Assembly (NCBI GenBank): GCA_964643685.1 | Contig: CAZXTN010000003.1 | Coordinates: 10,462 to 74,461 of the forward strand | Length of the DNA stretch: 64,000 nucleotides | Direction: 5' to 3' | Origin: Candidatus Micrarchaeota archaeon | GTDB lineage: Archaea; B1Sed10-29; JAJRYS01 | Shown here: in pieces, positions 1-64,000 of the stretch | Layout of the letters: each line of letters starts with the position of its first letter | How positions within the stretch are numbered: position 1 is the stretch's first letter | Made by a program: the position numbers and the translations under genes | Notes under the pieces: model-generated | Told to the model about the DNA's origin: nothing | What the model saw: the letters and a program-made list of their open reading frames with translations, nothing else | The model's database searches: none

Positions 1-991
1 AAACCCTATAGGGTCATACCCTGGTGTGATGATGCAATGAACTTCCATGCCAAGCTTGGAACCTAAATCCATGAAATCTTTGGCAAGTGACTCAGCTTCT
101 GAATGCGAAGCCATTTTAGAACCAACTCCAACTGGAATGTCAATTAGAACATGAGTAGCTCCAACAGCCTTCTTTTTTGCAAGGATTGATGCTAAAAGAA
201 CTCCACGGGGATCCATTTTTAAAGGGTGTCTTATTTTAATCAGCTTGTCATCAGCAGCAGCGAGGTTAACTCCCCCTCCCCAAACCATGCATGCATTTGT
301 TTTTTTAACTACTTTTTCAATTTTATGAGCAGGCAAGCTTACAGGAGCTAGCACTTCCATTGTATCAGCTGTTCCAGCAGGTGAAGTGATTGCTCTTGAA
401 CTTGTTTTAGGAACAGTTATTCCAGCAGCTGCTAAGATAGGCACAATAAGCATTGTTGTCCTGTTTCCAGGCACCCCTCCAATGCAATGCTTGTCTAAAA
501 TAGGCTTTTTTTTAAAATTCAAAGTTCTTCCTGAATCAACAATTGCTCTTGTTAAAAACAAAGTTTCTTTGTTACTCAATCCTCTTATGTACATTGCTGT
601 GATAAAAGCAGCGAGTTCAGCGTCACTTAATTCTTCATCCATCACGCCTTTAATAATTTCCCTTATCTCACTTTCAGTTAATTCAAAGCCATCCATTTTC
701 TTTTTAATGAATTCAATGGAAGCTGGTTTAGGCACTGGCTCAATGCTTATCTTTTGCCTTGGTTTAAGTTTAAGCTTCTTGCTGATTCCTCTGAATAACC
801 CAATTTCTCCTCTTTTAATTGAAGAATCGCTTAATTCAACAAGAGCAATTTGTGATTTTGAATGGTCTCTGACTTCAACCCTGTCCATTACACTTAAGTT
901 CAAGTCAATTGCATCTTCTTTATTCATTACAATGATGCTTTTTCCACCTGAATCCATGTCCAAATTCTTGTATTTGAATTCATACTTCACT
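1..991 (-). CDS. AMP phosphorylase (thymidine-phosphorylase family), partial; C-terminus lies beyond the window start
   Basis: Reverse-strand translation from the GTG at 991 (GGAG RBS 9 nt upstream) gives VKYEFKYKNLDMDSGGKSIIVMNKEDA...HCIGGVPGNRTTMLIVP...SSRAITSPAGTADTMEV. This matches the archaeal AMP phosphorylase N-terminal extension and the glycosyltransferase family 3 motifs. The ORF is open to position 1. Confidence 0.85.
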
Positions 992-1053
992 TAACATCAA
1001 ACTCCTATTTCACTTCTTTTTAAAAATAACATGCTTAATCTTTAAAAAACATT

Positions 1054-1347
1054 TTAAACAAACTTCTCCAACGCTTGCTTCACAGTCATTTTGTCATTAA
1101 CACCTAAACTCAAAGCTTTTTTACTGACAAAATCAACTTTTTTCAAAATCATTTCAGCAATTGACTTAACTCCCTTGACCTGAACACAAGCATCTCCAAG
1201 TTCATCTGCAACTTTTGAATTAAAATAACCGCATACTGCATAGCCTTTATCTGCTTTTATCAGCAGGAAAGGCGCGTTGCCCAAGTCAATCTTTACCCCC
1301 ACTGCAATGCCGTTGCTTAAATCAATTATTTCAGTTTCAGAAATCAT
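1054..1347 (-). CDS. DUF1805 (YunC-like) small protein
   Basis: 97-aa ORF with a CGYFN...LGDA...GV...LGV pattern reminiscent of YunC/DUF1805. It lies in an operon with the AMP phosphorylase and the e2b2-family isomerase. Confidence 0.45.
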   Translation of the reverse strand: MISETEIIDLSNGIAVGVKIDLGNAPFLLIKADKGYAVCGYFNSKVADELGDACVQVKGVKSIAEMILKKVDFVSKKALSLGVNDKMTVKQALEKFV

Positions 1348-2197
1348 TGAACATCCACTTCTTTTTCCTTAAAATCAAGTCAGGAAAAGAGTCGATTGAA
1401 AACACCCCCAAATCACTTACAGTGAAATCAACATACTCCTTTGGAGTGAAGTCAAAAGCAGGATTCACCACCTTGATATTTTTTACTCTTGTCTTCCACA
1501 CTTCGCTTGGCTTCCTCTGTTCAATTTCCTCATTATACCCATCAATTGTAAAAGGGTCAAATTTCAAGGATTCAAAAGCAGATGCGAAAGTCGTTCTTGC
1601 TTCGTCAGCTGCAAGGGCAAGCAAAGAAGTTCCAACTTTGTTAACCAAGTAACTGTCACTTGTAATGGCATCAGCTCCTACAAGAACCAAGTCAGCATCA
1701 TTTACAAACAACCTCATTGCAGAGTCAACGTAACTGGTTACAGGAATGCCATAAGACGCTAACTGCTTTGCTGTTATCCTGCCTTGAAAAAGAGGACGGG
1801 TTTCAGATGAAAAAACTTCCTCAATCTTACCTTTGTCAAATGCTTTTTTAATTATCTCAGCTACAAGCGAAGAATGACAGTGCGTCATTACAATTGAATT
1901 TCTTTTTATTTTTCTTGCGCCGAATTCAACTGCTTTTTGAAAACTGTCTTCAATCATCTCTTCAAACTCGTCAACTGCTTCTTCAATTGAGTAACCATCA
2001 TCAATTTTATAACTCACATACCTCAAGCCATTTCTAAGCATGGGTTCAGTTGCTCTTATTTTAAAAAAAGCAGAAGAAGCTTTCTTGTAAGTCTTATAAT
2101 CCAATCCTTTCAAGGACTTCAAAGCAGTTAAAGCAACATTAGTCGCGCCTTGAATCTTAAGGCTTTTTATATCCTTCAAAGTTTTCAAGTAATTCAT
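1337..2197 (-). CDS. e2b2-family protein: ribose-1,5-bisphosphate isomerase / aIF-2B-like
   Basis: 286 aa with the IQGATNVALTA and GADAITSDSYLVNKVGT motifs of the eIF-2B alpha/beta/delta / R15P isomerase family. Adjacency to AMP phosphorylase favours the R15P isomerase assignment. Confidence 0.75.
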   Translation of the reverse strand: MNYLKTLKDIKSLKIQGATNVALTALKSLKGLDYKTYKKASSAFFKIRATEPMLRNGLRYVSYKIDDGYSIEEAVDEFEEMIEDSFQKAVEFGARKIKRNSIVMTHCHSSLVAEIIKKAFDKGKIEEVFSSETRPLFQGRITAKQLASYGIPVTSYVDSAMRLFVNDADLVLVGADAITSDSYLVNKVGTSLLALAADEARTTFASAFESLKFDPFTIDGYNEEIEQRKPSEVWKTRVKNIKVVNPAFDFTPKEYVDFTVSDLGVFSIDSFPDLILRKKKWMFNDF

Positions 2198-3315
2198 AAT
2201 CTTAACACTCTTTTTACATATTTATTTTTAAGCAGTTCAGCCATTTGCTTAAAAGCAAGCACGTCCCTCATTTTAACAACTCCAACCAGCTCGCCTTTTT
2301 CAACAACAGGCAACATGGGAACACCTGCTTTTTCCATTTCATGCAATGCTTTTTCAGCTGAATCACTTGGCTTCAGCACAGGCACTTTAAAAGAATTCTC
2401 TGCAATTGTCTTGCTTGCATCAACTACTTTTGACAAGTCAAACAAGTTCAAAGAACCTTTTACAATTGCAAAACTCCTGCGGTAAAAAAACATTTTGTCA
2501 ACAACATCCTTTACAACCTCTTCTCCGTCAGCAACTAAAAAATCAGTTGATAAAAGACGTGAAACTTTCACTTTCTTCAAGTAAATAGAATCCATCAAAG
2601 CCCTGTATTCTCCGCTTGCACCTATGAAAATAAACCCTGCTATTAAAAGAAGCCAGAAATCAAAAGCAAGTAAAGAATAGACAACCATAAGCCCTGCAAT
2701 TGCAAAACTCACATTCCTGGCAATAAAAGTTGCTTTTTCTCTTGTTGTCTTAAGCGAAAGCACTGCCCTGAATATCCTGCCTCCATCAAGAGGAAAAGCA
2801 GGCAGGAACAAGTTGAAACTACCGAGCACGAGATTAGCGTAAAAAGAATAGTAAATTAAAAGAGGAAAAGAAAGGCTCATTTCATTAATCACTTTGAAAG
2901 CATTTTCAAAAGGAAGCTGAAGCAAGTGCATTGAAAAAATAAGCAAGTAGCACATTAAGAAATTGAAAAGAGGACCTGCTACAGCCACCGCCACTTCCTT
3001 CACTGGCTTTATTTTTTTAATATCCATCAAAGCCATTCCTCCTATTGGAAGAAGAACAATTTTGTCTACTCTTATGCCAAGGTGTTTGGCTACAAGAGAA
3101 TGTGAAAATTCATGGAGAGTGACAAAAACAAACACTGTTAACAGAAGCAATGCAAAAGTTGAGTCAAGAAGGAAAAGGATTAAAATGAAAAAAACAAAGC
3201 TTATGTGGGCTTCAACAGGTATCCCGAACAAAGAAAGTAATTTATAAGAAGGCTTCATACAGAATAAAACAAAAGAAACAGGACTATAAATAACTAATTG
3301 AAAGAAGGTAAACAA
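2194..3315 (-). CDS. Site-2 protease (peptidase M50) with C-terminal CBS domain pair
   Basis: 373 aa, multi-TM N-terminus, HEFSHSLVAKHLG (HExxH) and an FPLDGGR (LDG) motif, then CBS-like repeats. There is a 4-nt overlap with the downstream gene. Confidence 0.8.
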   Translation of the reverse strand: MFTFFQLVIYSPVSFVLFCMKPSYKLLSLFGIPVEAHISFVFFILILFLLDSTFALLLLTVFVFVTLHEFSHSLVAKHLGIRVDKIVLLPIGGMALMDIKKIKPVKEVAVAVAGPLFNFLMCYLLIFSMHLLQLPFENAFKVINEMSLSFPLLIYYSFYANLVLGSFNLFLPAFPLDGGRIFRAVLSLKTTREKATFIARNVSFAIAGLMVVYSLLAFDFWLLLIAGFIFIGASGEYRALMDSIYLKKVKVSRLLSTDFLVADGEEVVKDVVDKMFFYRRSFAIVKGSLNLFDLSKVVDASKTIAENSFKVPVLKPSDSAEKALHEMEKAGVPMLPVVEKGELVGVVKMRDVLAFKQMAELLKNKYVKRVLRL

Positions 3316-4248
3316 ATGGACTCTTTTGAAAAATCAGCAGAAGTTGTCATAAGCAAGTGCGTGAATCTCAAGCAAGGGGAAAAAGCGCTTATTCTCTGCG
3401 ATTACTCAACTGAAAAAATTGCACAGAAGCTGTTTGAAAAAGCAAGTGAAAAAACAGAAGCTGTTCTTGTTAAAACAAAGCCGACTGAAAGGCACGGTGT
3501 AGAACCATTAAAAGAAGTTGCTTACTTAATGAGCAAATTCGACGTAGTTCTTGCTCCGACAAAACACTCCTTGACTCACACCAAGGCAAGGCAAAACGCT
3601 ACGAAGAAAGGAGCAAGAGTTGTTACAATGCCTGGAATAACAAATAAGATTTTTGAAAAAACAATTGACATTGACTACAAGCAATTGAAAAAAGAAGTTG
3701 ACGAGCTTGCAAAGGAAATGAGGAAAGCAAAAAAGATAAGAGTGCAGTCAATTAACGGCACTGACTTTGTTTTTGAAAACGATGCAAGCAGAGTAATGGA
3801 CGATGACAACGGCTTGTTCTTGAAAAAAGGAGATTACGGCAACTTGCCTGCTGGAGAAGTTTACGTTGCTCCAATTGAAAAAACAGGAAAAGGAGTAATA
3901 GTTATTGATTCAATGGAAGATATTTGCAAGCCGAGAACAAAGCTTCTTGTAAAAAAAGGAAAGGTAATGGAAGTTGAAGGAGATGACAAGTTCAGGGAAA
4001 AATTATGGAAGTTGAAGAACGCGCGTAACATAGCTGAGTTTGGAATTGGCTTGAACCCGAAAGCCACTGTTGTAGGCAACACTCTTGAAGATGAAAAAGT
4101 AAAAGGCACGTGTCATTTTGCACTTGGCTCTAATTTTGACTTTGGAGGAAAAGTAAAAGCTGAAGTGCATTGGGACGGCATTATAATGGCCCCTTCAATT
4201 TGGTTTGATGAGGAAAAAATAATGGACAAAGGAGAACTGCTTTTATGA
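3298..4248 (+). CDS. Aminopeptidase, M29 (AmpS/aminopeptidase T)-like
   Basis: 316 aa; the C-terminal GIGLNPKATVVGNTLEDEKVKGTCHFALG...HWDGIIM region resembles the M29 HIAxG / HxD signature. The real start could be the M at 3316. Confidence 0.55.
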   Translation: MKEGKQMDSFEKSAEVVISKCVNLKQGEKALILCDYSTEKIAQKLFEKASEKTEAVLVKTKPTERHGVEPLKEVAYLMSKFDVVLAPTKHSLTHTKARQNATKKGARVVTMPGITNKIFEKTIDIDYKQLKKEVDELAKEMRKAKKIRVQSINGTDFVFENDASRVMDDDNGLFLKKGDYGNLPAGEVYVAPIEKTGKGVIVIDSMEDICKPRTKLLVKKGKVMEVEGDDKFREKLWKLKNARNIAEFGIGLNPKATVVGNTLEDEKVKGTCHFALGSNFDFGGKVKAEVHWDGIIMAPSIWFDEEKIMDKGELLL

Positions 4249-4901
4249 AAGAAAAAAAAGATCTTGAAAAAATAGGCTTGATTGAAGAGAAGAAATTCTG
4301 GGCAGTAATGCTTTTGCTTGGCTTGGCAGCTGTTGTTTCTTATTTTTATGACATGCAAATAAGCTTGGCTTTGCAGTCTATAAGAAATCCTCTGCTGGAT
4401 AAAGTGATGATAATTGCAACTGATTTAATGGGGCTTTATTTAGGCATGCCTCTGCTTGTGATTATTGTTTATTTAAAGGAAAGGAAAAGAGATAAGAGGA
4501 TATACAGGAAAGTGATAATTTCAATGATTCTGAATATTGGCTTGAGTTTTATAATCAAGCTAGCAGTGCATCGTCCACGCCCTTATGCAAATGGAATCAA
4601 AAGCGCTATAGGAGAAGAGTTTCTTTACTCCTTCCCTTCAGATCATTCTGCAAGAGCCTTCAATTACTTCTCAATACTCGCTCATTATTACAGGCACAAG
4701 CTGTTTTATTACTCATTAGCTACATTCATTGCTTTTTCAAGAGTTTATCTAGGAGTGCATTATGCTTCTGATGTTATTGCAGGGGCAATGTTTGGCTTAA
4801 TCATTTCGCATTACACTGTAAAGTACAAGTGGGGAACAAGAAGCTTTGAGTACTATGAAAAAAAGCTGCTTGAAATGAAAACAAAGTTTAAAAACAAGTA
4901 A
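4245..4901 (+). CDS. PAP2-family phosphatase (membrane)
   Basis: 218 aa with TM helices and the three PAP2 motifs (KLAVHRPRP, PSDHS, SRVYLGVHYASD). ATGA overlap with the upstream gene. Confidence 0.8.
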   Translation: MKEKKDLEKIGLIEEKKFWAVMLLLGLAAVVSYFYDMQISLALQSIRNPLLDKVMIIATDLMGLYLGMPLLVIIVYLKERKRDKRIYRKVIISMILNIGLSFIIKLAVHRPRPYANGIKSAIGEEFLYSFPSDHSARAFNYFSILAHYYRHKLFYYSLATFIAFSRVYLGVHYASDVIAGAMFGLIISHYTVKYKWGTRSFEYYEKKLLEMKTKFKNK

Positions 4902-4908
4902 AGCTTAA

Positions 4909-6630
4909 TTGGTTAACATGCTTGAATTGACTTTGATTTTTCACATTGCTTTAATGGTTCTTGCAGCGACTTTTTTTGCATTCATCTCTCACCTCCTTAA
5001 GCAACCTAATTTACTTGGTTACATACTTGCAGGCATAATTTTAGGCCCAATTGGATTAAATTTAATTTCAAACACAAGTGAAATACTCACTTTATCTGAA
5101 CTTGGAATAGCTTTCTTATTATTCAGCGCAGGAATTGAAATCAGCTTCAGCAAACTAAAAGGAGTTGGAAAAATAGCTTTCGTAAACGGGTTTCTGCAAG
5201 TTGTTCTTACAGCTGGAATCAGCTTCTTAATACTGCAAAAACTGAACGTGGACTTCTACTCTTCACTTTACATTTCCGCTGCTATTGCTTTCAGCAGCAC
5301 CACAATTGTATTGAAAATAATGTCTGACAATTTCGAACTTAACACATTACACGGCAGAATAATGCTAGGAATACTCATAATACAAGACTTGATGGCTATC
5401 CTTTTCCTTTCTTTTCTTGAAAACATGCAAAGCATTACAGCAGCATCAGTAGCTGTTCTTATTGTCAAAGCAGGCGCGCTGTTCCTAATAGGATACTTCC
5501 TGAACAAATTCATCTTCCCTAACTTGCTTAAAGCAGCTGAAAAATCCCAAGAACTCCTATTCCTCACAGCAATTTCAACACTATTCTTCTTCATGGGCCT
5601 CGCTTACGACTTAGGCTTCTCAATAGCAATAGGAGCACTTGTCGGAGGAATCTCACTTTCATTAATTCAATTTGAAACAGAAATAAACGGAAAAATAAAA
5701 ACGCTTAGGGATTTCTTTGCAATAATCTTCTTCGTCTCCCTTGGCATGCAAATAACATTGAATTTAAGCCCATGGGCTATTGAACTAATCCTTGCAATCA
5801 TCCTGCTTACTGTCCTGCTCAAGCCTCTGATACTATTCCTCCTTCACTTGATATCAGGTTACGGAGGAAGAACTTCTTTAATCACAGGAATAGGGCTTGG
5901 TCAAATGAGCGAATTTTCATTCATAATAGCTGTGCAAGGCGTTGCTCTTGGATACTTGACTCAAGAACAATTCACTGCAATGACAATCCCAATAATACTG
6001 ACAATAGCTGTCTCTCCTTATTTTTTCAAATACGACAACAGCATATTCAACGCATTGTTGAAAATAAAAAATAAATTAAAATTACCTGACTTGAAGTTCA
6101 TTAGAAGAAGAGTGCCGAAAACGAGAAAAATCAACACAAAAGAACTTAAAAACCACACCCTGCTAATAGGAGCTCATAGAATGGGAAGAGAGATAATAAA
6201 CGAGCTTCATAAAAAACACAAGCTAATTATAATTGACTACGACCCTGAAGTGATAAAAGAACTTGACTCAAAAGGATACAATTGCATTTACGGAGACGCT
6301 TACAACGACTACATCCTTGAAAAAGCAAAAGCAGGTAAAGCAAAACTAGCAGTCATTACAATTCCAGATGATTCAATAATACTTGCAGTGATTTCAAAAC
6401 TTAGAAAAATGAACCCAAAAATCAAGATATTCACAAGAGCAAACTTTGTTGAAGATGCAATTAAATTCTACGAAGCAGGAGCAAATGCAGTGATACTCCC
6501 AGAAGTAATAGCTGGACAGAAAATGATTAAAAGAATAAACTCCCTAGTAAAAGACGAAGTTAAAATAAAAAAAATGAAAGAAAAGCATTTGAAAGAACTT
6601 AGAAAAAACTGCAAAAAAAACAAGACTTGA
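4909..6630 (+). CDS. Cation:proton antiporter (CPA2/Kef-type) with C-terminal TrkA-N/RCK domain
   Basis: 573 aa; about 12 predicted TM helices followed by an LLIGAHRMGREIINEL Rossmann-type RCK domain. Confidence 0.8.
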   Translation: MVNMLELTLIFHIALMVLAATFFAFISHLLKQPNLLGYILAGIILGPIGLNLISNTSEILTLSELGIAFLLFSAGIEISFSKLKGVGKIAFVNGFLQVVLTAGISFLILQKLNVDFYSSLYISAAIAFSSTTIVLKIMSDNFELNTLHGRIMLGILIIQDLMAILFLSFLENMQSITAASVAVLIVKAGALFLIGYFLNKFIFPNLLKAAEKSQELLFLTAISTLFFFMGLAYDLGFSIAIGALVGGISLSLIQFETEINGKIKTLRDFFAIIFFVSLGMQITLNLSPWAIELILAIILLTVLLKPLILFLLHLISGYGGRTSLITGIGLGQMSEFSFIIAVQGVALGYLTQEQFTAMTIPIILTIAVSPYFFKYDNSIFNALLKIKNKLKLPDLKFIRRRVPKTRKINTKELKNHTLLIGAHRMGREIINELHKKHKLIIIDYDPEVIKELDSKGYNCIYGDAYNDYILEKAKAGKAKLAVITIPDDSIILAVISKLRKMNPKIKIFTRANFVEDAIKFYEAGANAVILPEVIAGQKMIKRINSLVKDEVKIKKMKEKHLKELRKNCKKNKT

Positions 6631-6660
6631 AAAACAAATAAAACAAAGAGGATATGAAAA

Positions 6661-7089
6661 ATGAACTCGAAAATAAAAGCACTTGCAATACTCATAATAA
6701 GCATCATTACCTTCAGCTTAGGCTTTTTATCAGAAAACCTTGGAATAAAAACACTTCAAATAATACCCCCTGCAACAACAAACATCACATTAGTAGTAAT
6801 CACCTTCGGATTTGGAATGCTCTTCTTCGGATACTTCCCATGGATACTAACTTACTTCATAGGGGAATACCTCGGCTTAATTTTCAAACTTCATCAGCAA
6901 TCCACAACCCAAATATTACTCCTTACCCTTGCAATAATGCTAATTGCCTTCTCAAGCTCATGGCTTGGAATAAGCTTATACAATGACTTAGCTGGAAAAC
7001 AAAGCGCTTTCTCAAAAGAATTGAAAAAAAACACGATAATCATAATAATCTCACTTATTCTAGCAATAGCAAGCCAAGTTATTGCATAA
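6661..7089 (+). CDS. Hypothetical small membrane protein
   Basis: 142 aa, about 4 hydrophobic helices, no recognisable motif. Confidence 0.4.
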   Translation: MNSKIKALAILIISIITFSLGFLSENLGIKTLQIIPPATTNITLVVITFGFGMLFFGYFPWILTYFIGEYLGLIFKLHQQSTTQILLLTLAIMLIAFSSSWLGISLYNDLAGKQSAFSKELKKNTIIIIISLILAIASQVIA

Positions 7090-7179
7090 AAGTAGTTACA
7101 ACAATATTTTTAAATAGAAGTTAAGAGCTTAACTATAACTGAACAGACCTTTTTTCCAGAATGCGTCACCGTTGTTTTG

Positions 7180-7217
7180 GGAGAGTTTTCCGTTCAAAAA
7201 ACTCTCCTATCTATTTT
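7180..7217 (+). terminator. Perfect 10-bp-stem hairpin (GGAGAGTTTT / AAAACTCTCC) followed by a short T-run
   Basis: Seen directly in the sequence about 90 nt downstream of the 6661..7089 gene. Archaeal termination normally needs only oligo-T, so the role is uncertain. Confidence 0.3.
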
Positions 7218-7353
7218 TACCTGAATCAAAAAGCAGAATTAGAAGATAATAGAAACAGGAGTTTACAAAACATTTATAAACATGACACGATTACATTCTA
7301 ACCTGCACACAAGAACTTGGACGAAAAAACGAAATTAAAGGAGGGACGAGAAA

Positions 7354-7476
7354 ATGAGCATGGCTAAATTTGCTAAATACAAGCAGCTTGAACAATTAAA
7401 AACTTTTTCTGAAAACAACAAAAGATACTTAAACATAAGCATAGGCACTGTAATAACAACCCAAATGCCAAACTAA
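7354..7476 (+). CDS. Small ORF (40 aa), hypothetical
   Basis: ATG preceded by AGGAGGG 8 nt upstream; a TTTATAAA TATA-like box about 75 nt upstream. Translation MSMAKFAKYKQLEQLKTFSENNKRYLNISIGTVITTQMPN. Not in the ORF track because it is under 60 aa. Confidence 0.3.
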   Translation: MSMAKFAKYKQLEQLKTFSENNKRYLNISIGTVITTQMPN

Positions 7477-7489
7477 AAAAAAAATCTCT

Positions 7490-7897
7490 TTAAATCCAAA
7501 AAGCAGCTGTCTTCTCCATAGCTGCTTTCAACTCTTTTTCTTTAACCCTCGGAAACTTCAAAACTTTGAATTCAAACTCTTCTTCAAAATCCCTGTAATT
7601 CCTAACCCCCTTCCATGAAACAAACAAGCTCCTTACACCCGGCTTAGCTTTCTCAACAGCCCTCTTAATCTGCCTCTCACCTAAAAACCGCACAAGAAAC
7701 TCAAGCTCTTCACTTGAAGCAAAATTACAGCCATTCTCAAACGCTTTTTTCATTTCATTAACAGCATGCAAAACCTGCTTTTCACCTACAAAAAAAGAAG
7801 CATTCAAAACCTGACAACCTTCATGACTATTAAGAAAATCCACTACTTTCTGAAAATCAAAGTCCTTAAACTGAACCAATTTAACAACAACCTTCAT
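7490..7897 (-). CDS. cgi121: KEOPS complex subunit Cgi121
   Basis: Resembles archaeal Cgi121 (NASFFVGEKQVLHAVNEMKKAF and LVRFLGERQIKRAVEKAKPG align with M. jannaschii Cgi121). Start taken at the internal MKVVVKL; the upstream MYCFIFLLFF extension looks non-coding. Confidence 0.6.
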   Translation of the reverse strand: MKVVVKLVQFKDFDFQKVVDFLNSHEGCQVLNASFFVGEKQVLHAVNEMKKAFENGCNFASSEELEFLVRFLGERQIKRAVEKAKPGVRSLFVSWKGVRNYRDFEEEFEFKVLKFPRVKEKELKAAMEKTAAFWI

Positions 7898-7998
7898 ATA
7901 ATAAAGTTTAAAAAACAATAAGAATATAAAACAATACACTTAAAAATTAAAACAAGCTAATCAAAAAAATGCTTATTTTCAACGGAGGATAGGAAAAC

Positions 7999-8394
7999 AT
8001 GGCAAAAACACAATCAAATGAAAACAAGAAAAAACCAACAGGTGGAAAAAGAATAAACTACAAGAAAAAGAAGAAGTATGAATTAAGCGGAGTGCAAGCC
8101 CTGCCAACTATTTCAAAAAAAGACGAAAGAAAAAAAGTAAGGGCAATGGGAAACAAGAAAAAAATCAAACTAAAACACGCTTTAAAAGTCAACGTGCTTG
8201 ACAAAAAAACAGGAAAATACACTGTAACTGAACTGCAGACAGCAAGAGAAAACCCTGCAAACAGAAACTTCGCCAGAAGAAACATAATAACAAAAGGAGC
8301 AATAATAACAACAAAAATCGGAGACGTGAGAATCACAAGCAGGCCAGGACAAGACGGATGCGTAAACGCAGTTCTAATAGAAAAAAAGCAGTAA
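7999..8394 (+). CDS. rps8e: 30S ribosomal protein S8e
   Basis: 131 aa; basic N-terminus with PTGGKR and a C-terminal ITSRPGQDGCVNAVLIE, typical of S8e. Confidence 0.85.
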   Translation: MAKTQSNENKKKPTGGKRINYKKKKKYELSGVQALPTISKKDERKKVRAMGNKKKIKLKHALKVNVLDKKTGKYTVTELQTARENPANRNFARRNIITKGAIITTKIGDVRITSRPGQDGCVNAVLIEKKQ

Positions 8395-8487
8395 ACTGCT
8401 TTTTTTAAACCAATTCTTCCTTTTTCTTGGATTCACTTTTTTAATCAAACCAAACTTTTAAAAGCTAAAAAGCTGTTAAAAAAAACT

Positions 8488-9735
8488 ATGCAAGTATTAA
8501 AAGAAAACACACAAGGAATTTTTTACGCTTCTTTAATGCTATTTCTTGTATTTGGCTTAACATTCATACTAGTAACTACTTTGAATCCATTTGAAACAAA
8601 TTCATTAAATTTAAAAGCACCAGCACAGCCAGTAATACTCCCCATAGAATCACCAAGCTGCCCTGTTAACTTAACAACAATAACAAGCAAAGACACTGCA
8701 ACTTTAAAATGGAACTTATGCAATGAAACAGATTTTTACAGGCTAAACAAAAGAGTTTTAAACGGCAGTTGGCAATGGGTAAAAGATTATGAAAAAACAA
8801 GAAACAATGCCCTTGTATTAAGACAAGAAGAAGATATGGAATACAGGATCATAGCCTTAATAGGAGAGTCACTGCAATTAAATGGAACAGAAAATAACAC
8901 AATTTTAAACATTTCAAACACGATATTAATCCCAGCTAAAATACAAGAAGAGAGCAATACAAACACAACCCAAGAACAAGACAACTCAACAAGCCCTGAA
9001 AATGAAACAAGTTCAGAGCAGCAATTCACTTGTGCAATAAGCTTAAATTCACTTCAACAAAACAACAGCAGCCAATATACTTTAAAATGGAACTTGTGCA
9101 ATGAAACAGATTTTTACAGGCTAAACAAAAGAGTTTTAAACGGCAGTTGGCAATGGGTAAAAGATTATGAAAAAACAAGAAACAATACAAATGTATCAAT
9201 GGAAGACAAGGAAATAGAATACAGGATAATAGCAGCAAAAGGGCAGTCACTGCAGTTAAACGGAACAGAAAACATTACAATCCTAAACATTTCAAACACA
9301 GTGCTAATCCCTGCATTAATACAACAAGAAGAAAACACTACAAACACAACCCAAGAACAAAACACTACAACAGAAAATCCGCAGAATGAAACAAGCACAA
9401 GCAATACAACAAGCACGCAACAATGCAGCGACTCAGATGCAGGAATAAATAAAAACATTCAAGGAACAGCAACTCTTGGAACCACTTCAAAAACAGACTA
9501 CTGCTCAGGAGGAGGCTTAATAGAATACTACTGCTTAGACAATCAAATAAAATCAGTTTACATTTCATGCGAAGACACATGCCAGAATGGAAAATGCATA
9601 ACAAATACAACTCAAAATATCACCTCAACAGAAGAACCAGAACAAGTTCAACCACAACCAACAGTCAAAACAAACACAAACCCTTCAATAATAGACATTT
9701 TTTCAGCAATAATAAAATACTTTTTCAAAGTATAA
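8488..9735 (+). CDS. Secreted/anchored N-glycosylation-rich protein with an internal duplicated ~95-aa module and Cys-rich C-terminus
   Basis: N-terminal hydrophobic anchor. Two near-identical copies of TLKWNLCNETDFYRLNKRVLNGSWQWVKDYEKTRNN...LQLNGTEN.TILNISNT.LIPA. Dense NxT/NxS sequons, and a C-terminal cluster of 8 Cys. Confidence 0.6.
   Translation: MQVLKENTQGIFYASLMLFLVFGLTFILVTTLNPFETNSLNLKAPAQPVILPIESPSCPVNLTTITSKDTATLKWNLCNETDFYRLNKRVLNGSWQWVKDYEKTRNNALVLRQEEDMEYRIIALIGESLQLNGTENNTILNISNTILIPAKIQEESNTNTTQEQDNSTSPENETSSEQQFTCAISLNSLQQNNSSQYTLKWNLCNETDFYRLNKRVLNGSWQWVKDYEKTRNNTNVSMEDKEIEYRIIAAKGQSLQLNGTENITILNISNTVLIPALIQQEENTTNTTQEQNTTTENPQNETSTSNTTSTQQCSDSDAGINKNIQGTATLGTTSKTDYCSGGGLIEYYCLDNQIKSVYISCEDTCQNGKCITNTTQNITSTEEPEQVQPQPTVKTNTNPSIIDIFSAIIKYFFKV
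8701..9363 (+). repeat. Intragenic duplication: two ~285-bp near-identical copies, starting at 8701 and 9079 (378 bp apart)
   Basis: Direct comparison of 8701..8985 with 9079..9363 shows long identical runs, e.g. ctttaaaatggaactt.tgcaatgaaacagatttttacaggctaaacaaaagagttttaaacggcagttggcaatgggtaaaagattatgaaaaaacaagaaacaat. Confidence 0.85.
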
Positions 9736-9783
9736 AGAAAAAACAAGATTAACTTTTTATTAACCAAGCACTTAAACACACTT

Positions 9784-12264
9784 ATGCCCAACTTTAAAGG
9801 ACTAACCACAAAACAAGCCAAACAGCTTCAGGAAAAATACGGGAAAAACGAGATACAAGAAGGCAAGAAAAAAAGCAAGTTGCAATTGCTTCTTGAACAA
9901 TTCACTTCCCCAATCATCCTTCTTTTAATCCTCGCTGCAATTGTCTCACTTTTCGTCAACCACCAGCAGCATCAAAACTACTTCGATTCAATACTAATAC
10001 TAATAATAGTCCTAGCTTCTGGAATAGCAGGCTTCATACAAGACTACAAAGCAGAAGAAGCAGTGGAAGCACTTAAAAAACTATCAACGCCAACAGCCAA
10101 AGTAATTAGAAACGGAAAAGAAATTGTAATAAGTTCAAGTGAACTTGTACCAGGGGACATTATCCTGCTTGAAGGAGGAGACGTTGTCCCAGCTGACGCT
10201 GTCATCCTAGAAGGAGAACTTGAAGTCGACGAATCCGTGCTTACAGGCGAAAGCGGTTCAGTGAAAAAAACAAAAAACCAAAACATTTTCTCAAACTCAA
10301 ACATCTACGTAGGCAGAGCAGTAGCTCAAGTCAAAGCAATTGGAATGCAGACAAAAGTCGGCAGAATAGCAGCTAAAATGCAGGAAATACAGCAAGAAAA
10401 CACTCCATTCCAAAGCCATATGAATTCATTCACTAAAAAAATAGTCGCATTTACAATCATTGTAATAATCCTAACTTTCCTAGCAAGCTACGGAAAATTC
10501 GGAGTAATGGAAGCATTCATGATAGCAGTTTCCCTAGCAGTCGCAGCCATACCAGAAGACCTGCCAGCAGTCATAACAATAGCAGTTTCCCTCGGCGCCA
10601 AACAAATGGCAAAAAAGAAAGCACTAATCAGAAGACTAGCTACAGCAGAGTCAATCGGCACAATAGAAGTAATCTGCACAGACAAAACAGGCACACTTAC
10701 CTTGGGAAAAATGAAACTAGAAAAATACTGGTACCCAAACAAAGCAAACAATGAAGAACTATCCCTCCAATGCTCCTACTACTGCAACGACGCTGAAAAA
10801 ATAATCAAAAACGGAAAACCGCAATGGGTAGGAGACGAAACAGACATAGCCCTCAAAGAACATTCATTCAACAAAATAAAAGAGATAGGAAAAAGAATAC
10901 ACACAATCCCCTTCAGTTCAAAAAGAGAGATGATGACAGTAACCCAGGAACTAAAAAAAGGAATATTCACTTACTCAAAAGGAGCACCTGAAGTCATTCT
11001 CGAAAAATGCACGAAAGTAAAAACAAGCAAAGGAGAAACAAAACTAACTCAAAAAATGAAACAAGAGATACTTGGAAAAAATGAAGAATTTGCCTCGCAA
11101 GGATACCGCGTACTAGCACTAGCATACAAAAAAGGAAGCAAAAAACCAGAACAAGAACTTACATTCATCGGACTAAGCGTGCTGATAGACCCCCCTCACC
11201 CAGAAGCAGCAACAGCAGTAAAAGAATGCCAAGAAGCAGGCATAAGAGTAATCATGATCACAGGAGACAACCCTAAAACAGCTGAAAGCATAGCAAAAAA
11301 AGTCGGAATAAAAACAAAACAAGTGGTTATAGGAAAAGAAATTGATGAAATGACTGACGAAGAACTCGGCATAAAACTAAACCAAGGAGTAAATGTATTT
11401 GCACGCACTGACCCTTTCCACAAGCTTAGAATACTCCAAGAACTGCAAAGACAAGGCAAAGTCGTGGCAATGACAGGAGACGGAGTAAACGACTCCCTTG
11501 CCTTGAAAAAAGCAGACGTCGGCATAGCAATGGGCTTAAGAGGAACAGAAGTAGCTAAAGAAGCCAGCGACATAATACTACTAGACGACAACTTCACTAC
11601 AATCAGAGACTCCATCAAAGAAGGCAGAAGAATCTTCGACAACATCAGAAAATTCGTCGACTACCTCTTAACATGCAACACAGCAGAAGTAGCAGTAGTG
11701 CTACTCTCATCACTCTTCCTTCCTTTCATAAGCCTATTCCCAGTGCAAATCCTATGGATAAACCTAATCACAGACGGCTTGCCTGCGCTCGCATTATCAG
11801 TAGACCCAGCCAGGCCAGATATAATGAAAAGAAAACCAAGAAAAAAAACAGAAGGAATCATAAACAAAAAACTAGCTTTCCTAATAGGAGGAATAGGAAT
11901 TAAAAAATCACTTGTAATAATAGCAACTTTCCTAGCAGTGCTTCCATTCGGAATAGACAAAGCAAGAACAGCTTTATTCACTTCATTCATAATGTACGAA
12001 TTCGTAAGAATAGCAGTAATAAGATACAACGAGAAACTAGAGTCAATAAAAGAATGGGTAGCAAACAAGTACCTCACATACTCATTAATAAGCTCGCTTG
12101 CGCTTCAAATAGGAATAATATACACTCCAATAGGAAAATACTTCAAAGTAGTCCCGCTTGGAATACAAGAATGGGCAATCATACTAACAGGAACAATAAT
12201 AGGCTTCATACTAGGGATACTCATAGCTGAAATAATAGACAAAAAAATAAAACAAGAATATTAA
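9784..12264 (+). CDS. P-type ATPase, cation-transporting (type II, Ca2+/SERCA-like)
   Basis: 826 aa; CTDKTGTLT phosphorylation motif, TGDNP, MTGDGVNDSLALKKADVGIAMG hinge motif, 8-10 TM helices. Confidence 0.9.
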   Translation: MPNFKGLTTKQAKQLQEKYGKNEIQEGKKKSKLQLLLEQFTSPIILLLILAAIVSLFVNHQQHQNYFDSILILIIVLASGIAGFIQDYKAEEAVEALKKLSTPTAKVIRNGKEIVISSSELVPGDIILLEGGDVVPADAVILEGELEVDESVLTGESGSVKKTKNQNIFSNSNIYVGRAVAQVKAIGMQTKVGRIAAKMQEIQQENTPFQSHMNSFTKKIVAFTIIVIILTFLASYGKFGVMEAFMIAVSLAVAAIPEDLPAVITIAVSLGAKQMAKKKALIRRLATAESIGTIEVICTDKTGTLTLGKMKLEKYWYPNKANNEELSLQCSYYCNDAEKIIKNGKPQWVGDETDIALKEHSFNKIKEIGKRIHTIPFSSKREMMTVTQELKKGIFTYSKGAPEVILEKCTKVKTSKGETKLTQKMKQEILGKNEEFASQGYRVLALAYKKGSKKPEQELTFIGLSVLIDPPHPEAATAVKECQEAGIRVIMITGDNPKTAESIAKKVGIKTKQVVIGKEIDEMTDEELGIKLNQGVNVFARTDPFHKLRILQELQRQGKVVAMTGDGVNDSLALKKADVGIAMGLRGTEVAKEASDIILLDDNFTTIRDSIKEGRRIFDNIRKFVDYLLTCNTAEVAVVLLSSLFLPFISLFPVQILWINLITDGLPALALSVDPARPDIMKRKPRKKTEGIINKKLAFLIGGIGIKKSLVIIATFLAVLPFGIDKARTALFTSFIMYEFVRIAVIRYNEKLESIKEWVANKYLTYSLISSLALQIGIIYTPIGKYFKVVPLGIQEWAIILTGTIIGFILGILIAEIIDKKIKQEY

Positions 12265-12333
12265 AAACAAAAAAAAACAAAATAAAAAAATAGAAAAAAG
12301 CAAGTTTTTCTCTTAAAAAGGGGGTTTTAAAAA

Positions 12334-12546
12334 ATGAAAAAACTCGGAAGAATAATCTCAAAAGAAAAAAAACACGTTGTTCTAAAAACAGACAAACTAG
12401 TTAAACTAGGAGCAAAAATCTTTGACGAAAAAGGCATACTCATAGGACACGTAACAGACTACTTCGGACCAGTAGACGGGCCATACCTACTAATAAAACC
12501 AACAAAAGACGCTGAACACTTAATAGGCAAAGAAGTATACGGCTAA
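12334..12546 (+). CDS. gar1: H/ACA ribonucleoprotein component Gar1
   Basis: 70 aa; LGRIISKEKKHVVLKTD...GHVTDYFGPVDGPYLLIKP matches archaeal Gar1 (VKDVFGPVKMPYVAIKP). GGGGG RBS upstream. Confidence 0.75.
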   Translation: MKKLGRIISKEKKHVVLKTDKLVKLGAKIFDEKGILIGHVTDYFGPVDGPYLLIKPTKDAEHLIGKEVYG

Positions 12547-12554
12547 AAAAGCAA

Positions 12555-12639
12555 GCAGGGGTGCCGGAGCCTGGACAACGGGCAGGGTTGAGGGCCCTGT
12601 GACTTAGTGTCCACGCGAGTTCAAATCTCGTCCCCTGCA
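12555..12639 (+). tRNA. tRNA-Leu (anticodon GAG), class II with long variable arm
   Basis: Hand fold: acceptor GCAGGGG/CCCCTGC; anticodon stem CAGGG/CCCTG with loop TTGAGGG (anticodon GAG); 15-nt variable arm; T arm GCGAG-TTCAAAT-CTCGT. 85 nt, CCA not encoded. A GC island in AT-rich DNA. Confidence 0.85.
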
Positions 12640-12851
12640 TCCCAACGGCCGTCCGTTGGATCGACAGGCCATCTTTCGGCTTCGCCTTCGATGACCTCTA
12701 AAAAAAAGAGGGCTCTCATTTTCTTTTTTAAAAAACATAAAGAAGAAGTTATCGAGCAAAGCGAAGATAACTTTAATTTTTCGTCACTTGTCAAAGAGAG
12801 GCTTTTAAAAGCAAAACCCTGCTTAGTAAAAAAACAGAGGTGAGTTAAAAA

Positions 12852-13097
12852 ATGAAACTCAATGAAAAAAACTTTGCAATAGCATCAGGATTAACCTGGG
12901 GACTGTGGTTGTTTGTCCTGACAATAATTTCAACAGCAACAGGCTATGCAGCAGCAATTTTAGCTCCACTAAGTTCAATATACATAGGATACACAGTAAG
13001 CTATGTTGGAAGCATAATAGGGCTAATCTGGGGATTCATAGACGCAGGAATAGGAATGTACATCCTTGCTTGGATTTACAACAAGCTAGGAGAATAA
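12852..13097 (+). CDS. Small hydrophobic membrane protein, hypothetical
   Basis: 81 aa, two or three TM helices, AGGTGA RBS. Confidence 0.45.
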   Translation: MKLNEKNFAIASGLTWGLWLFVLTIISTATGYAAAILAPLSSIYIGYTVSYVGSIIGLIWGFIDAGIGMYILAWIYNKLGE

Positions 13098-13101
13098 AAG
13101 A

Positions 13102-13162
13102 CAAGCAATAAAAGCGTCCTTTAAGCTTTGATTCAAAAAAAGGACGCGTTATTGCTTTTTTC
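13102..13162. terminator. Long imperfect hairpin followed by T6/A8 (bidirectional terminator-like)
   Basis: CAAGCAATAAAAGCGTCCTTT pairs with AAAGGACGCGTTATTGCTT across a 17-nt loop, then TTTTTTCAAAAAAAA. Lies 5 nt after the stop at 13097. Confidence 0.45.
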
Positions 13163-13330
13163 AAAAAAAAATTAATTCAAAAACAAGCTTAACCAAAAAG
13201 TTTAAATACTACTTTTATTAGAAGTATATAAAACTTACTATTTTTTTGTTTTTTAGTGAAAATAGTGAGTTTAAAAAAAAATTAAATGAAATTGCTAATT
13301 CTTTTTTAAAAAAAATTAAAAGGTGTGTAA

Positions 13331-14389
13331 ATGGTTGTTAAAAAAAAGCAAGTTAAGAAGAAAACAGTCGCTAAGAAATCAGTTAAAAAACATGTAAAAA
13401 AAACAACAAAAGCAGCAAAAAAGACATTAAAAAAAGAAGAACCAGTTGAAGTTAAAAAAACAGAAGCCACTAACCAGAATCATCATCAAATAGTATGCCC
13501 TGAATGCGGAAGCACTGACATTACAAAGGATTATGCAAGAGCAGAATTAGTATGCAACAAATGCGGGCTTGTTTTAGAAGAAGATATTATTGATACTGGA
13601 CAGGAATGGAGGGCTTTTGACAGCGAACAGAGGGCTTCAAGAGCAAGAACAGGAGCTCCAATCAAATTCACTAAGCCAAACAAAGGGCTTTCAACTGAAA
13701 TAGACCAATACAACAGGGACATAAGAGGAGTTAAAATTTCAGCTAAGTCAAAAGCGCAGATGACTAGATTAAGAAAATGGCACAAGAGAACCTCCATTTC
13801 ATCTTCAATGGAAAGAAACCTTGCAATTGCCTTAAGCGAATTAGAGAGAATCTGCTCTTCTCTTTCGCTTCCTTCAAACATAAGAGAAGCATCTGCCTTA
13901 CTTTATAGAAAAGCAGTTGAAAAAGGACTTATCAGAGGCAGGTTGATTGAATCAGTAGTAGCTGCTGTAATTTACACTATCTGCAGGCAATATGGAATTC
14001 CAAGAACACTTGATGAAATCTCAGCAGTGTCAGGAATCAACAAGAAAGAAATTGGAAGAACTTACAGGTTCTTAAAAAAAGACTTAGGAATTAACATGCC
14101 TTTAACCAACCCAGTTCATTACATTCCAAGATTTGCTTCTGAACTAGGTTTAAGCGGTGAAGTTCAGGAAAAAGCAAGAGAAATACTGGAACAGGCAATT
14201 GACTCTGGATTGATTTCAGGAAGAGGACCAACAGGAGTAGCAGCAGCAGCTGTTTACATAGCAGGAGTCCTGATGGGCGAGAGGAAAACACAGAAAGAAG
14301 TAGCTGACGTAGCTGGAGTAACTGAAGTCACCATTAGGAACAGGTACAGGGAATTGAAAGAAAAATTAGGATTAGACGTGCCTGCTTAA
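13331..14389 (+). CDS. tfb: Transcription initiation factor IIB (TFB) with ~55-aa lysine-rich N-terminal extension
   Basis: CPECGS...CNKCG zinc ribbon, B-linker and two cyclin-fold repeats. ATG at 13331 has an AGGTGTG RBS, so the lysine-rich extension (MVVKKKQVKKKTVAKKSVKKHVKKTTKAAKKTLKK) appears to be translated. Confidence 0.9.
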   Translation: MVVKKKQVKKKTVAKKSVKKHVKKTTKAAKKTLKKEEPVEVKKTEATNQNHHQIVCPECGSTDITKDYARAELVCNKCGLVLEEDIIDTGQEWRAFDSEQRASRARTGAPIKFTKPNKGLSTEIDQYNRDIRGVKISAKSKAQMTRLRKWHKRTSISSSMERNLAIALSELERICSSLSLPSNIREASALLYRKAVEKGLIRGRLIESVVAAVIYTICRQYGIPRTLDEISAVSGINKKEIGRTYRFLKKDLGINMPLTNPVHYIPRFASELGLSGEVQEKAREILEQAIDSGLISGRGPTGVAAAAVYIAGVLMGERKTQKEVADVAGVTEVTIRNRYRELKEKLGLDVPA

Positions 14390-14495
14390 AAATTTAAATA
14401 AATTATGAGAAAAAAGTTCTTTTTTTCTCTTCTTTTTCTTTTCTTTGAAAAAACCTTTTATTTTTTATACTGAAACTTCTTTTTTTAAAACTAGT

Positions 14496-15788
14496 ATGGA
14501 AGCAAAAAAAGCTCAAGGAAGCTTAGAATACTTGATAATAATAGCTGCTGTGCTTGCAATAGCAGCAATAGTTATTTTATTTGTTACAGGAAGCTTCGGA
14601 GCAAGCAAGTCAAGCGCTGACGTTTCAAAATGCAAAATAGCTGCTGCTAAATGCAGCAATGAAAAAGCAACAAGCCAAGGAGCTCCATGCGATTACTGTG
14701 AAAGAGACTGTCCTGAACCGTTATGGGATGAATGCAAAGCAGGTGAACCTGATAAGATTATAGGAGTTGAATGTGAAAAAACAAGCGACTGCAAGCAAAA
14801 AGAATGCAATACAGTTACCTGCACTGAAGAAGGTTACTGTGAATACGAACCAGTTGATGAGGGAATAGAATGCGGTGGAACAGGAGAATGCAAGTCAGGG
14901 GCATGTGTTTTTGAACCGAAAATTGAAAGTTTGTCTTTTCATTCAACTTCTAATCCTATAAATATTTTTGTAAAAGACAACTTGGCTTACGTGGCTGATG
15001 GTAGGTTTGGCTGGAAGATTTTCAATGTAACTGACAAGCTAGATACCCCAAAACTTTTGTATATCCACAGCAATAATAATAAATTTGTTAGGAAGGTGTT
15101 TGTTGATAACAATAAGGGGTATGTTGCAGCAGCAGAAGAAGGGTGGAAAGTTTTTAATGCAAGCAAACAAGATGAAATTTATTCAAATGAAATAGCAAAT
15201 AACGGCGTTGTTTATGATGTTTTTGCTGACAATGATTACTCCTATGTAATAGCAAATAACAACTTATCTATCTTTAGAATGGATAAGATTCAAAAACCAG
15301 AATTAATAGGCTCTCTTGGAAACTCTTTTTCAGATCCTTCTTTGTTTGTAAAAGGAAATTTTATTTACGTAACATCAGGCAATTATTTAAAAATTATTAA
15401 TGCAACTGATAAGAGCAATTTGAAAATAATCTCTTCAGTTTATTTAAAATACTCAAGAGAAGTTTTTGTACAAGATGACTATGCTTACATTGCTAATGAT
15501 AAAAATTTATCAATTGTCAGAATAACAGATAAAACAAATCCAGTTTTAATAAAATCAATTCAGCTTAATGGATACAAGGCTCAGGGAGTATTTGTATCTG
15601 GGCAATATGTTTATATCTCCGATGATAATGGAGGAGTAAAAGTGATTAACATCGAAGACAAAAATAATCCAAAACAGATAACAGAATGGAGCATAAGCAG
15701 CGTCTTGCATAGTTTTGTAAAATACCCTTATATTTATTCAATATCAGCAACTAAAGGCCTTCATGTTGGTAAAATTGAAAACTTTTAA
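14496..15788 (+). CDS. Pilin-like (class III signal peptide) surface protein with Cys-rich region and LVIVD-repeat beta-propeller
   Basis: MEAKKAQGSLEYLIIIAAVLAIAAIVILF matches an archaeal type IV pilin-like prepilin signal (QGS/LEYL). It is followed by 14 Cys in about 90 aa, then repeated YV.DG..G.KIFNVTDK.-type units resembling LVIVD repeats. Start chosen at the internal M (14496); the ORF track starts at 14445. Confidence 0.6.
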   Translation: MEAKKAQGSLEYLIIIAAVLAIAAIVILFVTGSFGASKSSADVSKCKIAAAKCSNEKATSQGAPCDYCERDCPEPLWDECKAGEPDKIIGVECEKTSDCKQKECNTVTCTEEGYCEYEPVDEGIECGGTGECKSGACVFEPKIESLSFHSTSNPINIFVKDNLAYVADGRFGWKIFNVTDKLDTPKLLYIHSNNNKFVRKVFVDNNKGYVAAAEEGWKVFNASKQDEIYSNEIANNGVVYDVFADNDYSYVIANNNLSIFRMDKIQKPELIGSLGNSFSDPSLFVKGNFIYVTSGNYLKIINATDKSNLKIISSVYLKYSREVFVQDDYAYIANDKNLSIVRITDKTNPVLIKSIQLNGYKAQGVFVSGQYVYISDDNGGVKVINIEDKNNPKQITEWSISSVLHSFVKYPYIYSISATKGLHVGKIENF

Positions 15789-15847
15789 TTTTTGAAACCG
15801 CTTTTTTACAAATTATTAAAAAGGATTGTTTACTTAACTATTTTTTA

Positions 15848-16321
15848 ATGTTGTTTAAAGATGCTTTGAAAAAAAGCAGGGGAGTTGAAGAAGTTAGTGC
15901 TTTGAATGAAAGCAGTGACAAGGAATTGACTGCTGCAATGGCTATTTTAAAGCCAGGAGTTTATGAAGTGCATGAATGGATTTTCATGTATTATAATGGA
16001 AAAGAAAATAAAACAACGCAAGTAGTGGTTACTGAACAAGGCGTTGAAGTGAAGAACCCTGAACAGCCTTTAAAACCAAGCACTGTTGCTCTTGATTTAA
16101 GTAAAGTTAAAACAAATTCAGATAATATGATTAAAAAAGCAGTTGATGAATTTAAAAAATACAAGAAGCCGTTAAGCCAAGTGATTATTAATTTGACACA
16201 AGAAGAAAAGCCTGTTTGGAGGTTCAGTTTTATTACAAAAAGCTTGGAAGTAGTGACAATCAAAATCAATGCAGAAACAGGCGAAGTTTTAGATAAAAAG
16301 ATACAAGCGTTAACTAAATAA
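15848..16321 (+). CDS. Hypothetical protein
   Basis: 157-aa ORF, no recognised motif; possibly a PepSY-like fold. Confidence 0.35.
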   Translation: MLFKDALKKSRGVEEVSALNESSDKELTAAMAILKPGVYEVHEWIFMYYNGKENKTTQVVVTEQGVEVKNPEQPLKPSTVALDLSKVKTNSDNMIKKAVDEFKKYKKPLSQVIINLTQEEKPVWRFSFITKSLEVVTIKINAETGEVLDKKIQALTK

Positions 16322-16452
16322 AAGACAGCTAAGCGAAGCGCATGCTGTCTACAGGGGAATCAGAAACTCCCTAGAAATCAATCGCCTAAAGACTCAAACG
16401 TTTTTCCTTAACAGGAAAAACTGAGAGGGGCAGCCAGCCCCCTGCGTTTCGG
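16322..16452 (+). repeat. GC-rich structured element, copy A (fills the whole gap between convergent stop codons)
   Basis: Contains the 16-nt core CTAAGCGAAGCGCATG shared with copies at 33867..33882 (reverse complement) and 55929..55944. Hairpins GACAGC-[TAAGCGAAGCGCAT]-GCTGTC and GGGGC-AGCCA-GCCCC show compensatory changes relative to the other copies. Confidence 0.7.
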
Positions 16453-16839
16453 TTAGATTTTCTTGTCTTCTCCGAATTTTTCATCCAAGTCCCTTTTGAT
16501 TGAATTGCAGTCTGCAATAATCACGTCAAGGTGCTTAGTCATTCTGTCTTTTTCTTTTTCAATTTCTTTTGCTTTCCTGTATGGCTTTGAAGCTTCTTTG
16601 AACATCCTGTAGTCAAGCATTGCGTAAGGATACTCGTTCATTTTTTTGGTTACGTCATCTACTATTTCAGCAAGAAATTGATTCATTGCAATCTTTACTT
16701 CTTTTTTAATCATTTTGCCTGAATCAATGTGTTTTTTCATTTCCCTTACAATAGTTGCTGTTGGAAAAACCAAGTCAAGCTTGTCATCTTCAACTTCGTC
16801 TTCGACAACTTCGTCAATTTTTTCATCTAAATCAGCCAT
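16453..16839 (-). CDS. Histone-fold-like small acidic protein (putative)
   Basis: 128 aa; an acidic N-terminus, then a central helix-loop-helix region (FPTATIVREMKK...IAMNQFLAEIVDDVTKKM) reminiscent of a histone / NF-YB-like fold. Weak. Confidence 0.35.
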   Translation of the reverse strand: MADLDEKIDEVVEDEVEDDKLDLVFPTATIVREMKKHIDSGKMIKKEVKIAMNQFLAEIVDDVTKKMNEYPYAMLDYRMFKEASKPYRKAKEIEKEKDRMTKHLDVIIADCNSIKRDLDEKFGEDKKI

Positions 16840-16972
16840 TCAAATTCACTCCTCCAATTTAATGAAGCTGCTTAAAACTATGCAAGCAACTTTTTTTTAA
16901 GCAAAAATCAGCGCGCTTCCACGCTTACTATAATTTAAAACAATTGACGTATATAAACCTGATTGCTTTTGC

Positions 16973-18136
16973 TTATGCTGATTCCACTACTTTTTTCAAT
17001 TCCTCTGCTTTGTTTGTCTTCTCCCAAGTGAACTCAGGTTCTTCTCTTCCAAAATGCCCGTAAGCAGCTGTCTTCAAGTAAATCGGGCGAAGCAAGTCAA
17101 GTTCTTGAATTATTTCCTTTGGCTTGAGTTTGAAGACTTTTTTCACTGCTTCAACAAGCCTTTCATCGCTTGCTTTTCCAGTGCCGAAAGTATTAACATA
17201 AATGGACACTGGTTCAGCTACTCCGATTGCATAAGCTAACTGCACTTCGCATTTGTCAGCTAACCCGGAAGCAACAATGTTTTTCGCAATGTATCTTGCC
17301 ATGTATGAAGCGCTTCTGTCTACTTTTGAAGGGTCTTTTCCTGAAAAAGCGCCTCCGCCGTGGCTTCCTACCCCTCCGTAAGTGTCTACTATTATTTTTC
17401 TTCCAGTGACTCCAGTGTCTCCAGGTGGTCCTCCTATTACGAATTTTCCAGTTGGGTTAATGTAGTACTTTGTGTTTTCATCAATCCATTCTCCGCAAAC
17501 AGGCTTGATTAATTTTTCAATCAAAGTTTTTTCAATTTCATCATGTGAAACTTCAGGGTCATGCTGGGTTGAAACTACAATTGCTTCAACTCTTTTTGGC
17601 TTGCCTTCTTCATATTCTACAGTCACTTGTGCTTTGCCGTCTGGACGAAGCCATTTAATTTCGCCTGTTTTTCTCAGACGTGCAAGGCTGTAAGTTAGCT
17701 TGTGAGCTAAGTATATTGGAAGGGGCATTAGAACAGGTGTTTCGTTTGATGCATAGCCGAACATGAGCCCTTGGTCCCCTGCTCCTTGTTCTTCAAACAA
17801 GCCTTGGCCTTCACTTACTCCTTGTGAAATGTCAGGGCTTTGCTCGTGCAATGAAACCAGGACGCTGCAGTCATCTGCGTTAAAGCCGTATAATGGGTTG
17901 TCGTATCCTATTTTTTTCAAAACTTCTCTGACTGTTTTTTGAATGTCAACATGCGCTTCTGTAGTGACTTCTCCTGCCACTACGATTAAGCCGGTGGTTG
18001 TGAGTGTTTCAACTGCTACTCTTGAATTAATGTCTTTTTCAAGCAAAGCATCTAAAATAGCATCTGAAATTTGGTCGCATACTTTGTCAGGATGCCCTTC
18101 TGTAACAGATTCTGAAGTGAACAAGTAATTAGTCAC
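16973..18136 (-). CDS. metK: S-adenosylmethionine synthetase, bacterial/eukaryotic type (MetK)
   Basis: [32 protein letters not shown] is near-identical to E. coli MetK; [19 protein letters not shown] motif; 387 aa. Confidence 0.95.
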
Positions 18137-18139
18137 TTT

Positions 18140-18379
18140 TCAGAACACCTCCTTTTCTATTTCGCAGTCATAACCTTCTTCTTTGACAATGTCTCTTATT
18201 CTCATTTCAAAAAAGTCAGTTTCCTTATGCTGCTTAAGGGTAACATAAACTCTTTTATTATCTTCGTTGATTTCAATGTTTTCAATTAAGCCTAGAGCGA
18301 CAACGCTGTTTCCTTCAATGTCTCTTATTTCTTGAAACTCGTTCATTAAGTAATCCTTGTTAAGCATGAAAAAAATCAC
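18140..18379 (-). CDS. Hypothetical small protein
   Basis: 79-aa ORF directly upstream of metK on the same strand. Confidence 0.35.
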   Translation of the reverse strand: MIFFMLNKDYLMNEFQEIRDIEGNSVVALGLIENIEINEDNKRVYVTLKQHKETDFFEMRIRDIVKEEGYDCEIEKEVF

Positions 18380-18387
18380 TTATTAAT

Positions 18388-20319
18388 TTAAAAAATAAAC
18401 TTGAGGAGAATGACAATCATTACAAGAATAGCAACTGCAAGGGCTACAATCATTAAAGCTTCTAAACTGAATTCAGGCACTTCAAATTTTTCCTTGTAGA
18501 AATTCACGTCAAACTCGTAAGAGTAATGAGCGTTGACAAAACCGGTTTCAAAGCCTTGCAAGTCAATCTTGTAAACTCCTTCATCATTAGGATAGAATAT
18601 TGATTCATAAAGTCCTGTTTGTTCATTTTGACTGAAGTCCGCTTTAATAGTCCTGCCTGACGGCTCGACAATGCTTCCTATGACAAGGGCTCCTGGTACA
18701 GAACGGTTTTCTTCATCAAGCAAGTCAACTTTAATTAAAACACCTTTTGACTTGTTCAATTCAATTGACTCGTTTTCATAAGGAGAAACAATTGAAAAAT
18801 TAAGCACATGAGGGCTTATTTGAAAACTTGTTTCAGCAACTGCTGTCAAATCCAAGTACTTGGCAACTGCTTTCAAGGAATAGTCACCGCTTGAAAGACG
18901 AGGAGTTGAATAAGCATATTCTCCATAAGAGTCATAACTCATTTCATGCTTCTCGTCATTCAAGAAAATATAAACAGAGGCATTAGGCAACCTAACGTCG
19001 TTGTAAAGAACTAAAGTTCTTATGTTCAAGCTGCTGTTTTCAACATAAACTTCAGGCAAAGGGCTTAAAATGTTTACAGTGAAATTTTCAACTTCAGCTA
19101 ATTGAGTTGAATTGCCAACAATCAAGAAAATTGTTTTGACTGCTTTTTCATTTCCCTTCTCTAAGTGGAATTCAACAGAGTAATCACCTGACTCGTTGAA
19201 GAAATAAGAAGCTTCATAAGAGAACCTGCCTGCAGTCATTTCAACTGAGTCATAATCCTCTCCATAACGCTTGATTTTCATAACTGCGTCAGCGTCGCTG
19301 ATAAGCAAGCCCCTCTCGTCAAAAAAATTAACTTCAAAACTGACGCTTGAATTCAAGGAATAATTAAACACACCTGGCTCAACCAAGTAAATACTCGGCC
19401 CATTTGAAATGGAATTTTCAGACTGTGTTTCAGAAACAGAAACAGGCACATCCTTAACCAAGTCAAAATCATTGTATTTGATTTCAACAGCAAGGGAATA
19501 ATTTCCGCTTGTAACATTCAAAGGAATAAAGCCCTTAAAAGCACCTGGGTAATACAAGCTAAGCTTCTGCTGGTTGAAGACAAAACCGCTTGAATTAACA
19601 AGCTTCACAACCCCTGTTCCGCTTCTAATGTTCTTGCTTCCATAAACAAAAACTGCTTCTACATAAGCAACAGCATCTTTTTTGAAAACAGTGTTTTCCT
19701 GTGGGGAATAAACATTAATGAAAGCAGTTTTTCCCTCATCAACGCTTAAAGAACAAAAAGCATGCCTGTGTGAATCGCTGAAAACAGCGTCAAAGTCAAT
19801 GTCATAATCGCCTGCAGGGAGCTTCAAGTACTTTGAAAAATGGCAGTCAACTCCTTTGTCCATTTTATAAGAACCTCCGTTAAACCTCATGAAAACACTG
19901 GCATCCTGGCAAAAGCCGTTGTCATTCGCGCTTGCTTCAAACTTGTACAAGCCAGTTTCTTCGTCAAAAACAGGTGGCTTGACATTCAAATAAGTTGAAA
20001 CCAAGCCATTGTCAGTTAAAACTAACTTTTTAATAACAGAGTCATTCACGCCGTCAGCATCAGTGACAGTTAAATTAACTATATGCTCACCTGGCTCTGA
20101 AAAAACAATCTGAAAATGCTCGTCAGAATGCTGTTCAATGCCGTCAATGCTCCAGATGTAATCAACAGCATCAATGGAATTGCTTGCATCAAAGTAAATT
20201 CTTAAAGGAGCATCGCCTGACACTGGGTTGAAAGTAAAATCAGCAACTGGCTTAGCTAATACAAAAGAAACTAGAAACAAAAACACTGCTAAAATTTTCA
20301 AAAACTTCACTGCAATCAC
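18388..20319 (-). CDS. Surface protein with N-terminal signal peptide, PKD-like domain and C-terminal TM anchor
   Basis: Signal peptide MIAVKFLKILAVFLFLVSFVLA; FNPVSGDAPLRIYFDASNS...NLTVTDADGVND is PKD-like; a long beta-rich body; C-terminal hydrophobic LEALMIVALAVAILVMIVILL. Confidence 0.6.
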   Translation of the reverse strand: MIAVKFLKILAVFLFLVSFVLAKPVADFTFNPVSGDAPLRIYFDASNSIDAVDYIWSIDGIEQHSDEHFQIVFSEPGEHIVNLTVTDADGVNDSVIKKLVLTDNGLVSTYLNVKPPVFDEETGLYKFEASANDNGFCQDASVFMRFNGGSYKMDKGVDCHFSKYLKLPAGDYDIDFDAVFSDSHRHAFCSLSVDEGKTAFINVYSPQENTVFKKDAVAYVEAVFVYGSKNIRSGTGVVKLVNSSGFVFNQQKLSLYYPGAFKGFIPLNVTSGNYSLAVEIKYNDFDLVKDVPVSVSETQSENSISNGPSIYLVEPGVFNYSLNSSVSFEVNFFDERGLLISDADAVMKIKRYGEDYDSVEMTAGRFSYEASYFFNESGDYSVEFHLEKGNEKAVKTIFLIVGNSTQLAEVENFTVNILSPLPEVYVENSSLNIRTLVLYNDVRLPNASVYIFLNDEKHEMSYDSYGEYAYSTPRLSSGDYSLKAVAKYLDLTAVAETSFQISPHVLNFSIVSPYENESIELNKSKGVLIKVDLLDEENRSVPGALVIGSIVEPSGRTIKADFSQNEQTGLYESIFYPNDEGVYKIDLQGFETGFVNAHYSYEFDVNFYKEKFEVPEFSLEALMIVALAVAILVMIVILLKFIF

Positions 20320-20463
20320 TTTAAATAATTAAGAAAAAACACTAATAAAAAACTACTTATTTATGAAAAGCCCCATGCAAAAAGCTCTAGAACAGGTTAA
20401 AATATGAAGTTTTGAAGCTGTTTCTTTAATGTTTTTAAACTAATAACTCTAAAAGAAAAAGCA

Positions 20464-22317
20464 ATGAATCAGAAACTCAAAGATGAAAAAATAAAAGTAG
20501 TCAAACTAACCAAGTACTTAAGGTCACTGCCTTCAACAAAACAAGCTTACTTCTTAATCATCTTAACTTCAATAGTAATTGGAATAGCAAGCCACTACAT
20601 ACTTACCAGAAGCATAAGCCCAATAGATTCCCTAAAAGCAGGCACAATAATAGGACTGATTTTTCTAGGATTGCCTACAATAACAACTGCAATACTGACA
20701 ACAACAATGACGCTTAAAACAAAAGCAAAAATAGACTTTAAAGAATCAGTCTACCTAGCAACAGCAGGAATGCTTATCATAACAATACCTTACTTGATTG
20801 GAATATGGCTTTCAACTTCAAACACCCTCTACCTCATTGACTTGCTTATATTCGGCTACTCAGCAATATTCCTAATAAGAGTAATTACAATAATACTAAT
20901 CACCCCAAACGGGATAATAAAATCAACACCAATCGCCTTAATCCAGCCACTCGCAGGATTCCTTTTCATTTCAACAATAACAGCAGTAAACACAGTATAC
21001 ACCCTCATACCAATGCCGCAGATAAACATATTCACATTCACTGCAAAATCACTAATAAGCCTGGCAATAATGGTTGGAAGCACAATACTCCTGATAAAAG
21101 CAATCGACGCGCCGATGAAAAAAAACTTCGGCATAAAATCAACAACACTTACCAGAGCTTTCCTCGCCCACTGGCTGAACAACTCCCTTGACATAGAAGA
21201 AAAAATGGCACCTTCAACAGAAAAAATAAACGCCTTAATAGGAATCATAACATTCAAGGCAAAAAACAAAATAAAAGCAGTGCTGATAACCCCTTACCTG
21301 CACCCAGGGCCATTCGCAGAAATAGCAGGAGCAAAAATAGCAAAAGAACTGACAAAAATAGACAAAGACCTAAACACCACTACCCTCGTGGCACACGGAA
21401 CAGCAACCCACGACTTAAACCCAATGAGAACAGAAGACCTGCCTAAAATAAGAAAAACAATAACCCAGAAAATCAAAGCAATGAAATTCAAAAAAGAAAA
21501 AATGTCATTTGAAAAAGCAGAGACAAAAAACGCTGAAATGACAGGCGCGTCATTCGGAGACAACGTGTTCATGGCATCTTCTTTTTACCCGAAAGCAACA
21601 GAAGACATTGACTTGTCAATAGGAAAAAACATAATGAGCAAAATGGAAAAAAACTTCACAAACGCCATTTACGCAGACGCGCATAATTGCAACAGGGACG
21701 GGCACTTCACAGTATTTTCAGGAGACCCTAGAACAGCTTACCTTGAAGAAGCAGCAGAACAGCTAAGCAGAAAGCTGCTGAAAGCAAAAAAAGAAAACTT
21801 TCAAGTAGGAGTAAGCGCAGTTAAAATCAAAAACTACTCAGAAAAAGAAGGCTTGGGGACAGCAGGCATAAGAACCCTTCTTTTCAAAACACAATCAGGA
21901 AAAAAATACGCTTTCATAATAATAGACGCTAACAATTTGAAAGGCAACTTGAGAAAAACAATCCTCGATGAAGCCAAAAAACAAGGAATAGAAAAAGCAG
22001 AGGTAATGACAACAGACTCGCATACAGTAAACAACATTCAAGGAGTATACAACCCGTTCGGAGAAAGAATACCATTGAATGAAATCAAAAAAGCAATAAG
22101 AAAAGGAATTGAAGAAGCTGAAAAAAACCTGGAGCAAGCAGAAGTAAGCGTGGAAAAAATAAAAGTCCCTGGAATAAGAGTGCTTGGAATGCAAAGAGCA
22201 AGCGAATTAATAGCAACTATAAATTCAATAGTTTCTTCAATGACAATACTAGGGCCTTTCGTCCTGGCAAGCGGAATACTGCTTTCGCTTCTGTCAATAT
22301 TAATAATAACATGGTGA
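20464..22317 (+). CDS. Large polytopic membrane protein (DUF2070-like)
   Basis: 617 aa; about 10 N-terminal TM helices, a soluble middle domain and a C-terminal TM. Architecture resembles the archaeal DUF2070 family (assignment from memory, unverified). Confidence 0.4.
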   Translation: MNQKLKDEKIKVVKLTKYLRSLPSTKQAYFLIILTSIVIGIASHYILTRSISPIDSLKAGTIIGLIFLGLPTITTAILTTTMTLKTKAKIDFKESVYLATAGMLIITIPYLIGIWLSTSNTLYLIDLLIFGYSAIFLIRVITIILITPNGIIKSTPIALIQPLAGFLFISTITAVNTVYTLIPMPQINIFTFTAKSLISLAIMVGSTILLIKAIDAPMKKNFGIKSTTLTRAFLAHWLNNSLDIEEKMAPSTEKINALIGIITFKAKNKIKAVLITPYLHPGPFAEIAGAKIAKELTKIDKDLNTTTLVAHGTATHDLNPMRTEDLPKIRKTITQKIKAMKFKKEKMSFEKAETKNAEMTGASFGDNVFMASSFYPKATEDIDLSIGKNIMSKMEKNFTNAIYADAHNCNRDGHFTVFSGDPRTAYLEEAAEQLSRKLLKAKKENFQVGVSAVKIKNYSEKEGLGTAGIRTLLFKTQSGKKYAFIIIDANNLKGNLRKTILDEAKKQGIEKAEVMTTDSHTVNNIQGVYNPFGERIPLNEIKKAIRKGIEEAEKNLEQAEVSVEKIKVPGIRVLGMQRASELIATINSIVSSMTILGPFVLASGILLSLLSILIITW

Positions 22318-22324
22318 AAAAAAA

Positions 22325-23446
22325 ATGAAAATTGGGTATTTTACTGAAACTTACTTGCCTCAGACAAACGGAGTTGTTGAGTCAATAAACAACCTCGGGC
22401 AGGAGCTTGTTAAACGAGGACATGAAGTGCATATTTTCGCGCCTAATCCAGGAATAAAAGAATACAAAGGAATGAAAATACACCCTGTTCCAGGCATAAA
22501 CTTCAAGCCTTACCCTGATTACAAAATAGCAATACCTATAAAAGTAAAAGTGCCTGAACTTGACATCGTGCATACCCACGGGCCTTTTTCAATGGGAGTA
22601 TACGGGCTTTACATAGCTAAAAAGCAACGCATACCAGCAGTGTCAACTTACCATACTCTCTTGTCAGAATACGTTGATTATGTTTCAAGGCACTGGCAGA
22701 AAGTAACTAAAAAAATAGCAGAGGAGTACTGCGAGTATCACTACAGAAGATATGATTCTTTAATTACGCCAAGCAGTTACATGAAACAAAGCCTTTCAAA
22801 AAAACTGCAGTTGAAAACAACTGTAATTCCAACGCCCATCAAAAACCTGAAGCCAGTGGCAAACGCGAAGAAAAAACTAGGACTGCAGAAATACAAGAGA
22901 GTTTACTTGCATTTAGGAAGAATAAGCCCTGAGAAAAGCATTGACGTCATACTAAAAGCAGTTCCTTTATTCGTGGAAGAAAATGAAATCCTGTTAATTG
23001 CAGGCAAAGGGCCTGAACTTCCAAAGCTTAAAAAACTCGCAAAAGAACTTAAGCTTGGGAAAAAAGTCAAATTCCTCGGCTACGTGCCTGAAGAACTGAA
23101 AACAACTTATTACTCAGCAGCTGACTTGTTCATAACAGCTTCTAAAAGCGAAACAGAAGGACTTGTAGTCATTGAAGCGCAGGCATGCGGAACTCCTGTA
23201 ATAGCACCTGAAGCAACAGCAATGCCTGAATTAATAACAGAAGGCAAAAACGGGTACTTGTTCACGCCTGACAATTACAAGGAACTGGCAAGAGCAATCA
23301 ATTTCCACAAGTTTCCTAAGACAATGAAAAAAGAAGCAGTTAAAAAAGCAAGGCAGTACAGCATTAAAAAATCAGCAGACAAGCTTGAAAAACTATATGA
23401 AAAAGCAATCAAGCAAAAGAAAAAGAAAAAATTTTACTTCTTTTAA
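22325..23446 (+). CDS. Glycosyltransferase family 4
   Basis: 373 aa; EGLVVIEAQACGTPVIA and PELITEGKNGYL are GT-B/GT4 donor-binding motifs. Confidence 0.85.
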   Translation: MKIGYFTETYLPQTNGVVESINNLGQELVKRGHEVHIFAPNPGIKEYKGMKIHPVPGINFKPYPDYKIAIPIKVKVPELDIVHTHGPFSMGVYGLYIAKKQRIPAVSTYHTLLSEYVDYVSRHWQKVTKKIAEEYCEYHYRRYDSLITPSSYMKQSLSKKLQLKTTVIPTPIKNLKPVANAKKKLGLQKYKRVYLHLGRISPEKSIDVILKAVPLFVEENEILLIAGKGPELPKLKKLAKELKLGKKVKFLGYVPEELKTTYYSAADLFITASKSETEGLVVIEAQACGTPVIAPEATAMPELITEGKNGYLFTPDNYKELARAINFHKFPKTMKKEAVKKARQYSIKKSADKLEKLYEKAIKQKKKKKFYFF

Positions 23447-23461
23447 AAATTAAAAAAAAAA

Positions 23462-24622
23462 TCAATTCAAAAACTGTTCATATACTTCTTCAACTTGCTT
23501 TCCTACAACACTCCAATCAAAGTTCTTTTTAACTCTTTCATAAGCTTCTTTTGCCTTCTTTTTCCTTAACTTTGAATCAGACAAATATTTTTCAATAGCT
23601 TTACGTAGGGCTTCTGAATCCCGGGAAGGAACCATTAAAGCAGTATCAGCTAAAACCTCTGGAATGCCCCCTACATTTGTTGAAACAACAGGAGTTTCAG
23701 CAGCCATTGCCTGAATCAACACAATTCCAAACGGCTCATGCAAGCTCGGCAAAACAAACACGTCAGCAGCTGAATACAATTCAACCATCTCCTCTTCAGT
23801 CAACCTCTCTGGCTTAAGAGTCACCCTGCCTTTCAATTCACGCGAAGACATTAACTTCCTTATCTTATTCTCATAATCAAAACCGCTTGCATCAAACCTT
23901 CCTTTAATAATTAAATGAAAATCAAAGTCAAGCCCCTTCACAGCTTCTAATAAGTATTCTATTCCTTTCTGTGGCACGAGACGCGCGTCAGTCAATAACA
24001 AAAACTCTGCACCAACTTCATCTTTTAAATTAGTTTTTCTCCTCTTCCAATTTTTCACATAAATTCCGTTATAAGCAACGCCTGTCTGTTTTTTAGGGTA
24101 ATTTTTTGGAACAGTCACGTCAAGCGAATACTGCGAGTTAGCGAAAATGAAATCTGTTCTTCTCATTAAAAAATTGCCAAACAAGTCGTCAAACAAGCCT
24201 CCGAAAAAATTCGTCTGCCAGTTAATGTCTTCAGGACGGGAGTTATGAATTGTTAAAAACAGCTTTTTATGAAGCAGTTTTTTATGAAGCAGTAAGGGGT
24301 AATAGCTCAGGAAGTACCTTGAATGCAAGTGAATGAAGTCAGGGTTGATTTTTTTCAACAACTTGTAACCAGTGTAGGTATAGCCGATTGGATGAGCGTA
24401 AGGAGGAGGAAGCAGGGCAGGCAACTTGTATAATATGATGCTGTTGAGGCGGTGTACGTTTATGCCGAACAAGTTCTCTTCTTTTGCTTGTCCTTTTTCA
24501 CGGGAGCATATGACGTCAACTTCATGTCCTTTGCTTACGAGGTATTTTGACAAGTCAAGGACGTAATTTTCAGTGCCTCCTCTGAAGGGGTAAAAAAATG
24601 GGTTGACCATTGTGATATGCAT
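23462..24622 (-). CDS. Glycosyltransferase family 4
   Basis: 386 aa; EPFGIVLIQAMAAETPVVSTNVGGIPEV motif. Contains an in-frame 15-bp tandem duplication (LLHKKLLHKKL). Confidence 0.85.
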   Translation of the reverse strand: MHITMVNPFFYPFRGGTENYVLDLSKYLVSKGHEVDVICSREKGQAKEENLFGINVHRLNSIILYKLPALLPPPYAHPIGYTYTGYKLLKKINPDFIHLHSRYFLSYYPLLLHKKLLHKKLFLTIHNSRPEDINWQTNFFGGLFDDLFGNFLMRRTDFIFANSQYSLDVTVPKNYPKKQTGVAYNGIYVKNWKRRKTNLKDEVGAEFLLLTDARLVPQKGIEYLLEAVKGLDFDFHLIIKGRFDASGFDYENKIRKLMSSRELKGRVTLKPERLTEEEMVELYSAADVFVLPSLHEPFGIVLIQAMAAETPVVSTNVGGIPEVLADTALMVPSRDSEALRKAIEKYLSDSKLRKKKAKEAYERVKKNFDWSVVGKQVEEVYEQFLN

Positions 24623-24692
24623 GCTAGAATTAAAGAAAAAAGAGTTTAATAAAAGTAACTAAAAAGAGATTTAAAAAAAGGAAGGTGTTTTG

Positions 24693-24932
24693 TTAATGCT
24701 GTACTACTATTATGTCTTTGACTGACTTTACTCTCTTGTATAGCACGCTTTTCTTTTGAAGTATTTTAGACGCGTCTGTTTTAGAACTAGCCAAGCTTCT
24801 GATCGGCTCAGTGGTTATTCTAATGACTTCTCCTTTTTCCAAGTCAATTATGAAGTCATTGGCTCTGCCTAAATAAGCTCCATTAGTGTCATAAATTCCT
24901 AAGCCGTACATTTTTGAAACAGCGTAACTCAT
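24693..24932 (-). CDS. PRC-barrel domain protein
   Basis: 79 aa; G..IYDTNGAYLGRANDFIIDLEKGEV is a PRC-barrel signature. Confidence 0.6.
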   Translation of the reverse strand: MSYAVSKMYGLGIYDTNGAYLGRANDFIIDLEKGEVIRITTEPIRSLASSKTDASKILQKKSVLYKRVKSVKDIIVVQH

Positions 24933-25003
24933 GATTTAATTTTAACACGTAATTCATTTAAAAAGTTAATGCTTTATTAATGCTTGATGCGAGGTAAAAA
25001 GCA

Positions 25004-25921
25004 ATGGATTTTGAAAAATGCTTCAAGTTGCTGAATCCTGAAAGCAACAAAAGAGTAATAGTTGCAACTGCAGAGCCTGTTTCAGTTGCTTTGTATTTAG
25101 CAGGAAAAGCAAAAGAACAAGGCAAGGTAGTTGAAGCAACTGCCTTAACAGCGAACCTAGAAGAAGATAAAAGCATAAGAGACAAAGTATATGAAATTGA
25201 AGAAAAACACCCTGAATTAAAAGAAGTTATTGAAAAAGGCTTGCCTAAAACTGTTTTTGAAAAAACAAGTTTTGAGAACTTTCAGACAAAATTAAAATAT
25301 GATTACTTGGTTTTTGAACAAAATAAAATTGAAAAAAAGCACTTTGAAAAAATAATAAGTTTAGGCATAAAAAAAGCAGTTGTTTCCCTTCCTTTATCTT
25401 ATTTCATGCCAATGGAAGCTTATGAAACAAAATTCTTCTTGATTAAAAAAAGAGCAATGAAAAGCTTGAAGCAGCTGCTTGAAGAAGCAGGAGCGCATAT
25501 TAGTTATTACGACGCAGAAGGACAGTCTCTAATTGTCGTGTTTGAAAGCATTGAAAAAGCACTTGAATTCAAGCAAGCTGGCTTGGAAAAAGCAAGCGAG
25601 GAAATTGTCAAAGAACTTGAAAAGTACTTGAAATACGTGAAAGAAAACGCTGAATTTGCAGTGAAAAGCGAAGACGGAGAATACCTTTATTACATAAAAA
25701 CAATGCAGGGGGAAAAAGGTTTTTTTGAATATGAATTGATTTACTTCAACGGAATGCATAAAATCTCTGTAAAAGACAAGAAAACAAAAGGAAAGAAGTA
25801 TGAAATTGCCGTGCTTCCGAACACGCGTGTGTTTCAGAAAGAGCTTGAAAAAAAAGAAGTGATAATAACAACTAAAACAGAAGCAGTTAAATTATTTCAA
25901 GAAACTTACTCTCCTTATTAG
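25004..25921 (+). CDS. Hypothetical protein (305 aa)
   Basis: Clear ORF, K/E-rich, no motif I can assign. Confidence 0.4.
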   Translation: MDFEKCFKLLNPESNKRVIVATAEPVSVALYLAGKAKEQGKVVEATALTANLEEDKSIRDKVYEIEEKHPELKEVIEKGLPKTVFEKTSFENFQTKLKYDYLVFEQNKIEKKHFEKIISLGIKKAVVSLPLSYFMPMEAYETKFFLIKKRAMKSLKQLLEEAGAHISYYDAEGQSLIVVFESIEKALEFKQAGLEKASEEIVKELEKYLKYVKENAEFAVKSEDGEYLYYIKTMQGEKGFFEYELIYFNGMHKISVKDKKTKGKKYEIAVLPNTRVFQKELEKKEVIITTKTEAVKLFQETYSPY

Positions 25922-26002
25922 GCATAAGAAGGTAAAAACTAATTTAAACATGTAATGAGCAAGAAATAATCAGTAAAAAAAGGAGGAATATGAAAAGGAG
26001 GC

Positions 26003-26515
26003 GTGGAAATGGATTTTTTTAAAAAAAAGAAGAAAAAAGAAAATGATTTTTTCAGTGGTTTTTTCGACGATGATTTTAACAAGATTTTCAGCAACATGTT
26101 CAGAGACATACAGCAACAAATGGCTGAACTTGAAAAAAACATGCATGAAATGGAAAACCAGCCAGGAGTTAAGAAAAGAACTTATGGCTTCACTATGAAA
26201 ATAGGGCCAGACGGGCATGTTAAAATAGAAGAATTCGGCAACATTCCAACAGAAAAAACAAGCAAAAAAGCAAAACATCCTTTAAGGCAACCTTTAGTTG
26301 ACGTAATGGACAGGGAAAAAGAAGTAGCAGTCATAGCAGAACTTCCAGGCGTTTCAAAAAAAGACATTAAACTAAAGCTAAGCAAGGACAAGAAAAAACT
26401 TACGATAACAGCAGGAGACAAGTACTACAAAGAACTTAAACTCCCTGCAAAAGTTAAAAAAATAGAAAAACAAACATACAAAAATGGAATTTTAGACGTA
26501 ACTTTAAAAAAGTGA
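26003..26515 (+). CDS. Small heat-shock protein Hsp20 (alpha-crystallin family)
   Basis: LVDVMDREKEVAVIAELPGVSKKDIKLKL...GILDVTLKK is an alpha-crystallin domain. The N-terminal poly-K is uncertain; the true start may be ATG 26009 or later. Tandem AAGGAGG RBS upstream. Confidence 0.8.
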   Translation: MEMDFFKKKKKKENDFFSGFFDDDFNKIFSNMFRDIQQQMAELEKNMHEMENQPGVKKRTYGFTMKIGPDGHVKIEEFGNIPTEKTSKKAKHPLRQPLVDVMDREKEVAVIAELPGVSKKDIKLKLSKDKKKLTITAGDKYYKELKLPAKVKKIEKQTYKNGILDVTLKK

Positions 26516-26559
26516 AGCAGTACACGCCTTCCTTTTTTCCTTTTTAAAAAAATTGGTGA

Positions 26560-27036
26560 ATGTACAGAATGCCTGAATGCGAAATATGTGGCAGATACAC
26601 TGACGACTTGTACACTATTGAAGTTGAAAGAGCAATCCTGCAAGTATGCAGGCAATGTTCTACAAAAGGCAAGTTCATAGCAAAAGTAAGAGAAGAGAAA
26701 AAACCAAAAAAAATAGTAATAGTTAATGAACAGCCAGTTGAAGAACTAATTGACAACTACGACGAGCTCGTGAAAAAAAAGAGAAAAGAAGCTGGATTCA
26801 CTCAAGAAGAACTTGCTAAAAAAATAAACGAGCCGCTGTCAACAATTAAGAAAATAGAAAACGCGCAACTGCATCCAACTGAAAAAACAGCTAAAAAACT
26901 TGAAAAATTATTCGGAATAAAGTTGTATCAAATTGTAAAAAAACAGGACATAGAACAGCCTTCAGTTAAAAAAACAGAGCAAGGGCATCTTACTCTTGCA
27001 GACGTAGTGAGGATAAAAAAGAAAAAAAGAGAGTGA
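26560..27036 (+). CDS. Archaeal multiprotein bridging factor 1 (MBF1): Zn-ribbon + HTH
   Basis: CEICG...CRQC zinc ribbon, then an XRE-type HTH (EAGFTQEELAKKINEPLSTIKKIE). Confidence 0.8.
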   Translation: MYRMPECEICGRYTDDLYTIEVERAILQVCRQCSTKGKFIAKVREEKKPKKIVIVNEQPVEELIDNYDELVKKKRKEAGFTQEELAKKINEPLSTIKKIENAQLHPTEKTAKKLEKLFGIKLYQIVKKQDIEQPSVKKTEQGHLTLADVVRIKKKKRE

Positions 27037-27046
27037 ATTAATAAAA

Positions 27047-28327
27047 ATGAGTTACTTTACATGGGCGATAATAATTCTGCTGGCAACTGCCCCTGCCTGG
27101 CTTTTTAAAAAGTACTTGAAAATGGACACAGCAGGGCCAATAGTTCTTTGGAAAACAAAAAAAGGCACTGGAATTGTCAAGAAAATAGCTAAGTTCTCTT
27201 TCTTCACTTACTTAGCTGACTTGGGATTGATTTTTTCATTTGGATTAATAGGAGCTTATTACCTCTTGTTTTCAAAAGAGCACAAATACAAGTTAAAACA
27301 CGTGCTTGTCATGTACTTTGTTTTTCTCGCTTCAGCTTTGATATTCACTGAACCAACTGCATTTGCTGGAAAAATAACTCATCTTGACTTCATAATCACT
27401 TTGTTCACAACCGGCTTCGGAGGATTCATGTTCTATTCCCTCCTATGGAGCACGTGGGTAGTTGCTTACCAGTATTACATAGGAACACAACCTGTTCCAA
27501 TGGTTCAGCCAATAATACCAGGAGTAGACATTCCAGGAGCGCCTATAAAAGTTCCACTCAGCGCCTTAATTGGAATGGTTATACTTGTAATAGTCCACGA
27601 GTTCTCACATGGAGTACTTGCAATAAGAGAAAAAATAAAACTAAAAACACTTGGAGTAGCTACTCTTGGAATATTTCCAATAGGCGCTTTTGCAGAACCA
27701 GATGAAAAACAACTTGAAAAAACCACTCCTAAAAAAAGAATGAGAGTATACTCAGCTGGCTCAATGGCTAACTTTCTAACAGCAATGATTTTCCTGGCTT
27801 TACTAATCCCATCAACAGCATTAATCAACCCTTCATTAATGAATGATTATAGCACAAGTATAGTAACAGTAACACCTGGCTCGCCAGCTGACTTAGCTGG
27901 ATTAAAACCAGGAATGAAAATATACGGCACAAGCTTTATAGAACAACCTAGAATACCTAACACGCCAATCACTTTAAAAACAAGCGAAGGAGAAAAAACT
28001 ATAATCAGAAATGAGGAAGGAATGATTGGAATAACTTACGACACTCATTTCCAGCTTACTTCAAACCAATTAAGCCACTGGATAAAATACTACTACTTGG
28101 AAATAATTACCTGGACTTTCCTGCTAAACTTATTAGTTGGAATGTTCAACTACTTACCTTTTGCAATATTTGACGGCGCAAAACTATTCGAGGACTTGAT
28201 AAACTTTTACGACTACAAGCTAAGAAGAAAAAAAGACAAAACACTAAGCAAAAAACTTCTTAAAGGAATATTTTGGATAATAGTAATTACTTTCATCATA
28301 AACTTCCTACCTTACTTCATAAAATAA
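27047..28327 (+). CDS. Site-2 protease (peptidase M50) with PDZ domain
   Basis: HEFSHGVLAI (HExxH); PDZ-like VTPGSPADLAGLKPGMKIY; FDGAKL matches the LDG motif; multi-TM. Confidence 0.8.
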   Translation: MSYFTWAIIILLATAPAWLFKKYLKMDTAGPIVLWKTKKGTGIVKKIAKFSFFTYLADLGLIFSFGLIGAYYLLFSKEHKYKLKHVLVMYFVFLASALIFTEPTAFAGKITHLDFIITLFTTGFGGFMFYSLLWSTWVVAYQYYIGTQPVPMVQPIIPGVDIPGAPIKVPLSALIGMVILVIVHEFSHGVLAIREKIKLKTLGVATLGIFPIGAFAEPDEKQLEKTTPKKRMRVYSAGSMANFLTAMIFLALLIPSTALINPSLMNDYSTSIVTVTPGSPADLAGLKPGMKIYGTSFIEQPRIPNTPITLKTSEGEKTIIRNEEGMIGITYDTHFQLTSNQLSHWIKYYYLEIITWTFLLNLLVGMFNYLPFAIFDGAKLFEDLINFYDYKLRRKKDKTLSKKLLKGIFWIIVITFIINFLPYFIK

Positions 28328-28336
28328 AAAATTAAA

Positions 28337-28684
28337 TTGCTTTTCATGAACTCAAAACAACTGACAGACATCATTTACAAAGCAGCACGCGAAAAGAAAA
28401 ATGAGGAAAAAATCAAATTCATTACAAACGCTGCAATCGGCTACCTCGAAGCAGCTTTAACCATTGCAAAAAAACAAGAAAACCCTTCAAAACAATTGCA
28501 GCAGGAAATGAGCAGCCACGCTTCAACAATACAAATACTTGAAAAGCTTCAAAACAAGTACTTGAAACTAATGAAACAAAACCCCCATAAAAAAAACATG
28601 TACGTGAAAGAATACTACGGCAGGGCATCATCAGTGCTGAAAAAACTGAAATTCACAGAAACAGAAGAACTCATAAAGAAATAA
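28337..28684 (+). CDS. Hypothetical protein
   Basis: 115-aa ORF. Confidence 0.3.
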   Translation: MLFMNSKQLTDIIYKAAREKKNEEKIKFITNAAIGYLEAALTIAKKQENPSKQLQQEMSSHASTIQILEKLQNKYLKLMKQNPHKKNMYVKEYYGRASSVLKKLKFTETEELIKK

Positions 28685-28689
28685 TTTTC

Positions 28690-29625
28690 TTAATTTTTTA
28701 ACTGCTCTTCAATCCTTTTTATTTTTTCAATTAATTCTCTTCTTTTACTGCTTAATTCCTTTGCTTTTCCTTCATACTCCTTTAATGCTTTTTCAACTTC
28801 TTCCTTGTTTCTTAAAAACCTTTTCGTGCCTTTTAATGGGAAATGGCTGTTGAAGATTTTATGAAGCTCTTTTATTTTTCCTGAAGTTCTTTTATTCTTT
28901 TCAACAATACTCCTCATTAGATTTAAATCTGTTTCAGCTTGCTTTGCTTTCTCAGTATAATTTTTAGAAGCAATTTGCTTTTCAAGTTCTTTTAATTGAG
29001 TTTCCAAAACCTGCTTTTCTTTTATTAATTTTTCAGCTTGTTCAGGAGACAAAAGTTGCTTAGACCCTATGCCCTGCTTCAATTTCTTGCTTCTTTCTTT
29101 TCTGATTTTCTTCTCTTTTCTAATTCCTCTTGAGACAGAAGGATGAAAACGATGAAAAATAGACTTATCTTCAACTTCTTTTCCTGTCACTTGCTTTTTT
29201 GCTTTTTCAAGTTGCTGTTCATTTTTTTCAATTTCATTTTGAACTTCTTTTTTAAGAGCTTTTACAGCTTCAAGCATGGGGGAATAGCCAATTTTTCTTA
29301 CTGCTGCTGGATTTTCCTTTGCTCTTTTTTTAATTGCTTTAATGTAATTTTCAGAAATCCCTGCTAAACGAGCTTTTAAAACAAGATTGTTAAGTTCTTT
29401 ATCAGATAAGGGAGAGGAGTCAGCAATATCCTCTCTTAATTTTTCTTCCTCTTCATTTAAGTATTGCCTTTTCTCCCATGGAAGAAGAGAGTTCATGTCC
29501 TCTATTAATTCATTAGAATAATTGTTTAAAATAAATTTTTTAGTGAGCCTTTCACGCGATTTCAAATTAGAAGAAGCATAACCAGAAGCAGGTCCGGAAG
29601 TATATCTCCTTGTTTTTCGCCCCAT
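28690..29625 (-). CDS. K/E-rich coiled-coil hypothetical protein
   Basis: 311 aa, a basic N-terminus (MGRKTRRY), then long charged heptad-like stretches. Confidence 0.45.
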   Translation of the reverse strand: MGRKTRRYTSGPASGYASSNLKSRERLTKKFILNNYSNELIEDMNSLLPWEKRQYLNEEEEKLREDIADSSPLSDKELNNLVLKARLAGISENYIKAIKKRAKENPAAVRKIGYSPMLEAVKALKKEVQNEIEKNEQQLEKAKKQVTGKEVEDKSIFHRFHPSVSRGIRKEKKIRKERSKKLKQGIGSKQLLSPEQAEKLIKEKQVLETQLKELEKQIASKNYTEKAKQAETDLNLMRSIVEKNKRTSGKIKELHKIFNSHFPLKGTKRFLRNKEEVEKALKEYEGKAKELSSKRRELIEKIKRIEEQLKN

Positions 29626-29651
29626 AAAAAATCACTCTTAATAAAAATTAA

Positions 29652-30506
29652 TTAAATTTCTTCATTTAAAAATCTTTGAATGTCTCTTAACAACCTTGCA
29701 GTACCCTTATTTTTAGGGTCCTTCAATGAACGATACCTTGTTAAGTTTTTATCTATAAACTCTTCTGAAGTCAAAAACTTTTTAATCTCTTTTGAAGAAG
29801 CATTTTTAGGCAAAGCAAAAGTTTCAACAATCACATTCTTTATTAACCTATTTTCAACAGCAGTGTCAAGCAAAGGGCTGGCTTTCTTAACCGCTTGCTT
29901 TTTTTTCATCTCTGCTTTTGTTAAAGGGTTTTCAAAACTTCTTTTCTGAACCCCTTGATTTGAATCAGAAGCCTTGCTTCTTTTCATCCACTGCAAGACT
30001 TTTTCTTTCCTTGAAGCCAAACGCTCTGTCAGCCTAGGCTGCAAATCCTCTTCAGAAAGACTACCCTTGACAGGAGTGACTCTTTCAGAAGCTTCAAGAG
30101 CCTGTTTTTCAAACCTTATCTGAGAACTGAGAAAATTACGAAACTTTTCAGCTTCTTCTGCAGCTGCTTTATTGAAAAGCTTAAAAGCTCTTTTCATCTC
30201 CTGCTTCTCTTCTCTTGTTGCCCCTTGCATGTCAGCTTGAAAAAGTCCTCTTAAATCAAAAGCTGTTTTGTAATCCTTTCTTAGTTCTTCAAGCCTTCTC
30301 ACTCTTTCTTCAACAGGCAAGTTTTCAATTTCCTTCAAAATCTCATTCTGCAAGTTCTTTCTTTCTTCTTTGGAAACGGCCTTCGATTCCTCATAAAAAG
30401 CATTCTTCCCTCTTTTTATAACTTCGCCTGTAACAGGATCTCTTTTAACTGGTTTTGGATATTTTTTATGGGTTATTTCTGAAACTCTTACTCCTCTTCT
30501 AGTCAT
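29652..30506 (-). CDS. K/E-rich hypothetical protein
   Basis: 284 aa with a basic N-terminus (MTRRGVRV); charged, low complexity. Confidence 0.45.
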   Translation of the reverse strand: MTRRGVRVSEITHKKYPKPVKRDPVTGEVIKRGKNAFYEESKAVSKEERKNLQNEILKEIENLPVEERVRRLEELRKDYKTAFDLRGLFQADMQGATREEKQEMKRAFKLFNKAAAEEAEKFRNFLSSQIRFEKQALEASERVTPVKGSLSEEDLQPRLTERLASRKEKVLQWMKRSKASDSNQGVQKRSFENPLTKAEMKKKQAVKKASPLLDTAVENRLIKNVIVETFALPKNASSKEIKKFLTSEEFIDKNLTRYRSLKDPKNKGTARLLRDIQRFLNEEI

Positions 30507-30621
30507 AAATTAATTATGAAAAAACAGGTATAAAAAACCAATTCAGTTGCTTGCAAAAAATATGCGTAAAAAGTCATGTTTAAGATAGTTTAATAAACAA
30601 AACAGGATATAAGAAAAAATA

Positions 30622-31389
30622 ATGGTAAAAAGAAGAAAAGATATAACAAGATTTAAAGAAAGTAAAGAACTAGAAAACAAATTCATAAAATTAATTAAAA
30701 GAGGAAAAATAACAGAAGAAGACTTGAGTATAATAAAAGCAATTTTTGACAAAAGCAAAAATGAAGATTATAAAGCAAGCCAAGAAAGGAGAAGAAGGGC
30801 AGTAGATGAAGCAGAATTAAGAGCACAGAAAGAAGAAGTGCCTCTTGAAACAAGGAGAGTATTACTAGAATCTGCATTCAAAGGTGAAAAAATAATAGAA
30901 GCTTCAAGGCAATTAAAAGAAAAGCAGAAAGAGATAGCAGAAAGAGTAAAGGAAACACCCGAAGAAAAAAGAGAAGAGCAACTTAGAAGAGAACTAGCAG
31001 AAATAAGACAAGCTAAAAAGAAAGCAAGAGAAGAAGAAGAGTACTTAATATACTCTGAATTAGAAAAGGATGTTGAAAAAGCCTTGAAAATGGCAAAAAG
31101 ATTAAACAAAGAAGAAAAACAAGTTGAAGTAAAACCAGAGCAAAAAGAAGCTGAAAAAATCAGGAAAAGATATTTCAAAACATCAGGTTATTTAGATGAT
31201 GACATGAGAGCAATAAAAACAATGAATGCAATGAGAAAAGTAGCTGAAAAAACAAAAAAAATAACACCTGAAATAGCTAAAGTTATTAAAAAAGAAGCTG
31301 AGAAAGCAGGAATAAGCACTAATCTTTTATTAGCAGTAATAAAAGAAAAAAGACAGTTAACTAAAGAAGAAGAGGAGCTTCTAAAATAA
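30622..31389 (+). CDS. K/E/R-rich coiled-coil hypothetical protein
   Basis: 255 aa, over 50% charged residues. Confidence 0.45.
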   Translation: MVKRRKDITRFKESKELENKFIKLIKRGKITEEDLSIIKAIFDKSKNEDYKASQERRRRAVDEAELRAQKEEVPLETRRVLLESAFKGEKIIEASRQLKEKQKEIAERVKETPEEKREEQLRRELAEIRQAKKKAREEEEYLIYSELEKDVEKALKMAKRLNKEEKQVEVKPEQKEAEKIRKRYFKTSGYLDDDMRAIKTMNAMRKVAEKTKKITPEIAKVIKKEAEKAGISTNLLLAVIKEKRQLTKEEEELLK

Positions 31390-31456
31390 AAAGAAACAAA
31401 AACAACTTCGATTTCTTAACCTAAATTTTTATATTAAAAAAACGCGTTTGTTTCTT

Positions 31457-33088
31457 ATGCCTCAAAAATTCATTTTCATAACAGGAGGAGTAATGTCAGG
31501 ACTTGGAAAAGGCATTACAACTAGTTCTATAGGCAGGCTGTTGATGAGCAAAGGCTACACAGTAACAGCAATGAAAATAGACCCATACATAAACATAGAC
31601 GCAGGCACAATGCGCCCAACAGAACACGGCGAAGTCTTCGTAACAAAAGACGGAGGAGAAATAGACCAAGACCTAGGCAACTACGAGCGATTCCTAGGAG
31701 TAGAACTTACAAAAGAAAGCAACCTCACAACAGGAAAAGTATACAAAAAAGTAATTGAAAAAGAAAGAAACGGCGATTACCTTGGAAAAACAGTGCAGCC
31801 AATACCACACATAACAAACGAAATAAAAAAAACAATCAAAAAAAACGCAGGAAACAAAGACATCCTATTAATTGAAATAGGAGGAACAGTAGGAGACTAC
31901 GAAAACGTATTATTCCTAGAAGCAGCAAGGCAAATGAAACTAGAGCAAGGAAACGAAAACATTGCATACGTGCACGTAACACTGCTGCCAAAACCACCTT
32001 CCCTAGGCGAAGCCAAAACAAAGCCAACACAACACTCAGTTAAAATGCTAAACCAAATGGGAATACAGCCAGACTTCCTCGTATGCAGGACAACAAACGG
32101 AGGACTGGACGAGATAAGAAAAGAGAAATTATCGCTGTTCTGCAACATTCCAAAACAAAACATAATAGACAACCCAGACGTAAAAACAATATACGAAGTC
32201 CCATTATTATTTGACAAGCAAAACTTCGGGGAAAAAATACTCGAAAAACTAAACTTAAAGCCGAAAGGAAACGCGCTTTACCCATGGCAAGTGATTGTTG
32301 AAAAAATGAAAAAAGCAGACAAAGAAGTAAAAATAGGGATGGTTGGCAAATACTTAAAAACAGGAGAAGGGCAATTAATCGACTCCTACATTTCAGTAAA
32401 CGAGGCAATAAAACACGCGTGCGCTGAATTAAACGCAAAGCCGAAAATCGTCTGGATAAGCGCGAAAGAAATAGAAGAAGATGAAAAAAAATTAAGTGAG
32501 TTAAAAGAACTTGACGCAGTGATAGTTCCAGGTGGATTTGGAAAAACAGGCATAGAAGGAAAAATAAAAACAATCCAATACTGCAGAGAAAACAACATCC
32601 CTTACCTCGGCTTATGCCTAGGACTGCAACTCGCAGTCATTGAATACGCTAGAAACAAATGCGGGTTAAAAGAAGCTAATTCAACTGAATTCAATGAAAA
32701 CACTCCTTACCCAGTAATTGACTTCCTGCCAGAACAAAGAAACATAATGAAAAAAGGAGGCACAATGAGGCTCGGTGAATACACTGCAATCCTAAAAGAA
32801 AACACAGCTGTAAAAAGGTTATATGAAAAGCTAGGGAGGATAGAAAACAAAAAAGAAGCTAAAGAAAGACACAGGCACAGGTACGAAGTCAACCCAGAAT
32901 ACCATGAAACTCTCATTGAAAACGGGCTAGTGATTTCAGGAACAAGCCCTGATGGAAAATTAGTTGAATTCATAGAACTGCCAAGCCACAAGTACTTCAT
33001 AGCTACACAAGCTCATCCTGAATTCACATCCAAGCCAGGCAACCCAAACCCCTTATTTTACGGATTAATAGAAGCAGCGCTTAAATAA
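31457..33088 (+). CDS. pyrG: CTP synthase
   Basis: MPQKFIFITGGVMSGLGKG synthetase N-terminus; a C-terminal class I glutamine amidotransferase domain (GLCLGLQ, HRHRYEVN). The ORF track starts 9 nt earlier. Confidence 0.95.
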   Translation: MPQKFIFITGGVMSGLGKGITTSSIGRLLMSKGYTVTAMKIDPYINIDAGTMRPTEHGEVFVTKDGGEIDQDLGNYERFLGVELTKESNLTTGKVYKKVIEKERNGDYLGKTVQPIPHITNEIKKTIKKNAGNKDILLIEIGGTVGDYENVLFLEAARQMKLEQGNENIAYVHVTLLPKPPSLGEAKTKPTQHSVKMLNQMGIQPDFLVCRTTNGGLDEIRKEKLSLFCNIPKQNIIDNPDVKTIYEVPLLFDKQNFGEKILEKLNLKPKGNALYPWQVIVEKMKKADKEVKIGMVGKYLKTGEGQLIDSYISVNEAIKHACAELNAKPKIVWISAKEIEEDEKKLSELKELDAVIVPGGFGKTGIEGKIKTIQYCRENNIPYLGLCLGLQLAVIEYARNKCGLKEANSTEFNENTPYPVIDFLPEQRNIMKKGGTMRLGEYTAILKENTAVKRLYEKLGRIENKKEAKERHRHRYEVNPEYHETLIENGLVISGTSPDGKLVEFIELPSHKYFIATQAHPEFTSKPGNPNPLFYGLIEAALK

Positions 33089-33123
33089 AGAACAAAAAAC
33101 AATAAAAAAAATCAAGTGAGAAA

Positions 33124-33729
33124 ATGGCATTAACTGATTTTGAAAAAAAAGAAAAAAAACAAGAAGCTTACGAAGTTATAAAACTGAAAAAAATCGTGAA
33201 AGGAATAAAAGCTTCAGAAGAAACAGAAGAAAAAAGAAACAGCAACGAACTTACCTTAATTTTTAAAAAACCTGATTTTTACCTTGAAACAAAAAAAGAA
33301 AATCATTACTCAATATGGCACAAGCCGACAATAATACTTCCTTACGAAGAAAAAACAAGAGAAGAAAAACCTGACTTTGTTTTCATTGCTGAAAAAACAA
33401 AACACTTGTATACTCTGGAGAATCTTGAAAAAAAAATAAAAACTCATAAAAAGATGACTGAAAAAATGAAAAAAGAACTCAGCAAAGAACTTTTAAAAAA
33501 AATGAAAAAAATAAAACTGCTTTTATACATAAGAAAAAACTTGACTCAAAAAGAATTGACAAAAATAATCATTACAGCAAGTTACTTGAAACCAGAATAC
33601 GCGGTAATAATTCTTGAAGAAAGCATGAAACCTTCAATTAAAATCGCCATGCCTGAGCAGATAAACTGCATTGAAAATACTGGAATAAACCAGCAGAAAG
33701 CAAAAAAAGCACTAAGGCAAGTGCTTTGA
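33124..33729 (+). CDS. K-rich hypothetical protein
   Basis: 201-aa ORF, low complexity. Confidence 0.35.
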   Translation: MALTDFEKKEKKQEAYEVIKLKKIVKGIKASEETEEKRNSNELTLIFKKPDFYLETKKENHYSIWHKPTIILPYEEKTREEKPDFVFIAEKTKHLYTLENLEKKIKTHKKMTEKMKKELSKELLKKMKKIKLLLYIRKNLTQKELTKIIITASYLKPEYAVIILEESMKPSIKIAMPEQINCIENTGINQQKAKKALRQVL

Positions 33730-33762
33730 AACTAAGAAAATAGATTAGGCAACGTTAAAATG

Positions 33763-33800
33763 AAAAATTAGATTATATATTCTTTCATTCTTCTTTTGAT
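33763..33800. repeat. 38-bp perfect direct repeat (left copy) flanking element copy B; duplicates the last 11 codons plus stop of gene 33978..34661
   Basis: aaaaattagattatatattctttcattcttcttttgat is identical at 33973..34010. Confidence 0.9.
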
Positions 33801-33972
33801 CACCGAGCCGCGGGGGACTCACCGCCCCCCTCAACTCTAGGTAACTCCTGCTCCCCCTGCTGACCACATGCGCTTCGCTTAGTGCTCATTTTTAGGGAAT
33901 TCTTGAAAACTTTGAGTTTTCAAGTTTGCGAAGTTATATTTCGCATAATCTGATCTCCCTCCTTAATAATAA
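33801..33972 (-). repeat. GC-rich structured element, copy B (minus orientation), with an extra AT-rich 5' module containing a 10-bp perfect hairpin
   Basis: The reverse complement reads ATGAGCACTAAGCGAAGCGCATGTGGTCAGCAGGGGGAGCAGGAG...GGGGGGCGGTGAGTCCCCCGCGGCTCGGTG, which is 42/42 identical to copy C over its first 42 nt. The extra module contains CTTGAAAACT-caa-AGTTTTCAAG. Confidence 0.8.
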
Positions 33973-34010
33973 AAAAATTAGATTATATATTCTTTCATTC
34001 TTCTTTTGAT
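33973..34010. repeat. 38-bp perfect direct repeat (right copy); overlaps the 3' end of gene 33978..34661
   Basis: Identical to 33763..33800. Confidence 0.9.
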
Positions 34011-34661
34011 TTCGTCAAGAGGAAGAACAGTAGTTACTAATGGAATTTTTTCAACCTCTGAAATCTTAAGAGCAACCTTGTCAACTTCAGAAATGTTATG
34101 AAGCACAACCATGGTAGGCTTCAATTTAGTTACACGGATTGCAATCAAAGGGCTTCTTCCCATTGAAACATTAGTGAAAATCAAAGCCCTTTCAGTAGTG
34201 TTGCCGTAAATTTTAATAAATTCATCAGCAGGCAGTTCAAGAATAGCGCGGATAGAATCAACAATAGTAAAGCCGTAAATTTTGGTTTTTTTCAGAACTG
34301 CTTCGTTTGAAATTATTCTCCCTTCAATTGATTTTACAAAATCCTTTGACTTCATTGACTTGGAAAAATCCTCCACGTCAAAAACTTCACTTGGCTTCTG
34401 CAATTGAAGCTTTTTATAAACCCAGCCTCCTTTCTGCCTGTCAATTTCAATAATGGCATTCACAAACCTTTTAATAATGCTTGCTCCTGGACTCTTTCTC
34501 CTATTCCCTTCATAATCAGAGATAGTTGAAGGAGTTACATTTAAAAAATCAGCTAATTCAGTTTGAGAAATTCCGAAAATTTCACGCCATTTTTTCAAAG
34601 AAGAGCCAGGGTTGTCACTTAAGGTAATTTCCCCTGCAATGTCAAGCAAAATCTTGTCCAT
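33978..34661 (-). CDS. HTH (XRE-type) transcriptional regulator with C-terminal DRTGG-like domain (putative)
   Basis: N-terminal HTH LKKWREIFGISQTELADFLNVTPSTISDYE; the C-terminal ...ALIFTNVSMGRSPLIAIRVTKLKPTMVVLHNISEVDKVALKISEVEKIPLVTT resembles a DRTGG domain. Confidence 0.5.
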   Translation of the reverse strand: MDKILLDIAGEITLSDNPGSSLKKWREIFGISQTELADFLNVTPSTISDYEGNRRKSPGASIIKRFVNAIIEIDRQKGGWVYKKLQLQKPSEVFDVEDFSKSMKSKDFVKSIEGRIISNEAVLKKTKIYGFTIVDSIRAILELPADEFIKIYGNTTERALIFTNVSMGRSPLIAIRVTKLKPTMVVLHNISEVDKVALKISEVEKIPLVTTVLPLDEIKRRMKEYII

Positions 34662-35217
34662 TATCTACAATAAACGTAAAAGGGATTTAAAAAACAGTTA
34701 GTTTAAAAAGGGGGGTAGGAGAGGGGGAAAAATTGGCTCACCCAGCCAAAGAAATCCTCTTTGTATATAAAAGAAGAATTGTTGCTAATCCTCTCCAAAA
34801 AATTGGACTATTTAAAAATTTAACAAGTCAAGTATATAAAGGTTATGGTTAAATGAGCAGTTGAATTGGACAAATTTTCAATCAAATCTCATAAAATTGA
34901 ATATTTTTGTATAAGTGAAGAATGTTAAGAAATTTTATTGCAAGTTTGTCTATTTTCTAACAATAAGTTTATATATTTATTTAGTGTTGATTTTAATTAA
35001 GAACTGGAGGTGGTTTGAAATTAAACTCAAACCAGTTAGAACAATGTGAGAAGGGTTCAGGGGGAAAGGCTCACCCAGCCAATAGGGATTTTATTTGCTC
35101 CTTCCTCCCTTCTCCAACTTCACCCTTTTTTTCAGAATTTCTTGTTTTTTAAGAAAAAGGGATTAGTCTAGGTTTTTCTGCTGGATAGTGTTTTAAAGAA
35201 AAAAGAGAGAGAGGGTT

Positions 35218-35463
35218 TTAATAAGGGAAATTGACGACTACGTATCTTCCTACTGCTTTTACTTCGCTGAATGGAATGTTCAGCAAGCCGTGCTTGTCAA
35301 GGTGGTCTTTTATTTCTTTAAGTTCATGATCTGGCTTGACAATAAGGTTTGTTAAAGCGCCGTTTATTTCAAAGTAAACATCCATTACTTCCCCTAGTTC
35401 TAATCCGCTGTTGGAAACTACTTTTTTTTCAAGCAAGTGCTTTCCTAATATTGGTTTTGACAT
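35218..35463 (-). CDS. PRC-barrel domain protein
   Basis: 81 aa; G.VMDVYFEINGALTNLIVKP pattern. Confidence 0.5.
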   Translation of the reverse strand: MSKPILGKHLLEKKVVSNSGLELGEVMDVYFEINGALTNLIVKPDHELKEIKDHLDKHGLLNIPFSEVKAVGRYVVVNFPY

Positions 35464-35482
35464 TCAACAAACACCTCTTTTT

Positions 35483-35719
35483 TTAGTCGGTTATGATTAT
35501 GTCTCCGACTGCTTTTACTTTTTCAAATGGAATGAAGTTTTCTTTTATGAATTTTTTAGCTTCTGTTGCTTCTCTTCCAAGTATTGAAGTTGCTTCTGCT
35601 TTCAGTAAGAATTTTATTTGTCCTTCTTCTGGTTCTATTAAAACGTCTTTTGCAACTCCTATGAAACTGCTTTTTTGCGAGTAGATTCTTCTGCCGTAAA
35701 TATCAGTTAATTTGTTCAT
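35483..35719 (-). CDS. PRC-barrel domain protein (tandem paralog)
   Basis: 78 aa; GVAKDVLIEPEEGQIKFLL pattern; tandem with the gene at 35218..35463. Confidence 0.5.
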   Translation of the reverse strand: MNKLTDIYGRRIYSQKSSFIGVAKDVLIEPEEGQIKFLLKAEATSILGREATEAKKFIKENFIPFEKVKAVGDIIITD

Positions 35720-35854
35720 TTTGCTAATCCCCCTTTATTTCATTTCTTTTTTTAACTTAAGAAAAATAAAGGAAAGAATTGTTTTTAATTGTTTTGTTTT
35801 AAGGAATAGCGCTCAGAGAAATAAAAAAGAAGAAAGGTGAAAAAAAGTGTTTTT

Positions 35855-36220
35855 TTAATGCATTGATTTTTCAGCTTCTTCTATTGTTTTTTTGGATTCA
35901 TTCATTCTTGATTGAAGTCTTTCTGCTTGTGTTTTCAGCACATTTATTCTTGATTTGAGTTCTTCTCTTTTTTTGTTCAGTTCTTCTTTCAACTGCTTTG
36001 GCTCTTGCTCTATTAGGATAGTGCCCACTGCTTTGAATGTTTTTCCTTTTGCTTTTTCAAGTTCCATTAAAGCAACGTCTGTTTGAGCAAGGTCTATTTC
36101 AAGTCTTTGCAGTTGAGAGTCAACCATTTGCAATTGCCTTTGGTAATTTTGAAATTTAAGCAGTTCTTTTTGCAGTTCCTTGTTTGAAATTTGTTTATTT
36201 TCCGTCATTTTGTTTCTCAC
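35855..36220 (-). CDS. pfdB: Prefoldin beta subunit
   Basis: 121-aa coiled-coil protein (LQKELLKFQNYQRQLQMVDSQLQRLE...FKAVGTILIEQ) at the conserved position at the end of the exosome superoperon. Confidence 0.8.
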   Translation of the reverse strand: MRNKMTENKQISNKELQKELLKFQNYQRQLQMVDSQLQRLEIDLAQTDVALMELEKAKGKTFKAVGTILIEQEPKQLKEELNKKREELKSRINVLKTQAERLQSRMNESKKTIEEAEKSMH

Positions 36221-36651
36221 TCCTGTAATTTTATTTTTACAATTACTTTTTCCTTGTTTTTGAATATTATCTGGTTGTCTTGTTTTAGAATTTTATTTTC
36301 AGCTTCTTCGTCTGATGAAGTGTTGAATAGTTTTTCAAGCTCTTCTGGACAATTGATTGAATTCCATTTTTGCTTTTCTTTTGTCAAATAAACTCCTTTT
36401 ATTTTTAATTCTTCTGCCCAGTTCCAGTTTTCATTGTTTAGTGTTATAAAGCGCATGAGGTGAGGATTTCCTTGCTTGTCTGTGACAATGCATATTTTTG
36501 GGTATCCTTTGCTTCTTGCTATTTCAACAAGTTCTTCTATTCCTTTTTTTCCTCTTGTTAAGTAAATGGAATCAGGAAGCAGGTTGCTTATTTTTTTTGA
36601 GAATATTCTTGTGTTTTTCGATGGCTTCCTGCTTGTTGTAAAAAGCATCAT
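36217..36651 (-). CDS. Brix-domain (Imp4-like) ribosome biogenesis protein
   Basis: MMLFTTSRKPSKNTRIFSKKISNLL is the characteristic archaeal Brix N-terminus; conserved genomic context. Confidence 0.75.
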   Translation of the reverse strand: MMLFTTSRKPSKNTRIFSKKISNLLPDSIYLTRGKKGIEELVEIARSKGYPKICIVTDKQGNPHLMRFITLNNENWNWAEELKIKGVYLTKEKQKWNSINCPEELEKLFNTSSDEEAENKILKQDNQIIFKNKEKVIVKIKLQE

Positions 36652-36661
36652 TTTAAATCAG

Positions 36662-36790
36662 TTAATCTGTTTTTATTTTTTTAACAACAGGCGGCCTTTC
36701 TTTTATAAGTATCCTGTAGCCGCAGTGAGGGCATTTTACGACAGAGATGTCATCTATTTCAGCTCCGCATGAAAAACATTTCCAAGCCAT
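36662..36790 (-). CDS. rpoP: DNA-directed RNA polymerase subunit P (RpoP/Rpb12)
   Basis: 42-aa reverse-strand ORF MAWKCFSCGAEIDDISVVKCPHCGYRILIKERPPVVKKIKTD with a CxxC...CxxC zinc ribbon. Missing from the ORF track because it is under 60 aa. Confidence 0.8.
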   Translation of the reverse strand: MAWKCFSCGAEIDDISVVKCPHCGYRILIKERPPVVKKIKTD

Positions 36791-36870
36791 TTTATTAAAA
36801 ACCTCCATTCATAAGCTTTAAAAAAACCTTTTCCTAATTTTTTTTAATTAAGAAAAGGGGGTTTTGAGTT

Positions 36871-37146
36871 TTAAGCTACTTGTTTTAAAGTAGTTTTTTT
36901 CAAGATTCTTTCAGTCATTTTGCCAACAGCAGTTTGTGGCTTGTAAGCTCCTCCTGCTATTTCAGCGCCGCATTTTGAGCACACCCAAAGAGAGTAGCCT
37001 TTTCTTTTCAAGGCTTTTCTTCCACATTGAGGGCATTTTTGCTTTGACTTTTGCTCTTTTTCAATGTCTCTTACTATTTGCTTTAATGGAGTGCTGTACC
37101 TTGAACCGAACCTGCTTGCTGACTTCAGCTTTGTTTTCTTAACCAT
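36871..37146 (-). CDS. rpl37ae: 50S ribosomal protein L37Ae
   Basis: CPQCGRK...CSKCGAEIAGGAY zinc-ribbon r-protein, 91 aa. Confidence 0.9.
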   Translation of the reverse strand: MVKKTKLKSASRFGSRYSTPLKQIVRDIEKEQKSKQKCPQCGRKALKRKGYSLWVCSKCGAEIAGGAYKPQTAVGKMTERILKKTTLKQVA

Positions 37147-37210
37147 TTTCTTTTTTCACTTCCCTTGATTTTTCTAAGCTTGTATTTTCTTTTTTTGGGT
37201 TTTTATTCAT

Positions 37211-37999
37211 TTATATTAGTTTTCTTATCTTTTTTGTGGCTTTAACTGCTGTTTCAAACATTTGGTTTATTTCTTCAATTGTAAATGAGCCTTTGCCCAT
37301 TTTCTGAGCTGCTGACAAGTGGCCGTCATCTCTTATGGACATTACCATCATTGCATCAGAGACTTTTTCTTCTGTCAAGGAAGGGTCTAGTACAATTGAG
37401 TCTCCTATTTTTGCGAAAGTGGCTGTCATTGGCTTGTATTTAACAGGTAATTTTCCCTGCGTTTCTTCTTTAATTAGCCTTTCTTTTTCTTCGTCGTATT
37501 TTGGAAGACGAGTGTTCCATAATGCTTTTACTGCGCCGATTGTAGCTGCGTCGAAGAAGTTTCCGTCAAAATCAAGCACATGCAAGTCAATTAAGGCAGT
37601 CCATACTTTTTCGCCTTCAACTATGCACATTTTTTCAAAGTCTATTGCTCCTGATTCTCTTATTCCCCTGTCAACGACTCTTGCGAATTCAATTGATTCA
37701 GGTGAAGGTGGGCCTGAGTAATAAAGGGGTGATGCGATTGGAACTAATTCTGAGTTTGTAACCATGTTTCCTTCTTTTTCATGATCTGGATATGGTGTTC
37801 CAATGTCCATTTTTACTCCTACAAGCACTTGGGTTTCCCCTAGTTTGACTAAAGCGCTTCCTTCTGCTTTCGGAACATAACCTTCTATTATTTCAATTTT
37901 TCTGTATTCGTCGAATTTTCTTCCATCTTCTCTTTCGCCTTGTTTTAACATTCTGGTAATTGAATCTTTTTTAAGTTTTAAGATAATATTTTCATCCAT
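37211..37999 (-). CDS. rrp42: Exosome complex component Rrp42
   Basis: 262 aa RNase PH-like fold without the catalytic phosphate-binding motifs; conserved position after Rrp41. Confidence 0.8.
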   Translation of the reverse strand: MDENIILKLKKDSITRMLKQGEREDGRKFDEYRKIEIIEGYVPKAEGSALVKLGETQVLVGVKMDIGTPYPDHEKEGNMVTNSELVPIASPLYYSGPPSPESIEFARVVDRGIRESGAIDFEKMCIVEGEKVWTALIDLHVLDFDGNFFDAATIGAVKALWNTRLPKYDEEKERLIKEETQGKLPVKYKPMTATFAKIGDSIVLDPSLTEEKVSDAMMVMSIRDDGHLSAAQKMGKGSFTIEEINQMFETAVKATKKIRKLI

Positions 38000-38027
38000 T
38001 TCAAATCTCTCCTTTTTCTATTTTTTT

Positions 38028-38774
38028 TCACTGCATTTCTTCTGCTATTTCTTTTTGTTCTTTTTCATATTTTTCTTTAAGAGCCTGCCTTTGTTTTTCG
38101 TAAATAACAGGCACTGCTTTTTTAATCAAGTCCATTGCCTTGTCAAATTCTTCTTTTGAAAAATCGCCGTCCATTTGCATTAGGACAACTTCTCCTGTTG
38201 ACGGCACTATTCCCATTGGCATGTCTGCTTGCCCGAAGTTGTCTTCTTCTTTTCCTAGGTCAAGTATGACTTGGTCTCCTGCTTTTCCAGCAGCTACTCC
38301 TACTATTAAGTCTTTCATTGGCACTCCTGCGTCTGCTACTGCAACTGAAGCTGCTGTTAATGCAGCGCATCTTGTGCCTGCGTCTGCTTGCAGTATTTCT
38401 ACAAAAATGTCTATTGATGCTTTTGGGAAGTAGTTTGTAAAGATGACTTTTTCAAATGCTTCTTGTGATATTTTTGATATTTCAGTTGACCTTCTGTCTG
38501 GTCCTGGTCTTTTCCTGTCTTCAACTGAGAATGGAGCCATGTTGTACCTGTATCTGATTCTTGCTTTTAATGGGTCTTGTTCGTGCCTTGGGAGGCATTC
38601 TCTTGGCCCGTAAACAGCTGCTAGGACTTTGTTCTTGCCCCATTCAAGCAAGCATGAACCATCTGCTCTTTTAAGCACTCCTGCTGTTATTTTCAAGTCT
38701 CTTAATTCGTCAAATTTTCTTCCGTCTATTCTTTTTCCGTTTTTAAATAATTCAATTTCTTTGCTTCCGCTCAT
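38028..38774 (-). CDS. rrp41: Exosome complex exonuclease Rrp41
   Basis: RNase PH fold with GKRIDGRKFDELR and ADAGTRCAALTAASVAVADAGVPM. Confidence 0.85.
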   Translation of the reverse strand: MSGSKEIELFKNGKRIDGRKFDELRDLKITAGVLKRADGSCLLEWGKNKVLAAVYGPRECLPRHEQDPLKARIRYRYNMAPFSVEDRKRPGPDRRSTEISKISQEAFEKVIFTNYFPKASIDIFVEILQADAGTRCAALTAASVAVADAGVPMKDLIVGVAAGKAGDQVILDLGKEEDNFGQADMPMGIVPSTGEVVLMQMDGDFSKEEFDKAMDLIKKAVPVIYEKQRQALKEKYEKEQKEIAEEMQ

Positions 38775-38788
38775 TTTTCATTCACCTT

Positions 38789-39394
38789 TTAGTTTTTGTT
38801 TTTCAATTCTTCATCTAGGAATTTAGTTATTTTGTCAGTTAATCCTGAAGTGTGTGCTTCTTTTTCTATTTTGTAAATTGCTTTCTTCAGAATGTTTGAG
38901 TTTTCTCCTTTGATCCATATTCTTCCGTTTCTGCCTATGAATAGGTTGCATCCTGTCTTATTTTTCAAAAGTTCTATCATGGAATTCTTTTTTCCAATGA
39001 CTCTTGGTATTCTAACAGGGGAGATTTCTACAATTTCTCCTTCATATAATTGTCTTTCGTCTCCGAGTTTTGTGGATTTTACTTCATCAACTTCGAAGAT
39101 TTTAGCAAAAACCACGTCTCCTTTTTTGTATTCTCTTCTTGTAGGTAGGAAAGCAGTGTAGGGGGAGTTGATGTCAACAACTGCTCCTCCGAATTTTGCT
39201 TCTTCAATGACTCCTACTACAAGGTCTCCTTCTGAGGGAATGTATTTTCCGCTTAATGGGATTATTTTTTCCCTTCCTTCGTTTTCAGTAAGGACTCCGT
39301 AAACGCTTGAATAAAAATCGTTTCCTTTTCTGTAGGAATACATTCCTCTTGCATTTACTTTGTCTCCTGGTAAAACAATTCTTTTTTCGCTCAT
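38789..39394 (-). CDS. rrp4: Exosome RNA-binding subunit Rrp4 (S1 + KH)
   Basis: 201 aa; an N-terminal domain, an S1-like region (PSEGDLVVGVIEEAKFGGAVVDI) and a KH-like region (IELLKNKTGCNLFIGRNGRIWIKG). Shorter than typical Rrp4. Confidence 0.7.
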   Translation of the reverse strand: MSEKRIVLPGDKVNARGMYSYRKGNDFYSSVYGVLTENEGREKIIPLSGKYIPSEGDLVVGVIEEAKFGGAVVDINSPYTAFLPTRREYKKGDVVFAKIFEVDEVKSTKLGDERQLYEGEIVEISPVRIPRVIGKKNSMIELLKNKTGCNLFIGRNGRIWIKGENSNILKKAIYKIEKEAHTSGLTDKITKFLDEELKNKN

Positions 39395-39438
39395 TTCAAA
39401 TCACTCTCTTTCAAAACTTTTTTTTAAAAAAAATTTGT

Positions 39439-40143
39439 TTATTTTCTTTCAATTACCTTAAATTCTGCTTCTCCGTGTGTTATTTTGTTTATTTTGTCTT
39501 CAAAATCAGATTTCATTCCAGCTGGGATTTCAATTACGCAGTAGTAACTTCCATCATTCATCCATTGTTCTTTGGTTCTTTTCAAAGTTTTTAGGTAACC
39601 TACTGCTTTTCCTGAGTAAGTAGCAGGGACTCTGACAACTATTTCATCAACTTCCATTTTGATAGGAAGAACTTTTTTCATTTTAGCAAGGACGCTTTCA
39701 ACTTGTGATTCGGCTGACTTGAAAATGTCAACAGGGCATTTTGCTTCTTCAAAAGCTTTTTCCAATCTTTTAAGTGTATGTGGCACGTGTGTTCTTGGGT
39801 CAACAGCGCTTATTGAAATCAAATGAAGCACTTGTTTTTTCTTCTCTTCCATCATTCTGTGCCTTTGTTCAGTTGTAAGTTGAATTTCTCCTTTTTTAAT
39901 AATCACTGGAACAATTTGCTTGTAGTCAGTTGTTCCAAAAACTTTAATTAAATCCTCTTCAGATGCTTTTTTAGCTTTTGATGAATCAGAGTAAATGTCA
40001 GAAGCAGCTATTAAGTCATCAACTTCAATTTCCTTGCCTTGTTTGAAGTCCCTTGAAAGTTCAGGGTCAACAAGAGCTTCAAAATGCATTTCTCCTTTTT
40101 TGTATCTTGCAATTACTGCTTTATCCAAACTAATCATTTTCAC
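39439..40143 (-). CDS. SBDS-family ribosome maturation protein (Sdo1)
   Basis: 234 aa; VIARYKKGEMHFEALVDP...VFGTTD FYSH-domain N-terminus; conserved neighbour of psmA. Confidence 0.85.
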   Translation of the reverse strand: MKMISLDKAVIARYKKGEMHFEALVDPELSRDFKQGKEIEVDDLIAASDIYSDSSKAKKASEEDLIKVFGTTDYKQIVPVIIKKGEIQLTTEQRHRMMEEKKKQVLHLISISAVDPRTHVPHTLKRLEKAFEEAKCPVDIFKSAESQVESVLAKMKKVLPIKMEVDEIVVRVPATYSGKAVGYLKTLKRTKEQWMNDGSYYCVIEIPAGMKSDFEDKINKITHGEAEFKVIERK

Positions 40144-40204
40144 AAACCCTCTTTAAATAAAAATAAAAGCAAAGGAAGAGAAGCAAAACAAAAATTTGTT
40201 TGCT

Positions 40205-40930
40205 TTACTTCACTTTAGATATGTACTTCTGAAGAACATCTTTTTCCAATTTAGTGTATTTCCTGGTTTTTTTAGGAATGTAATAAACGTCAACAGTTTC
40301 CTTGCTTATTTTCTTATCACCTACTTTTTTAAGAGTCTTTAAAGCAAGCATTACTGCTTCTTCAAAAGACGCTGCTTCTTTATACTCTTTTTGAAGAAAA
40401 GCCTCTGCTTCAGCTTTTCCTCCTCCAATTGCAGCTGCATACAGTTCATTGAACGCGCCTGAAGGATCTGTTTCAAACAATCTGGCGCCAGTGTCATCAA
40501 CGCCTGTTATTAAAAGAGATGCTCCGAAAGGACGAGCTCCTCCAAATTGAGTATATGCCTGCTTCAAATCACAAACATCTTGAGTGAGAGTTTGAATATC
40601 AATTGGTTTTCCGTAAATTAATTTTTCTTCTTGCGCAACTATCCTTGCATGGTCAACAAGCCTCCTGGCATCTGCAACCAAGCCAGAAGTAGCAACTCCA
40701 ACATGCTCATCTATTTGGAATATTTTTTCAATAGACTCTCCTCTAAGCAGTTTTGAATTAATATTTTTGTCAACAGCTAATAAAACGCCATCTTTGTAAA
40801 TCATTCCAAGAGCAGTTGTTCCTCTTTTAACAGCTTCTCTTGCATATTCTACTTGAAACAGCCTTCCATCTGGGCTGAAAACAGTTATTGCGCGGTCATA
40901 AGCCGACGGCGACGCTGGATACATAAACAA
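40205..40930 (-). CDS. psmA: Proteasome alpha subunit
   Basis: YDRAITVFSPDGRLFQVEYAREAVKRGTTALG proteasome alpha signature. Confidence 0.95.
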   Translation of the reverse strand: MFMYPASPSAYDRAITVFSPDGRLFQVEYAREAVKRGTTALGMIYKDGVLLAVDKNINSKLLRGESIEKIFQIDEHVGVATSGLVADARRLVDHARIVAQEEKLIYGKPIDIQTLTQDVCDLKQAYTQFGGARPFGASLLITGVDDTGARLFETDPSGAFNELYAAAIGGGKAEAEAFLQKEYKEAASFEEAVMLALKTLKKVGDKKISKETVDVYYIPKKTRKYTKLEKDVLQKYISKVK

Positions 40931-41191
40931 TTACCTCCGTTTTTTCAAAAAAGGCAAAAGGCAAAACATTTTTTTAAAGCAAGTTAAAAATGAATCTTCT
41001 GGTAAGAAAAAATTCAAATTGCCTTTTTTTCCTAAAAAAGATAAACACTTTTTATTTATAAATTAGTTTTCCAAGGACTCTATACCTCAGCCAATTACCT
41101 CACTAATTTTTAAATTTTTTCACAACTGAGTTTAACATATGAAATAAATCCTTTTTATAACTTACTTTTCACTGACGTTGGATAGAAAAAA

Positions 41192-41563
41192 TTATTTTTT
41201 AATAAAAGAATCTGCTTTTTTAACAGTTCCTGTTACCCTTATTATTTTAACAACAATTTTTTCATTTTCAATTTTTTCAAAAAAACCAAGAGCAAACAAA
41301 ACCAGATTTAAATAATCATTATTGACTCTTATAATCCCTGCTTTCTGCTTTTCATAATACTTAACAAGCCAAAAACCTGAATTTGAAAATCCAAACAAGC
41401 CAAGCGCTTTAAAAATAACATTATTAATTTCTTTCTCAACTTGCTTTTTTGAAAAAACCTTGCTTGAAGCGATTTCAAAAGCAACATACCTTCTTCTATC
41501 TCTTAAAGTAGGGGGAAGTGGTTTCATCAGCAATTCAACCTCTTTCAAACTTCTTTTTTTCAA
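41192..41563 (-). CDS. RNase P protein component Pop5 (Rnp2)
   Basis: LPPTLRDRRRYVAFEI is the archaeal Pop5 signature; 123 aa. Confidence 0.8.
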   Translation of the reverse strand: MKKRSLKEVELLMKPLPPTLRDRRRYVAFEIASSKVFSKKQVEKEINNVIFKALGLFGFSNSGFWLVKYYEKQKAGIIRVNNDYLNLVLFALGFFEKIENEKIVVKIIRVTGTVKKADSFIKK

Positions 41564-41590
41564 CTCCTATTAAAATTAAATGAATTCAAA

Positions 41591-42061
41591 TCAATGAACA
41601 TAAGGTTCATATGCTTGGTTTAAACTCCATTTCGCCTGAGGCTTGCTCATGCCTAAAAACATGCCGAAACCAATAAGCACATTAGCATCTTTTAACCTGC
41701 TTTCATCTCGTGCATTTGAACAAATAAGAATATTATTCTTCTGCTTCAAGCAAATCTTAACAGCTTCTTTCAAATTCCTTAAATAAAGCACTTGGCTTAC
41801 TCCTTTTAGGTTCAAAACAGAGTTTAAAGAAAAAGCAATTGAAACATTGTTATCTTTGGCTATTTGAGCTACTGCAGTGTCAAACTCTTTTGTAAAAGAA
41901 ACAGGGTCAAGGAGAACCTGAACTCCTTTTGTCCTGACAATCTTTCTATTAAGCTCAAGGCTTCCTCCTTGCTTGATTTTAACATCTTTTTCAGACAAGT
42001 ACTTTTTAAAACCCATTTCACTGGCTTTGCTTTTCAACTCATCTGAAACCAAATCGTACAA
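41591..42061 (-). CDS. RNase P protein component Rpp30 (Rnp3), shortened
   Basis: 156 aa; VSIAFSLNSVLNL and LIGFGMFLGMSKPQAKWSLNQAYEP align with the C-terminal half of the Rpp30 TIM barrel; about 55 aa shorter than typical. Confidence 0.65.
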   Translation of the reverse strand: MYDLVSDELKSKASEMGFKKYLSEKDVKIKQGGSLELNRKIVRTKGVQVLLDPVSFTKEFDTAVAQIAKDNNVSIAFSLNSVLNLKGVSQVLYLRNLKEAVKICLKQKNNILICSNARDESRLKDANVLIGFGMFLGMSKPQAKWSLNQAYEPYVH

Positions 42062-42072
42062 CGGTTAACACC

Positions 42073-42636
42073 TTAGTACTTTTTCCTCTGCTTGTTCTTG
42101 CTTCCTTTGGCTTTTGTCTTTGGCTTGGATTTCTTACCAGCGCTTGTCTTGTTCCTATGCACTCTTCTTGTCTCGCTGCAAATCCAATTCAAATCCTTGT
42201 CCTTCTTAATGGCAGGATGAGTAGGGTCAACCATTATAACTTCAAACCACTTATACTGCCCATCCTCCATAACCAAATAAGAATTTAAAACCTCCAAGTT
42301 AGGGAACTTTCTTGCAATCCTCTCTTCAGCAATCAACTGAATAGACTTCTGCCTTTTAATTTTCCTAACACCCATTTTAGAGTGTCTTCTTCCAGCCCTC
42401 ACTCTCTTATGAACACCGCTTCCTCTCCTAACTCTTATCCTGGCAACAACAACACCTTGCTTTGCCTTATAACCAAGTTCTCTTGCTCTTGGAATATTTG
42501 TCGGCTTACCTAGCCTGACAACAACAGGCTCTCTCCTTAACTCAAGAAGCCTTCCTTTATGCATTTCCTTAGCTCCAGGCTCTTTGCCTTTCCATTCTTT
42601 TTGAAACAATTCCTTTATTCTCTTAATTGCACTCAT
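42073..42636 (-). CDS. rpl15e: 50S ribosomal protein L15e
   Basis: 187-aa basic protein with [14 protein letters not shown]...[19 protein letters not shown] typical of L15e. Confidence 0.9.
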
Positions 42637-42922
42637 TTCTCAACACTCCTTTAATTCATCGTTCTCCCTTTAAAGGGAACATTCGATACTGCTTAAAAAA
42701 ACAGTGAATTAATTATTGCATTAATTTATTTTTAAAGCTTTGGAACAACACAACTTTTTAAATGAAAAGGTTTAAAAACAAAACCATTAATAAATAATAA
42801 ACACTCCTTCGACTACTTGCTTAACAAGACGTCCACAGGAGAAAAAAATAAAAAAAGATTCAATTAAAAAAAATGAATCTAATTTTAAAAAAAAAGAAAT
42901 TTTAATTAAAACTTAAGGACAG

Positions 42923-43525
42923 GTGGAAAACAAAATGGCTTCTTTGAAACCAGCAAAAACACAAAGAGAACCAAGAAGAGCTTGGACAAGAACAGCTAAA
43001 AGAAAAGTAAAAAAAGCATTCGTACGCGGAGTACCTGACTCTCGTTTAAGAAGCTTTGACATGGGCTTTGCAAAACCAAAAGACTGCGAAATAGAACTAG
43101 ACTTAGTGTCAAGCGAACATTTTCAAATGAGAGACAACTCACTTGAATCAGCAAGAGTCATGGCAAACAAAATATTTGAAAAAAAAATAGGAAGAGACTT
43201 CTACTACTTCAAAGTAAGAGTATTCCCACACCAATGCTTAAGAGAACATTCCATGCTAACAGGAGCAGGAGCAGACCGTTTATCATCTGGAATGAGAAAG
43301 CCATTCGGACGCCCAATAGGAAGAGCAGCTGTCGTGAAAAAAGGCCAGAAAATATTCACAGTATACACAATGAAACAATTTGAAAACCACGCAAAAGAAG
43401 GCTTGAAAAGAGCGGCAATGAAACTAAGCGGAAGCCCAAAAATCGTGATAAAAGACATTAGCAAAAACAAGCCTGAAAAACTAATGCCAGGAAAAAAGAA
43501 GAAAAAAAGAGACTTCAAAAAATAA
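42923..43525 (+). CDS. rpl10e: 50S ribosomal protein L10e (uL16)
   Basis: KPAKTQREPRRAWTR...RGVPDSRLRSFDMG and GAGADRLSSGMRKPFGRPIGRAA match L10e. Confidence 0.8.
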   Translation: MENKMASLKPAKTQREPRRAWTRTAKRKVKKAFVRGVPDSRLRSFDMGFAKPKDCEIELDLVSSEHFQMRDNSLESARVMANKIFEKKIGRDFYYFKVRVFPHQCLREHSMLTGAGADRLSSGMRKPFGRPIGRAAVVKKGQKIFTVYTMKQFENHAKEGLKRAAMKLSGSPKIVIKDISKNKPEKLMPGKKKKKRDFKK

Positions 43526-43669
43526 AACAACAAAGCAACTTTTCTCATTTTTTTACTTTTTCTTATTTTATTCAATTAACAATTAGACTTAACTCTAAAA
43601 AAAGCTTTATTAATTCAAAAAAAGACAACTTAAAGTAATAGGTAAAACAAATTCTTAAAAAAAAGGCAA

Positions 43670-44257
43670 TTGAGGTTAATTAAAATGAACAGTAGGCAAA
43701 TACAAGAGATGGTAAAAAGAGAACTTGAAAAAAGAAAAGGTAACATGACAAGCGCAGCAAGCAATGCAGAAAAATCAAAGAAATCAGAACTGCTTCGTAG
43801 GAGAGCAGAATTAAAAGCATCATTGCTTAGAACAAACGCTGTTTCTGATAAAATAAATAAGAAATTAGTGGAAGGATTGATTAAAAAAAGCTTAAAAGAG
43901 CAGATAAAATACAACAGGGAAAGAGGATTGCCTACTGAACAACTGGAATGGGATTTAAGGAGAACAAAGGAGATTGCTAATGAAATTTATGACAACCCTG
44001 AAGTGCAGAGGGCTTTGAATGAACAGAGGAGAGCAATAAGAACAAGCAGCAAAAAACAGCAGAGCAACACAATCATAGACAGTTTGCTTGGAGCAGGAGC
44101 TTTAGTAGTGGGATCCCCTGTAAATTTTTTACTTGCAATGGGTTTAATAGGTAAAAAAACAGGCGAGCATGCCATAAAAAGAAAAAAACTAAAACCACTC
44201 CAAGAAGATATAAGAAAAAGGTTAAAAGAAAACAAAGAAAAATTGAAAGAAAGTTAA
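43670..44257 (+). CDS. K/R-rich hypothetical protein with C-terminal hydrophobic helix
   Basis: 195-aa ORF with an AGGTTAA-like RBS; the C-terminus LGAGALVVGSPVNFLLAMGLIG is hydrophobic. Confidence 0.4.
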   Translation: MRLIKMNSRQIQEMVKRELEKRKGNMTSAASNAEKSKKSELLRRRAELKASLLRTNAVSDKINKKLVEGLIKKSLKEQIKYNRERGLPTEQLEWDLRRTKEIANEIYDNPEVQRALNEQRRAIRTSSKKQQSNTIIDSLLGAGALVVGSPVNFLLAMGLIGKKTGEHAIKRKKLKPLQEDIRKRLKENKEKLKES

Positions 44258-44422
44258 ATAATCCTTTTTTTACTTACTTATTTTTTTAAAAGCAAACGTT
44301 TTAATGACTTGTTTTTTTGCCGTTAGGCAAAAAACCTTTTCAAACTTCAAAGAAGTTTGAACTTGGCTATTGAGGCGTAAGCCGAAAATAGCCTTATTGA
44401 TGCAAACTTTTAAAGTTTGCTA

Positions 44423-44534
44423 TGGACTCGGCGGGAGTTGAACCCGCGGCCTCTCCCACGCCAAGGGAGCAATCTGTAGCGAAAACAATCCGTTTGGGGA
44501 AGTGGGTTTGTTTTTACCACTGATCTACGAGCCC
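44423..44534 (-). tRNA. tRNA-Ala (anticodon GGC) carrying a ~38-nt non-canonical intron in the D-arm region
   Basis: Reverse-strand hand fold: acceptor GGGCTCG/CGAGTCC with a G3-U70 wobble (the Ala identity pair); anticodon stem CTCCC/GGGAG, loop TTGGCGT; T arm GCGGG-TTCAACT-CCCGC. Total 112 nt, with the extra sequence between the D-stem strands (GATC ... GATT). CCA not encoded. Confidence 0.7.
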
Positions 44535-44672
44535 GGTTGTAAAGAAAGGTTTTTTGCTGGTTAAATTTAGTTTTTTGGTTATTTTTAATTGTTTTTGAAG
44601 AATAAGGATTTGATTTAAATTAAGGAGAAGGGAAGGTGGGGGCTTCCTTTCTTTTGAAGGGTTTTTTGCTGT

Positions 44673-44897
44673 TTAAGGTGAAACGTATAGTATGTTGTCT
44701 CCTCTTACTATTACTGTGCCTATTTTTGATTTCAGTTGCTCGTTTTCAAGTTCTTCTGCTTCGTCAAGCACTAGGTTCATGTGTTGGTCAAATGCTTTTA
44801 GTTTTCCTCTTAGTTGCTTGTTGCCTTTTAGTCTTACTAGTACTTGTTGGTTCATTTCTTTGTTCAGCAAGTCAAATGGTCTTGTTATTGATTCCAT
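44673..44897 (-). CDS. Sm-like (LSm) archaeal protein
   Basis: 74 aa; Sm1/Sm2 motifs (VLVRLKGNKQLRGKLKAFDQHMNLVLDEAEE...VIVRGDNILYV). Confidence 0.85.
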   Translation of the reverse strand: MESITRPFDLLNKEMNQQVLVRLKGNKQLRGKLKAFDQHMNLVLDEAEELENEQLKSKIGTVIVRGDNILYVSP

Positions 44898-44906
44898 GTT
44901 TTTAAT

Positions 44907-45680
44907 TCACCTCTTTTTTAAAAATTTAAATAAACTTGAAAACAAGCTTTTTTTTGCTTGTTTTTTTGTATAGGGGATTCCTGTGATTTCAGATGCTGTT
45001 TTTATTATTTCTTGGATGGATTCGTTTGATTCGTTTGTTTTAATGAGTGGTTTTCCTTTTAAAACGCTTTTTTTAAGTTCTTCATCTACTTTTATTCTAG
45101 CTAGGATTGGGACGTTTAAGAGGGATGTGATGTCTTTTTCGCTTAATTCTCCTTTGGTTTTTTTAATCATGTTTAGGATGACTCCTTTGACTTCTGAGCC
45201 CATTTTTTCAGCTGTTAGGTAAGTTTTGTAGCCGTCTGTGGCGCTCATTGGCTCTAGGGTCATTACGAGGATTGTTTCGCTGCATGCTGCAAAGCAGGCG
45301 ATTGTGTCTCTGCCTATTCCTGCTGGGCAGTCAACTAAGACGTAGTCTGCTTTTTTTTTGAATTCTTTGATGATTGTGATTAGTTTGTCTGGGTCTATTC
45401 TTTTGAATTGCTGTGGTGAGATTCCTGCTGGCACGAACCAGGCGTTTTTGTCAACTTCGTAGAGTACGTCGTTTATTTCAGCTTCTCCGCTTATTACTTC
45501 TTTTAAGGTGATTGGTCTGCCTTCCATTCCGAGAACTAGTTCAAGGTTAGCCATGTCTAAGTCAGCGTCGACCATTATTACTTTTTTTCCTAGTTTAGAT
45601 AAAGCTAGTCCTAAGTTTGCTGTGATTGTTGTTTTGCCTACTCCTCCTTTTCCAGAGGCTATTGCAATTGCTTTGCTCAT
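44907..45680 (-). CDS. MinD/ParA-family P-loop ATPase
   Basis: IAIASGKGGVGKTTITANLGLAL is the deviant Walker A; 257 aa. Confidence 0.85.
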   Translation of the reverse strand: MSKAIAIASGKGGVGKTTITANLGLALSKLGKKVIMVDADLDMANLELVLGMEGRPITLKEVISGEAEINDVLYEVDKNAWFVPAGISPQQFKRIDPDKLITIIKEFKKKADYVLVDCPAGIGRDTIACFAACSETILVMTLEPMSATDGYKTYLTAEKMGSEVKGVILNMIKKTKGELSEKDITSLLNVPILARIKVDEELKKSVLKGKPLIKTNESNESIQEIIKTASEITGIPYTKKQAKKSLFSSLFKFLKKR

Positions 45681-45721
45681 TTTTTTTCTCTCCTCTTAAT
45701 AACTTGCTGTTGGAATTTTTT

Positions 45722-46180
45722 TCACTTCAAGTTGAAATTTTGGATTCCTTTGTTTATTTTTTTGACAATTTGTCTTGTTTCAATTGCTGAAATGTCACCT
45801 GATGTTCTGAATATGTATGTTAAGTCATCTTCTGTATATAAAACATTATAATGTTCTTTGTCTTTCACTATTAAGAGGTTTGCGTTTGGAAATTCTGTTT
45901 TAATGAATTCCTGTAAGGAAGTTGATTTTATTGCTTTTTCAAATGCTTGTTCTTTTTCAGTTGACATTAAAACGCTGCCGTCTTTTTTTGAAACAATTAC
46001 TGAGTCAAGCGCGTAGTCTTCAACTACATTTTTAACATAGCCATCTGGTTCTTTTGCTTCTTCTCTTTTTTTCTGTTCAATTAATTCAAGGAGGATTTGG
46101 ATTCTTTTTTCAAGTTTTTCTTCTTTGGTTTTCTTGTTTAAAATTTTATAAGCTATTTTTTTAAAAAAACTCATTTTCAA
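45722..46180 (-). CDS. Hypothetical protein, possible roadblock/LC7-like fold
   Basis: 152 aa; the central alternating pattern (VIVSKKDGSVLMSTEKEQ...LLIVKDKEHYNVLY) is loosely roadblock-like. Weak. Confidence 0.3.
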   Translation of the reverse strand: MKMSFFKKIAYKILNKKTKEEKLEKRIQILLELIEQKKREEAKEPDGYVKNVVEDYALDSVIVSKKDGSVLMSTEKEQAFEKAIKSTSLQEFIKTEFPNANLLIVKDKEHYNVLYTEDDLTYIFRTSGDISAIETRQIVKKINKGIQNFNLK

Positions 46181-46235
46181 GCGTCACCTTTTTTTTAGTT
46201 GATTTCTAGTTACTCAGAAGTAGTTAATTAACATT

Positions 46236-46877
46236 TCATCTTTTTTTCAGAAGCTTAGCTAGTTTTGAAAACCTGTCGCTTGCATCTTCTTTTTTTGTCT
46301 TCTCCTGTTTTTCTTGGTTTTTTGAAAGTGTTTTTTTAATTTCATCATTTTCTGATTTTGCCTTGTTTAAAAGCTGAGCCATTGAAGAATCTTTTGCAAT
46401 TGTTTTAGTTAACCCGAATTTTTTAAACAAGTCTTCTTTTTGAATGCCTTCTCCTGATTCTTCAGCAAGCTGTTTTTCATAATCTTCTTTGAAGTAATTC
46501 AGTATTTTTAAATTTTCTTTGTCTACTGCTTGTTTCAGGTTGTTCTCTTCATTTAAAGTGAGAATCAACTGCACTTGATAAGAATTGAGTGAAAACAAGT
46601 CAATCACACCTATTTTTGCATTCAAGGCATTCAAGCTTCTTTCAAGAGCTTCTTCTGCTAAAAAGCTTTTGTTAAACTTGTAATAATCATAGTTAGAGGA
46701 GACAATTTTGCCGTTGCTGAATACGACTATTCCTTCTTCTAAACCTTGTTTTCCATGAATGGTTATGCAGAAATACCCGTTGAAGCTTTCATCCATTAAT
46801 TTTTTCACGTACTGCGCAGGCACAATGCTTGCCAATTCTTTTCCTGTTTCAACAGGGCTTCCAGCAGACAATTTCAT
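46236..46877 (-). CDS. DUF4388-like domain protein with K/E-rich tail
   Basis: 213 aa; FNGYFCITIHGKQGLEEGIVVFSNGKIVSS...AEEALERSLNALNAKIGVIDL fits my recollection of the DUF4388 consensus. Confidence 0.4.
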   Translation of the reverse strand: MKLSAGSPVETGKELASIVPAQYVKKLMDESFNGYFCITIHGKQGLEEGIVVFSNGKIVSSNYDYYKFNKSFLAEEALERSLNALNAKIGVIDLFSLNSYQVQLILTLNEENNLKQAVDKENLKILNYFKEDYEKQLAEESGEGIQKEDLFKKFGLTKTIAKDSSMAQLLNKAKSENDEIKKTLSKNQEKQEKTKKEDASDRFSKLAKLLKKR

Positions 46878-46913
46878 TTTAAAAAAAACAACTCCCTTAA
46901 ATTTTCTTTTAAT

Positions 46914-47387
46914 TTACTTCAATTTAGTGATTGTTTTCTTGTTGAACACGAGGATGTGGTCAGCTGTGTTTTTCAAAGCAGCTGCAATCGGCTCGCTTCC
47001 AACGACAATTGTTTCCTTACCATGCTCCTTTGCCTTGGACACAACAGGATGAAAGTCAGAATCGCGTGTCATCAAGGCAATCACATCAATGTGTTCATTG
47101 AAAACATACTCCATTGCCTCAGCAGCCATAGGTGCATCCACGTCATCACTAGTGACTATTACAGGCTCAAAACCTTGATTGACAACAGCTTCAATTAACT
47201 TATCAGGCGCAAACTGGTTTAAGAAAATTTTAGATACTGTCAAGTTGCCGAATTTCTCCAGCTCGTTCCTAATAATGTTTAAGTCAACGTCAAACTCTTT
47301 CCTAAGCATGTTAGGACCGTCAACGAAAAAAGCAATTTTCTTAACTTCATTTTTTCTTTTTCCAAAACCAAACATTTCAAAAACCAA
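46914..47387 (-). CDS. NYN-domain (LabA/DUF88-like) protein
   Basis: IAFFVDGPNM ... IDVIALMTRDSDFHPVV matches NYN-domain catalytic acidic motifs. Confidence 0.6.
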   Translation of the reverse strand: MVFEMFGFGKRKNEVKKIAFFVDGPNMLRKEFDVDLNIIRNELEKFGNLTVSKIFLNQFAPDKLIEAVVNQGFEPVIVTSDDVDAPMAAEAMEYVFNEHIDVIALMTRDSDFHPVVSKAKEHGKETIVVGSEPIAAALKNTADHILVFNKKTITKLK

Positions 47388-47399
47388 ACTCCTTCTTGC

Positions 47400-48152
47400 T
47401 TAAATTTTCAAATCAAATGCCTTGACTGTATTTTTTTCAGTTGCCTTGCTTGCTTCTTCAAAAGTTATTCCCAGTTCAGATGCAATTAAAGCAATTAATT
47501 CGCTTACATTAACAGGCTCGTTCCTCTCCTTTCTGTTGAAAGGGTTCAAGTAAGGCGAATCAGTTTCAGTAAGCAAGTAATCTAACTCAATTTCCTTAAT
47601 TAAATCTTTGGTTTTTCTTGAATACAACGCTTTCGTAGTTACACCTATGAAAAACCCGTTGTCAACAGCTCTTTTAATCAAATCGCTTGAAGCTTCAAAT
47701 GAATGCATTATCACTTGCGTAGCTGCCCCCCTTTCAGCCATTTTCAAAGCATCTTCCTCTGCATTTCTAGAATGAATTACAAGGGGCTTGTTCAAATCAT
47801 TAGCCAATTCAATGAACTTCGTGAAATTTTCTTTTTGCCTGCCATGATTTTCCTTGTCCCAGTAATAATCCAGCCCAACTTCTCCGACAGCAACCATCTT
47901 TTCATGATTCTCTTCAATGAAAGAAATCACTTGACTTAACTTGCTTTCTCTCAAAGTAGTAATAGGTCCTAAGCCGAAGCAGGGAAATACAAAACCAAGG
48001 AACTCTTCGCTTATTCTTAAATTCTTTTCATTTGAAGCAAGAGAATCAGACAAGGTAATTACTGCCGAGAGTTTCTGCTTGGCTCTCTCAATAACTTCAA
48101 TTAAGTCACTGTTGAAACTTGAGTCATCTAAATGTGAATGCGAGTCAATCAT
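47400..48152 (-). CDS. TatD-family hydrolase
   Basis: MIDSHSHLD N-terminus; TIM-barrel metal-binding pattern (HSRNAEED, TETDSPYL). Confidence 0.85.
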   Translation of the reverse strand: MIDSHSHLDDSSFNSDLIEVIERAKQKLSAVITLSDSLASNEKNLRISEEFLGFVFPCFGLGPITTLRESKLSQVISFIEENHEKMVAVGEVGLDYYWDKENHGRQKENFTKFIELANDLNKPLVIHSRNAEEDALKMAERGAATQVIMHSFEASSDLIKRAVDNGFFIGVTTKALYSRKTKDLIKEIELDYLLTETDSPYLNPFNRKERNEPVNVSELIALIASELGITFEEASKATEKNTVKAFDLKI

Positions 48153-48210
48153 TAATTTAAATTAAAACAGTTTAAGTATTTATAAAGGATTTAAGAGTAA
48201 TTGATTAACT

Positions 48211-49245
48211 ATGAATATTAAAAAACTTACAATCACAAGCTTGCTGATAGGAGTGCTTGCTTATGCCTTGATTGGATTTGGCGTGGGCTTACCTGAAGTC
48301 ATAAAAGCGCTTAAGAACGTCAAGTACGAGTACCTATTCTTAGCAGTGTTTGCTTATGCTTTCAGCTTGCTTATGATTACTCTCAGATGGAAGGAAATTA
48401 CAAACAATGCTGGAATTAAAATAAGCACCTGGAAGCTTTACTTAATGACTTTAGCTGGAGTGACTTTCAGCAACATTACACCAAGCTCCAGAATGGGAGG
48501 AGAGCCAATTAAAGCTTACTTTTTAAACAAGCATTCAGGAACTAAAATGAAAACAAGCTTTGCAACAATAGTAAGCGCCAGAATATTCGACGCAATAATC
48601 TTCATGCTTGTATCAATAATCGTTCTAAGCTACTCAGTAATAAACTTGACTCTTCCAAAATACGTCAGCATACTGCTAATAATTTCCCTTGCAATATCAG
48701 TTGGAATAATATGGTTCATTGTATACGTGTCAGTTCAGCCAAAAGCAGCTGAGTCAATAGCAATATGGTTCATCAGAAAATTCAAAAGATTTTCAAAAAC
48801 ACTAAGGACAGAAGGATTTGAAAACAAGATAAAGAAAGAAATAAAAGAATACTCAGAGAACATGAACAAATTCCTTAAAACAAAAAAACTTTGGATAACC
48901 TGCTCAACTTACACTATCCTAATGTGGTTTTTTGACGTGCTTAGAATGTACTTGATTTTCTTCGGATTAGGATTGAACACCAACCCAATGATGCTTTTAA
49001 TGGTCCTTGTACTATCCGGACTGGTTGGAGGAATACCTGTTTTCCCAGGAGGCATAGCAGTTACTGAATCAACAATGATAGTGGCATACAACGCCTTTCA
49101 AATACCATTAGCAGTAGCAGGAATAGCAACAATACTAGACAGAATGGTTTACTTCTGGCTTTATACTTTCCTCGGACTCATCGCAGCTTACAAACTCGGA
49201 ATAAAAAAATACGAAAAAGAACAATCAAAAAACAAAGAGTTTTAA
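48211..49245 (+). CDS. Integral membrane protein, UPF0104 / lysylphosphatidylglycerol-synthase-like flippase domain
   Basis: 344 aa, about 8 TM helices; LRWKEI...RMGGEPIKAYFL pattern. Family assignment from memory, unverified. Confidence 0.5.
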   Translation: MNIKKLTITSLLIGVLAYALIGFGVGLPEVIKALKNVKYEYLFLAVFAYAFSLLMITLRWKEITNNAGIKISTWKLYLMTLAGVTFSNITPSSRMGGEPIKAYFLNKHSGTKMKTSFATIVSARIFDAIIFMLVSIIVLSYSVINLTLPKYVSILLIISLAISVGIIWFIVYVSVQPKAAESIAIWFIRKFKRFSKTLRTEGFENKIKKEIKEYSENMNKFLKTKKLWITCSTYTILMWFFDVLRMYLIFFGLGLNTNPMMLLMVLVLSGLVGGIPVFPGGIAVTESTMIVAYNAFQIPLAVAGIATILDRMVYFWLYTFLGLIAAYKLGIKKYEKEQSKNKEF

Positions 49246-49336
49246 ATAATCAAAACAATTATAAAAAAAGACCAAGTTAATAAAAAACAAGGAAACATCA
49301 AAAAAAAATTAAAAACAGCAATCGGAGGATGTTTAA

Positions 49337-49732
49337 ATGTCAGTTACAGTTGGACAAGTAAAAGACTTGAAAGAAGGAAGGTACGTCGTAATAGATGGAG
49401 AACCATGCAAAATAACTTCTATTCAAAAATCAAAGCCAGGTAAACACGGCTCAGCAAAAGCAAGAGTCGAAGGAGTATCCTTATTCAGCGGAAGCAAAAA
49501 AACACTTTTGAAAAGCGTTGACTCCTCATGCGAAATACCAGAACTCCTAAGAAAAAAAGCACAAGTAATAGCAAACCTTGGGGGAAACAGGCTTCAATTA
49601 ATGGACTTGGAAACCTACGAAACATACGAAATTGACGTGGACCCAGAATACGCTGACTTGCAATCAGGCAGAGAAGTAGAAGTCCAAGAAATCATGGGAA
49701 GAAGATTCTTGACTCATGCCAAAAAGGAATAA
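49337..49732 (+). CDS. Translation initiation factor 5A (aIF5A)
   Basis: KSKPGKHGSAKARV hypusine-site motif; 131 aa. Confidence 0.9.
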   Translation: MSVTVGQVKDLKEGRYVVIDGEPCKITSIQKSKPGKHGSAKARVEGVSLFSGSKKTLLKSVDSSCEIPELLRKKAQVIANLGGNRLQLMDLETYETYEIDVDPEYADLQSGREVEVQEIMGRRFLTHAKKE

Positions 49733-50196
49733 TAGCTCTTCAAAATTATTTTTTCTTTTAGGGCGTGTTTTTCTTTTCCACAGGGTACACAGAAAAAGAA
49801 AAAGCGCGACGGAGGTTCCTAACACACGCAAAGAAAGAATAAGACTTTCTTCAAACTTACTTTTTTCTTATTTTTTCAAAACCAGCTCCTTTTTTACTTG
49901 AACAAACACCCTATTAGCTTTATTCGTGTATTCAGGGCTTTTGACACCCCCTTACTTCCAGTATTCGGCGCTGAGAGATTTTTTCAGGAAATAAAAGCTT
50001 CTCCGGGCTTTTCGCTTCAAAAAAAGCTGGTAAAACAGGTTTTTTGATTGAATTTTCCTTTTTCTAGCTTTGTTTAAACTGGTTTTAACTTGCTAGTGTT
50101 TGAAAATTATTAAATTAAAATAAAATTTCAACAAAACTAAAACAAGCAAGTTAGTTAACATTATAAGTTAACTTTATATAGTTTGGAACTTATAAT

Positions 50197-50514
50197 ATGA
50201 AAAAAATTGAATTAATAAAAGAACTTTCATTGCCTGAAAGTACAAGCAACAAAATAAAACTAAGAAAAAAGATATTTATTGAAAAATCAAAAGTGAAGCA
50301 GTTTGCTGTCCAACTTGAAATTGAACAAGATAATAAATTCAAGCCAATAATAAGATTTGACGCTTATCATGGCTTTGTTCACAAAGATGAATTTTTCAAA
50401 AACAGGCCTAAGAAAAAAACAAAAATTGCTATAGAAAATTTGAAGGAAGCAGTGGATTTGGCTGAAAAAGATTTGTTAGAAAATCTTGAAATGTATGTGA
50501 GGAGATTTGAATGA
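50197..50514 (+). CDS. Hypothetical small protein (first gene of a two-gene cassette)
   Basis: 105-aa ORF whose stop overlaps the next start (ATGA). Confidence 0.4.
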   Translation: MKKIELIKELSLPESTSNKIKLRKKIFIEKSKVKQFAVQLEIEQDNKFKPIIRFDAYHGFVHKDEFFKNRPKKKTKIAIENLKEAVDLAEKDLLENLEMYVRRFE

Positions 50515-50855
50515 AAAAAGCGAAAGAAGAGATAAAGGATTTTTTCAAACTCGGCAGAAAAATAATAGAAAACCCTGAACTTGCTGAAACAATGCCAAGT
50601 GAAATTTTCATTCCCTCGGGAGTCAAAATTTCTGAAATACTCTCAGAGAAAAGAATAGAACTACTTAGTTTAATTGCCAAACAGCCAAACAAAACAATTA
50701 ATGAACTTTCAAAAGCGACAAAAAGAAAAAAAGAAGCAATTAGCAGAGACATTAAATTTCTTAAAAAACACAACTTAGTTGAAACAAAAAAAAGAGGAAG
50801 GGAAAAACAAGTTAAAACAAGCATTAAATATGTATTAATTCCGATTTCAAACTAA
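50511..50855 (+). CDS. Winged-helix (ArsR/MarR-like) DNA-binding protein
   Basis: 114 aa; RIELLSLIAKQPNKTINELSKATKRKKEAISRDIKFLKKHNLVE helix-turn-helix plus wing. Confidence 0.5.
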   Translation: MKKAKEEIKDFFKLGRKIIENPELAETMPSEIFIPSGVKISEILSEKRIELLSLIAKQPNKTINELSKATKRKKEAISRDIKFLKKHNLVETKKRGREKQVKTSIKYVLIPISN

Positions 50856-50862
50856 AAAGAAA

Positions 50863-51306
50863 TCAATTCCCCCCTTTTCTTTTCTTAAGCTTTGGAGTAA
50901 CATAAGGCAATTTTTTCATTTGAAGGTTTTTCAGCACAAAAACAGTTGGTGCTTCTTCATCAAAACCGTATTTCTCAAACAATTTCCTTGCAGCTGGCGA
51001 AACAGAATTTAAAAAAACAGTTTCAACTCCTTTCTTTTTCAAGTCATCCAAAACCTTCACTAAATTAACTTCAGCTATTTTCTGTCCTCTGAATTCTTCT
51101 AGTGTTTCAACATTTTCCAAATAAGCAGTTTTCTGCTCCTTTGGATAAATGTAATACCTTAAAAAACCAGCTTCTTTCCTTCCTCCCTGCGTGTTAAGGT
51201 AAAGAGTCCTTTTCTTCTCCACATAACCATCTTTAGTTTTCCTTGATTTAACACTAAAACCAAACAACTTTCTCTTACGCATTGACTCACTAGCCATTAC
51301 TTTCAA
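50863..51306 (-). CDS. GNAT-family acetyltransferase-like protein with basic tails
   Basis: FRGQKIAEVNLVKVLDDLKKKG ... LFEKYGF correspond to GNAT motifs A/B; K/R-rich N- and C-termini. Confidence 0.5.
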   Translation of the reverse strand: MKVMASESMRKRKLFGFSVKSRKTKDGYVEKKRTLYLNTQGGRKEAGFLRYYIYPKEQKTAYLENVETLEEFRGQKIAEVNLVKVLDDLKKKGVETVFLNSVSPAARKLFEKYGFDEEAPTVFVLKNLQMKKLPYVTPKLKKRKGGN

Positions 51307-51358
51307 TTAAGCAAAAGAAGTTATTTAAAACTAATTAAAACTCCTCAAAAAAAGCTTT

Positions 51359-51826
51359 TTACTGTTGCTTTTTCTTAACTCTTAAAACAAGAGGGATCTT
51401 CTTCTCCTGCAAGTTTTCAATAACCAAAGGGCCTCCTCTTTTTGATTTTCTTGTAAAGCCAAAATCTTCATACATTTTTTTAGCCATGTCAGTTGGATAC
51501 AAAGCAACAAAATTAACCCCCTTAGCTTTCAAATCAACAAGAGTCTTATACAAATTAAAAGAAGCTACTTTCCTCCTCCTCTCGCTTGGAAAAGTATCCA
51601 CGTGAATAATATAAGAAGTATTATCAGGATTAATAACATACTCAATCGAACCAATTACCCTACCATTTTCCTTAATCTGCCTTTTTTTAACAACAGAACC
51701 ATCTTCAACTTCATACTTTCTAACACTCTGCCTAAACATCTTGCTTTTTCCAGCTTGTTTTGAATACTTAACAGCATCAGCAGCTGAATTCTTCCTAACC
51801 CTTCCAGGAACCTTTTTATTAACCAT
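51359..51826 (-). CDS. GNAT-family acetyltransferase-like protein (tandem paralog)
   Basis: Parallel architecture to the gene at 50863..51306 (ERRRKVASFNLYKTLVDLKAKG ... MYEDFGF). Confidence 0.5.
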   Translation of the reverse strand: MVNKKVPGRVRKNSAADAVKYSKQAGKSKMFRQSVRKYEVEDGSVVKKRQIKENGRVIGSIEYVINPDNTSYIIHVDTFPSERRRKVASFNLYKTLVDLKAKGVNFVALYPTDMAKKMYEDFGFTRKSKRGGPLVIENLQEKKIPLVLRVKKKQQ

Positions 51827-51877
51827 AATACTTTTTAATAAGCAAAAATAACTATTTAAAATTAATTAAAAAAAAGC

Positions 51878-53359
51878 ATGCAGAGTTTGAAAAAAATGGC
51901 TGACGACATAAAATTCAACAAGAAAAAAAACAAAGACTTCTCAGAATGGTACTTTGAACTCTTAAAAGCAGCTGACGTCATAGACCAAAGATACCCAGCA
52001 AAAGGATTCATAGTCCACAAAGAAATAGCTGCAATAGCAGAAAGAGAAATGTACAAATTATTTGAAAAAGAACTAGACAAAACAGGACACAAAATGATGA
52101 GATTCCCAGCAGTCATACCAGAATCAGTATTTGCAAAAGAAGTGGAACACATTGAAGGATTCACACCAGAAGTGTTCTGGATAGAAAAAGGAGGCAACGA
52201 CGAACTCCCTGAAAAAATGGGACTACGTCCAACCTCAGAAACAGCCATGTACACAATGTACTCAAAATGGATAAGAAGCTACAGAGACCTCCCACTCAAA
52301 GTTTACCAAGAAGCGCAAGTATGGAGATACGAAACCAAACACACCCGTCCTTTACTCAGAGACAGGGAATTCTACTGGATAGAAGCGCACAACGTCTTCG
52401 CTTCAAGAGAAGAAGCTGAAAAACAAGTAACAGAAGACATGAACATCACAGAAAAAGTGCTACATGAACAACTAGGCATACCCTTCCTATTCTTCAAGCG
52501 CCCTGAATGGGACAAATTCAACGGAGCAGAATACACTTACGGCGCAGACGTGCTAATGCCAAACGGCTTAGTAATACAACAGCCATCAACCCACTTCCTA
52601 GGGCAAAATTTCTCAAAAGCATATGACATAAAATTCCTAGATGAAGACGAAAAAGAAAAATACGCGTGGCAAACATGCTACGGCCCGGCAATATCAAGAA
52701 TACTCTCATCAGTAATCGCACTGCACGGCGACGACAAAGGACTAATCTTCCCATGGAACATCGCGCCATACCAAGCAGTAATCATACCAATCTACAAAAA
52801 AGACACAGACAAAGAAGCAATAGAAAACAACTGCAAAGAACTGCAAAAACAATTGATTGAAAAAGGAGTTAGAGCAGAAATTGATTTAAGCGAAAAACGC
52901 CCAGGAGCAAAGTACTACTATTGGGAATTAAGAGGAGCATGCATAAGAATAGAAATCGGCGCAAGAGAAGTAGAAAACAAAGAACTTACAATCGCAAGAA
53001 GAGACACAGGAGAAAAAATAAAAATAAAACAAGAAGAACTAGACGCTTACCTTGAAAAACTCCCAAAAGAAATAATTAAAAATTTGAAAACAAAAAGAGA
53101 CGAAGAATTCAAAAACGCGTTGCACGAAGCAAACTCACTTGAAGAATTGAAAAAAGAGTTGGACAAAGGAGGATTCGTTAAAATCAACATTTGTTCAAGA
53201 GACACTGACGGAGAACAATGCGCCGATGTCATAAAAGCAGAAACCAACGGCGGAGAAGTAAGAGGAACACTCCACGGCAAAGAAGAAAAGCCAACAGGAA
53301 ACTGCATAATATGCGGCAAAAAAGCAAACGCAGTAGTATACGTAGCAAAATCATATTAG
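51878..53359 (+). CDS. proS: Prolyl-tRNA synthetase (archaeal/eukaryotic type)
   Basis: FSEWY, LRPTSETAMY, RYETKHTRPLLRDREFYWIEAH (class II motif 2), QTCYG, IHGDDKGLI and the C-terminal zinc motif all match archaeal ProRS. Confidence 0.95.
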   Translation: MQSLKKMADDIKFNKKKNKDFSEWYFELLKAADVIDQRYPAKGFIVHKEIAAIAEREMYKLFEKELDKTGHKMMRFPAVIPESVFAKEVEHIEGFTPEVFWIEKGGNDELPEKMGLRPTSETAMYTMYSKWIRSYRDLPLKVYQEAQVWRYETKHTRPLLRDREFYWIEAHNVFASREEAEKQVTEDMNITEKVLHEQLGIPFLFFKRPEWDKFNGAEYTYGADVLMPNGLVIQQPSTHFLGQNFSKAYDIKFLDEDEKEKYAWQTCYGPAISRILSSVIALHGDDKGLIFPWNIAPYQAVIIPIYKKDTDKEAIENNCKELQKQLIEKGVRAEIDLSEKRPGAKYYYWELRGACIRIEIGAREVENKELTIARRDTGEKIKIKQEELDAYLEKLPKEIIKNLKTKRDEEFKNALHEANSLEELKKELDKGGFVKINICSRDTDGEQCADVIKAETNGGEVRGTLHGKEEKPTGNCIICGKKANAVVYVAKSY

Positions 53360-53606
53360 AAAAACCTTTAAAAACAATTAAAAGCATTAATTGAAAACAG
53401 AAGAGGGTTTTAACGCGACCATGCAACCAAAACAGCCTCTTTCTGAAAAAAACAAATATTGATTAGAGTTGATTATCAAATGGACTTTAAGTTAAAAGAA
53501 AAACGCTGGAACACGGCTTTTCTTTTAAAAAAAGAAAACACCGGGAAAAGAAAACTAACCACATTCGACTACGTCGAAGTGCTTAGAAAAAAAGAGTGGT
53601 GAAGAA

Positions 53607-55916
53607 ATGGACTTTAAGTTAAAAGAAAAACGCTGGAATACTGATATTGAAAACGAGATAAACGAAAAATGGAAGCAGGAAAAATTATACAAATTCAACA
53701 AAAACACAGAAAAAGAGATAATTACAATTGACAACCCACCAGCATACCCAAGCGGACACTGGCACCCCGGCTCAGCAACAGGATACTCATACATAGACAT
53801 GATAGCACGCTACGAAAGAATGAACGGAAAAGAAATCAACTTCCCATACTGCCTTGACAGAAACGGCTTGCCAATTGAAATGGCAGTTGAAAAAAAATAC
53901 AAAAAAAGCGCACACGACTATGACAGGGAAAAATTCCTAAAACTCTGCGAACAAACAATCTCAGAATTCGGAGAAGAAATCAGAACCGGCTACGAAAAAC
54001 TAGGAATATCAGTAGATTACGAAAACTACTACTACACAGACATGGAAGAATACAGAAAACTAACACAAGCAACTTTCATAGAACTATACAAAAAAGGTTT
54101 AATCTATGAAGACGACAGGCCAACAAACTGGTGCACTGGATGCAAAACAACAATAGCAGATTCAGAAATAGAATACAACGAAGGCACAATAAAACTAAAC
54201 AAGTTAAAATTCAAAGTAAAAGAAACAGGAGAAGAAATAGAAATAGCAACAACCCGTCCTGAACTATTATGCGCTTGTGAAACCGTAATATACAATCCAA
54301 AAGATAGCAGGTACAAGCACTTGAACGGAAAACATGCAATCACTCCAATATACGAAAAAGAAGTTTTAATACAACCGCACCCAGCAGCTTCAATGGAATA
54401 CGGCTCAGGCTTAGTAATGATATGCTCATACGGGGACTCAACAGACGTGCAGTTATTCATTGAACTCGGTTTAAAGCCAACAAAGGCAATTGACAAGCAT
54501 AGGAAAATGACAGAAGCAGCTGGAAAATACGCGGGATTAACAGTGCCAGAAGCAAGGGAAAAAATAATCAAAGAACTGGAAGAAACAGGCGTGTTAATAG
54601 GACAAGAAGACACGCCGCACAGGTACCCAATATGCGAAAGATGCCACTCCCCAGTTGAAATCATAGCAATAAAAGAATTCTACTTAAAACAAATAGAGTT
54701 CCTAGACAAAGTAAAAGAGATGGCTGACAAGACAAAATTCTATCCAGCAAAACACAAGCAAATACTCTTCGACTGGATAGACAGCGTGAAAATCGACTGG
54801 CCAATAAGCAGAAGAAGGTACTACGCAACAGAGATACCATTATGGTACTGTGAAAAATGCGGAGAACTCCTCCTCCCAGAACCAGGAGAATATTACCAGC
54901 CATGGAAAAATAACCCGCCTGAAGGAAGCAAGTGTTCAAAATGCGGAGGAACAGAATTCAAAGGAGAAACAAGAGTATTCGACACTTGGATGGACTCCTC
55001 AATATCAAACTTATACGTAAGCGGATACAAAAGAGACGAAGAATTATTTAACAAAACATTTGGAAAAATCATACGCCCACAGGGAAGAGACATTGTAAGA
55101 ACATGGCTCTATTACACAATGCTAAGAAATTACCAGTTGCTTGAACAGCCTGCTTTTGAAAAAGTAATGATACACGGCATGGGCTTAGACGAGCATGGTA
55201 AGAAGATGAGCAAAAGCAAAGGCAACTTTATCTCACCAGAAGAAATGCTTTCAAAATACGGAGCAGACGCTTGGAGATTATGGGCAGCTTCAGAAACAAA
55301 CATGGGAGAAGATTTCAGGATATCAGAAGAAAGAATAAAAGGAGCGTCAAAATTCCTGACAAAACTATGGAACCTAAGCAGGTTCATCTCCACATTTGAA
55401 ATAAAAGAAACAGGAGAATTAAAAAACACGGACCACTGGATACTCGCAGAATTAAACCAATTAATAAAACAAAGTAAAGAAGGATACGAAGAATACAACT
55501 TCTACATCCCAGCTACAAGAATCAAAGAATTTATTTGGAACACTTTCTCATCAAACTATGTTGAAATGGTAAAACCAAGAGCATATGAAGGGGACACAGG
55601 AGCACTATACACCCTGCACACCTGTTTAAAGACAATTTTGAAATTATTAGCTCCAATCACTCCGTTCATAACAGACAAGGTATATAGAGAAGTATATGGA
55701 AAAACAGTACACTTAGAGGCATTCCCAGAGGAGAATGAGAATTGGAACAGCAACTTCAAGGAGTTAACAGAAAAAATAATTGAATTCAATTCAATGGTAT
55801 GGAAGACAAAAAAAGAACAAGGATTATCACTAAACAGCGAAATAGAAGGAATAAAAATACCAAGCGAATTAAAACCATTTGAAGACGACTTAATCAAAAT
55901 GCACAAGTTGAAATAA
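53607..55916 (+). CDS. valS: Class I aminoacyl-tRNA synthetase, ValRS-like (short, 769 aa)
   Basis: The N-terminus resembles archaeal ValRS (IDNPPAYPSGHWHPGS...IDMIARYERMNG...LDRNGLPIEMAVEKK, WCTGCKTTIADSEIEY, KMSKSKGN). The HIGH box is atypical (HWHPGS). Confidence 0.6.
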   Translation: MDFKLKEKRWNTDIENEINEKWKQEKLYKFNKNTEKEIITIDNPPAYPSGHWHPGSATGYSYIDMIARYERMNGKEINFPYCLDRNGLPIEMAVEKKYKKSAHDYDREKFLKLCEQTISEFGEEIRTGYEKLGISVDYENYYYTDMEEYRKLTQATFIELYKKGLIYEDDRPTNWCTGCKTTIADSEIEYNEGTIKLNKLKFKVKETGEEIEIATTRPELLCACETVIYNPKDSRYKHLNGKHAITPIYEKEVLIQPHPAASMEYGSGLVMICSYGDSTDVQLFIELGLKPTKAIDKHRKMTEAAGKYAGLTVPEAREKIIKELEETGVLIGQEDTPHRYPICERCHSPVEIIAIKEFYLKQIEFLDKVKEMADKTKFYPAKHKQILFDWIDSVKIDWPISRRRYYATEIPLWYCEKCGELLLPEPGEYYQPWKNNPPEGSKCSKCGGTEFKGETRVFDTWMDSSISNLYVSGYKRDEELFNKTFGKIIRPQGRDIVRTWLYYTMLRNYQLLEQPAFEKVMIHGMGLDEHGKKMSKSKGNFISPEEMLSKYGADAWRLWAASETNMGEDFRISEERIKGASKFLTKLWNLSRFISTFEIKETGELKNTDHWILAELNQLIKQSKEGYEEYNFYIPATRIKEFIWNTFSSNYVEMVKPRAYEGDTGALYTLHTCLKTILKLLAPITPFITDKVYREVYGKTVHLEAFPEENENWNSNFKELTEKIIEFNSMVWKTKKEQGLSLNSEIEGIKIPSELKPFEDDLIKMHKLK

Positions 55917-56013
55917 AAAAAATGAGCACTAAGCGAAGCGCATGTGGTCAGCAGGGGGATCAGGATATCCCTAAAACTGAGGGGGACGGCAAGTCCCCCG
56001 CGGTTTGGATTGG
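55917..56013 (+). repeat. GC-rich structured element, copy C, inserted directly after the ValRS stop
   Basis: aaaaATGAGCACTAAGCGAAGCGCATGTGGTCAGCAGGGGGATCAGGATATCCCTAAAACTGAGGGGGACGGCAAGTCCCCCGCGGTTTGGATTGG; flanked by 25-bp imperfect direct repeats at 55896..55920 and 56016..56040. Confidence 0.8.
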
Positions 56014-56070
56014 AAAAAATGCACAAGTTAAAATGAAAAAAGTGAAAACCAAAAGTGGTGAATAGATAAA

Positions 56071-58854
56071 ATGTATGACTTTAAAAAAGTAGAAGAGGAA
56101 ATGCTGAAGCACTGGGAGGAAAACAAAATCTTCCAAAAGTTAATGGAACAAAACAAGGGAAAAGAAAAATACAGGTTCATAGACGGGCCAATCACTGCAA
56201 ACAATCCAATGGGAGTTCACCACGCTTACTCAAGGACATTAAAAGACGCTTATCAAAGGCTAAAAGCAATGCAAGGATACAATCAAAGATTTCAAAACGG
56301 ATTCGACTGCCACGGCTTGCCAGTGGAAGTGGTGGTAGAAAAAGATTTAGGCATAAGCACAAAAAAAGAATTAGAACAATATGGCATTGAAAAATTCATT
56401 GAGAAATGCAAGCAAAGAGTAGCAAAAATGAGCGAAATACAAAAACAGCAATCAATACGCTTAGGGCAATGGATGGACTGGGACAACAGTTATTACACAA
56501 TGAGTGATGAGAACATTGAAACAATATGGGCTTTCCTTAAAAAAACACATGAAAAAAACATGCTTTACAAGGGGCACAAGGTAGTTCCGTGGTGCTGGAG
56601 ATGCGGAACATCCCTTTCACAACACGAGTTAGCAGACGGCTACAAAGAACTGACACACGACACTGTTTACCTGCAATTCAAAATCAAAGGAAGAGACAAT
56701 GAATACTTGTTAGTTTGGACTACAACGCCATGGACTCTTTCTTCAAACGTAGCCTGCGCAGTCGGCTTAGATATTGTTTACTTGAAAGCAAAAAAAGACG
56801 GCAAAATTTACTATGTTTCTAAAAAAGTAGCTGAAGAAGTTTTAGGAAGTGATTATGAAGAACTTGGAGAAGTAAGCGGAGCGCAGTTGATTGGCTTGGA
56901 ATACGAGGGGCCATACGACAACTTGCCTGCTCAAAAAGGAGTTGTTCACAAAGTAGTTGACTGGGAAGAAGTAGGAGAAGAAGATGGAACAGGAATAGTT
57001 CACATTGCGCCAGGCTGCGGAGCAGAGGACTTCGAACTAGGAAAAGAAAGAAACCTACCAGCAATAGCCCCAATAGATGAAAACGGCGAATATGTAGAGG
57101 GCTTCGGGTGGCTGACAGGAAAACACGTCAAAGAAGTCAAGCCATTAATCATCAAAGACCTGGAAGAAAGAGGAATCTTGTTCAAAGTTGGAAAAATCAC
57201 GCACAGGTACCCAACTTGCTGGAGATGCAAAGAAGAACTCGTGTTCAGAAAAACAGATTCATGGTTCATAAAAGCAGATGAAGTAAGGGACAAAATGAAA
57301 GAATTAAACGAAAAAATTTACTGGTACCCTGACTTCGGCGGAAAAATAATGAACAACTGGCTAGACAACTTGAAGGACTGGAATTTTTCAAGAAAAAGAT
57401 ACTGGGGAGCGCCTCTTCCATTCTGGGTATGTGAAAAATGCGGACACCTCCACGTAATAGGCTCGAGAAAAGAACTAGAAGAAAAAGCAATTAAGGGAAT
57501 TGAGCAATTGAATGATCTTCACCGCCCTAACATTGACAAGGTTGTAATTAAATGCGAAGAATGTGGAGCAGATGCAAAAAGAGTTGAGGAAGTCGCAGAT
57601 GCCTGGCTTGACTCAGGAGTCGTGCCATACTCCACTTTGCATTACTTAAAAGACAAGAACTACTGGGAAGAATGGTTCCCAAGCGAATTCATTTCAGAAA
57701 TGAGAGAACAGATACGCCTATGGTTCTATTCAATGCTGTTCATAAGCACGGTAATGGAAGAAAAAACTCCATTCGAGAAAGCGCTTATTTTTGAAAAAGT
57801 ATACGATGAAAAAGGAAGAGAAATGCACAAGTCAGGTAAAAACGTCATATGGTTCGATGAAGGCATTGAAAAAATAGGAGCAGATGTAATGAGATGGATG
57901 TACGTCAAGACAAACCCGACTCAAAACGTGCTATTCGGATACACCATAGGAAGAGAAGTGAACAACAAACTAAGTTACTTAGTAAACATAGGAAACTACT
58001 TGGAAAAATTCCTTGAAGAAAAACCAGAGGAAGTGAAAGCAGTTAAGCCAGAAGACAAGTGGCTGTTGTCAAGGCTTGAGAAGACAAAAAAAGAAGCCAC
58101 GCAACACCTTGAAAAACTTGAAATACATTTGGCAACTAGAAAAATAGAAGACTTCCTTGAAAACACCCTGTCAAAAGAATACATCAAATACACAAGAAAC
58201 AGGATGAAAACAGAGAAAAAAGAAGTAACAGGTTTGATTTACAAAGCACTCTTAGATACAGCTAAAATGATGGCTCCATTCACGCCATTCATAACAGACT
58301 ACATTTACCAAAAGCACTTCAAGAAATACGAAGAAAAAGAAAGCATTCATTTGATGCAATGGCCTTCATACAACGAGCATTTAATTGATGAAAATCTTGA
58401 AGAAGAAATGAATGAAGTCAAAAAAACAATAGAAGAAGGACTAGCTAAAAGAAACGAGCTAAAAATTAATTTAAGGCAGCCTCTTCAAAAAATGACAATA
58501 ACAGCAAAAAAACTAGACAAGTGGTTTGACTTAATAAAAGAACAAGTAAACGTAAAAGAAATAGAAGAAGGAGAAGAGATAGGATTAGACACGAATATTA
58601 CCCCTGAACTTGCAAAAGAGGGACTAACAAGAGAGATAACCAGAAGAATACAACAAATGAGAAAAGAATTGAAACTAATAGAATCAGATGAAATACTATT
58701 AAATATCAACCCAAAGCCAGACATCAACTACGAAGAACTTCAAAAAACAACAAACGCAGAAAAAGCAGGAGAATTAAGCGAAGCTGACTTGACTAAAAAA
58801 TTCAAAGTAAAAGAAACTGAATATGAAATTAAGCTGAAAAAAAAGAAAAATTAA
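56071..58854 (+). CDS. ileS: Isoleucyl-tRNA synthetase
   Basis: QNGFDCHGLPVEVVVEKDLG, WCWRCGTSL and the C-terminal Zn-binding CxxC pairs fit IleRS; 927 aa. Confidence 0.65.
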   Translation: MYDFKKVEEEMLKHWEENKIFQKLMEQNKGKEKYRFIDGPITANNPMGVHHAYSRTLKDAYQRLKAMQGYNQRFQNGFDCHGLPVEVVVEKDLGISTKKELEQYGIEKFIEKCKQRVAKMSEIQKQQSIRLGQWMDWDNSYYTMSDENIETIWAFLKKTHEKNMLYKGHKVVPWCWRCGTSLSQHELADGYKELTHDTVYLQFKIKGRDNEYLLVWTTTPWTLSSNVACAVGLDIVYLKAKKDGKIYYVSKKVAEEVLGSDYEELGEVSGAQLIGLEYEGPYDNLPAQKGVVHKVVDWEEVGEEDGTGIVHIAPGCGAEDFELGKERNLPAIAPIDENGEYVEGFGWLTGKHVKEVKPLIIKDLEERGILFKVGKITHRYPTCWRCKEELVFRKTDSWFIKADEVRDKMKELNEKIYWYPDFGGKIMNNWLDNLKDWNFSRKRYWGAPLPFWVCEKCGHLHVIGSRKELEEKAIKGIEQLNDLHRPNIDKVVIKCEECGADAKRVEEVADAWLDSGVVPYSTLHYLKDKNYWEEWFPSEFISEMREQIRLWFYSMLFISTVMEEKTPFEKALIFEKVYDEKGREMHKSGKNVIWFDEGIEKIGADVMRWMYVKTNPTQNVLFGYTIGREVNNKLSYLVNIGNYLEKFLEEKPEEVKAVKPEDKWLLSRLEKTKKEATQHLEKLEIHLATRKIEDFLENTLSKEYIKYTRNRMKTEKKEVTGLIYKALLDTAKMMAPFTPFITDYIYQKHFKKYEEKESIHLMQWPSYNEHLIDENLEEEMNEVKKTIEEGLAKRNELKINLRQPLQKMTITAKKLDKWFDLIKEQVNVKEIEEGEEIGLDTNITPELAKEGLTREITRRIQQMRKELKLIESDEILLNINPKPDINYEELQKTTNAEKAGELSEADLTKKFKVKETEYEIKLKKKKN

Positions 58855-59000
58855 TTAAAACATACTCAGACAAAAAAGTATTTATAAAAAGACAATTACA
58901 ATAATAAGCACCTGTTTTTAACTAAACAATAATAAAGGATAAAACAAGTGAGATATAGAATTTTTGTTTCAAATTTTTCAGAAAACGGAGGGATGGAGAA

Positions 59001-60647
59001 ATGACTCAATTATCAGGACAACCTGTAATAGTGCTTCCAGAAGGAAGCAACAGAATACTCGGAAGAGACGCTCAAAAGACAAACATCATGGTGGCAAAAG
59101 CAGTTGCAAACGCAATACGCTCAACACTAGGGCCAAAAGGAATGGACAAAATGCTCGTAGACGACTTAGGCGACATTACAATAACAAACGACGGAGCGAC
59201 AATACTAAGTGAAATGAACATAGAGCACCCAGCTGGAAAAATGCTGGTGGAAGTAGCTAAAACGCAAGACAATGAAACAGGAGATGGAACAACAACAGCA
59301 GTAGTCCTATCAGGAGAACTGTTGAAAAAAGCAGACGGGTTGCTTGACCAGGAAATCCACCCTTCAGTAATAATCAAAGGATATAAAGTAGCAGAAGAAA
59401 AAGCAATTGAATTGCTTGAACAAAGCTCTGAAAAAATAACAGTAGACGACGCTGAAAAGCTAATCAAAGTATGCAACACCACAATGAGTTCAAAAGGCTC
59501 AGTTGGAAAATCAAAAGGCAAGCTTTCAAAAATGATAGTTGAAGCAGTCAAGCAAGTAGCTGAACAAACAGAAGAAGGAACATACATTAACAAAGACTAC
59601 ATAAAAGTCGAGAAAAAAGAAGGAGGAGACGTCGACGAATCAGAGCTCATAAAAGGAGTTGTAATAGACAAGGAAAGAGTCCACGCTTCAATGCCAAGGC
59701 AAGTGGACAACGCAAAAATAGCATTAATTGACTCTGCAATTGAAATAAAAGAAACAGAAACAAACGCTGAAATCAGAATAACATCACCAGACCAACTGCA
59801 AGCATTCATTGAACAAGAAGAACAAATGCTCAAGGAAATGGTTGAAAGAATCAAGAACTCAGGAGCAAACGTCGTATTCTGCCAGAAAGGAATCGACGAC
59901 ATGGCACAACACTACTTGTCAAAAGAAGGAATCTTCGCAGTAAGAAGAGTCAAAAAAAGCGACATGGAAAAACTATCCAGGGCAACGGGAGGCAAGATAG
60001 TATCCAACTTAAAAGAGTTAACAGAAAAAGACCTCGGATACGCTGACAAAGTCACTGAAAAGAAAGTAAGCGGAGAAGCGATGACCTTCGTAGAAGGATG
60101 CAAAGAACCAAAAGCAGTGACAATGCTCATAAGAGGAGGAACAGAACACGTCGTCAACGAAGCAGAAAGAGCAGTTGAAGACGGCATAGGAGCAGTAACC
60201 TCAGCAATTGAAATGGGCAAAGTAGTGACAGGAGGAGGAGCAATAGAAACAGAAATAGCAGTCAAGTTAAGAGACTACGCTCCAACAATCGGCGGAAGAG
60301 AACAACTTGCAATAGAAGCATTCGCAGACGCGCTTGAAATCATTCCAAGAACACTAGCAGAATCAGCTGGGATGGACCCAATAGACACACTAGTAAAACT
60401 AAGAACAGAGCATAAAAACGGAAACAAAAACGCAGGAGTGCATGTTTACAAGGCACAAATAGAAAACATGGAAAACGAAGACGTCATAGAACCAACAAAA
60501 GTCAAAAGACAAGCACTCGCAAGCGCAGCAGAAGCAGCTGAAATGATTTTAAAAATAGATGACATCATAGCAGCTGGCAAGCCAAAAGCACCTGAAATGC
60601 CTCCAGGAGGAGGCATGGGCGGCGGTGGAATGCCTCCTATGATGTAA
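59001..60647 (+). CDS. ths: Thermosome subunit (group II chaperonin)
   Basis: [40 protein letters not shown] and the C-terminal [12 protein letters not shown] tail. Confidence 0.95.
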
Positions 60648-60795
60648 GCGCAAACTTTTGAAAAGTTTGCATCAAACAAGGCACCTGCACTTCGTTTGGT
60701 GCCTTAGTTCAAAAACCAAAGGTTTTTGAAAATGTTTGCCTCTAACGAGGCAAAAAAAGTAAATTGCAATTCAGTTGCTCAAACATTTTCTTTTT

Positions 60796-63609
60796 TTATT
60801 TTTTCTCTTGTTCATCACGTTTTTTCAGCTTGCGTTTAACTTCATCAATAAGCATTTTATTAATTCTCTCTTCTAATTCTGCTGAACCTCCTTTAATTCC
60901 AGCTTTTTTCAATTTTTCTTCAAATTCAGGATCAGATTCAGCAAGCAAAGTATTCCCATAAAAGAAAGAGTTGCTGTTTTTTTCAACAGGCTCATTTGCT
61001 TTTCCTTCAGGTTCTTTTTTTGCTTTTTTTGTTTTATTAGCAATCGCTTTTGCAACTTGCTCAACTTGACTTATTGTCAAGTCTTCAAATCCCTTGACAT
61101 TGCTTTTCTGTTCTTTTTCAGAAATAGTTTCAGTTGCTTTCATCGTTTTTTTAACATTTTTATTCTTCTTTTCTTCTTCTAAATCTCCTTCATTAAACTC
61201 ATTAGAATCAATAGGTATTGAATTAATCAAACTATCCAGCCTGTCATCAATGCGACGTTCTTCACCCTCCTCTTCAATTGAATCTTCTAAAATTTCATCA
61301 ATTAAATCATCAAGCTCGTCTTTTTCAATTGAATCTTCTAAAAATTCATCAATCCAAGCATCAGAATCCTCCTCTTTCTCTCCTTCTTCAGCTCCTTCAC
61401 TTACTCCTTTATCATATTCATCAATTTCATCTTCTAATTTTTCATCCCAATCAAAACCCCTATCTTCTTCCTTGTGCTCAGTTTCTTCACTTTCTCCAAA
61501 AATTTCATGATTCAGATTTTCAATATCCTCAAGACTATAATCTTCAGCTTCCACCTCTTTTTCTTCTTTGACACCAACTGCCTCCTTCTTTGGTTCTTCA
61601 CTTTCTGTCTTTTTTTTCTCTTCTCCTTTTTCAGCTTCTTCATTTATTATATCCTCATAATTACCAAACTCTTCTTCTTGTTCAACTTCTTCCTTTTCTT
61701 CTTTTAAAATTATCCCTTTTCTTGCTGCTACATCATCAAAAACAGAATTCACAGCTTGGGACAATTCCCTTGCTTCTTCTTCTGTCAACAAAGGCGCTTT
61801 CTCTTTTAGATAACTTTTCATACTCTCCTTAGATATTGTACCATCTGCTACTTCCCTAATAAAAGCTAAAGGAAGAAAACACCTATAAATAGTCTCATCC
61901 ATCTCCTTTTGAGAAATTTTCCCATTTAAACGCTTTGAAATTTTTATAAGATGAGGAACTACTTTACTAATCTCTGCAGATGAAAAAACAACACCTGACA
62001 TTCCCTCACTAAACTGTAAAACACCCTTAATTATCTCTTTATAAGCTTCTTTGCCAATTTTATCTGAAGCAGAAGAAATCTTATCAAAAATCTTAACAAA
62101 ACCTCTTATTTCATCAGCATCTTTTTCCCTCAAAACCTTCTGCATTTTCCAAAAAACATAGTCAACATCCTTTAATTCAAAACCCATGCTAGTTAGTTTG
62201 CTAACTGGCTTAAGAACACTCATAACCTCTTTTTTTGACAAATTCTTCTCACTTAAATCAATTGAAAAACCAGAAACCTGCTTAATAAAAGATTCAGTTT
62301 CCTCAGCAGAAGCGCCTGACTTAACCAAAGACTTATCCAACTTCTGTAAAAACTTCAAATAATCCCTCTGCAACAAAAAAGAACCTTCTTCACCAGCACT
62401 CACCTCAGGAACTTTGCTTAACACCCTCTCCTTAACTTCCTGCAACTTTCTTGAAACCCTTTTACCAAGCTTAGGTTTTTCTTCAATTTCTTCAGTTCGT
62501 TTCTTAAAAATTGAAAACCTCTTTTCATTTTGTTGTTGCCTTCCTCCCCCTTCCTGCTCTATCAAATCTTCTGCTACAGGTAATAAACCCTGCTCTTCTT
62601 CTTCATTTAATAACCTTTCTTCTTGTTCAATCTCTTCATTAACTTCATTTTCAACTTCTCTTGCTTCAAGCTCATTCATCTGTTCATCTAACCAAGCATT
62701 ACCTAACTTCTCTTCCTCTTTTCCCTCCTCTGCTCTTTCTTCTTGAATCCTTACCTTCTCTTCTCTTGCTTCGCGATCAAGCCACCTGCGCTTCTCAGGC
62801 ACTTCCCTAACAGGCTCTGCTTGTTCCTGTTCAAACTGCTCCCTTTCTCTTCTCTCTTGCTCTTCCCTTACCTGCTCTGCTTTTCTTTCAGCAACTTTTT
62901 CTCCCGTTAAACGAGCCAGCCTCTCCCTAAGCTCCCTTAACTTCTTTTCTTTACCAAAAACAAAACCCCTATTCTCTAATCTTTTTATCTCCTTTTCCAA
63001 AGATTCAATTAAATATCCTTTCCTTATATCTTCTCTTGATTTTTCTAATTCTCTTTCATCAGCTTTCCTGCCTAACTGCCTTGCTCTCTCTGCATCACTT
63101 ACTTGACTTATTCCTACTCGTGGAGCTTCTATCCTTCCAATTTCAGGACCTTCCCTCCTTCTCTTGGAAACTCTTCTTTCTTCCCTTTGAACAGGAACCT
63201 GCTGTTTTTCCCTATACTCTCTTACAAATTCATCAACAGCCTCTTGACTCCCTCCAAATAACTTAAACAATTCATTATAAGCAGCATTAAGAACATCACC
63301 CTTAGTTTCAGTTTCCAACACTCTTATTAAATTCTCTGCTTGTTTCCTTGTTTTCTCATCTAAAACTTGCTTAGCTCTAATTCCCTGTTCACGAGCAGTT
63401 CTTGAACCGCGTTTTATCAAAGGCCTAGCATCCACTCTCCTACCTTCAACTACCCTCGCATTTCTAAGGTTTTCAATAACCTTCTTTTTCATTTCAATGC
63501 TAGCCTGCTGATTAGATTTAGAAACAGTTCCAGAAGTAGAACTAGCACCCCATTTACGAGGATGCTTACCTCCTCTTCCTCTTAATTGCCTTGCAGCTCT
63601 GCTAACCAC
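60796..63609 (-). CDS. Large (937 aa) E/K/R-rich low-complexity orphan protein
   Basis: Continuous ORF; basic N-terminus (MVSRAARQLRGRGGKHPRKWG), long charged stretches, and a central less-biased region (about residues 400-590) with predicted helices. Codon and GC composition differ locally from the neighbours. Confidence 0.5.
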   Translation of the reverse strand: MVSRAARQLRGRGGKHPRKWGASSTSGTVSKSNQQASIEMKKKVIENLRNARVVEGRRVDARPLIKRGSRTAREQGIRAKQVLDEKTRKQAENLIRVLETETKGDVLNAAYNELFKLFGGSQEAVDEFVREYREKQQVPVQREERRVSKRRREGPEIGRIEAPRVGISQVSDAERARQLGRKADERELEKSREDIRKGYLIESLEKEIKRLENRGFVFGKEKKLRELRERLARLTGEKVAERKAEQVREEQERREREQFEQEQAEPVREVPEKRRWLDREAREEKVRIQEERAEEGKEEEKLGNAWLDEQMNELEAREVENEVNEEIEQEERLLNEEEEQGLLPVAEDLIEQEGGGRQQQNEKRFSIFKKRTEEIEEKPKLGKRVSRKLQEVKERVLSKVPEVSAGEEGSFLLQRDYLKFLQKLDKSLVKSGASAEETESFIKQVSGFSIDLSEKNLSKKEVMSVLKPVSKLTSMGFELKDVDYVFWKMQKVLREKDADEIRGFVKIFDKISSASDKIGKEAYKEIIKGVLQFSEGMSGVVFSSAEISKVVPHLIKISKRLNGKISQKEMDETIYRCFLPLAFIREVADGTISKESMKSYLKEKAPLLTEEEARELSQAVNSVFDDVAARKGIILKEEKEEVEQEEEFGNYEDIINEEAEKGEEKKKTESEEPKKEAVGVKEEKEVEAEDYSLEDIENLNHEIFGESEETEHKEEDRGFDWDEKLEDEIDEYDKGVSEGAEEGEKEEDSDAWIDEFLEDSIEKDELDDLIDEILEDSIEEEGEERRIDDRLDSLINSIPIDSNEFNEGDLEEEKKNKNVKKTMKATETISEKEQKSNVKGFEDLTISQVEQVAKAIANKTKKAKKEPEGKANEPVEKNSNSFFYGNTLLAESDPEFEEKLKKAGIKGGSAELEERINKMLIDEVKRKLKKRDEQEKK

Positions 63610-63703
63610 ACAAACACCTTGTAACTACTAATAAGTAGTTATATGTTTTATTGTTTAAATATTTAACTAGACAGTAGAAAGAGAACTAAATTTAAAAAAC
63701 TTC

Positions 63704-64000
63704 TCATCTTCTCTGTTTCAAAAGACGCTTGTTAATTATCTTCAACTGCTTTTCTTTTTCTTTAATATCTTTAACTAATTTTTTTCTTTGCTTTTCAGGA
63801 ACATGATTCAACAGAGAATACATTAAATCAACTTCTTCAATTAACTCGCTTCTCATCTGCTCAAGATCCTCATAAACTTTTTGTTTCAAGCTTCTTTTAG
63901 TTATTTTATGCTGTTCAGATAAATTCCCTTTTATCAAGAATTCATCTAAGGCACTTGATTCTCGTTTTTCAGAAGAAACAGTCTTATCTTCTTTTTTTAT
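63704..64000 (-). CDS. Hypothetical K-rich protein, N-terminus possibly beyond the window end
   Basis: The reading frame stays open from 63704 to the window edge; the first in-frame M is at 63937. Confidence 0.3.
   Translation of the reverse strand: MKKEDKTVSSEKRESSALDEFLIKGNLSEQHKITKRSLKQKVYEDLEQMRSELIEEVDLMYSLLNHVPEKQRKKLVKDIKEKEKQLKIINKRLLKQRR

Follow-up and report, generated by a model that had tools for sequence, protein, structure and literature searches.

The window, a 64,000-nucleotide stretch of DNA from a Micrarchaeota archaeon, contains a gene for an HTH_3-family regulator whose 3' end is present twice (Table 1). The repeated sequence, the 38-mer AAAAATTAGATTATATATTCTTTCATTCTTCTTTTGAT, has two exact occurrences, and we found no further matches to it with up to three mismatches (none is expected by chance). 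Because the flanking bases differ on both sides, the repeat is exactly 38 bp long, as the initial annotation had reported. The annotation also described the copy within the gene as the last 11 codons plus the stop; it actually contains 10 sense codons (IKRRMKEYII), the stop codon, and 5 nt of 3' flank. This duplication terminates in a T5 run.

Between the two copies lie 172 bp (33801-33972), and here the earlier description was accurate: a GC-rich element in the orientation of the gene is joined to an AT-rich module with a perfect 10-bp hairpin. The GC-rich element is a core with three hairpins, which we call copy B of the "R1" family. In the AT-rich module, the arms of the 10-bp hairpin are at 33902-33911 and 33915-33924, and those of the 5-bp hairpin are at 33928-33932 and 33940-33944. 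The AT-rich module of B occurs just once within the 79 kb that we examined.

Table 1. Features of copy B and of other modules in the window. Positions are relative to the first nucleotide of the window.
Feature	Position	Strand	Remarks
Copy H, F-type GC module	12640..12700	-	GCGAAGC-loop hairpin plus palindrome CCAACGGACGGCCGTTGG; antisense, adjoins the 3' end of tRNA-Leu
Copy A, R1 core with 48-nt internal module	16322..16452	+	took the place of a ~22-bp spacer that separates the PepSY and histone-fold genes; no duplication
Copy B, distal copy of the 38-bp duplication (pseudo 3' end)	33763..33800	-	continuous with the ancestral downstream flank
Copy B, GC-rich three-hairpin core (R1 family)	33801..33890	-	63% GC; oriented like the gene; 3' end adjoins the distal duplicate
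Copy B, AT-rich module	33891..33972	-	5' side of the insert; 30% GC; perfect 10-bp hairpin plus 5-bp hairpin
Copy B, proximal (functional) copy of the 38-bp duplication	33973..34010	-	end of the HTH regulator gene (see text)
HTH_3-family regulator gene, 3' end duplicated	33978..34661	-	source of the 38-bp repeat
ValRS 5' end, upstream copy of perfect 34-bp duplication	53478..53511	+	makes a 40-codon upstream ORF
ValRS 5' end, 93-nt AT-rich insert	53512..53604	+	has hairpin module CCACATTCGACTACGTCGAAGTGCTTAG; missing at this site in L012
ValRS 5' end, downstream (functional) copy	53605..53638	+	ValRS 5' end
Copy C, proximal duplicate (30 bp)	55896..55925	+	last 6 codons of ValRS, stop TAA, 9 nt
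Copy C, R1 core, 90-nt insert	55926..56015	+	missing in relative L012
Copy C, distal duplicate	56016..56045	+	27/30 identical, in frame, stop TGA in register

The same structure is present at site B in an independent ENA assembly (L001), whose distal copy is 37/38 identical; this assembly differs from the window by three A-to-G differences, which are partly outside the repeat. More broadly, assemblies made independently (ENA, JGI, and Logan) show identical occupied structures, which are thus not assembly artefacts.

Site B is empty in six relatives (L006, L007, L008, L009, L010, and L011): a single gene end is present and the insert is missing, which is the unoccupied allele that the initial annotation had proposed to look for. 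The gap at these empty alleles is 38 bp (248 - 210), as predicted. The close relatives with the empty site have a regulator that is 93% identical. Relatives with one gene end, no insert, and the predicted gap imply that B was inserted recently and that 38 bp of the target were duplicated in the process. The resemblance to a target-site duplication that was noted at the outset is thus borne out, and so is the recency of the event, given that the two copies of the repeat are 100% identical and that the insert is missing from a relative with 93% identity. Other sites also have empty counterparts. Site C is empty in both L012 and L013, and at site A, a 23-bp spacer that is retained in L177 and L178 is replaced by the element in the window.

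Related copies and the ends of the inserts

Besides B, the window and the rest of the same contig contain five copies or relatives of the core with locus-specific duplications of 20-60 bp. All five duplications repeat the 3' end of the gene upstream, which has the same orientation and in one case is a tRNA gene. Flanking duplications of similar length at other copies had been proposed as a check on the target-site reading, and they were found. The duplicated length is 38 bp at B, 30 bp at C, 60 bp at D, about 29-36 bp at E, 56 bp at F, and 20-27 bp at G. The 60 bp at D are the 3' end of tRNA-Ile and its trailer, and they run to just past the T-run. A 48-nt module is 100% identical in copies A and E. 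No flanking duplication was seen at copy H.

Other hairpin modules behave in the same way, including at the 5' ends of genes and in a relative with ~90% identity. The 34-bp duplication at the 5' end of ValRS is one example, and the hairpin module of its insert is also present in relative L006. In the ~90% relative, the duplications are 57 bp (ScpB gene) and 46 bp (metallopeptidase gene). The end of the ScpB gene has been struck independently in both genomes, with different inserts. Duplications occur in intergenic DNA as well as at gene 5' ends, and mini-inserts of just 21-29 nt also occur. Overall, the inserts in our sample (only about 13 events from two genomes) are 21-187 bp long. For an endonuclease III-like gene, the C-terminus encoded by the proximal copy is ...CPKRGLSEANAV and that of the distal copy is ...CPKKGVEKK; for a 168-aa protein, the corresponding ends are ...NPN and ...NPTLN. 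Some junctions have 1-3 nt of possible microhomology.

The initial annotation had also raised the option that a site-specific recombinase gave rise to the repeats by duplicating an att site, in which case the inserts would be remnants of elements that integrated at the 3' ends of genes or tRNAs. When archaeal integrases act, direct repeats of 38-60 bp that take in the 3' terminus of a protein or tRNA gene are typical, and copy D sits at the 3' end of tRNA-Ile. But the repeat at each copy comes from its own locus, and the repeats differ in sequence and in length (20-60 bp), yet the cargo is related; the copies do not share a core att sequence, and no match to an attP was found. Also, the cargo is only 27-187 bp, copy A has a deletion (22 bp) instead of a duplication, and duplications are present at gene 5' ends too. 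There is no integrase nearby, and we found neither a parent plasmid or virus nor a virus or plasmid contig that carries the modules above chance level. Overall, we rejected this option as extremely unlikely.

On the 3' side, the inserts stop at a roughly constant point, 2-11 nt past the last hairpin, and F and G share the end ...CCAACGGCTGGCCGTTG(G). The 5' ends vary: B is longer by 82 nt and D by about 18 nt, and E is without the first hairpin. In all six events that could be oriented (6/6), the element points in the same direction as the gene end that was duplicated, and the conserved 3' module adjoins the distal copy. This co-orientation could reflect selection and not mechanism. The fold of the R1 core pairs 93% of cells, versus 37-55% in slid controls, and there are compensatory changes at 6 pairs. 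Invariant G-U pairs in the core mark the sense strand, and folding is strand-specific.

The inserts have no terminal inverted repeats. In particular, the ends of the B insert (TTATTATTAAGG... and ...GGCTCGGTG) are not inverted repeats of each other. The core of copy A does contain partially complementary sub-terminal stretches (CTAAGCGAAGCGCA and TGCGTTTCGGTTAG, 12/14 matching). These stretches, together with the long and variable direct repeats that are known from IS1634-type elements, would fit MITE-like derivatives that are mobilized by a transposase of the IS1634/IS1549 type. However, the complementarity is internal rather than terminal, and copies B and C show it only weakly; at their 5' ends, the inserts are truncated or vary by as much as about 80 nt; unrelated modules behave alike; and no DDE transposase was found in the 79 kb. 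Mobilization by such a transposase is very unlikely.

The inserts also have no A-rich or simple-repeat tail at their 3' ends. Because just 2 of about 7 duplications end at T-runs, we rejected the idea that the ends of the duplications correspond to the 3' ends of transcripts.

Clade restriction and a proposed model for insertion

Repeat-insert-repeat events occur at 6-8 per 100 kb here, as compared to 0.5-1.1 per 100 kb elsewhere (bacterial-type MetK loci, almost all of them from bacteria, served as a negative control). Similarly, pseudo-3'-ends were found for 9 of 141 ORFs in a narrow Micrarchaeota-like clade and for 0 of about 843 ORFs elsewhere (Fisher p = 2e-8). We rejected a wider distribution, as genus-level relatives (~70% identity) had 0 events in about 150 ORFs. 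When related loci totalling 1.15 Mb were searched with a covariance model, the R1 core was found in this species only. We also rejected the idea that the distal copies derive from the DNA of a distant donor: the metallopeptidase that lies between copies D and E is 87% identical to the relative's, and ordinary orthologues are 87-89% identical.

In the ~79 kb that we annotated, there was no reverse transcriptase, transposase (DDE or Y1), integrase, Cas1, or nuclease cassette, and none of the inserts could be traced to a donor copy. An exact-motif scan for the core (CTAAGCGAAGCGCATGNNGTC) gave no matches in GTDB representative genomes or JGI metagenomes. In a viral collection, the core had three 16-mer matches, which is at or below the chance expectation, with covariance-model scores near E = 1; the F-type palindrome and the TTCGAC hairpin had no viral matches. 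Rfam 15 in sensitive mode assigned none of the modules to a family, even with thresholds of E <= 10 or 0.1, and reported tRNAs only. On the basis of sequence and Rfam, we rejected a C/D-box sRNA, a hammerhead, or a twister, and an origin from a tRNA was rejected as neither ARAGORN nor Rfam supported it. The 47-amino-acid ORF over copy C corresponds to P0121 in the protein collection and has no homologues there. We did not find a matching archaeal element in the literature.

Our preferred explanation, to which we give a probability of roughly 0.55, is that the 38-bp repeat is the target duplication of a recent insertion of a 172-bp, non-autonomous, hairpin-rich module, and that it is one case of a lineage-restricted process that copies modules in at widely staggered breaks. 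At site B, the insertion is just 3' of the stop codon of the HTH regulator. Under this copy-in explanation, several families of hairpin modules would be placed at gene boundaries in this archaeon and in its ~90% relative. The target would be opened by two strand breaks that are 20-60 nt apart, and a copy of a donor module would be joined or synthesized in from its hairpin-bearing 3' end. Starting at the 3' end of the module would account for constant 3' ends and for 5' ends that are either lengthened by donor sequence or cut short. Once the staggered ends were filled in, the target would be duplicated, while a second break on the other side would yield a small deletion instead, as at copy A. 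The proximal copy keeps the gene intact. The copied intermediate would be RNA or single-stranded DNA, and the enzyme would be encoded outside of the 79 kb that we examined.

With intergenic spacers as short as they are here, only about 20-40 bp, a duplication of 30-60 bp will almost always take in the end of a gene. Copying templated by the 3' ends of genes, a further option of the initial annotation, may be at work. Because duplications are also found at gene 5' ends and in intergenic DNA, part of the association with 3' ends may reflect just long duplications amid short spacers.

Copying-in might take the form of SINE-like, RNA-mediated retroposition. The modules would be transcribed, and a reverse transcriptase that is encoded elsewhere would then copy them from the 3' hairpin, either primed at a nicked target or following a jump to where an mRNA or tRNA transcript ends at its 3' side, and the cDNA would be fixed with a variable duplication. 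Variable duplications, 5' truncation, and constant 3' ends are the signature of eukaryotic non-LTR retroposition, and this signature is matched here by duplications of 20-60 bp and one target deletion, by the truncation of copy E and the extra 5' sequence in B and D, and by the defined 3' ends. The strict co-orientation with the transcribed gene (including the duplication of a tRNA to just past its T-run), the T5 run at B, and the restriction of G-U pairs to the sense strand of the fold also fit this reading. Nevertheless, no reverse transcriptase was found in the 79 kb, the inserts are tailless, few of the duplications end at T-runs, and a model that relies on transcript 3' ends does not predict the events at gene 5' ends or in intergenic DNA. 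To our knowledge, no such retroposon is known in archaea. We view retroposition as a tentative possibility. It is a more specific form of the copy-in explanation and does not contradict it.

Alternatively, there may be no dedicated element, and the inserts could be scars of error-prone repair or template switching (a "templated insertion," as in microhomology-mediated or BIR-like repair). A broken or stalled 3' end would copy a hairpin segment from elsewhere, re-anneal upstream, and copy 20-60 nt of the target again. This would fit with inserts that are fuzzy at both ends, with the similar behavior of several unrelated hairpin modules (including the mini-inserts), with the occurrence of both duplications and a deletion, with the possible microhomology at some junctions, and with the lack of a mobility enzyme nearby. 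A fragile site also predicts that a gene end could be struck twice, as happened with ScpB. On the other hand, many sites carry highly identical copies of the same modules (A and E share the 48-nt module, and F and G have identical F-type ends), and the orientation is consistent. Furthermore, the events are sharply restricted to one clade, which suggests a specific agent and not generic repair. Repair scars are possible but on the improbable side.

If the process is genome-wide, then a narrow DPANN (Micrarchaeota-like) lineage scatters hairpin modules at gene boundaries, and its genes are spared via duplication of 20-60 bp at their ends. The process alters the C-termini of proteins (the endonuclease III-like gene ends within an element), makes upstream ORFs at the 5' ends of genes, and marks sites of gene relocation. 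The modules also matter for annotation, as they yield spurious small ORFs in public protein databases and confusing pseudo-gene-ends.

Reading-frame regularities

For all eight events at the 3' ends of protein-coding genes, the spacing from copy to copy is divisible by three (8/8, p = 1.5e-4), and in the five clear cases, the distal copy begins at a codon boundary (5/5). The differences between distal and proximal copies are mostly silent (16 silent versus 4 non-silent; p about 1e-5). At event E, every difference is derived in the distal copy, and six of the nine are silent. The distal copies also keep their stop codons: changed stops remain stops (TAA to TGA, three times). Insertion that is blind to the reading frame does not predict the spacing, the codon-boundary junctions, the silent divergence, or the preserved stops. 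Reading in frame through the inserts runs into 1-9 stops, a number that shows no depletion. As all three kinds of stop codon are present, we rejected translation through the insert.

A rather doubtful explanation for these regularities is that the products of insertion are coupled to translation. Either the distal copy would be decoded, with the hairpin insert skipped by ribosomal bypassing or by excision at the RNA level, or the insert would be assembled on an mRNA that is engaged by the ribosome. In the latter form, the mRNA would be cleaved in phase with its codons, ligated to the hairpin RNA, and reverse transcribed into DNA. Either form would account for the spacing, the codon-boundary junctions, the silent divergence, and the kept stops.

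More specifically, distal copies might still be decoded because the inserts are tolerated as recoding elements. The insert would be skipped by bypassing, or the insert and one repeat would be excised, so that the downstream copy would form the C-terminus in part of the product. Each of the regularities in the previous paragraphs, including the derived changes at event E and the three stop-to-stop changes, counts in favor of this, and the coding-like conservation of the distal copies hints at translational bypass. There is also a precedent: 81 inserts in Magnusiomyces mitochondrial genes are bypassed, and the gap in T4 gene 60 is mobile (PMC5009743; bioRxiv 10.1101/2022.08.31.505936). Matching take-off and landing codons exist here as well, but trivially so, because the flanks are duplicated. 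Against decoding, the inserts contain in-frame stops that are not depleted, neither bypassing nor RNA excision needs a gap that is divisible by three, and where the stop codon is part of the duplication, a ribosome that hops from the last sense codon would read next to nothing of the distal copy. We consider continued decoding to be unlikely. It concerns the fate of the copies after insertion and is compatible with any insertion mechanism. If the in-frame spacing and the coding-like evolution of distal copies are confirmed on more events, they would indicate a currently unknown link between insertion and translation.

Comparison with known systems

Like MITEs and REP/BIME elements, the modules are small, non-autonomous, repeated, hairpin-forming, and intergenic. 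MITEs have terminal inverted repeats and a short target-site duplication of fixed length, whereas the inserts here have no such ends, their 5' ends vary, and their duplications are of 20, 30, 34, 38, 46, 56, 57, and 60 bp, with one deletion. REPs, which are mobilized by RAYT, have no target-site duplication, whereas duplications are present at nearly all copies here and there is no Y1 transposase in the 79 kb. We also rejected a DGR, in which a template and a variable repeat of about 100 bp would differ at adenines: the repeats are 20-60 bp and are identical or have mostly silent differences, there is no reverse transcriptase nearby, and the adenine-specific pattern of TR/VR pairs is lacking.

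CRISPR arrays are similar in that integration duplicates a repeat of about 30-37 bp. However, what CRISPR integration adds, at the leader-repeat junction, are spacers of about 30-40 bp, and here there are many unrelated sites with duplications of 20-60 bp, and Cas1 was not found. Casposons and other Cas1 integrases are a parallel for archaeal integration via widely staggered nicks that are then filled in. Casposons insert at the 3' end of a tRNA gene, but their target-site duplication is fixed at 15 bp, they carry Cas1 and PolB genes, and their integration is site-specific and depends on terminal inverted repeats (PMC5137440). The modules described here have variable duplications and no terminal inverted repeats, and there is no Cas1 in the 79 kb.

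Yeast mitochondrial GC clusters, double-hairpin elements, and Rickettsia palindromic elements are mobile GC-rich hairpins in AT-rich organelle genomes or reduced genomes. We know of no hairpin clusters of this type that have been described in archaea. The modules resemble them in being short GC-rich hairpins in or beside the genes of a small, compact, AT-rich genome. In contrast, the flanking duplications of those clusters are absent or 2-3 nt, and here they are 20-60 bp and the gene end is preserved. The Magnusiomyces inserts are tolerated through recoding (PMC5009743). Unlike those bypassed inserts, the inserts here have stops that block translation through them.

IS1549 and IS1634 have direct repeats of 8-514 bp, for which no model of the mechanism has been put forward, and the family is diverse in archaea (PMC2266710). 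They share with the modules a prokaryotic host and direct repeats whose length varies and can reach tens to hundreds of bp (20-60 bp here). However, these insertion sequences are 1.5-2 kb, with a DDE transposase and defined ends, while the inserts here are 21-187 bp, with ill-defined 5' ends and no transposase found, and several unrelated modules act alike.

SINEs and other products of non-LTR retroposition are similar in more respects: their duplications are variable and sometimes long, target deletions are occasional, 3' ends are defined, 5' ends are variable and can be truncated, and the units are non-autonomous, structured, and RNA-like, without terminal inverted repeats. The differences are that the inserts here have no tail, that no partner reverse transcriptase or endonuclease was found, that the host is an archaeon, and that the modules are placed at gene ends in a consistent orientation. 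The in-frame spacing also has no counterpart among SINEs. Overall, the insertion signature is not that of any characterized class of prokaryotic mobile element, and it most closely resembles eukaryotic retroposition or the unexplained long repeats of IS1634.

Insertion at site B

A search of the window confirmed the exact repeat reported in the initial annotation: the 38-mer occurs exactly twice, at 33763-33800 and 33973-34010, where no occurrence would be expected by chance, and no third match was found in the window with up to 3 mismatches allowed. Because the bases flanking either side differ, the repeat is exactly 38 bp. The proximal copy, at the functional end of the HTH_3 regulator gene, comprises the last 10 sense codons (IKRRMKEYII; the original count of 11 was off by one), the stop codon, and the 5 nt of flank 3' to it. 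The 172 bp between this and the distal copy has the two parts initially described: in the orientation of the gene, an AT-rich module and then a GC-rich core (see table).

This structure recurs in L001, an independent ENA assembly. Over 10.7 kb, L001 differs from the window at only three positions (33741, 33761, and 33774), which lie within 34 bp, inside and just past the distal copy. Read in the orientation of the element, all three are A in the window and G in L001, so the repeat is 37/38 identical in that strain. In a Logan assembly (L002, SRR7051160), a unitig with k=31 stops exactly at the final base of the proximal 38-mer, which is expected because the repeat is longer than k.

The initial reading as a target duplication came with two proposed tests, empty sites and locus-specific repeats around other copies, and both uphold it. 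Orthologues of the regulator (93% identity) in three independent assemblies (L006 from ENA, L007 from JGI, and L008 from Logan) have a single gene end, and the convergent gene lies 38 bp further on; subtracting 210 bp from the 248 bp in the window gives exactly this gap. No GC-rich core, AT-rich module, or second gene-end copy was found at the site in these three assemblies. The site is also empty in three further relatives (93%, 83%, and 82% identity), which brings the relatives with one gene end and no insert to six. Site B is an insertion with a target duplication; a chance local duplication is excluded by the data.

Other copies and their structure

The R1 family (the GC-rich core) has three copies in the window (A, B, and C), and a covariance model built from them identified two more, D and E, just beyond the window on the same contig. 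F, G, and H (an F-type module in the window) make up another family, whose hallmark is the palindrome CCAACGGCTGGCCGTTGG. Comparison in the orientation of the element showed locus-specific repeats around C, D, E, F, and G. Site C is unoccupied in L012, a relative at 86% identity. Copy A has no flanking duplication and, relative to L177 and L178, stands in place of a 23-bp (~22-bp) spacer between convergent genes. At F, the gene end is now within the element (...CPKRGLSEANAV), and the distal copy retains ...CPKKGVEKK.

Copies of the element, their relatives, and their flanking duplications (window positions unless the contig stretch L172 or L173 is named)
Feature	Position	Strand	Properties or source	Flanking duplication	Duplicated sequence
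HTH_3 regulator gene	33978-34661	minus			
Insert B, AT-rich module	33972 to 33891 (gene orientation)		30% GC; perfect 10-bp hairpin and 5-bp hairpin		
Insert B, GC-rich core	33890 to 33801 (gene orientation)		63% GC		
Copy A, R1 core	16322-16452	+			
Copy B				38 bp, 100% identical	HTH regulator 3' end
Copy C, R1 core	55926-56015	+		30 bp, 27/30 identical	ValRS 3' end; stops TAA vs TGA in register
Copy D	L173 20257-20351	+	R1 covariance model	60 bp, two homopolymer indels	last 16 nt of tRNA-Ile(GAU) and trailer
Copy E	L173 20977-21110	-	R1 covariance model	about 29-36 bp, 83% identical	ScpB 3' end (AMSTKAYQTVL* vs AISTKVYQTVL*)
F, partial relative of R1	L172 15955-16015	-	R1 covariance model	56 bp, 91% identical	within endonuclease III-like gene
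G				20 perfect, about 27 total	168-aa gene 3' end

The F insertion (L172 15983-16063) is inside the endonuclease III-like HhH-GPD coding region, right after the Fe-S cluster cysteines, and the element supplies the last residues and stop of the gene as annotated (RGLSEANAV*, not the ancestral KGVEKK*). A 47-codon ORF (window 55922-56065) spans copy C and its distal duplicate and has been entered in public collections as "protein" P0121; it matches nothing but itself, and it is an annotation artefact of the GC-rich element.

The R1 core folds into three hairpins: paired cells in the alignment amount to 93%, versus 37-55% in slid controls. There are compensatory changes at six pairs, as well as invariant G-U pairs, which the opposite strand would show as mismatches. 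No Rfam family matched any module type. One 48-nt internal module is present in both A and E, with 100% identity. Degenerate P1-type hairpins are also present in intergenic DNA (window 12748-12775 and L172 about 12770-12810). The P1-type stem encloses an AGCGAAG/GCGAAGC loop (e.g., GTTATCGAGCAAAGCGAAGATAAC); GCGAAGC is an unusually stable DNA mini-hairpin motif.

Gene ends and reading frames

Duplications are found at 5' ends as well: at ValRS, perfect 34-bp repeats enclose a 93-nt AT-rich insert, which L012 lacks, and a metallopeptidase gene has a 31-bp duplication. Such 5'-end events, one deletion outcome, and repeats that differ between sites, derive from each locus, and vary in length exclude another initial reading, att-site duplication by a site-specific recombinase. 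As a result of the 5'-end duplications (window 53478-53604; L173 20789-20875), short ORFs lie upstream of the genes and terminate at the true start codon or just ahead of it. The TGA is 5 nt ahead of the ATG at ValRS and overlaps the GTG (as GTGA) at the metallopeptidase; this looks like termination-reinitiation coupling.

In the relative, the 3' end of ScpB has a perfect 57-bp duplication around a 27-nt AT hairpin; this gene end was struck in both genomes (copy E here), with different inserts. The relative also has a 46-bp duplication at the metallopeptidase 3' end, a further duplication at the CTP synthase 3' end, and a mini-insertion of 21-29 nt between 27-35-bp repeats.

Several other loci deserve mention. 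Just upstream of an intron-bearing tRNA (window 44423-44534, minus strand), a 21-nt direct repeat (window 44544-44676; 90% identical, spacing 112) encloses a segment with a GGAAGG...CTTCC hairpin and may be another such event, at the tRNA's 5' side. The metallopeptidase lies between tRNA-Ile and ScpB in this genome (L173 20116-21602; window-equivalent about 69116-70602) and is flanked by D and E, which are mutually inverted with both 3' ends toward the gene. In the relative, tRNA-Ile adjoins ScpB and the metallopeptidase is beside CTP synthase (L012 13480-14196; L006 9560-11870); relocation of the gene therefore coincides with copies D and E. The 3' end of tRNA-Ile is visible in L012 (13480-13495) and is identical to that in L173, and ARAGORN reports no tRNA in L012; this tRNA may have an intron or an unusual feature. 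Two tandem 378-bp units in a coding region (window 8701-9329; up to 99% identical over 108 nt) are an ordinary in-frame protein repeat with no relation to the hairpin inserts.

Eight solid events involve protein 3' ends: B and C in the window, F and G on L172, E on L173, one at L012 13573, one at L006 11371, and one at the CTP synthase end. In each, the distance from copy to copy is a multiple of three (210, 120, 102, 207, 150, 84, 120, and 366; chance probability 1.5e-4). For a ninth event, which is dubious, this distance is 42. Neither insert length nor duplication length is divisible by three by itself, and the rule fails for tRNA, 5'-end, and intergenic events (175, 127, 56, and 56). In the five events with unambiguous edges, the distal copy begins at a codon boundary. 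Differences between proximal and distal copies comprise 16 silent and 4 non-silent changes (if the distal copy were neutral, p would be about 1e-5, with transition bias left uncorrected). At E, comparison with an outgroup assigns every change to the distal copy; of the 9 changes, 6 are silent. In three cases a stop codon has changed to a different stop codon. The inserts contain all three kinds of stop, which block translation through them. These observations, which are post hoc and come from few events, suggest that distal copies are read as coding in register with the gene, or were until recently, and the frame-related regularities merit a genome-wide test. Import of distal copies from a distant donor is unsupported, as the metallopeptidase is 87% identical, like ordinary orthologues.

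Four of the eight spacings can be divided exactly by 30. The duplications concentrate in two length ranges, about 27-38 bp and 56-60 bp; as post hoc speculation, these come close to the length of DNA that an archaeal histone dimer or tetramer wraps, or to the footprint of a monosome or disome.

Distribution and mechanism

The host is a Micrarchaeota-like DPANN archaeon, as indicated by homologue names, an intron-bearing tRNA, a histone-fold gene, and pilin-like signal peptides. An element-agnostic scan for repeat-insert-repeat events gave, per 100 kb, 6.3 in this genome and 8.0 in the close relative, versus 0.5 in other archaeal loci (956 kb) and 1.1 in mostly bacterial loci (1.23 Mb). A targeted scan for a pseudo-copy of an ORF's own 3' end within 420 nt downstream identified 5/75 ORFs here and 4/66 in the relative, versus 0/693 in other archaeal loci and 0/about 150 in relatives at ~70% identity (Fisher's test, p = 2e-8). 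In those ~70% relatives (L179-L190), two genes come after the HTH regulator, one of 85 aa and one of 300 aa, the latter with a weak match to LigD primase-polymerase; no duplication events were found in their genomes. No modules were found on viral or plasmid-like contigs.

The feature is non-autonomous mobile DNA with an insertion signature undescribed for archaea. Membership tests excluded a classical MITE, a casposon, a REP element, and a DGR. Because intergenic spacers in this genome are only 20-40 bp, duplication length and selection give much of the association with gene ends. In all six oriented 3'-end events, the conserved 3' module adjoins the distal copy and the element is co-oriented with the duplicated gene end; the co-orientation suggests an extra strand-specific component.

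The best-supported account, to which we assign a probability of roughly 0.55, is copy-in at widely and variably staggered breaks. Inserts finish 2-11 nt past the last hairpin across copies (F and G finish identically), and copy-in would have a defined start there, at the module's 3' hairpin. Its finish at the module's 5' end would be ill-defined: B has 82 extra nt, D has about 18, and E lacks the first hairpin. Two versions of it, through an RNA intermediate as for a SINE or by polymerase template switching during repair, have equal, low probabilities. Annotation of ~79 kb revealed no gene for a reverse transcriptase, transposase, integrase, or Cas1, and no terminal inverted repeats were found on the inserts. 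A third version, copy-in by an IS1634-type transposase, seems very improbable. IS1634 and IS1549, which are reported with no mechanistic model, are the sole known prokaryotic precedent for long, variable direct repeats (PMC2266710).

What the first reader, a model, noticed from the sequence alone, without database searches (positions are those of the whole stretch)
55896..56040. Family of GC-rich structured elements that sit directly behind stop codons (overview, exemplar copy C)
Three intergenic copies share a 16-nt core, CTAAGCGAAGCGCATG, and the same three-hairpin layout. They are at 16322..16452, 33801..33972 (reverse strand) and 55917..56013.

- H1 closes a conserved 14-nt loop, UAAGCGAAGCGCAU. 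Its stem is GACAGC/GCUGUC in copy A but UGAGCAC/GUGGUCA in copies B and C.
- H2 is a GGGAU...AUCCC-type hairpin in copy C; H2 is not shared in sequence (GGGAU/AUCCC in C, a different 4-bp GGGA/UCCC stem in A, unresolved in B).
- H3 is GGGGGAC-GGCAA-GUCCCCC in C, GGGGGGC-GGUGA-GUCCCCC in B and GGGGC-AGCCA-GCCCC in A. The pairing is preserved by compensatory changes.

Such covariation is the signature of a functional RNA rather than a decaying insertion. Every copy lies immediately 3' of a stop codon, in the same orientation as that gene, so it would be transcribed as a 3' trailer. The copies are the only GC islands in this roughly 33% GC window apart from the tRNAs.

I could not match them to tRNA halves, C/D or H/ACA box RNAs, SRP RNA or RNase P RNA. 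Candidate identities are a mobile, SINE/MITE-like structured RNA (see the flanking duplications), a protein-binding 3'-UTR/terminator module, or a small self-cleaving ribozyme.
Basis: seen in the sequence. Interest (0 to 1): 0.85.

Follow-up and report, generated by a model that had tools for sequence, protein, structure and literature searches.

The report
Small hairpin insertions duplicating gene ends
The GC-rich hairpin elements behind stop codons are real: a protein-less mobile insertion family private to one uncultured DPANN archaeon, landing with unusually long (30-60 bp) target duplications that rebuild the hit gene's end by an unknown, possibly retroposon-like, mechanism.

Summary
Copies A (16322-16452 +), B (33801-33972 -) and C (55917-56013 +) share CTAAGCGAAGCGCATG exactly and fold alike. 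Two more copies (D, E) and a short variant (F) lie just outside the window on the same contig.

No Rfam family, phage, plasmid or public genome or metagenome collection matches the element.

They are insertions. The closest relative (86-88% protein identity) has empty sites at loci A and C. B, C, D and F are flanked by 30-60 nt direct duplications of the target, which regenerate the upstream gene's last codons and stop. That explains "directly behind stop codons" in a genome with almost no spacers.

Duplications start at an AT(C/T)AAA site. Element 5' ends vary, and the 3' end is constant as far as ...GCG(G)TTYGG. There are no terminal inverted repeats. G.U pairs favour the sense strand. No transposase or reverse transcriptase gene was found in 82 kb.

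Best reading: a non-autonomous copy-and-paste element primed at a sequence-specific nick, SINE-like. The enzyme and the intermediate are unknown.

Unexplained: relic gene-end copies differ from the live copies almost only synonymously (P=6e-8) and always stay in frame.

A ribozyme is not supported, and a host RNA function is untested.

The parts
55917..56013 (+). Copy C (exemplar). Layout: A-run/linker, then H1 55923-55929/55944-55950 with cap 55933-35/55939-41, H2 55955-60/55967-72, H3 outer 55974-79/56001-06 and H3 inner 55981-87/55993-99, then the tail GCGGTTTGG.
   Evidence: (119.8 bits). The site is empty in relative L008, where 19 nt separate the ValRS stop from the IleRS start.
55896..55932 (+). 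Upstream copy (DR1) of the duplicated target at C. It holds the last codons (KMHKLK), the stop of the valyl-tRNA synthetase gene and the first spacer bases.
   Evidence: (D17: 37 nt, 84%, spacing 120).
56016..56052 (+). Downstream relic copy (DR2) of the same target. It still reads KMHKLK*, with ttg>tta and taa>tga.
33801..33972 (-). Copy B. Core H1-H2-H3 at 33801-33895, plus an extra 5' module at 33896-33972: an H2-like arm whose loop holds two AT-rich hairpins, then the linker AAAAATGAG.
   Evidence: 108.3 bits.
33973..34010 (-). DR1 of B: the last 10 codons and stop of the HTH-protein gene (33978-34661, minus strand) plus TTTTT. It starts with ATCAAAAG.
   Evidence: D13: 38/38 identical, spacing 210. 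An independent Logan unitig breaks exactly at its end.
33763..33800 (-). DR2 of B, the relic copy, 100% identical to DR1.
16322..16452 (+). Copy A. H1 has the stem GACAGC/GCUGUC. A 44-nt internal insert is shared with copy E. The copy fills the whole spacer between convergent genes and has no flanking duplication.
   Evidence: (90.2 bits). Relative L152 has an unrelated 50-nt AT-rich spacer at this site.
12640..12706 (-). Short related element (F-type) abutting the tRNA-Leu 3' end. It consists of an 8-bp stem with a GGCGAAGCC cap, then the hairpin CCAACGGACGGCCGUUGG.
   Evidence: (matches to the F and F3 copies).
53512..53604 (.). Insertion G: 93 nt and hairpin-rich, with an H1-like stem CTAAGCAC/GTGGTTAG on the minus strand. 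It sits inside the first 11 codons of ValRS and is flanked by 34-nt perfect repeats (53478-53511 and 53605-53638). It supplies a new GGTGA ribosome-binding site.
   Evidence: The site is empty in L008.

Best explanation
A, B and C belong to a lineage-specific family of small (about 90-170 nt), protein-less, hairpin-rich mobile insertions in an uncultured DPANN (Nanoarchaeota-like) archaeon.

**Shown**
- The copies are insertions relative to the closest relative.
- They arrive with a very long, variable-length (30-60 bp) duplication of the target.
- The duplication begins at an AT(C/T)AAA-type site.
- Element 5' ends vary: extra modules in B and D, and H1 missing in E.
- Sequence is constant on the 3' side only as far as ...GCG(G)TTYGG, after which 0-11 non-conserved nt follow.
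- There are no terminal inverted repeats.
- The hairpins are kept by compensatory changes, and the folding strand is the one co-oriented with the upstream gene.

**Inferred: why they sit behind stop codons.** The genome has almost no spacers. Only insertions whose duplication regenerates a gene end (3' or 5') survive, and those are the ones seen directly behind stop codons.

**Inferred mechanism (about 0.3 on its own)**
- The element spreads by copy-and-paste from a single-stranded copy. This is probably RNA made by read-through from the upstream gene.
- Copying is primed at a sequence-specific first nick, leaving a bottom-strand ...TTTGAT-3'OH.
- A loosely placed second nick lies 30-60 nt away, and the 5' end is joined by microhomology.
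- This is a SINE-like, target-primed process served in trans by an enzyme not encoded in the 82 kb examined.

The confidence of 0.55 is for the whole statement. 'Mobile insertion family with long target duplications' alone is about 0.85.
For: **Empty sites in the closest relative**
- C.
- A.
- G.

**Distribution**
- The family is absent from about 28 kb of the closest relative and about 44 kb of 70%-identity relatives.
- There are 5 copies in 82 kb here.

**Flanking direct repeats**
- B: 38/38 nt.
- C: 30-37 nt.
- D: about 60 nt, including the tRNA-Ile 3' end.
- F: 52-56 nt, inside an HhH-GPD gene.
- G: 34/34 nt.

**Target and ends**
- AT[CT]AAA lies within -3..0 of the left repeat boundary in B, C, G and the ScpB event. 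The background window probability is 0.0087, giving P about 2e-7, with the motif defined post hoc.
- E equals A minus H1, at 94% over 100 nt. B carries an extra module.
- Microhomology at C's 5' junction: target AAAAAGTGA against element AAAAATGAG.

**Structure and strand**
- Covariation.
- G.U 18 against A.C 5 in paired cells, and two G.U pairs invariant in all 5 copies.
- Independent short-read unitigs break at the repeat boundaries.

**Negatives**
- No Rfam family.
- No phage or plasmid match.
Against: - No reverse transcriptase, transposase, integrase or Cas1 gene was found among the called genes of the 82 kb or in rescans of unannotated ORFs.
- No poly(A) or other simple 3' tail is present.
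- 0-11 non-conserved nucleotides separate the conserved 3' end from the downstream repeat.
- A and E replaced sequence rather than duplicating it.
- Very small unrelated fillers (25-27 nt) sit between similar long repeats. The duplication process may therefore be a general break-repair or replication phenomenon, with the GC-rich element only one frequent filler.
- The GCGAAGC cap is far more stable in DNA than in RNA (PMC13037366), which favours a single-stranded DNA form.
- Terminator-like hairpin + T-run sites lie on the antisense strand only.
- Only 5 full or partial copies were available. The rest of the genome could not be searched.
Confidence: 0.55

Rival explanations
1. By-product of break repair or replication template switching. 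A general process in this lineage duplicates 30-60 nt and fills the gap with sequence copied from elsewhere (MMBIR/FoSTeS-like). The GC-rich hairpin element is just a favoured template, for example because it is often single-stranded, and not a transposon with machinery of its own.
For: - Similar long repeats flank unrelated tiny fillers. One is a 27-nt AT hairpin at the relative's ScpB end. Another is 25 nt at a metallopeptidase gene start.
- The boundaries of the inserted segment vary at both ends.
- Microhomology is seen at junctions.
- No mobility gene was found.
Against: - The left boundary shows a sequence preference, AT[CT]AAA. That points to a specific nick rather than random fork collapse.
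- The same roughly 95-nt core was copied at least 5 times in 82 kb with its hairpins kept by compensatory changes.
- The 3' side of the core is always complete while the 5' side is truncated.
Confidence: 0.15
2. REP/PATE-like single-stranded-DNA hairpin element, mobilised by an HUH (IS200/IS605 TnpA or RAYT-type) enzyme encoded elsewhere. The hairpins would be protein-recognition sites in ssDNA.
For: - The apex is the GCGAAGC DNA mini-hairpin.
- The H1 stem carries a conserved central mismatch (G.G in B, C and F).
- On the bottom strand the element lies directly 3' of TTGAT in B, which resembles an IS200/IS605-type target.
- A bacterial (Kiritimatiellae) repeated hairpin has the same 16-nt cap.
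- DNA folding z = -4.45.
- IS200/IS605 is the commonest archaeal IS family (PMC13343696).
Against: - From established knowledge of IS608/ISDra2 and REPs, HUH peel-and-paste insertion makes no target duplication and has precise ends. Here there are 30-60 nt duplications and variable ends.
- G.U pairs outnumber A.C pairs 18:5, which fits RNA better.
- No Y1 transposase was found in 82 kb.
Confidence: 0.12
3. Host-useful cis-acting RNA or DNA module: an mRNA 3' stabiliser, a protein-binding 3'-UTR, or a terminator/insulator against antisense or convergent transcription. Its spread is tolerated or favoured by selection. This is compatible with a mobile origin.
For: - All six A-F copies are co-oriented with the gene upstream.
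- The hairpins are stable, with covariation.
- On the antisense strand both H3 and H1 are followed by T-runs. Copy A separates convergent genes.
Against: - The closest relative does without the element at the same genes.
- H2 is broken in B and D without compensation.
- No T-run follows the hairpins on the sense strand.
- F truncates and rewrites a protein C-terminus.
- Related insertions G and F2 are probably antisense to their neighbours.
Confidence: 0.12
4. Homing cassette. The element plus the downstream gene-end copy spreads between strains by recombination or by cleavage of un-inserted alleles. The synonymous differences between the two gene-end copies would be donor/recipient allelic differences, or recoding that protects the filled allele, as in intron-less homing of endonuclease genes. 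The structured RNA could even be a guide scaffold.
For: - 14 of 18 differences between the two gene-end copies are synonymous or stop-preserving, against a neutral expectation of 18% (P=6e-8).
- At ScpB all 8 differences are derived in the relic copy.
- The structured element is followed directly by 30-60 nt identical to the target.
Against: - No nuclease gene is nearby.
- The same family sits at many unrelated targets, so each target copy must be created de novo.
- B and G have perfectly identical repeats.
- Ordinary inter-strain recombination could give the same allelic pattern.
Confidence: 0.05
5. Small self-cleaving ribozyme, or another known structured RNA class.
For: The only support is the compact multi-hairpin fold, with a possible pairing between the H1 cap and the 3' tail in copy A.
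Against: - No match to any of 4227 Rfam families, including all known ribozyme classes, even at E<=10.
- The cap-tail pairing is not kept in B or C.
- H2 is dispensable.
Confidence: 0.01

Closest known systems
SINEs / non-LTR retroposons moved by target-primed reverse transcription (eukaryotic L1-Alu type)
   Same: - Non-coding and structured.
- The 3' side of the core is always present (up to ...GCG(G)TTYGG), while the 5' end is variable or truncated.
- Target duplications are variable in length and long.
- There is a sequence preference at the boundary next to the element's 3' end (L1: TT/AAAA; here A/ATCAAA).
- Microhomology occurs at the 5' junction.
- Some insertions come with target replacement instead of duplication.
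   Different: - No A-tail or simple-repeat tail.
- No tRNA, 7SL or 5S head.
- No partner RT/endonuclease is known.
- Duplications of 30-60 bp are longer than is typical.
- To my knowledge such elements have not been described in archaea or bacteria.
Bacterial REP/BIME and IS200/IS605-derived palindrome-associated elements (PATEs), mobilised by HUH Y1 transposases or RAYTs
   Same: - Short GC-rich imperfect hairpins with conserved mismatches.
- Located at gene 3' ends.
- No terminal inverted repeats.
- Strand-specific.
- The cap is a DNA mini-hairpin motif.
   Different: Those elements insert without target duplication and with exact ends. Here there are 30-60 bp duplications and ragged ends.
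Prokaryotic MITEs (e.g. Correia/NEMIS, RUP, Sulfolobus SM elements)
   Same: Small, non-autonomous, multi-copy, intergenic and foldable. Insertion polymorphism between related genomes.
   Different: MITEs have terminal inverted repeats and a short target duplication (2-10 bp) of fixed length set by a DDE transposase. Neither is seen here.
IS30-family IS1630 of Mycoplasma (recalled from memory: Calcutt et al. 1999), and Cas1/casposase integration
   Same: Unusually long target duplications. For IS1630 these are 19-26 bp of variable length at terminator-like sites. For CRISPR repeats they are about 28-37 bp. Casposons give 13-15 bp (PMC8464041).
   Different: Those enzymes duplicate a defined palindrome or use a ruler of fixed length, and they need defined element ends. 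Here the length varies two-fold and the targets are not palindromic.
GC-rich mobile hairpin clusters of AT-rich organelle genomes (yeast mitochondrial GC clusters, Allomyces double-hairpin elements, Magnusiomyces 'byps') and in-frame Rickettsia palindromic elements
   Same: - GC-rich hairpin modules scattered through an AT-rich, compact genome.
- Some lie inside coding regions.
- No coding capacity, and the mechanism is unknown.
- A curious frame-preserving pattern.
   Different: Those elements make 0-3 bp duplications, and are either translated (RPE) or bypassed (byps). Here in-frame stops separate the gene from the relic copy.

Membership tests
Any Rfam family (including hammerhead, twister, pistol, hatchet, HDV-like, SRP, RNase P, C/D sRNA, Hgc RNAs) | Covariance-model score at or above the family's gathering threshold. 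| tested here: not met
   The window at gathering thresholds gives only a tRNA at 44423-44534. Copy C at E<=10 gives only noise, with the best hit at 14.7 bits against a 67.7-bit threshold.
MITE (DDE-transposase derived) | Terminal inverted repeats at both element ends. | tested here: not met
   Only copy A shows a 13/16 inverted match between the H1 cap and its 3' tail. B and C have none within 3 mismatches. The ends of the inserted segments differ between copies.
MITE (DDE-transposase derived) | Short target-site duplication (2-10 bp) of fixed length. | tested here: not met
   Duplications are 30-37 nt (C), 38 (B), about 60 (D), 52-56 (F) and 34 (G), and none for A and E.
REP / IS200-IS605 PATE (HUH-mobilised) | Insertion without target duplication, 3' of a fixed tetra- or pentanucleotide, with exact ends. 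| tested here: not met
   Long duplications and variable ends are seen. TTGAT abuts the bottom-strand end only in B. In C the junction is 3 nt off, and in D it is GAGAT.
REP / IS200-IS605 PATE (HUH-mobilised) | A cognate Y1/RAYT transposase gene in the genome. | not testable with these tools
   None is present in the 82 kb reachable. The rest of the genome could not be fetched.
SINE-like retroposon (target-primed reverse transcription) | Variable-length target duplications, a 3' side that is always present, and 5' truncation. | tested here: met
   Duplications span 30-60 nt. All copies keep H3 and GCG(G)TTYGG. E lacks H1, and B and D carry extra 5' sequence.
SINE-like retroposon (target-primed reverse transcription) | A sequence-specific first-nick site at the boundary next to the element's 3' end. 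| tested here: inconclusive
   AT[CT]AAA lies at -3..0 in 4 of 7-8 independent events, P about 2e-7. However, the motif was defined after seeing the data, and the number of events is small.
SINE-like retroposon (target-primed reverse transcription) | A partner reverse transcriptase/endonuclease and an RNA intermediate. | not testable with these tools
   No RVT-family hit in 82 kb. No transcript data are available.
Integron attC site | R''(RYYYAAC)...R'(GTTRRRY) core sites bracketing an imperfect palindrome at a cassette's 3' end. | tested here: not met
   GTTRRRY is present by eye only in D (GTTAAGT) and at A's native flank, and is absent in B, C and E. There is no RYYYAAC at the 5' ends. The upstream genes are housekeeping genes (ValRS, ScpB, tRNA-Ile), not cassettes.
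Diversity-generating retroelement (TR/VR pair) | Differences between the two repeats confined to adenines of the template repeat, with an RT gene adjacent. | tested here: not met
   The differences are C/T, A/G and G/T at third codon positions in both directions. No RT gene is adjacent.
Casposon / Cas1-type integration | Ruler-defined duplication of fixed length (13-15 bp for casposons; repeat length for CRISPR) and defined ends. | tested here: not met
   The duplication length varies two-fold. For the casposon values see PMC8464041.
Archaeal bulge-helix-bulge intron | Exon-intron junctions that pair into a BHB motif. | tested here: not met
   The junction sequences are direct repeats, not complementary. 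Folds of the C and B regions show no pairing between junctions. The window's one intron-containing tRNA has an unrelated intron.

The most novel reading that the evidence does not exclude
This may be the first SINE-like retroposon family in an archaeon. A structured RNA, transcribed as a read-through trailer, would be copied into new sites by target-primed synthesis. A specific nick at A/ATCAAA and a loose second nick would give the 30-60 bp duplications.

The relic gene-end copies stay in frame and diverge only synonymously. This hints that the filled and empty alleles keep exchanging, or that the relic is still read.
Probability: 0.2. Interest if true: 0.88.

Novelty: new variant of a known kind. 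Interest (0 to 1): 0.7.

Why it matters
**For mobile-DNA biology.** Prokaryotic transposable elements are thought to be DNA transposons with short, fixed target duplications, or group II introns, which make none. A non-coding family that inserts with 30-60 bp duplications, ragged 5' ends and a nick-site preference fits none of the prokaryotic classes I compared it with. If it is RNA-mediated, retroposition of a eukaryotic style would extend to archaea.

**For genome evolution.** It shows how an ultra-compact symbiont genome can tolerate insertions. The duplication itself repairs the gene that was hit, at either the 3' or the 5' end.

**For annotation.** These elements create spurious small ORFs in public annotation. 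Examples are the 47-aa and 40-aa 'genes' flanking ValRS. They also create relic gene ends and altered protein C-termini, as in the HhH-GPD glycosylase.

**For testing.** The synonymous-only divergence and the frame preservation of the relic copies are an open puzzle. It can be tested directly with population reads.

Tried and rejected
**Public collection scans for the core**
- I scanned genome contigs and metagenome contigs for TAAGCGAAGCGCATG N4-12 CAGGG. Apart from a Kiritimatiellae hairpin that shares H1 alone, there were only chance hits in GC-rich bacteria.
- I scanned viral contigs for the 14-mer cap and for the H2 pattern. All hits were chance matches.

**Looking for more copies through proteins**
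- I searched the protein database with the 47-aa ORF that public gene callers place on copy C. It found only itself.
- Walking along the contig is limited to 10 kb beyond the window, because only window-encoded proteins may be looked up.
- One look-up (P0123) was not on record.

**Other sequence searches**
- BLAST of B against phages and plasmids found nothing.

**Identities considered and rejected**
- tRNA-like, SRP, RNase P, C/D box, and a k-turn by eye: no Rfam support.
- Group II intron domain V: the wrong length, with a G.G where the AGC triad should pair, and no Rfam hit.
- Integron attC, DGR, casposon and BHB intron: see the membership tests.
- Tandem duplication: the sequence after DR2 does not repeat the insert.
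- Assembly artefact: the repeats are shorter than k=141 and are embedded in unique context, and independent assemblies and unitigs agree.

**Attempts to explain the in-frame spacing**
- Stop-codon read-through: 1 to more than 6 in-frame stops intervene.
- Ribosome hopping or splicing: neither needs a multiple of 3.
- A 30-bp histone periodicity: fits only 3 of 6 events.

**Literature**
- Searches for a described DPANN or archaeal equivalent found none.


Full report
**1. What is there**

The core CTAAGCGAAGCGCATG occurs exactly at 16329 (+), 33867-33882 (-) and 55929 (+). Counting up to 3 mismatches, 0.29 matches are expected by chance.

The three regions align over about 100 nt. A has a 44-nt internal insert and B has an extra module of about 80 nt on its 5' side. 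A covariance model of the three finds them at 90-120 bits and nothing else above 15 bits in the window, with filters off.

Copy C folds as three hairpins:
- H1: 55923-29/55944-50.
- H2: 55955-60/55967-72.
- H3: a 7-bp inner helix and a 6-bp outer helix, 55974-56006.

The fold statistics are z = -3.7 as RNA and z = -4.5 as DNA.

The H1 "loop" is not open. It holds GCG-AAG-CGC, which is the GCGAAGC mini-hairpin motif. That motif is extraordinarily stable in DNA and much less so in RNA (PMC13037366).

The window is 35.8% GC.

**2. Whose genome**

The window is identical, apart from 2 mismatches in 20 kb, to ENA metagenome contig ERZ27248007:k141_357708, which is 123 kb long.

Conserved proteins place it among uncultured DPANN archaea:
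- MAT is 73-75% identical to 'Candidatus Nanoarchaeia' sequences.
- ValRS is about 59% identical to Aenigmarchaeota sequences.

Gene spacing is extremely tight.

**3. More copies**

Fetching 10 kb beyond each window end gave 82 kb of contig. The model then found three more elements.
- D is at L146 4259-4360 (-), 90 bits, with an A-type H1. It lies behind tRNA-Ile(GAU) in the same orientation.
- E is at L146 3524-3639 (+). It lies behind the ScpB stop. It is A-like, 94% identical over 100 nt and shares the 44-nt insert, but it lacks H1.
- F is at L145 15962-16007 (-). It is a short variant, made of an H1-like hairpin capped by GCGAAGC plus the hairpin CCAACGGCUGGCCGUUGG.

F-type relatives lie next to tRNA-Leu (window 12640-12706) and about 600 nt left of the window. 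GCGAAGC occurs 13 times against 5 expected, and 7 of those are at element apices.

On five copies, 84.8% of cells pair and 9 pairs changed on both sides. 0/500 shuffles reach the covariation score, and slid controls give at most 56% paired.

G.U pairs outnumber A.C pairs 18 to 5, and two G.U pairs are invariant. The folded strand is therefore the one co-oriented with the upstream gene.

**4. They are insertions**

The closest relative, S, comes from JGI 3300011013 and ENA ERZ27251151. Its ValRS is 86% identical and its MAT 88%.
- At locus C, S has 19 nt between the ValRS stop and the IleRS start, against 154 nt here.
- At locus A, S has an unrelated 50-nt AT-rich spacer between the same convergent genes.
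- The model finds no family member in about 28 kb of S or about 44 kb of 70%-identity relatives.
- Unitigs from an independent run break exactly at the end of B's upstream repeat and inside A's H1, as expected for repeated sequence.

**5. Long target duplications**

| Event | Repeat length | Spacing (nt) | Target |
|---|---|---|---|
| B | 38/38 nt | 210 | HTH-protein gene end |
| C | 30-37 nt at 84-90% | 120 | ValRS end |
| D | about 60 nt | 176 | last 16-18 nt of tRNA-Ile plus downstream spacer |
| F | 52-56 nt | 102 | inside the 3' end of an HhH-GPD glycosylase gene |

In F the protein now ends ...PKRGLSEANAV* instead of ...PKKGVEKK*.

In B and C the upstream repeat copy holds the gene's last codons and its stop. 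The gene stays intact, and the element appears "immediately behind the stop codon".

The same architecture occurs at gene starts.
- G is a 93-nt hairpin-rich insertion between 34-nt perfect repeats of the first 11 ValRS codons (53478-53638). It brings a new GGTGA ribosome-binding site, and the site is empty in S.
- H is a 25-nt filler between 31-nt repeats at a metallopeptidase gene start.

A and E have no duplication of their own; they replaced sequence. At ScpB, S carries a 57-nt perfect repeat around a 27-nt AT hairpin. It has the same repeat start and the same AAAGTTCA tail as in this genome. That duplication is therefore ancestral, and E came later.

**6. Anatomy of the junctions**

In the element's orientation, the left boundary of the duplication carries AT(C/T)AAA within 3 nt in B, C, G and the ScpB event. 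D has ATCTCC and H has ATGAAA. The background probability per boundary is 0.0087, giving P about 2e-7. The motif was defined post hoc.

The right boundary is variable, which gives the 30-60 nt range.

On the 3' side, every copy keeps H3 and ...GCG(G)TTYGG, followed by 0-11 odd nucleotides. On the 5' side the copies begin at different points.

At C's 5' junction the target (AAAAAGTGA) and the element linker (AAAAATGAG) are nearly identical, which is microhomology.

There are no terminal inverted repeats in B or C.

The linker AAAA(A/C)TGAG precedes both H1 and H3. On the antisense strand each hairpin is therefore followed by a T-run, and the terminator scan fires only there.

**7. What it is not**

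- No Rfam family matches, even at E<=10.
- No phage or plasmid match.
- No viral-contig relative.
- Public genome and metagenome scans returned only chance matches, apart from a Kiritimatiellae repeated hairpin sharing the cap and stem architecture of H1 alone.
- No RT, transposase, integrase or Cas1 appears among the genes of the 82 kb.

**8. Mechanism**

*Shown:*
- lineage-specific insertions;
- long duplications of variable length;
- a boundary motif;
- a 3' side that is always complete, and variable 5' ends;
- hairpins maintained by compensatory change;
- sense-strand polarity.

*Inferred:* survival only where the duplication rebuilds a gene end. This is selection in a spacer-poor genome.

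*Most likely process:* copy-and-paste from a single-stranded copy, primed at a specific nick, with a loosely positioned second nick and a microhomology-joined 5' end. This is the logic of target-primed retroposition (SINE-like). I put about 0.3 on that specific version and about 0.85 on "mobile insertion family with long target duplications".

*Main rivals:*
- a general duplication-plus-filler repair process, for which the element is a favoured template (supported by the tiny unrelated fillers);
- a REP-like ssDNA element moved by an HUH enzyme (supported by the DNA mini-hairpin cap, contradicted by the duplications);
- a host-useful 3' module (not excluded, but dispensable in the sister genome).

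**9. Two unexplained regularities**

First, the relic gene-end copy differs from the live copy the way orthologous alleles do. 14 of 18 differences are synonymous or stop-preserving, against 18% expected (P = 6e-8). At ScpB all eight differences are derived in the relic copy.

The simplest account is exchange with diverged strains, with one crossover at the element. That amounts to homing-like or Campbell-type transfer of element plus one repeat. It was not tested.

Second, in all six events at protein-gene 3' ends the repeat spacing is a multiple of 3:
- 84 nt in S;
- 102, 120, 150, 207 and 210 nt here.

An in-frame 9-nt deletion in one relic copy fits the same rule. The three other events (56, 127 and 176 nt) are not multiples of 3. 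In-frame stops lie between the copies, so simple read-through does not explain the pattern.

**10. Verdict**

The mobile-element reading is supported. The "functional RNA" inference and the ribozyme idea are not established.

To my knowledge, and from the literature searches made here, this combination has not been described for a prokaryotic element. The combination is:
- non-coding;
- no inverted repeats;
- 30-60 bp duplications of variable length;
- a nick-site preference.

Noticed in passing
window 53478-53638: A 93-nt hairpin-rich insertion (G) sits inside the first 11 codons of the valyl-tRNA synthetase gene, between 34-nt perfect direct repeats. The upstream repeat now starts a spurious 40-aa ORF that is called in public annotation. 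The insertion supplies a new GGTGA ribosome-binding site for the real start at 53607. The site is empty in relative L008.
   Followed up: yes
window 12640-12706 (minus strand), next to tRNA-Leu 12555-12639: A short GC-rich two-hairpin element of the F type (GGCGAAGCC-capped stem plus CCAACGGACGGCCGUUGG) abuts the tRNA 3' end in the opposite orientation. Relatives lie at L145 15962-16007 and at about 600 nt left of the window.
   Followed up: partly
window 60650-60760 and 44385-44422: A second family of AT-rich hairpins, GCAAACTTT(T)nAAAAGTTTGCATCAA..AAGG, follows both the thermosome gene stop and the intron-containing tRNA. Further hairpins follow the thermosome gene. These may be terminators or another small repeat family.
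   Followed up: no
window 44423-44534 (minus strand): A tRNA gene with a 41-nt intron at a non-canonical position, in the D-loop region. Rfam found it (50.5 bits) but ARAGORN missed it. The intron is unrelated to the elements.
   Followed up: partly
window 8701-9364: A near-perfect 378-nt tandem duplication (108 nt at 99%, then 55 and 41 nt at 87-90%) lies inside a 415-aa ORF that has no Pfam family.
   Followed up: no
L146 3735-3821 (about 5.8 kb right of the window end): 31-nt direct repeats of a metallopeptidase gene start flank a 25-nt filler that carries AGGAGAGG. The copies differ by ATG/GTG, two synonymous changes and one Leu/Pro change.
   Followed up: partly
L008 13573-13713 (sister genome): At the ScpB 3' end, a 57-nt perfect direct repeat flanks a 27-nt AT-rich hairpin. 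It has the same repeat start and the same AAAGTTCA tail as this genome's E locus. The repeats are identical although the event appears to predate the split of the two genomes, which points to concerted evolution or recurrence.
   Followed up: partly
L003 7089-7126, L144 540-577, L133 (minus) about 2338-2375; L141 (minus) about 300-440: The identical cap CTAAGCGAAGCGCATG sits inside a perfect 9-10 bp hairpin followed by CAGGGAT, in a repeated element of a Kiritimatiellae MAG. It also occurs in tandem units of an unidentified 38%-GC contig. Only H1 is shared. Whether this is convergence on the mini-hairpin or a distant relationship is unknown.
   Followed up: partly
window 55922-56065 and 53480-53602: Public gene calls place 47-aa and 40-aa 'proteins' on element C and on insertion G. 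The 47-aa sequence has no relative among 5.8 billion proteins.
   Followed up: yes
window 55922-55934 versus L146 3491-3503: The 5' strand of H1 in copies B and C (ATGAGCACTAAG) equals the native ScpB gene end (ATGAGCACTAAAG). B's 5' extension also begins like the ScpB stop plus the start of element E. This may be flank sequence carried along from a source copy at the ScpB locus.
   Followed up: partly

Follow-up and report, generated by a model that had tools for sequence, protein, structure and literature searches.

The attL and attR cores of integrative elements that target tRNA or protein genes are direct repeats of a gene's 3′ end, one of them live and completing the gene, the other displaced to a position downstream. 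REP/BIME, the Rickettsia palindromic elements, yeast mitochondrial GC clusters and 'byp' are non-autonomous multi-copy elements, short and rich in GC, that form hairpins. They lie just past stop codons or in frame inside genes, and their target duplications are absent or 2–10 bp long. Elements of the SINE/LINE type, inserted by target-primed reverse transcription, have a fixed 3′ end, a truncated or extended 5′ end, A-rich repeat starts and target duplications that vary in length and are sometimes long. Such duplications are expected to be identical at birth and then to decay neutrally. We know of no SINE/LINE-type elements in archaea. Organelle mobile endonuclease elements (e.g. Allomyces atp6) bring a replacement C-terminal segment, and the resident end is left as a downstream pseudo-copy. 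Likenesses to each of these systems, and differences from each, were found at the end of a valyl-tRNA synthetase (ValRS) gene of an AT-rich DPANN archaeon (Candidatus Micrarchaeota), in the 64,000-nt stretch of DNA that was analysed (the window).

The ValRS gene (769 aa; 53607..55916, + strand) was taken from the ORF list. The contig annotation gives it the Pfam domains tRNA-synt_1 and Anticodon_1, and its homologues are named valine--tRNA ligase. Its last seven codons, AAA ATG CAC AAG TTG AAA TAA, begin the left repeat (55896..55925, + strand). This live copy holds the six last sense codons, the TAA stop and an A-run, and is joined to the body of the gene. The right, spare copy (56016..56045, + strand) reads AAA ATG CAC AAG TTA AAA TGA from 56016 and runs on into the ancestral spacer, AAAAAAGTGA..., before the next gene, which encodes a class-I aminoacyl-tRNA synthetase (927 aa; 56071..58854, + strand). 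The start-to-start distance is exactly 120 nt, so the right copy lies in the ValRS reading frame.

The repeat was thus present at the ValRS end as the preliminary description had it, though the 25 bp given there were too few: 27 of 30 bases are identical, and the similarity is gone by ~37 nt (31/37). A synonymous Leu codon and a changed stop, described as the only differences, are indeed the only ones in the 21 ex-coding bases, but the repeat extends at least 9 nt beyond the stop codon and a third mismatch (A/G) lies in this non-coding tail. The repeat lies far outside what chance gives: the local alignment of the copies scored 22.5, and the best of 60 shuffles 14.5 (z = 9.7). The mismatches run in both directions (G/A and A/G). 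Enumeration showed that 8 of the 21 possible transitions in the seven ex-coding codons are synonymous or stop-to-stop, and the chance of two function-preserving transitions is p ~0.13. Taken alone, the two coding mismatches prove nothing.

Between the two copies lies a GC-rich element with three hairpins (copy C; 55919..56013, + strand), which matched the covariance model with 111.7 bits and is 88% identical to another copy, B. Its P1 hairpin has the loop UAAGCGAAGCGCAU and is followed by P2 and P3/P4; the predicted fold has −38.6 kcal/mol (z = −3.6). The element is ~95 nt long and occurs five times in ~92 kb of the genome, three times in the window (copies A to C) and twice just outside. Compensatory changes in P1 and P4 support a conserved consensus structure. 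It is thus multi-copy, keeps its fold through compensatory changes and gives no coding signal, as is proper to a structured non-coding repeat. A 47-aa ORF (55922..56065) is annotated at ENA across copy C. Its reading as a small protein gene was rejected because the differences between copies B and C are almost all non-synonymous (1 of 12 bases is synonymous) and copy A has no start codon. A C/D-box reading was rejected on sequence, and a tRNA/tmRNA search returned nothing at the element.

Searches for relatives gave little. No Rfam family matched at the gathering threshold in the window or in 13 loci, and an E-value search around copy C returned chance-level matches alone (E ≥ 1.8). An IMES-5 match in 34640–35240 was far under threshold. 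A 15-mer scan of a genome collection with the loop gave mostly chance matches or an unrelated bacterial hairpin family. The loop is common to seven archaeal loci, most of them labelled DPANN, and five of the seven clearly have a complementary stem. The bacterial hairpins, ATYYCGAC-UAAGCGAAGCGCAU-GGAGRRAT, were found in Prevotella, candidate phyla radiation bacteria, Marinicella and others. They share with the element an identical 14-nt loop, the GCGAAGC mini-hairpin core and a covarying stem, but differ from it in stems and context and have tandem G-A pairs; around them there was no sign of a gene-end duplication, and they had no Rfam match. Metagenome scans gave no match with the 5′ pattern of the element and 71 with its 3′ hairpin pattern, all in GC-rich, unrelated genomes; three matches in viral contigs were all unrelated. 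Nothing relevant was found in the literature on the loop sequence and on Micrarchaeota mobile repeats.

A sister species with ~82% nucleotide identity has a single gene end and no element at the sites orthologous to A, B and C. At the copy C site it has a single ValRS end and a 19-nt spacer before the start of the downstream synthetase gene, and the right repeat copy is collinear with this empty site. At the copy A site it has a 50-nt AT-rich spacer. The copy B site is empty in three sister loci (L130, L131 and L132), with the sequence itself compared for L130 and L131 only. No element copy was found in ~47 kb of sister DNA. Single gene ends without an element show this to be an insertion with target duplication; on insertion as against slippage, the preliminary description is supported by the comparison with a related genome that it called for.

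Two nearby direct repeats, one at the 3′ end of a gene, could also come from slippage or tandem duplication without incoming DNA, from a diversity-generating retroelement pair or from an assembly artefact, readings that deserve hardly any credence. The 95 nt between the copies are a multi-copy element that is missing from the empty site, which speaks against slippage. Against a diversity-generating retroelement, the mismatches are not confined to template adenines, the repeats are 30 nt long, and no reverse transcriptase was found in the scanned ORFs and annotations. As for assembly, the repeats are shorter than the assembly k-mer (141), and for ValRS and the 47-aa ORF across the element, which make up the copy C locus, two ENA contig retrievals are identical with the window; the ENA look-up reported two further similar places besides. 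The sister loci came from three independent sources (ENA, JGI and Logan), which agree in gene layout and in the 38-nt gap at the copy B site. The empty-site comparison and the copy-number data refute all three readings.

At four of the five element copies, the flanking repeats come from the 3′ end of the upstream co-oriented gene: 30 nt for ValRS, 38 nt for an HTH gene, ~42 nt for ScpB and ~60 nt for tRNA-Ile, the last made of 16 nt of the tRNA and 44 nt downstream. In the HTH gene (33978..34661), a perfect 38-bp repeat (copy B locus, 33763..34010, − strand; live copy 33973–34010, spare copy 33763–33800) comprises the final 11 codons, the stop codon and 5 nt. It encloses an 85-nt AT-rich linker (33888–33972) and element copy B (33798–33892); no donor of the linker was found in 92 kb. 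Copy A (16319..16457, + strand) has an extra 44-nt hairpin and no flanking repeat, and fills the entire gap between the convergent genes 15848..16321 (+) and 16453..16839 (−). The 3′ end of the element is directly fused to the right repeat copy in all four flanked loci. Its 5′ side is variable: copy D lacks 30 nt there, and copies E and B have 24 and 85 nt more. The left linker between live copy and element measures 0, 0, 24 or 85 nt.

Mobility genes were not detected. A domain scan of 30 ORFs at window positions 386–36651 returned no transposase, integrase, reverse transcriptase or TnpB, and the contig annotations covering 50.6–64 kb and ~19 kb beyond the window ends list none. The stretch at ~37–50.6 kb lay outside both, and part of it was only judged syntenic with annotated housekeeping genes of sister locus L130.

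The preliminary description had likened the repeats to the attL/attR cores of integrative elements. The likeness holds for the direct repeats of a tRNA or protein gene 3′ end, with the live copy completing the gene and the displaced copy downstream, for the empty site in relatives, for the one member that uses tRNA-Ile and for the diverged pairs, which resemble two live alleles. It fails in other respects. The repeats enclose 25–190 nt and not kilobases, and no integrase was found in the scanned ORFs and annotated flanks. One family of elements should have one core sequence, but the ValRS, HTH, ScpB and tRNA-Ile repeats are unrelated and differ in length. This architecture is also seen with unrelated tiny inserts and at the 5′ ends of genes, and a classical att core thus lacks support.

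Other classes fit in part. The element has the traits given above for REP/BIME and similar palindromic elements, but a duplication of 19–60 bp and a variable 5′ end set it apart from them, and no RAYT-type or other transposase is in view. As for MITEs, the termini of copy A match as inverted repeats at 13 of 16 positions, those of B and C weakly, and the 5′ boundary is inconstant; a short target duplication of fixed length was not seen, since the duplications measure 0, 30, 38, ~42 and ~60 nt within one family. The five-copy alignment and the junctions show the fixed 3′ end, variable 5′ end and variable target duplication of a retroposon, with the A-rich repeat starts known from SINEs and LINEs. 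In contrast to these, there is no 3′ A-tail at the element ends, and no reverse transcriptase or endonuclease source was found in the scanned ORFs and annotated flanks of the ~92 kb. The Allomyces atp6-type elements are similar in having a live incoming end, a displaced resident end and mainly synonymous differences, but they carry an endonuclease ORF, of which there is none here. The integron attC class was rejected: GTTRRRY-like 3′ ends occur in two of the five copies (A, GTTAGAT; E, GTTAAGT), the 5′ box is CTAAG instead of YAAC, and the neighbours are housekeeping genes.

Gene-end duplications with small hairpin inserts number at least nine in ~92 kb of this genome and at least two more in ~47 kb of the sister. 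The survey sample was small and comprised 13 duplications, five of them diverged. Repeats of 19–60 nt, different in sequence at every locus, enclose inserts of 25–190 nt. One lies at the other end of the ValRS gene (53478..53638, + strand), where the first 10 codons are repeated without mismatch (53478–53511 = 53605–53638, 34/34). It encloses a 93-nt hairpin insert, part of which matches a repeat in sister locus L130, and yields a 40-codon upstream ORF; the sister has no duplication there. Both genomes show this architecture around unrelated small hairpin inserts and at gene 5′ ends, which speaks for an insertion or repair process of a general kind. Several repeat pairs are identical (38/38, 34/34 and 57/57) and look like what is expected of a fresh target duplication. 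An ATYAAA motif was seen at 5 of 11 left repeat boundaries.

All seven protein 3′-end duplications are spaced by a multiple of 3 (84, 102, 120, 120, 150, 207 and 210; p ~5 × 10−4), as against none of the six non-coding, tRNA or 5′-end duplications. One relative lies inside the HhH-GPD ORF, with a 102-nt in-frame period. The spacing points to some reading by ribosomes, yet in-frame stops separate the copies. The spare copies might be translated by read-through, re-initiation or hopping promoted by the hairpin, which begins 3–9 nt past the stop codon of the live copy, and their frame and codons would then be selected directly. The in-frame rule, the retained stop codons and, at copy C, a ValRS frame that is open across the whole element after TAA AAA AAA TGA agree with translation. 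We nevertheless consider it improbable: every pair has in-frame stops between its copies (five in copy B), the element frame differs between loci, the B/C differences are almost only non-synonymous in any frame, and the live copy already encodes the complete C-terminus, which leaves no evident benefit.

The spare copies behave like live coding sequence. The five diverged gene-end pairs show 25 differences, of which 20 are synonymous or exchange one stop or start codon for another; chance would give ~7.2, and none of 20,000 simulations reached 20. Third codon positions hold 17 of the 25 differences (p = 4 × 10−4 for the excess), and stop codons are kept, with TAA changed to TGA twice. Coding constraint, which the preliminary description had read from the ValRS pair for both copies, is thus upheld for the spare copies by the survey of further flanking repeats that it had proposed and not by the two mismatches of that pair. 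Plain target duplication with neutral decay of the right copy, the bias being due to chance and synonymous drift of the live copy, would agree with the value for copy C alone, with the many identical pairs and with the changes of other kinds in spare copies, which include non-synonymous ones and frameshifting indels (copy D has an insertion of 2 nt, a sister metallopeptidase pair one of 1 nt). Under exactly this model, with 22% of changes in the live copy and the rest random, the pooled pattern has p = 3.4 × 10−4, and the third-position excess is likewise at odds with it. At copy D, the element is 94% identical to copy A, but the flanking repeat is only ~79% identical. A young element with a diverged repeat implies that part of the repeat divergence arose elsewhere. 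Plain decay fails to account for these data; it is already disfavoured, and we regard it as a poor candidate.

The ScpB pair bears on where the divergence came from. Its spare copy carries ~8 derived changes, six of them function-preserving, and differs from the live copy about as much as a sister-species allele would. A miniature integrative cassette, which generalises the reading of the preliminary description, could account for this: a hairpin with its own gene-end copy would recombine with the resident end, in a Campbell-type event via host RadA or through a recombinase in trans, and the two repeats would be donor and recipient alleles under coding selection. Such a cassette would explain the function-preserving bias of the differences, the allele-like divergence of spare ScpB beside a young element and the constant junction of the element 3′ end with the right copy. 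The tRNA-Ile 3′ end with its downstream sequence, used once, is the classical att arrangement, and in both species the ScpB repeats begin at the same left boundary. Repeats of 19–60 nt are within the minimal-homology range for recombination and fit as well. On the other side, the scanned ORFs and annotated flanks hold no integrase, units of 84–210 bp would make very small circles, inserts of 25–27 nt have no plausible autonomy, and each gene-specific cassette would need a separate origin. The repeat-less copy A and the multiple-of-3 spacing are left unexplained, and no donor allele with the spare sequence, that is, no live allele encoding the spare ScpB tail (...STKVYQTVL), was found in the 90% protein cluster. 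A cassette of this kind is possible but rather unlikely.

Our leading explanation, which we hold with about even confidence, is that copy C arose by 3′-anchored insertion of the element, which duplicated a long stretch of target, and that recombination with live alleles of other lineages came later. A ~95-nt, non-autonomous, non-coding hairpin element inserted, in this lineage only, a few bases 3′ of the ValRS stop, duplicating 26–30 bp of target: the last six codons, the stop and the A-run. The left copy preserves ValRS, while the right copy remains with the original spacer and the start signals of the next gene. With the 20–50-nt spacers of this genome, such a duplication is the only harmless way to insert. 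Insertion is anchored at the element 3′ end, with the element 5′ side and the duplicated length (19–60 nt) varying. Probably an enzyme encoded elsewhere acted on DNA, either at a long staggered break or by switching template, with no site-specific recombination at an att core. Later, homologous recombination with alleles of other lineages across the heterologous insert would overwrite one repeat copy. That copy would thereby be replaced by a functional gene end, and the spare would come to look like a live allele; we infer the bias of the differences to have arisen in this way. Two observations count against insertion followed by recombination. Multiple-of-3 spacing is not predicted by break, template switch or recombination. 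Nor would a random staggered cut be expected to place the starts of the ScpB duplications of this genome and the sister, whose inserts are unrelated, no more than 1 nt apart.

That an incoming segment supplied the live 3′ end, as the preliminary description had suggested, is one viable reading among others. In a bolder and quite doubtful version, hairpin cassettes insert at gene termini of DPANN archaea by a homology-guided route and form a new miniature integrative or homing class without its own recombinase. Conceivably, the cassette brings the live gene end, or the 3′-fused copy serves as an arm or guide against unoccupied alleles. Spares might then stay in frame and synonymous through repeated testing as real gene ends, which we likewise hold to be unlikely.

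DPANN archaea have tiny, tightly packed genomes, and to our knowledge little is known of their mobile DNA. If recombination with other lineages is the cause of the pattern, these loci would record gene flow among uncultivated archaea and be built-in markers of it. If the insertion mechanism itself is the cause, they would represent an undescribed way to insert at gene termini without damage to the gene. From the in-frame rule, translation past annotated stop codons is conceivable as well.

The window is AT-rich (GC ~36%) and archaeal, with an intron-bearing tRNA and with proteins whose closest relatives are in DPANN archaea, homologues labelled Micrarchaeota among them. The valyl-tRNA synthetase (ValRS)-like ORF (53607..55916, plus strand) ends in AAA ATG CAC AAG TTG AAA TAA, and AAA ATG CAC AAG TTA AAA TGA follows at 56016, as given in the preliminary description. 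The repeat proved longer than reported there, with 27/30 identical positions between 55896-55925 and 56016-56045, and it continues beyond the stop codon. The two copies differ only in the Leu and stop codons within the coding part, but a third mismatch lies beyond the stop. The repeat is far beyond chance (z = 9.7 versus shuffles), and its copies are exactly 120 nt apart, start to start.

Between them lies a GC-rich segment of ~95 nt (55919-56013), which is copy C of a hairpin element. Copy B (33798-33892, minus strand) is 88% identical to it, and copy A (16319-16457) has an additional 44-nt hairpin. The contig was extended on both sides of the window, giving two further copies just past its right end (locus L207): copy D (L207:3524-3628), 94% identical to A and without the first hairpin, and copy E (L207:4260-4354, minus strand). 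All five aligned well and had a common consensus fold, with a P1 hairpin whose 14-nt loop (UAAGCGAAGCGCAU) contains a GCGAAGC mini-hairpin, a short P2 and a long P3/P4 hairpin. Two-sided pair changes between subfamilies were found in P1 (three) and P4 (one). Folding was better for single copies than for shuffled sequences (z = -3.2 to -4.0), and the sense strand of copy C folded better than the antisense. A coding role for the element was rejected: 1 of the 12 base differences between B and C in the ATG-started frame is synonymous, and copy A has no start codon. Rfam gave no match for the element. With a covariance model derived from these five sequences, the copies scored 48-112 bits, and the hits at other DPANN loci were no more than weak, partial relatives. 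The GCGAAGC core was also present in other small inserts of the window genome.

The element loop (UAAGCGAAGCGCAU, loop 16-mer) likewise caps a hairpin repeat that is widespread in bacteria, ATYYCGAC-loop-GGAGRRAT, which has covarying stems and tandem G-A pairs and is absent from Rfam. It was found in Bacteroidota, candidate phyla radiation bacteria, Clostridia and Proteobacteria (genome loci L003, L007, L037, L046, L058, L079, L085, L103, L116 and others; viral loci L120 and L122). Versions with Watson-Crick stems occur in Planctomycetota (L058) and in a MAG labelled only 'bacterium' (L085).

The sister-species contigs were those encoding close homologues of three window genes, ValRS, MetK and the HTH gene. 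Most genes had 75-84% nucleotide identity to the window. At the copy C site, the sister has a single gene end and no element: 19 nt separate the ValRS stop from the next gene. The right copy in the window and the sequence after it (AAAAAAGTGA...) are collinear with this empty site. Three independent sister assemblies show a 38-nt gap at the copy B site, and the copy A site is an AT-rich 50-nt spacer. No element copies were found in the ~47 kb of sister DNA that, with ~92 kb of the window genome, made up our sample. This comparison of orthologues, proposed in the preliminary description, bears out its choice of insertion over slippage, which the empty sites at A, B and C exclude.

Direct repeats flank four of the five element copies, each taken from the 3' end of the co-oriented gene upstream, and the right repeat is fused directly to the element 3' end in every flanked copy. 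The left repeat adjoins the element (linker 0 nt) in copy C, with its 30-nt ValRS repeat, and in copy D, where the ScpB end is repeated over ~42 nt with 9 substitutions and a 2-nt indel and the element is truncated by 30 nt. The linker is 85 nt in copy B (HTH gene end, 38/38) and 24 nt in copy E, whose ~60-nt repeat comprises the last 16 nt of tRNA-Ile and 44 nt downstream. Copy A has no repeat and occupies the entire intergenic gap. The P1 loop recurs at a Woesearchaeota-like locus, L001, where the 59-nt repeat (58/59) is wholly non-coding.

An unbiased local-repeat scan and a gene-end scan revealed that the order gene end, small insert, gene end is not restricted to this element. ValRS codons 1-10 recur unchanged 127 nt upstream, around a 93-nt hairpin insert (window 53478-53638, repeat 34/34); with the copy C repeat, ValRS is thus duplicated at both ends. 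The real gene takes its GGTGA ribosome-binding site from this insert, and the upstream start copy opens a 40-codon ORF ending 5 nt before the real ATG. The 5' end of a PhageMetallopep (Pfam) metallopeptidase gene is repeated (L207:3735-3821, 28/31) around a 25-nt insert with a ribosome-binding site. In the sister, 3' ends are repeated in ScpB (L124, 57/57, 27-nt hairpin) and in the same metallopeptidase gene (L130, ~57 nt, ~50-nt hairpin). Left of the window (L209), the 3' end of a 168-aa gene (13039..13569) is repeated over ~20-27 nt around an insert of 180-190 nt (period 207). An HhH-GPD glycosylase gene (L209:15906-16063) has a ~50-nt GC hairpin inserted into its reading frame, 7 codons short of the native stop, and a 52-nt repeat (period 102 nt) with 4/4 differences synonymous and at third positions. 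Its insert holds one in-frame TAG; the gene now terminates inside the insert, with a new 9-residue protein tail. No transposase, integrase, reverse transcriptase or TnpB domains were found in the 30 ORFs scanned at window 386-36651, nor in the contig annotations of 50.6-64 kb and both flanks.

Five of 11 repeats begin no more than 3 nt from ATYAAA (left boundaries at window 55893-55900, 34008-34013 and 53472-53480, L207:3479-3488 and L124:13708-13716). In the two species, the starts of the ScpB repeats lie at most 1 nt apart, with unrelated inserts. The ATYAAA starts and the common ScpB boundary may reflect a target preference.

All seven protein-gene 3'-end duplications were spaced by a multiple of 3 (84, 102, 120, 120, 150, 207 and 210 nt), compared with 0/6 non-coding, tRNA or 5'-end cases (56, 56, 112, 127, 175 and 196 nt). 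The L001 spacing (200 nt) is likewise no multiple of 3. The chance probability of 7/7 is 4.6e-4, for a rule spotted post hoc. In-frame stops lie between the copies at every 3'-end duplication, and the reading frame of the element varies from locus to locus, so simple read-through was rejected as the cause.

Further small features were seen in the region. A hairpin, CAGAAGAGG...CCTCTTTCTG, lies between ProRS and ValRS in both species (window 53396-53446, L124:2594-2640) as a conserved feature of an otherwise unconserved spacer, and is a possible leader or regulatory RNA. Both species also have a second small-repeat family (window 12640-12700, immediately after tRNA-Leu; L209:12780-12960; L130:12250-12510), which includes a CCAACGG-NNNN-CCGTTGG hairpin, CGCGTAAACTTCAGACGRCCGTTGG and GAGGTCATC-GAAGGCGAAGCCGAAA-GATGGCC. 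The sister tRNA-Ile (L124:13395-13495), uncalled by ARAGORN, has an insertion of ~23 nt close to the 5' end, at a non-canonical intron position; that of the window genome (L207:4419-4494) lacks it. A 112-nt intron-containing tRNA (window 44423-44564) was detected by Rfam and uncalled by ARAGORN, and adjoins a 21-nt repeat (19/21, period 112). Upstream of the HTH gene, ~550 nt are ORF-free (window 34662-35217; sister gap 513 nt), with only a sub-threshold Rfam match (IMES-5, 22.6 bits versus a gathering score of 96). A 251-nt internal repeat (window 8701-9329, period 378, 85% overall, 108-nt core 107/108) lies within a 415-aa ORF (8488..9735).

Both copies of the ValRS end had been read as coding-constrained. 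For copy C by itself, the evidence is weak: two function-preserving transitions (p ~0.13), which outgroup polarisation (n = 2; TTA, TAA) resolved as one derived change per copy, TTG in the live copy (contiguous with the gene body) and TGA in the spare. The proposed survey of other flanking repeats gave a clear function-preserving bias. Five diverged pairs were pooled, with two indels taken out before substitutions were counted and with some alignment choices, yielding 25 differences over 201 nt. Twenty were synonymous, stop-to-stop or start-to-start, versus 7.2 expected when the same substitution types were placed randomly; 0/20,000 simulations reached this number. Third codon positions held 17/25 differences (p = 4e-4). 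Divergence in place, with the live copy drifting synonymously only and the spare freely, had p = 3.4e-4. Polarised by the sister, the ScpB pair showed ~8 changes in the spare copy (6 function-preserving) and 1 in the live copy. At copy D, the ScpB repeat is ~21% diverged, whereas the element retains its high identity to copy A. Together, these results suggest that the spare copies are like live alleles from another lineage. They contain frameshifting indels and thus have no present coding role.

The spare ScpB 3' end adjoins the spare metallopeptidase start in one ~137-nt stretch (L207:3629-3765). Both are ~13-21% diverged from the live copies, mostly at synonymous sites, and the stretch looks like a single ScpB-metallopeptidase junction piece of another lineage.

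The repeats had also been likened to the att cores of integrative elements. Their locus-specific sequence and variable length, the variable 5' and fixed 3' end of the element, the common architecture around unrelated inserts and several identical pairs argue against an integrase att core, and against a classical MITE. The main rival generalises the earlier idea: a mobile unit would bring its own gene-end copy and integrate by homology. This would account for the synonymous bias, the fusion of the element 3' end to the right copy, the tRNA case and the common ScpB boundary, but leaves the tiny size, the insert diversity and copy A unaccounted for. In the mechanism we propose, which fits the repeat and element features that speak against an att core, the duplication would arise at insertion, either from a template switch ending at the insert's 3' end or from a long staggered break. 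The synonymous bias calls for a second ingredient, the least exotic being homologous recombination with insert-free alleles. In a recombination tract over the locus, the donor's single gene end would pair with one copy, with the remainder looped out, and one of the two copies would be overwritten by a live allele. The insertion would be tolerated because the duplication restores the signals of both flanking genes.
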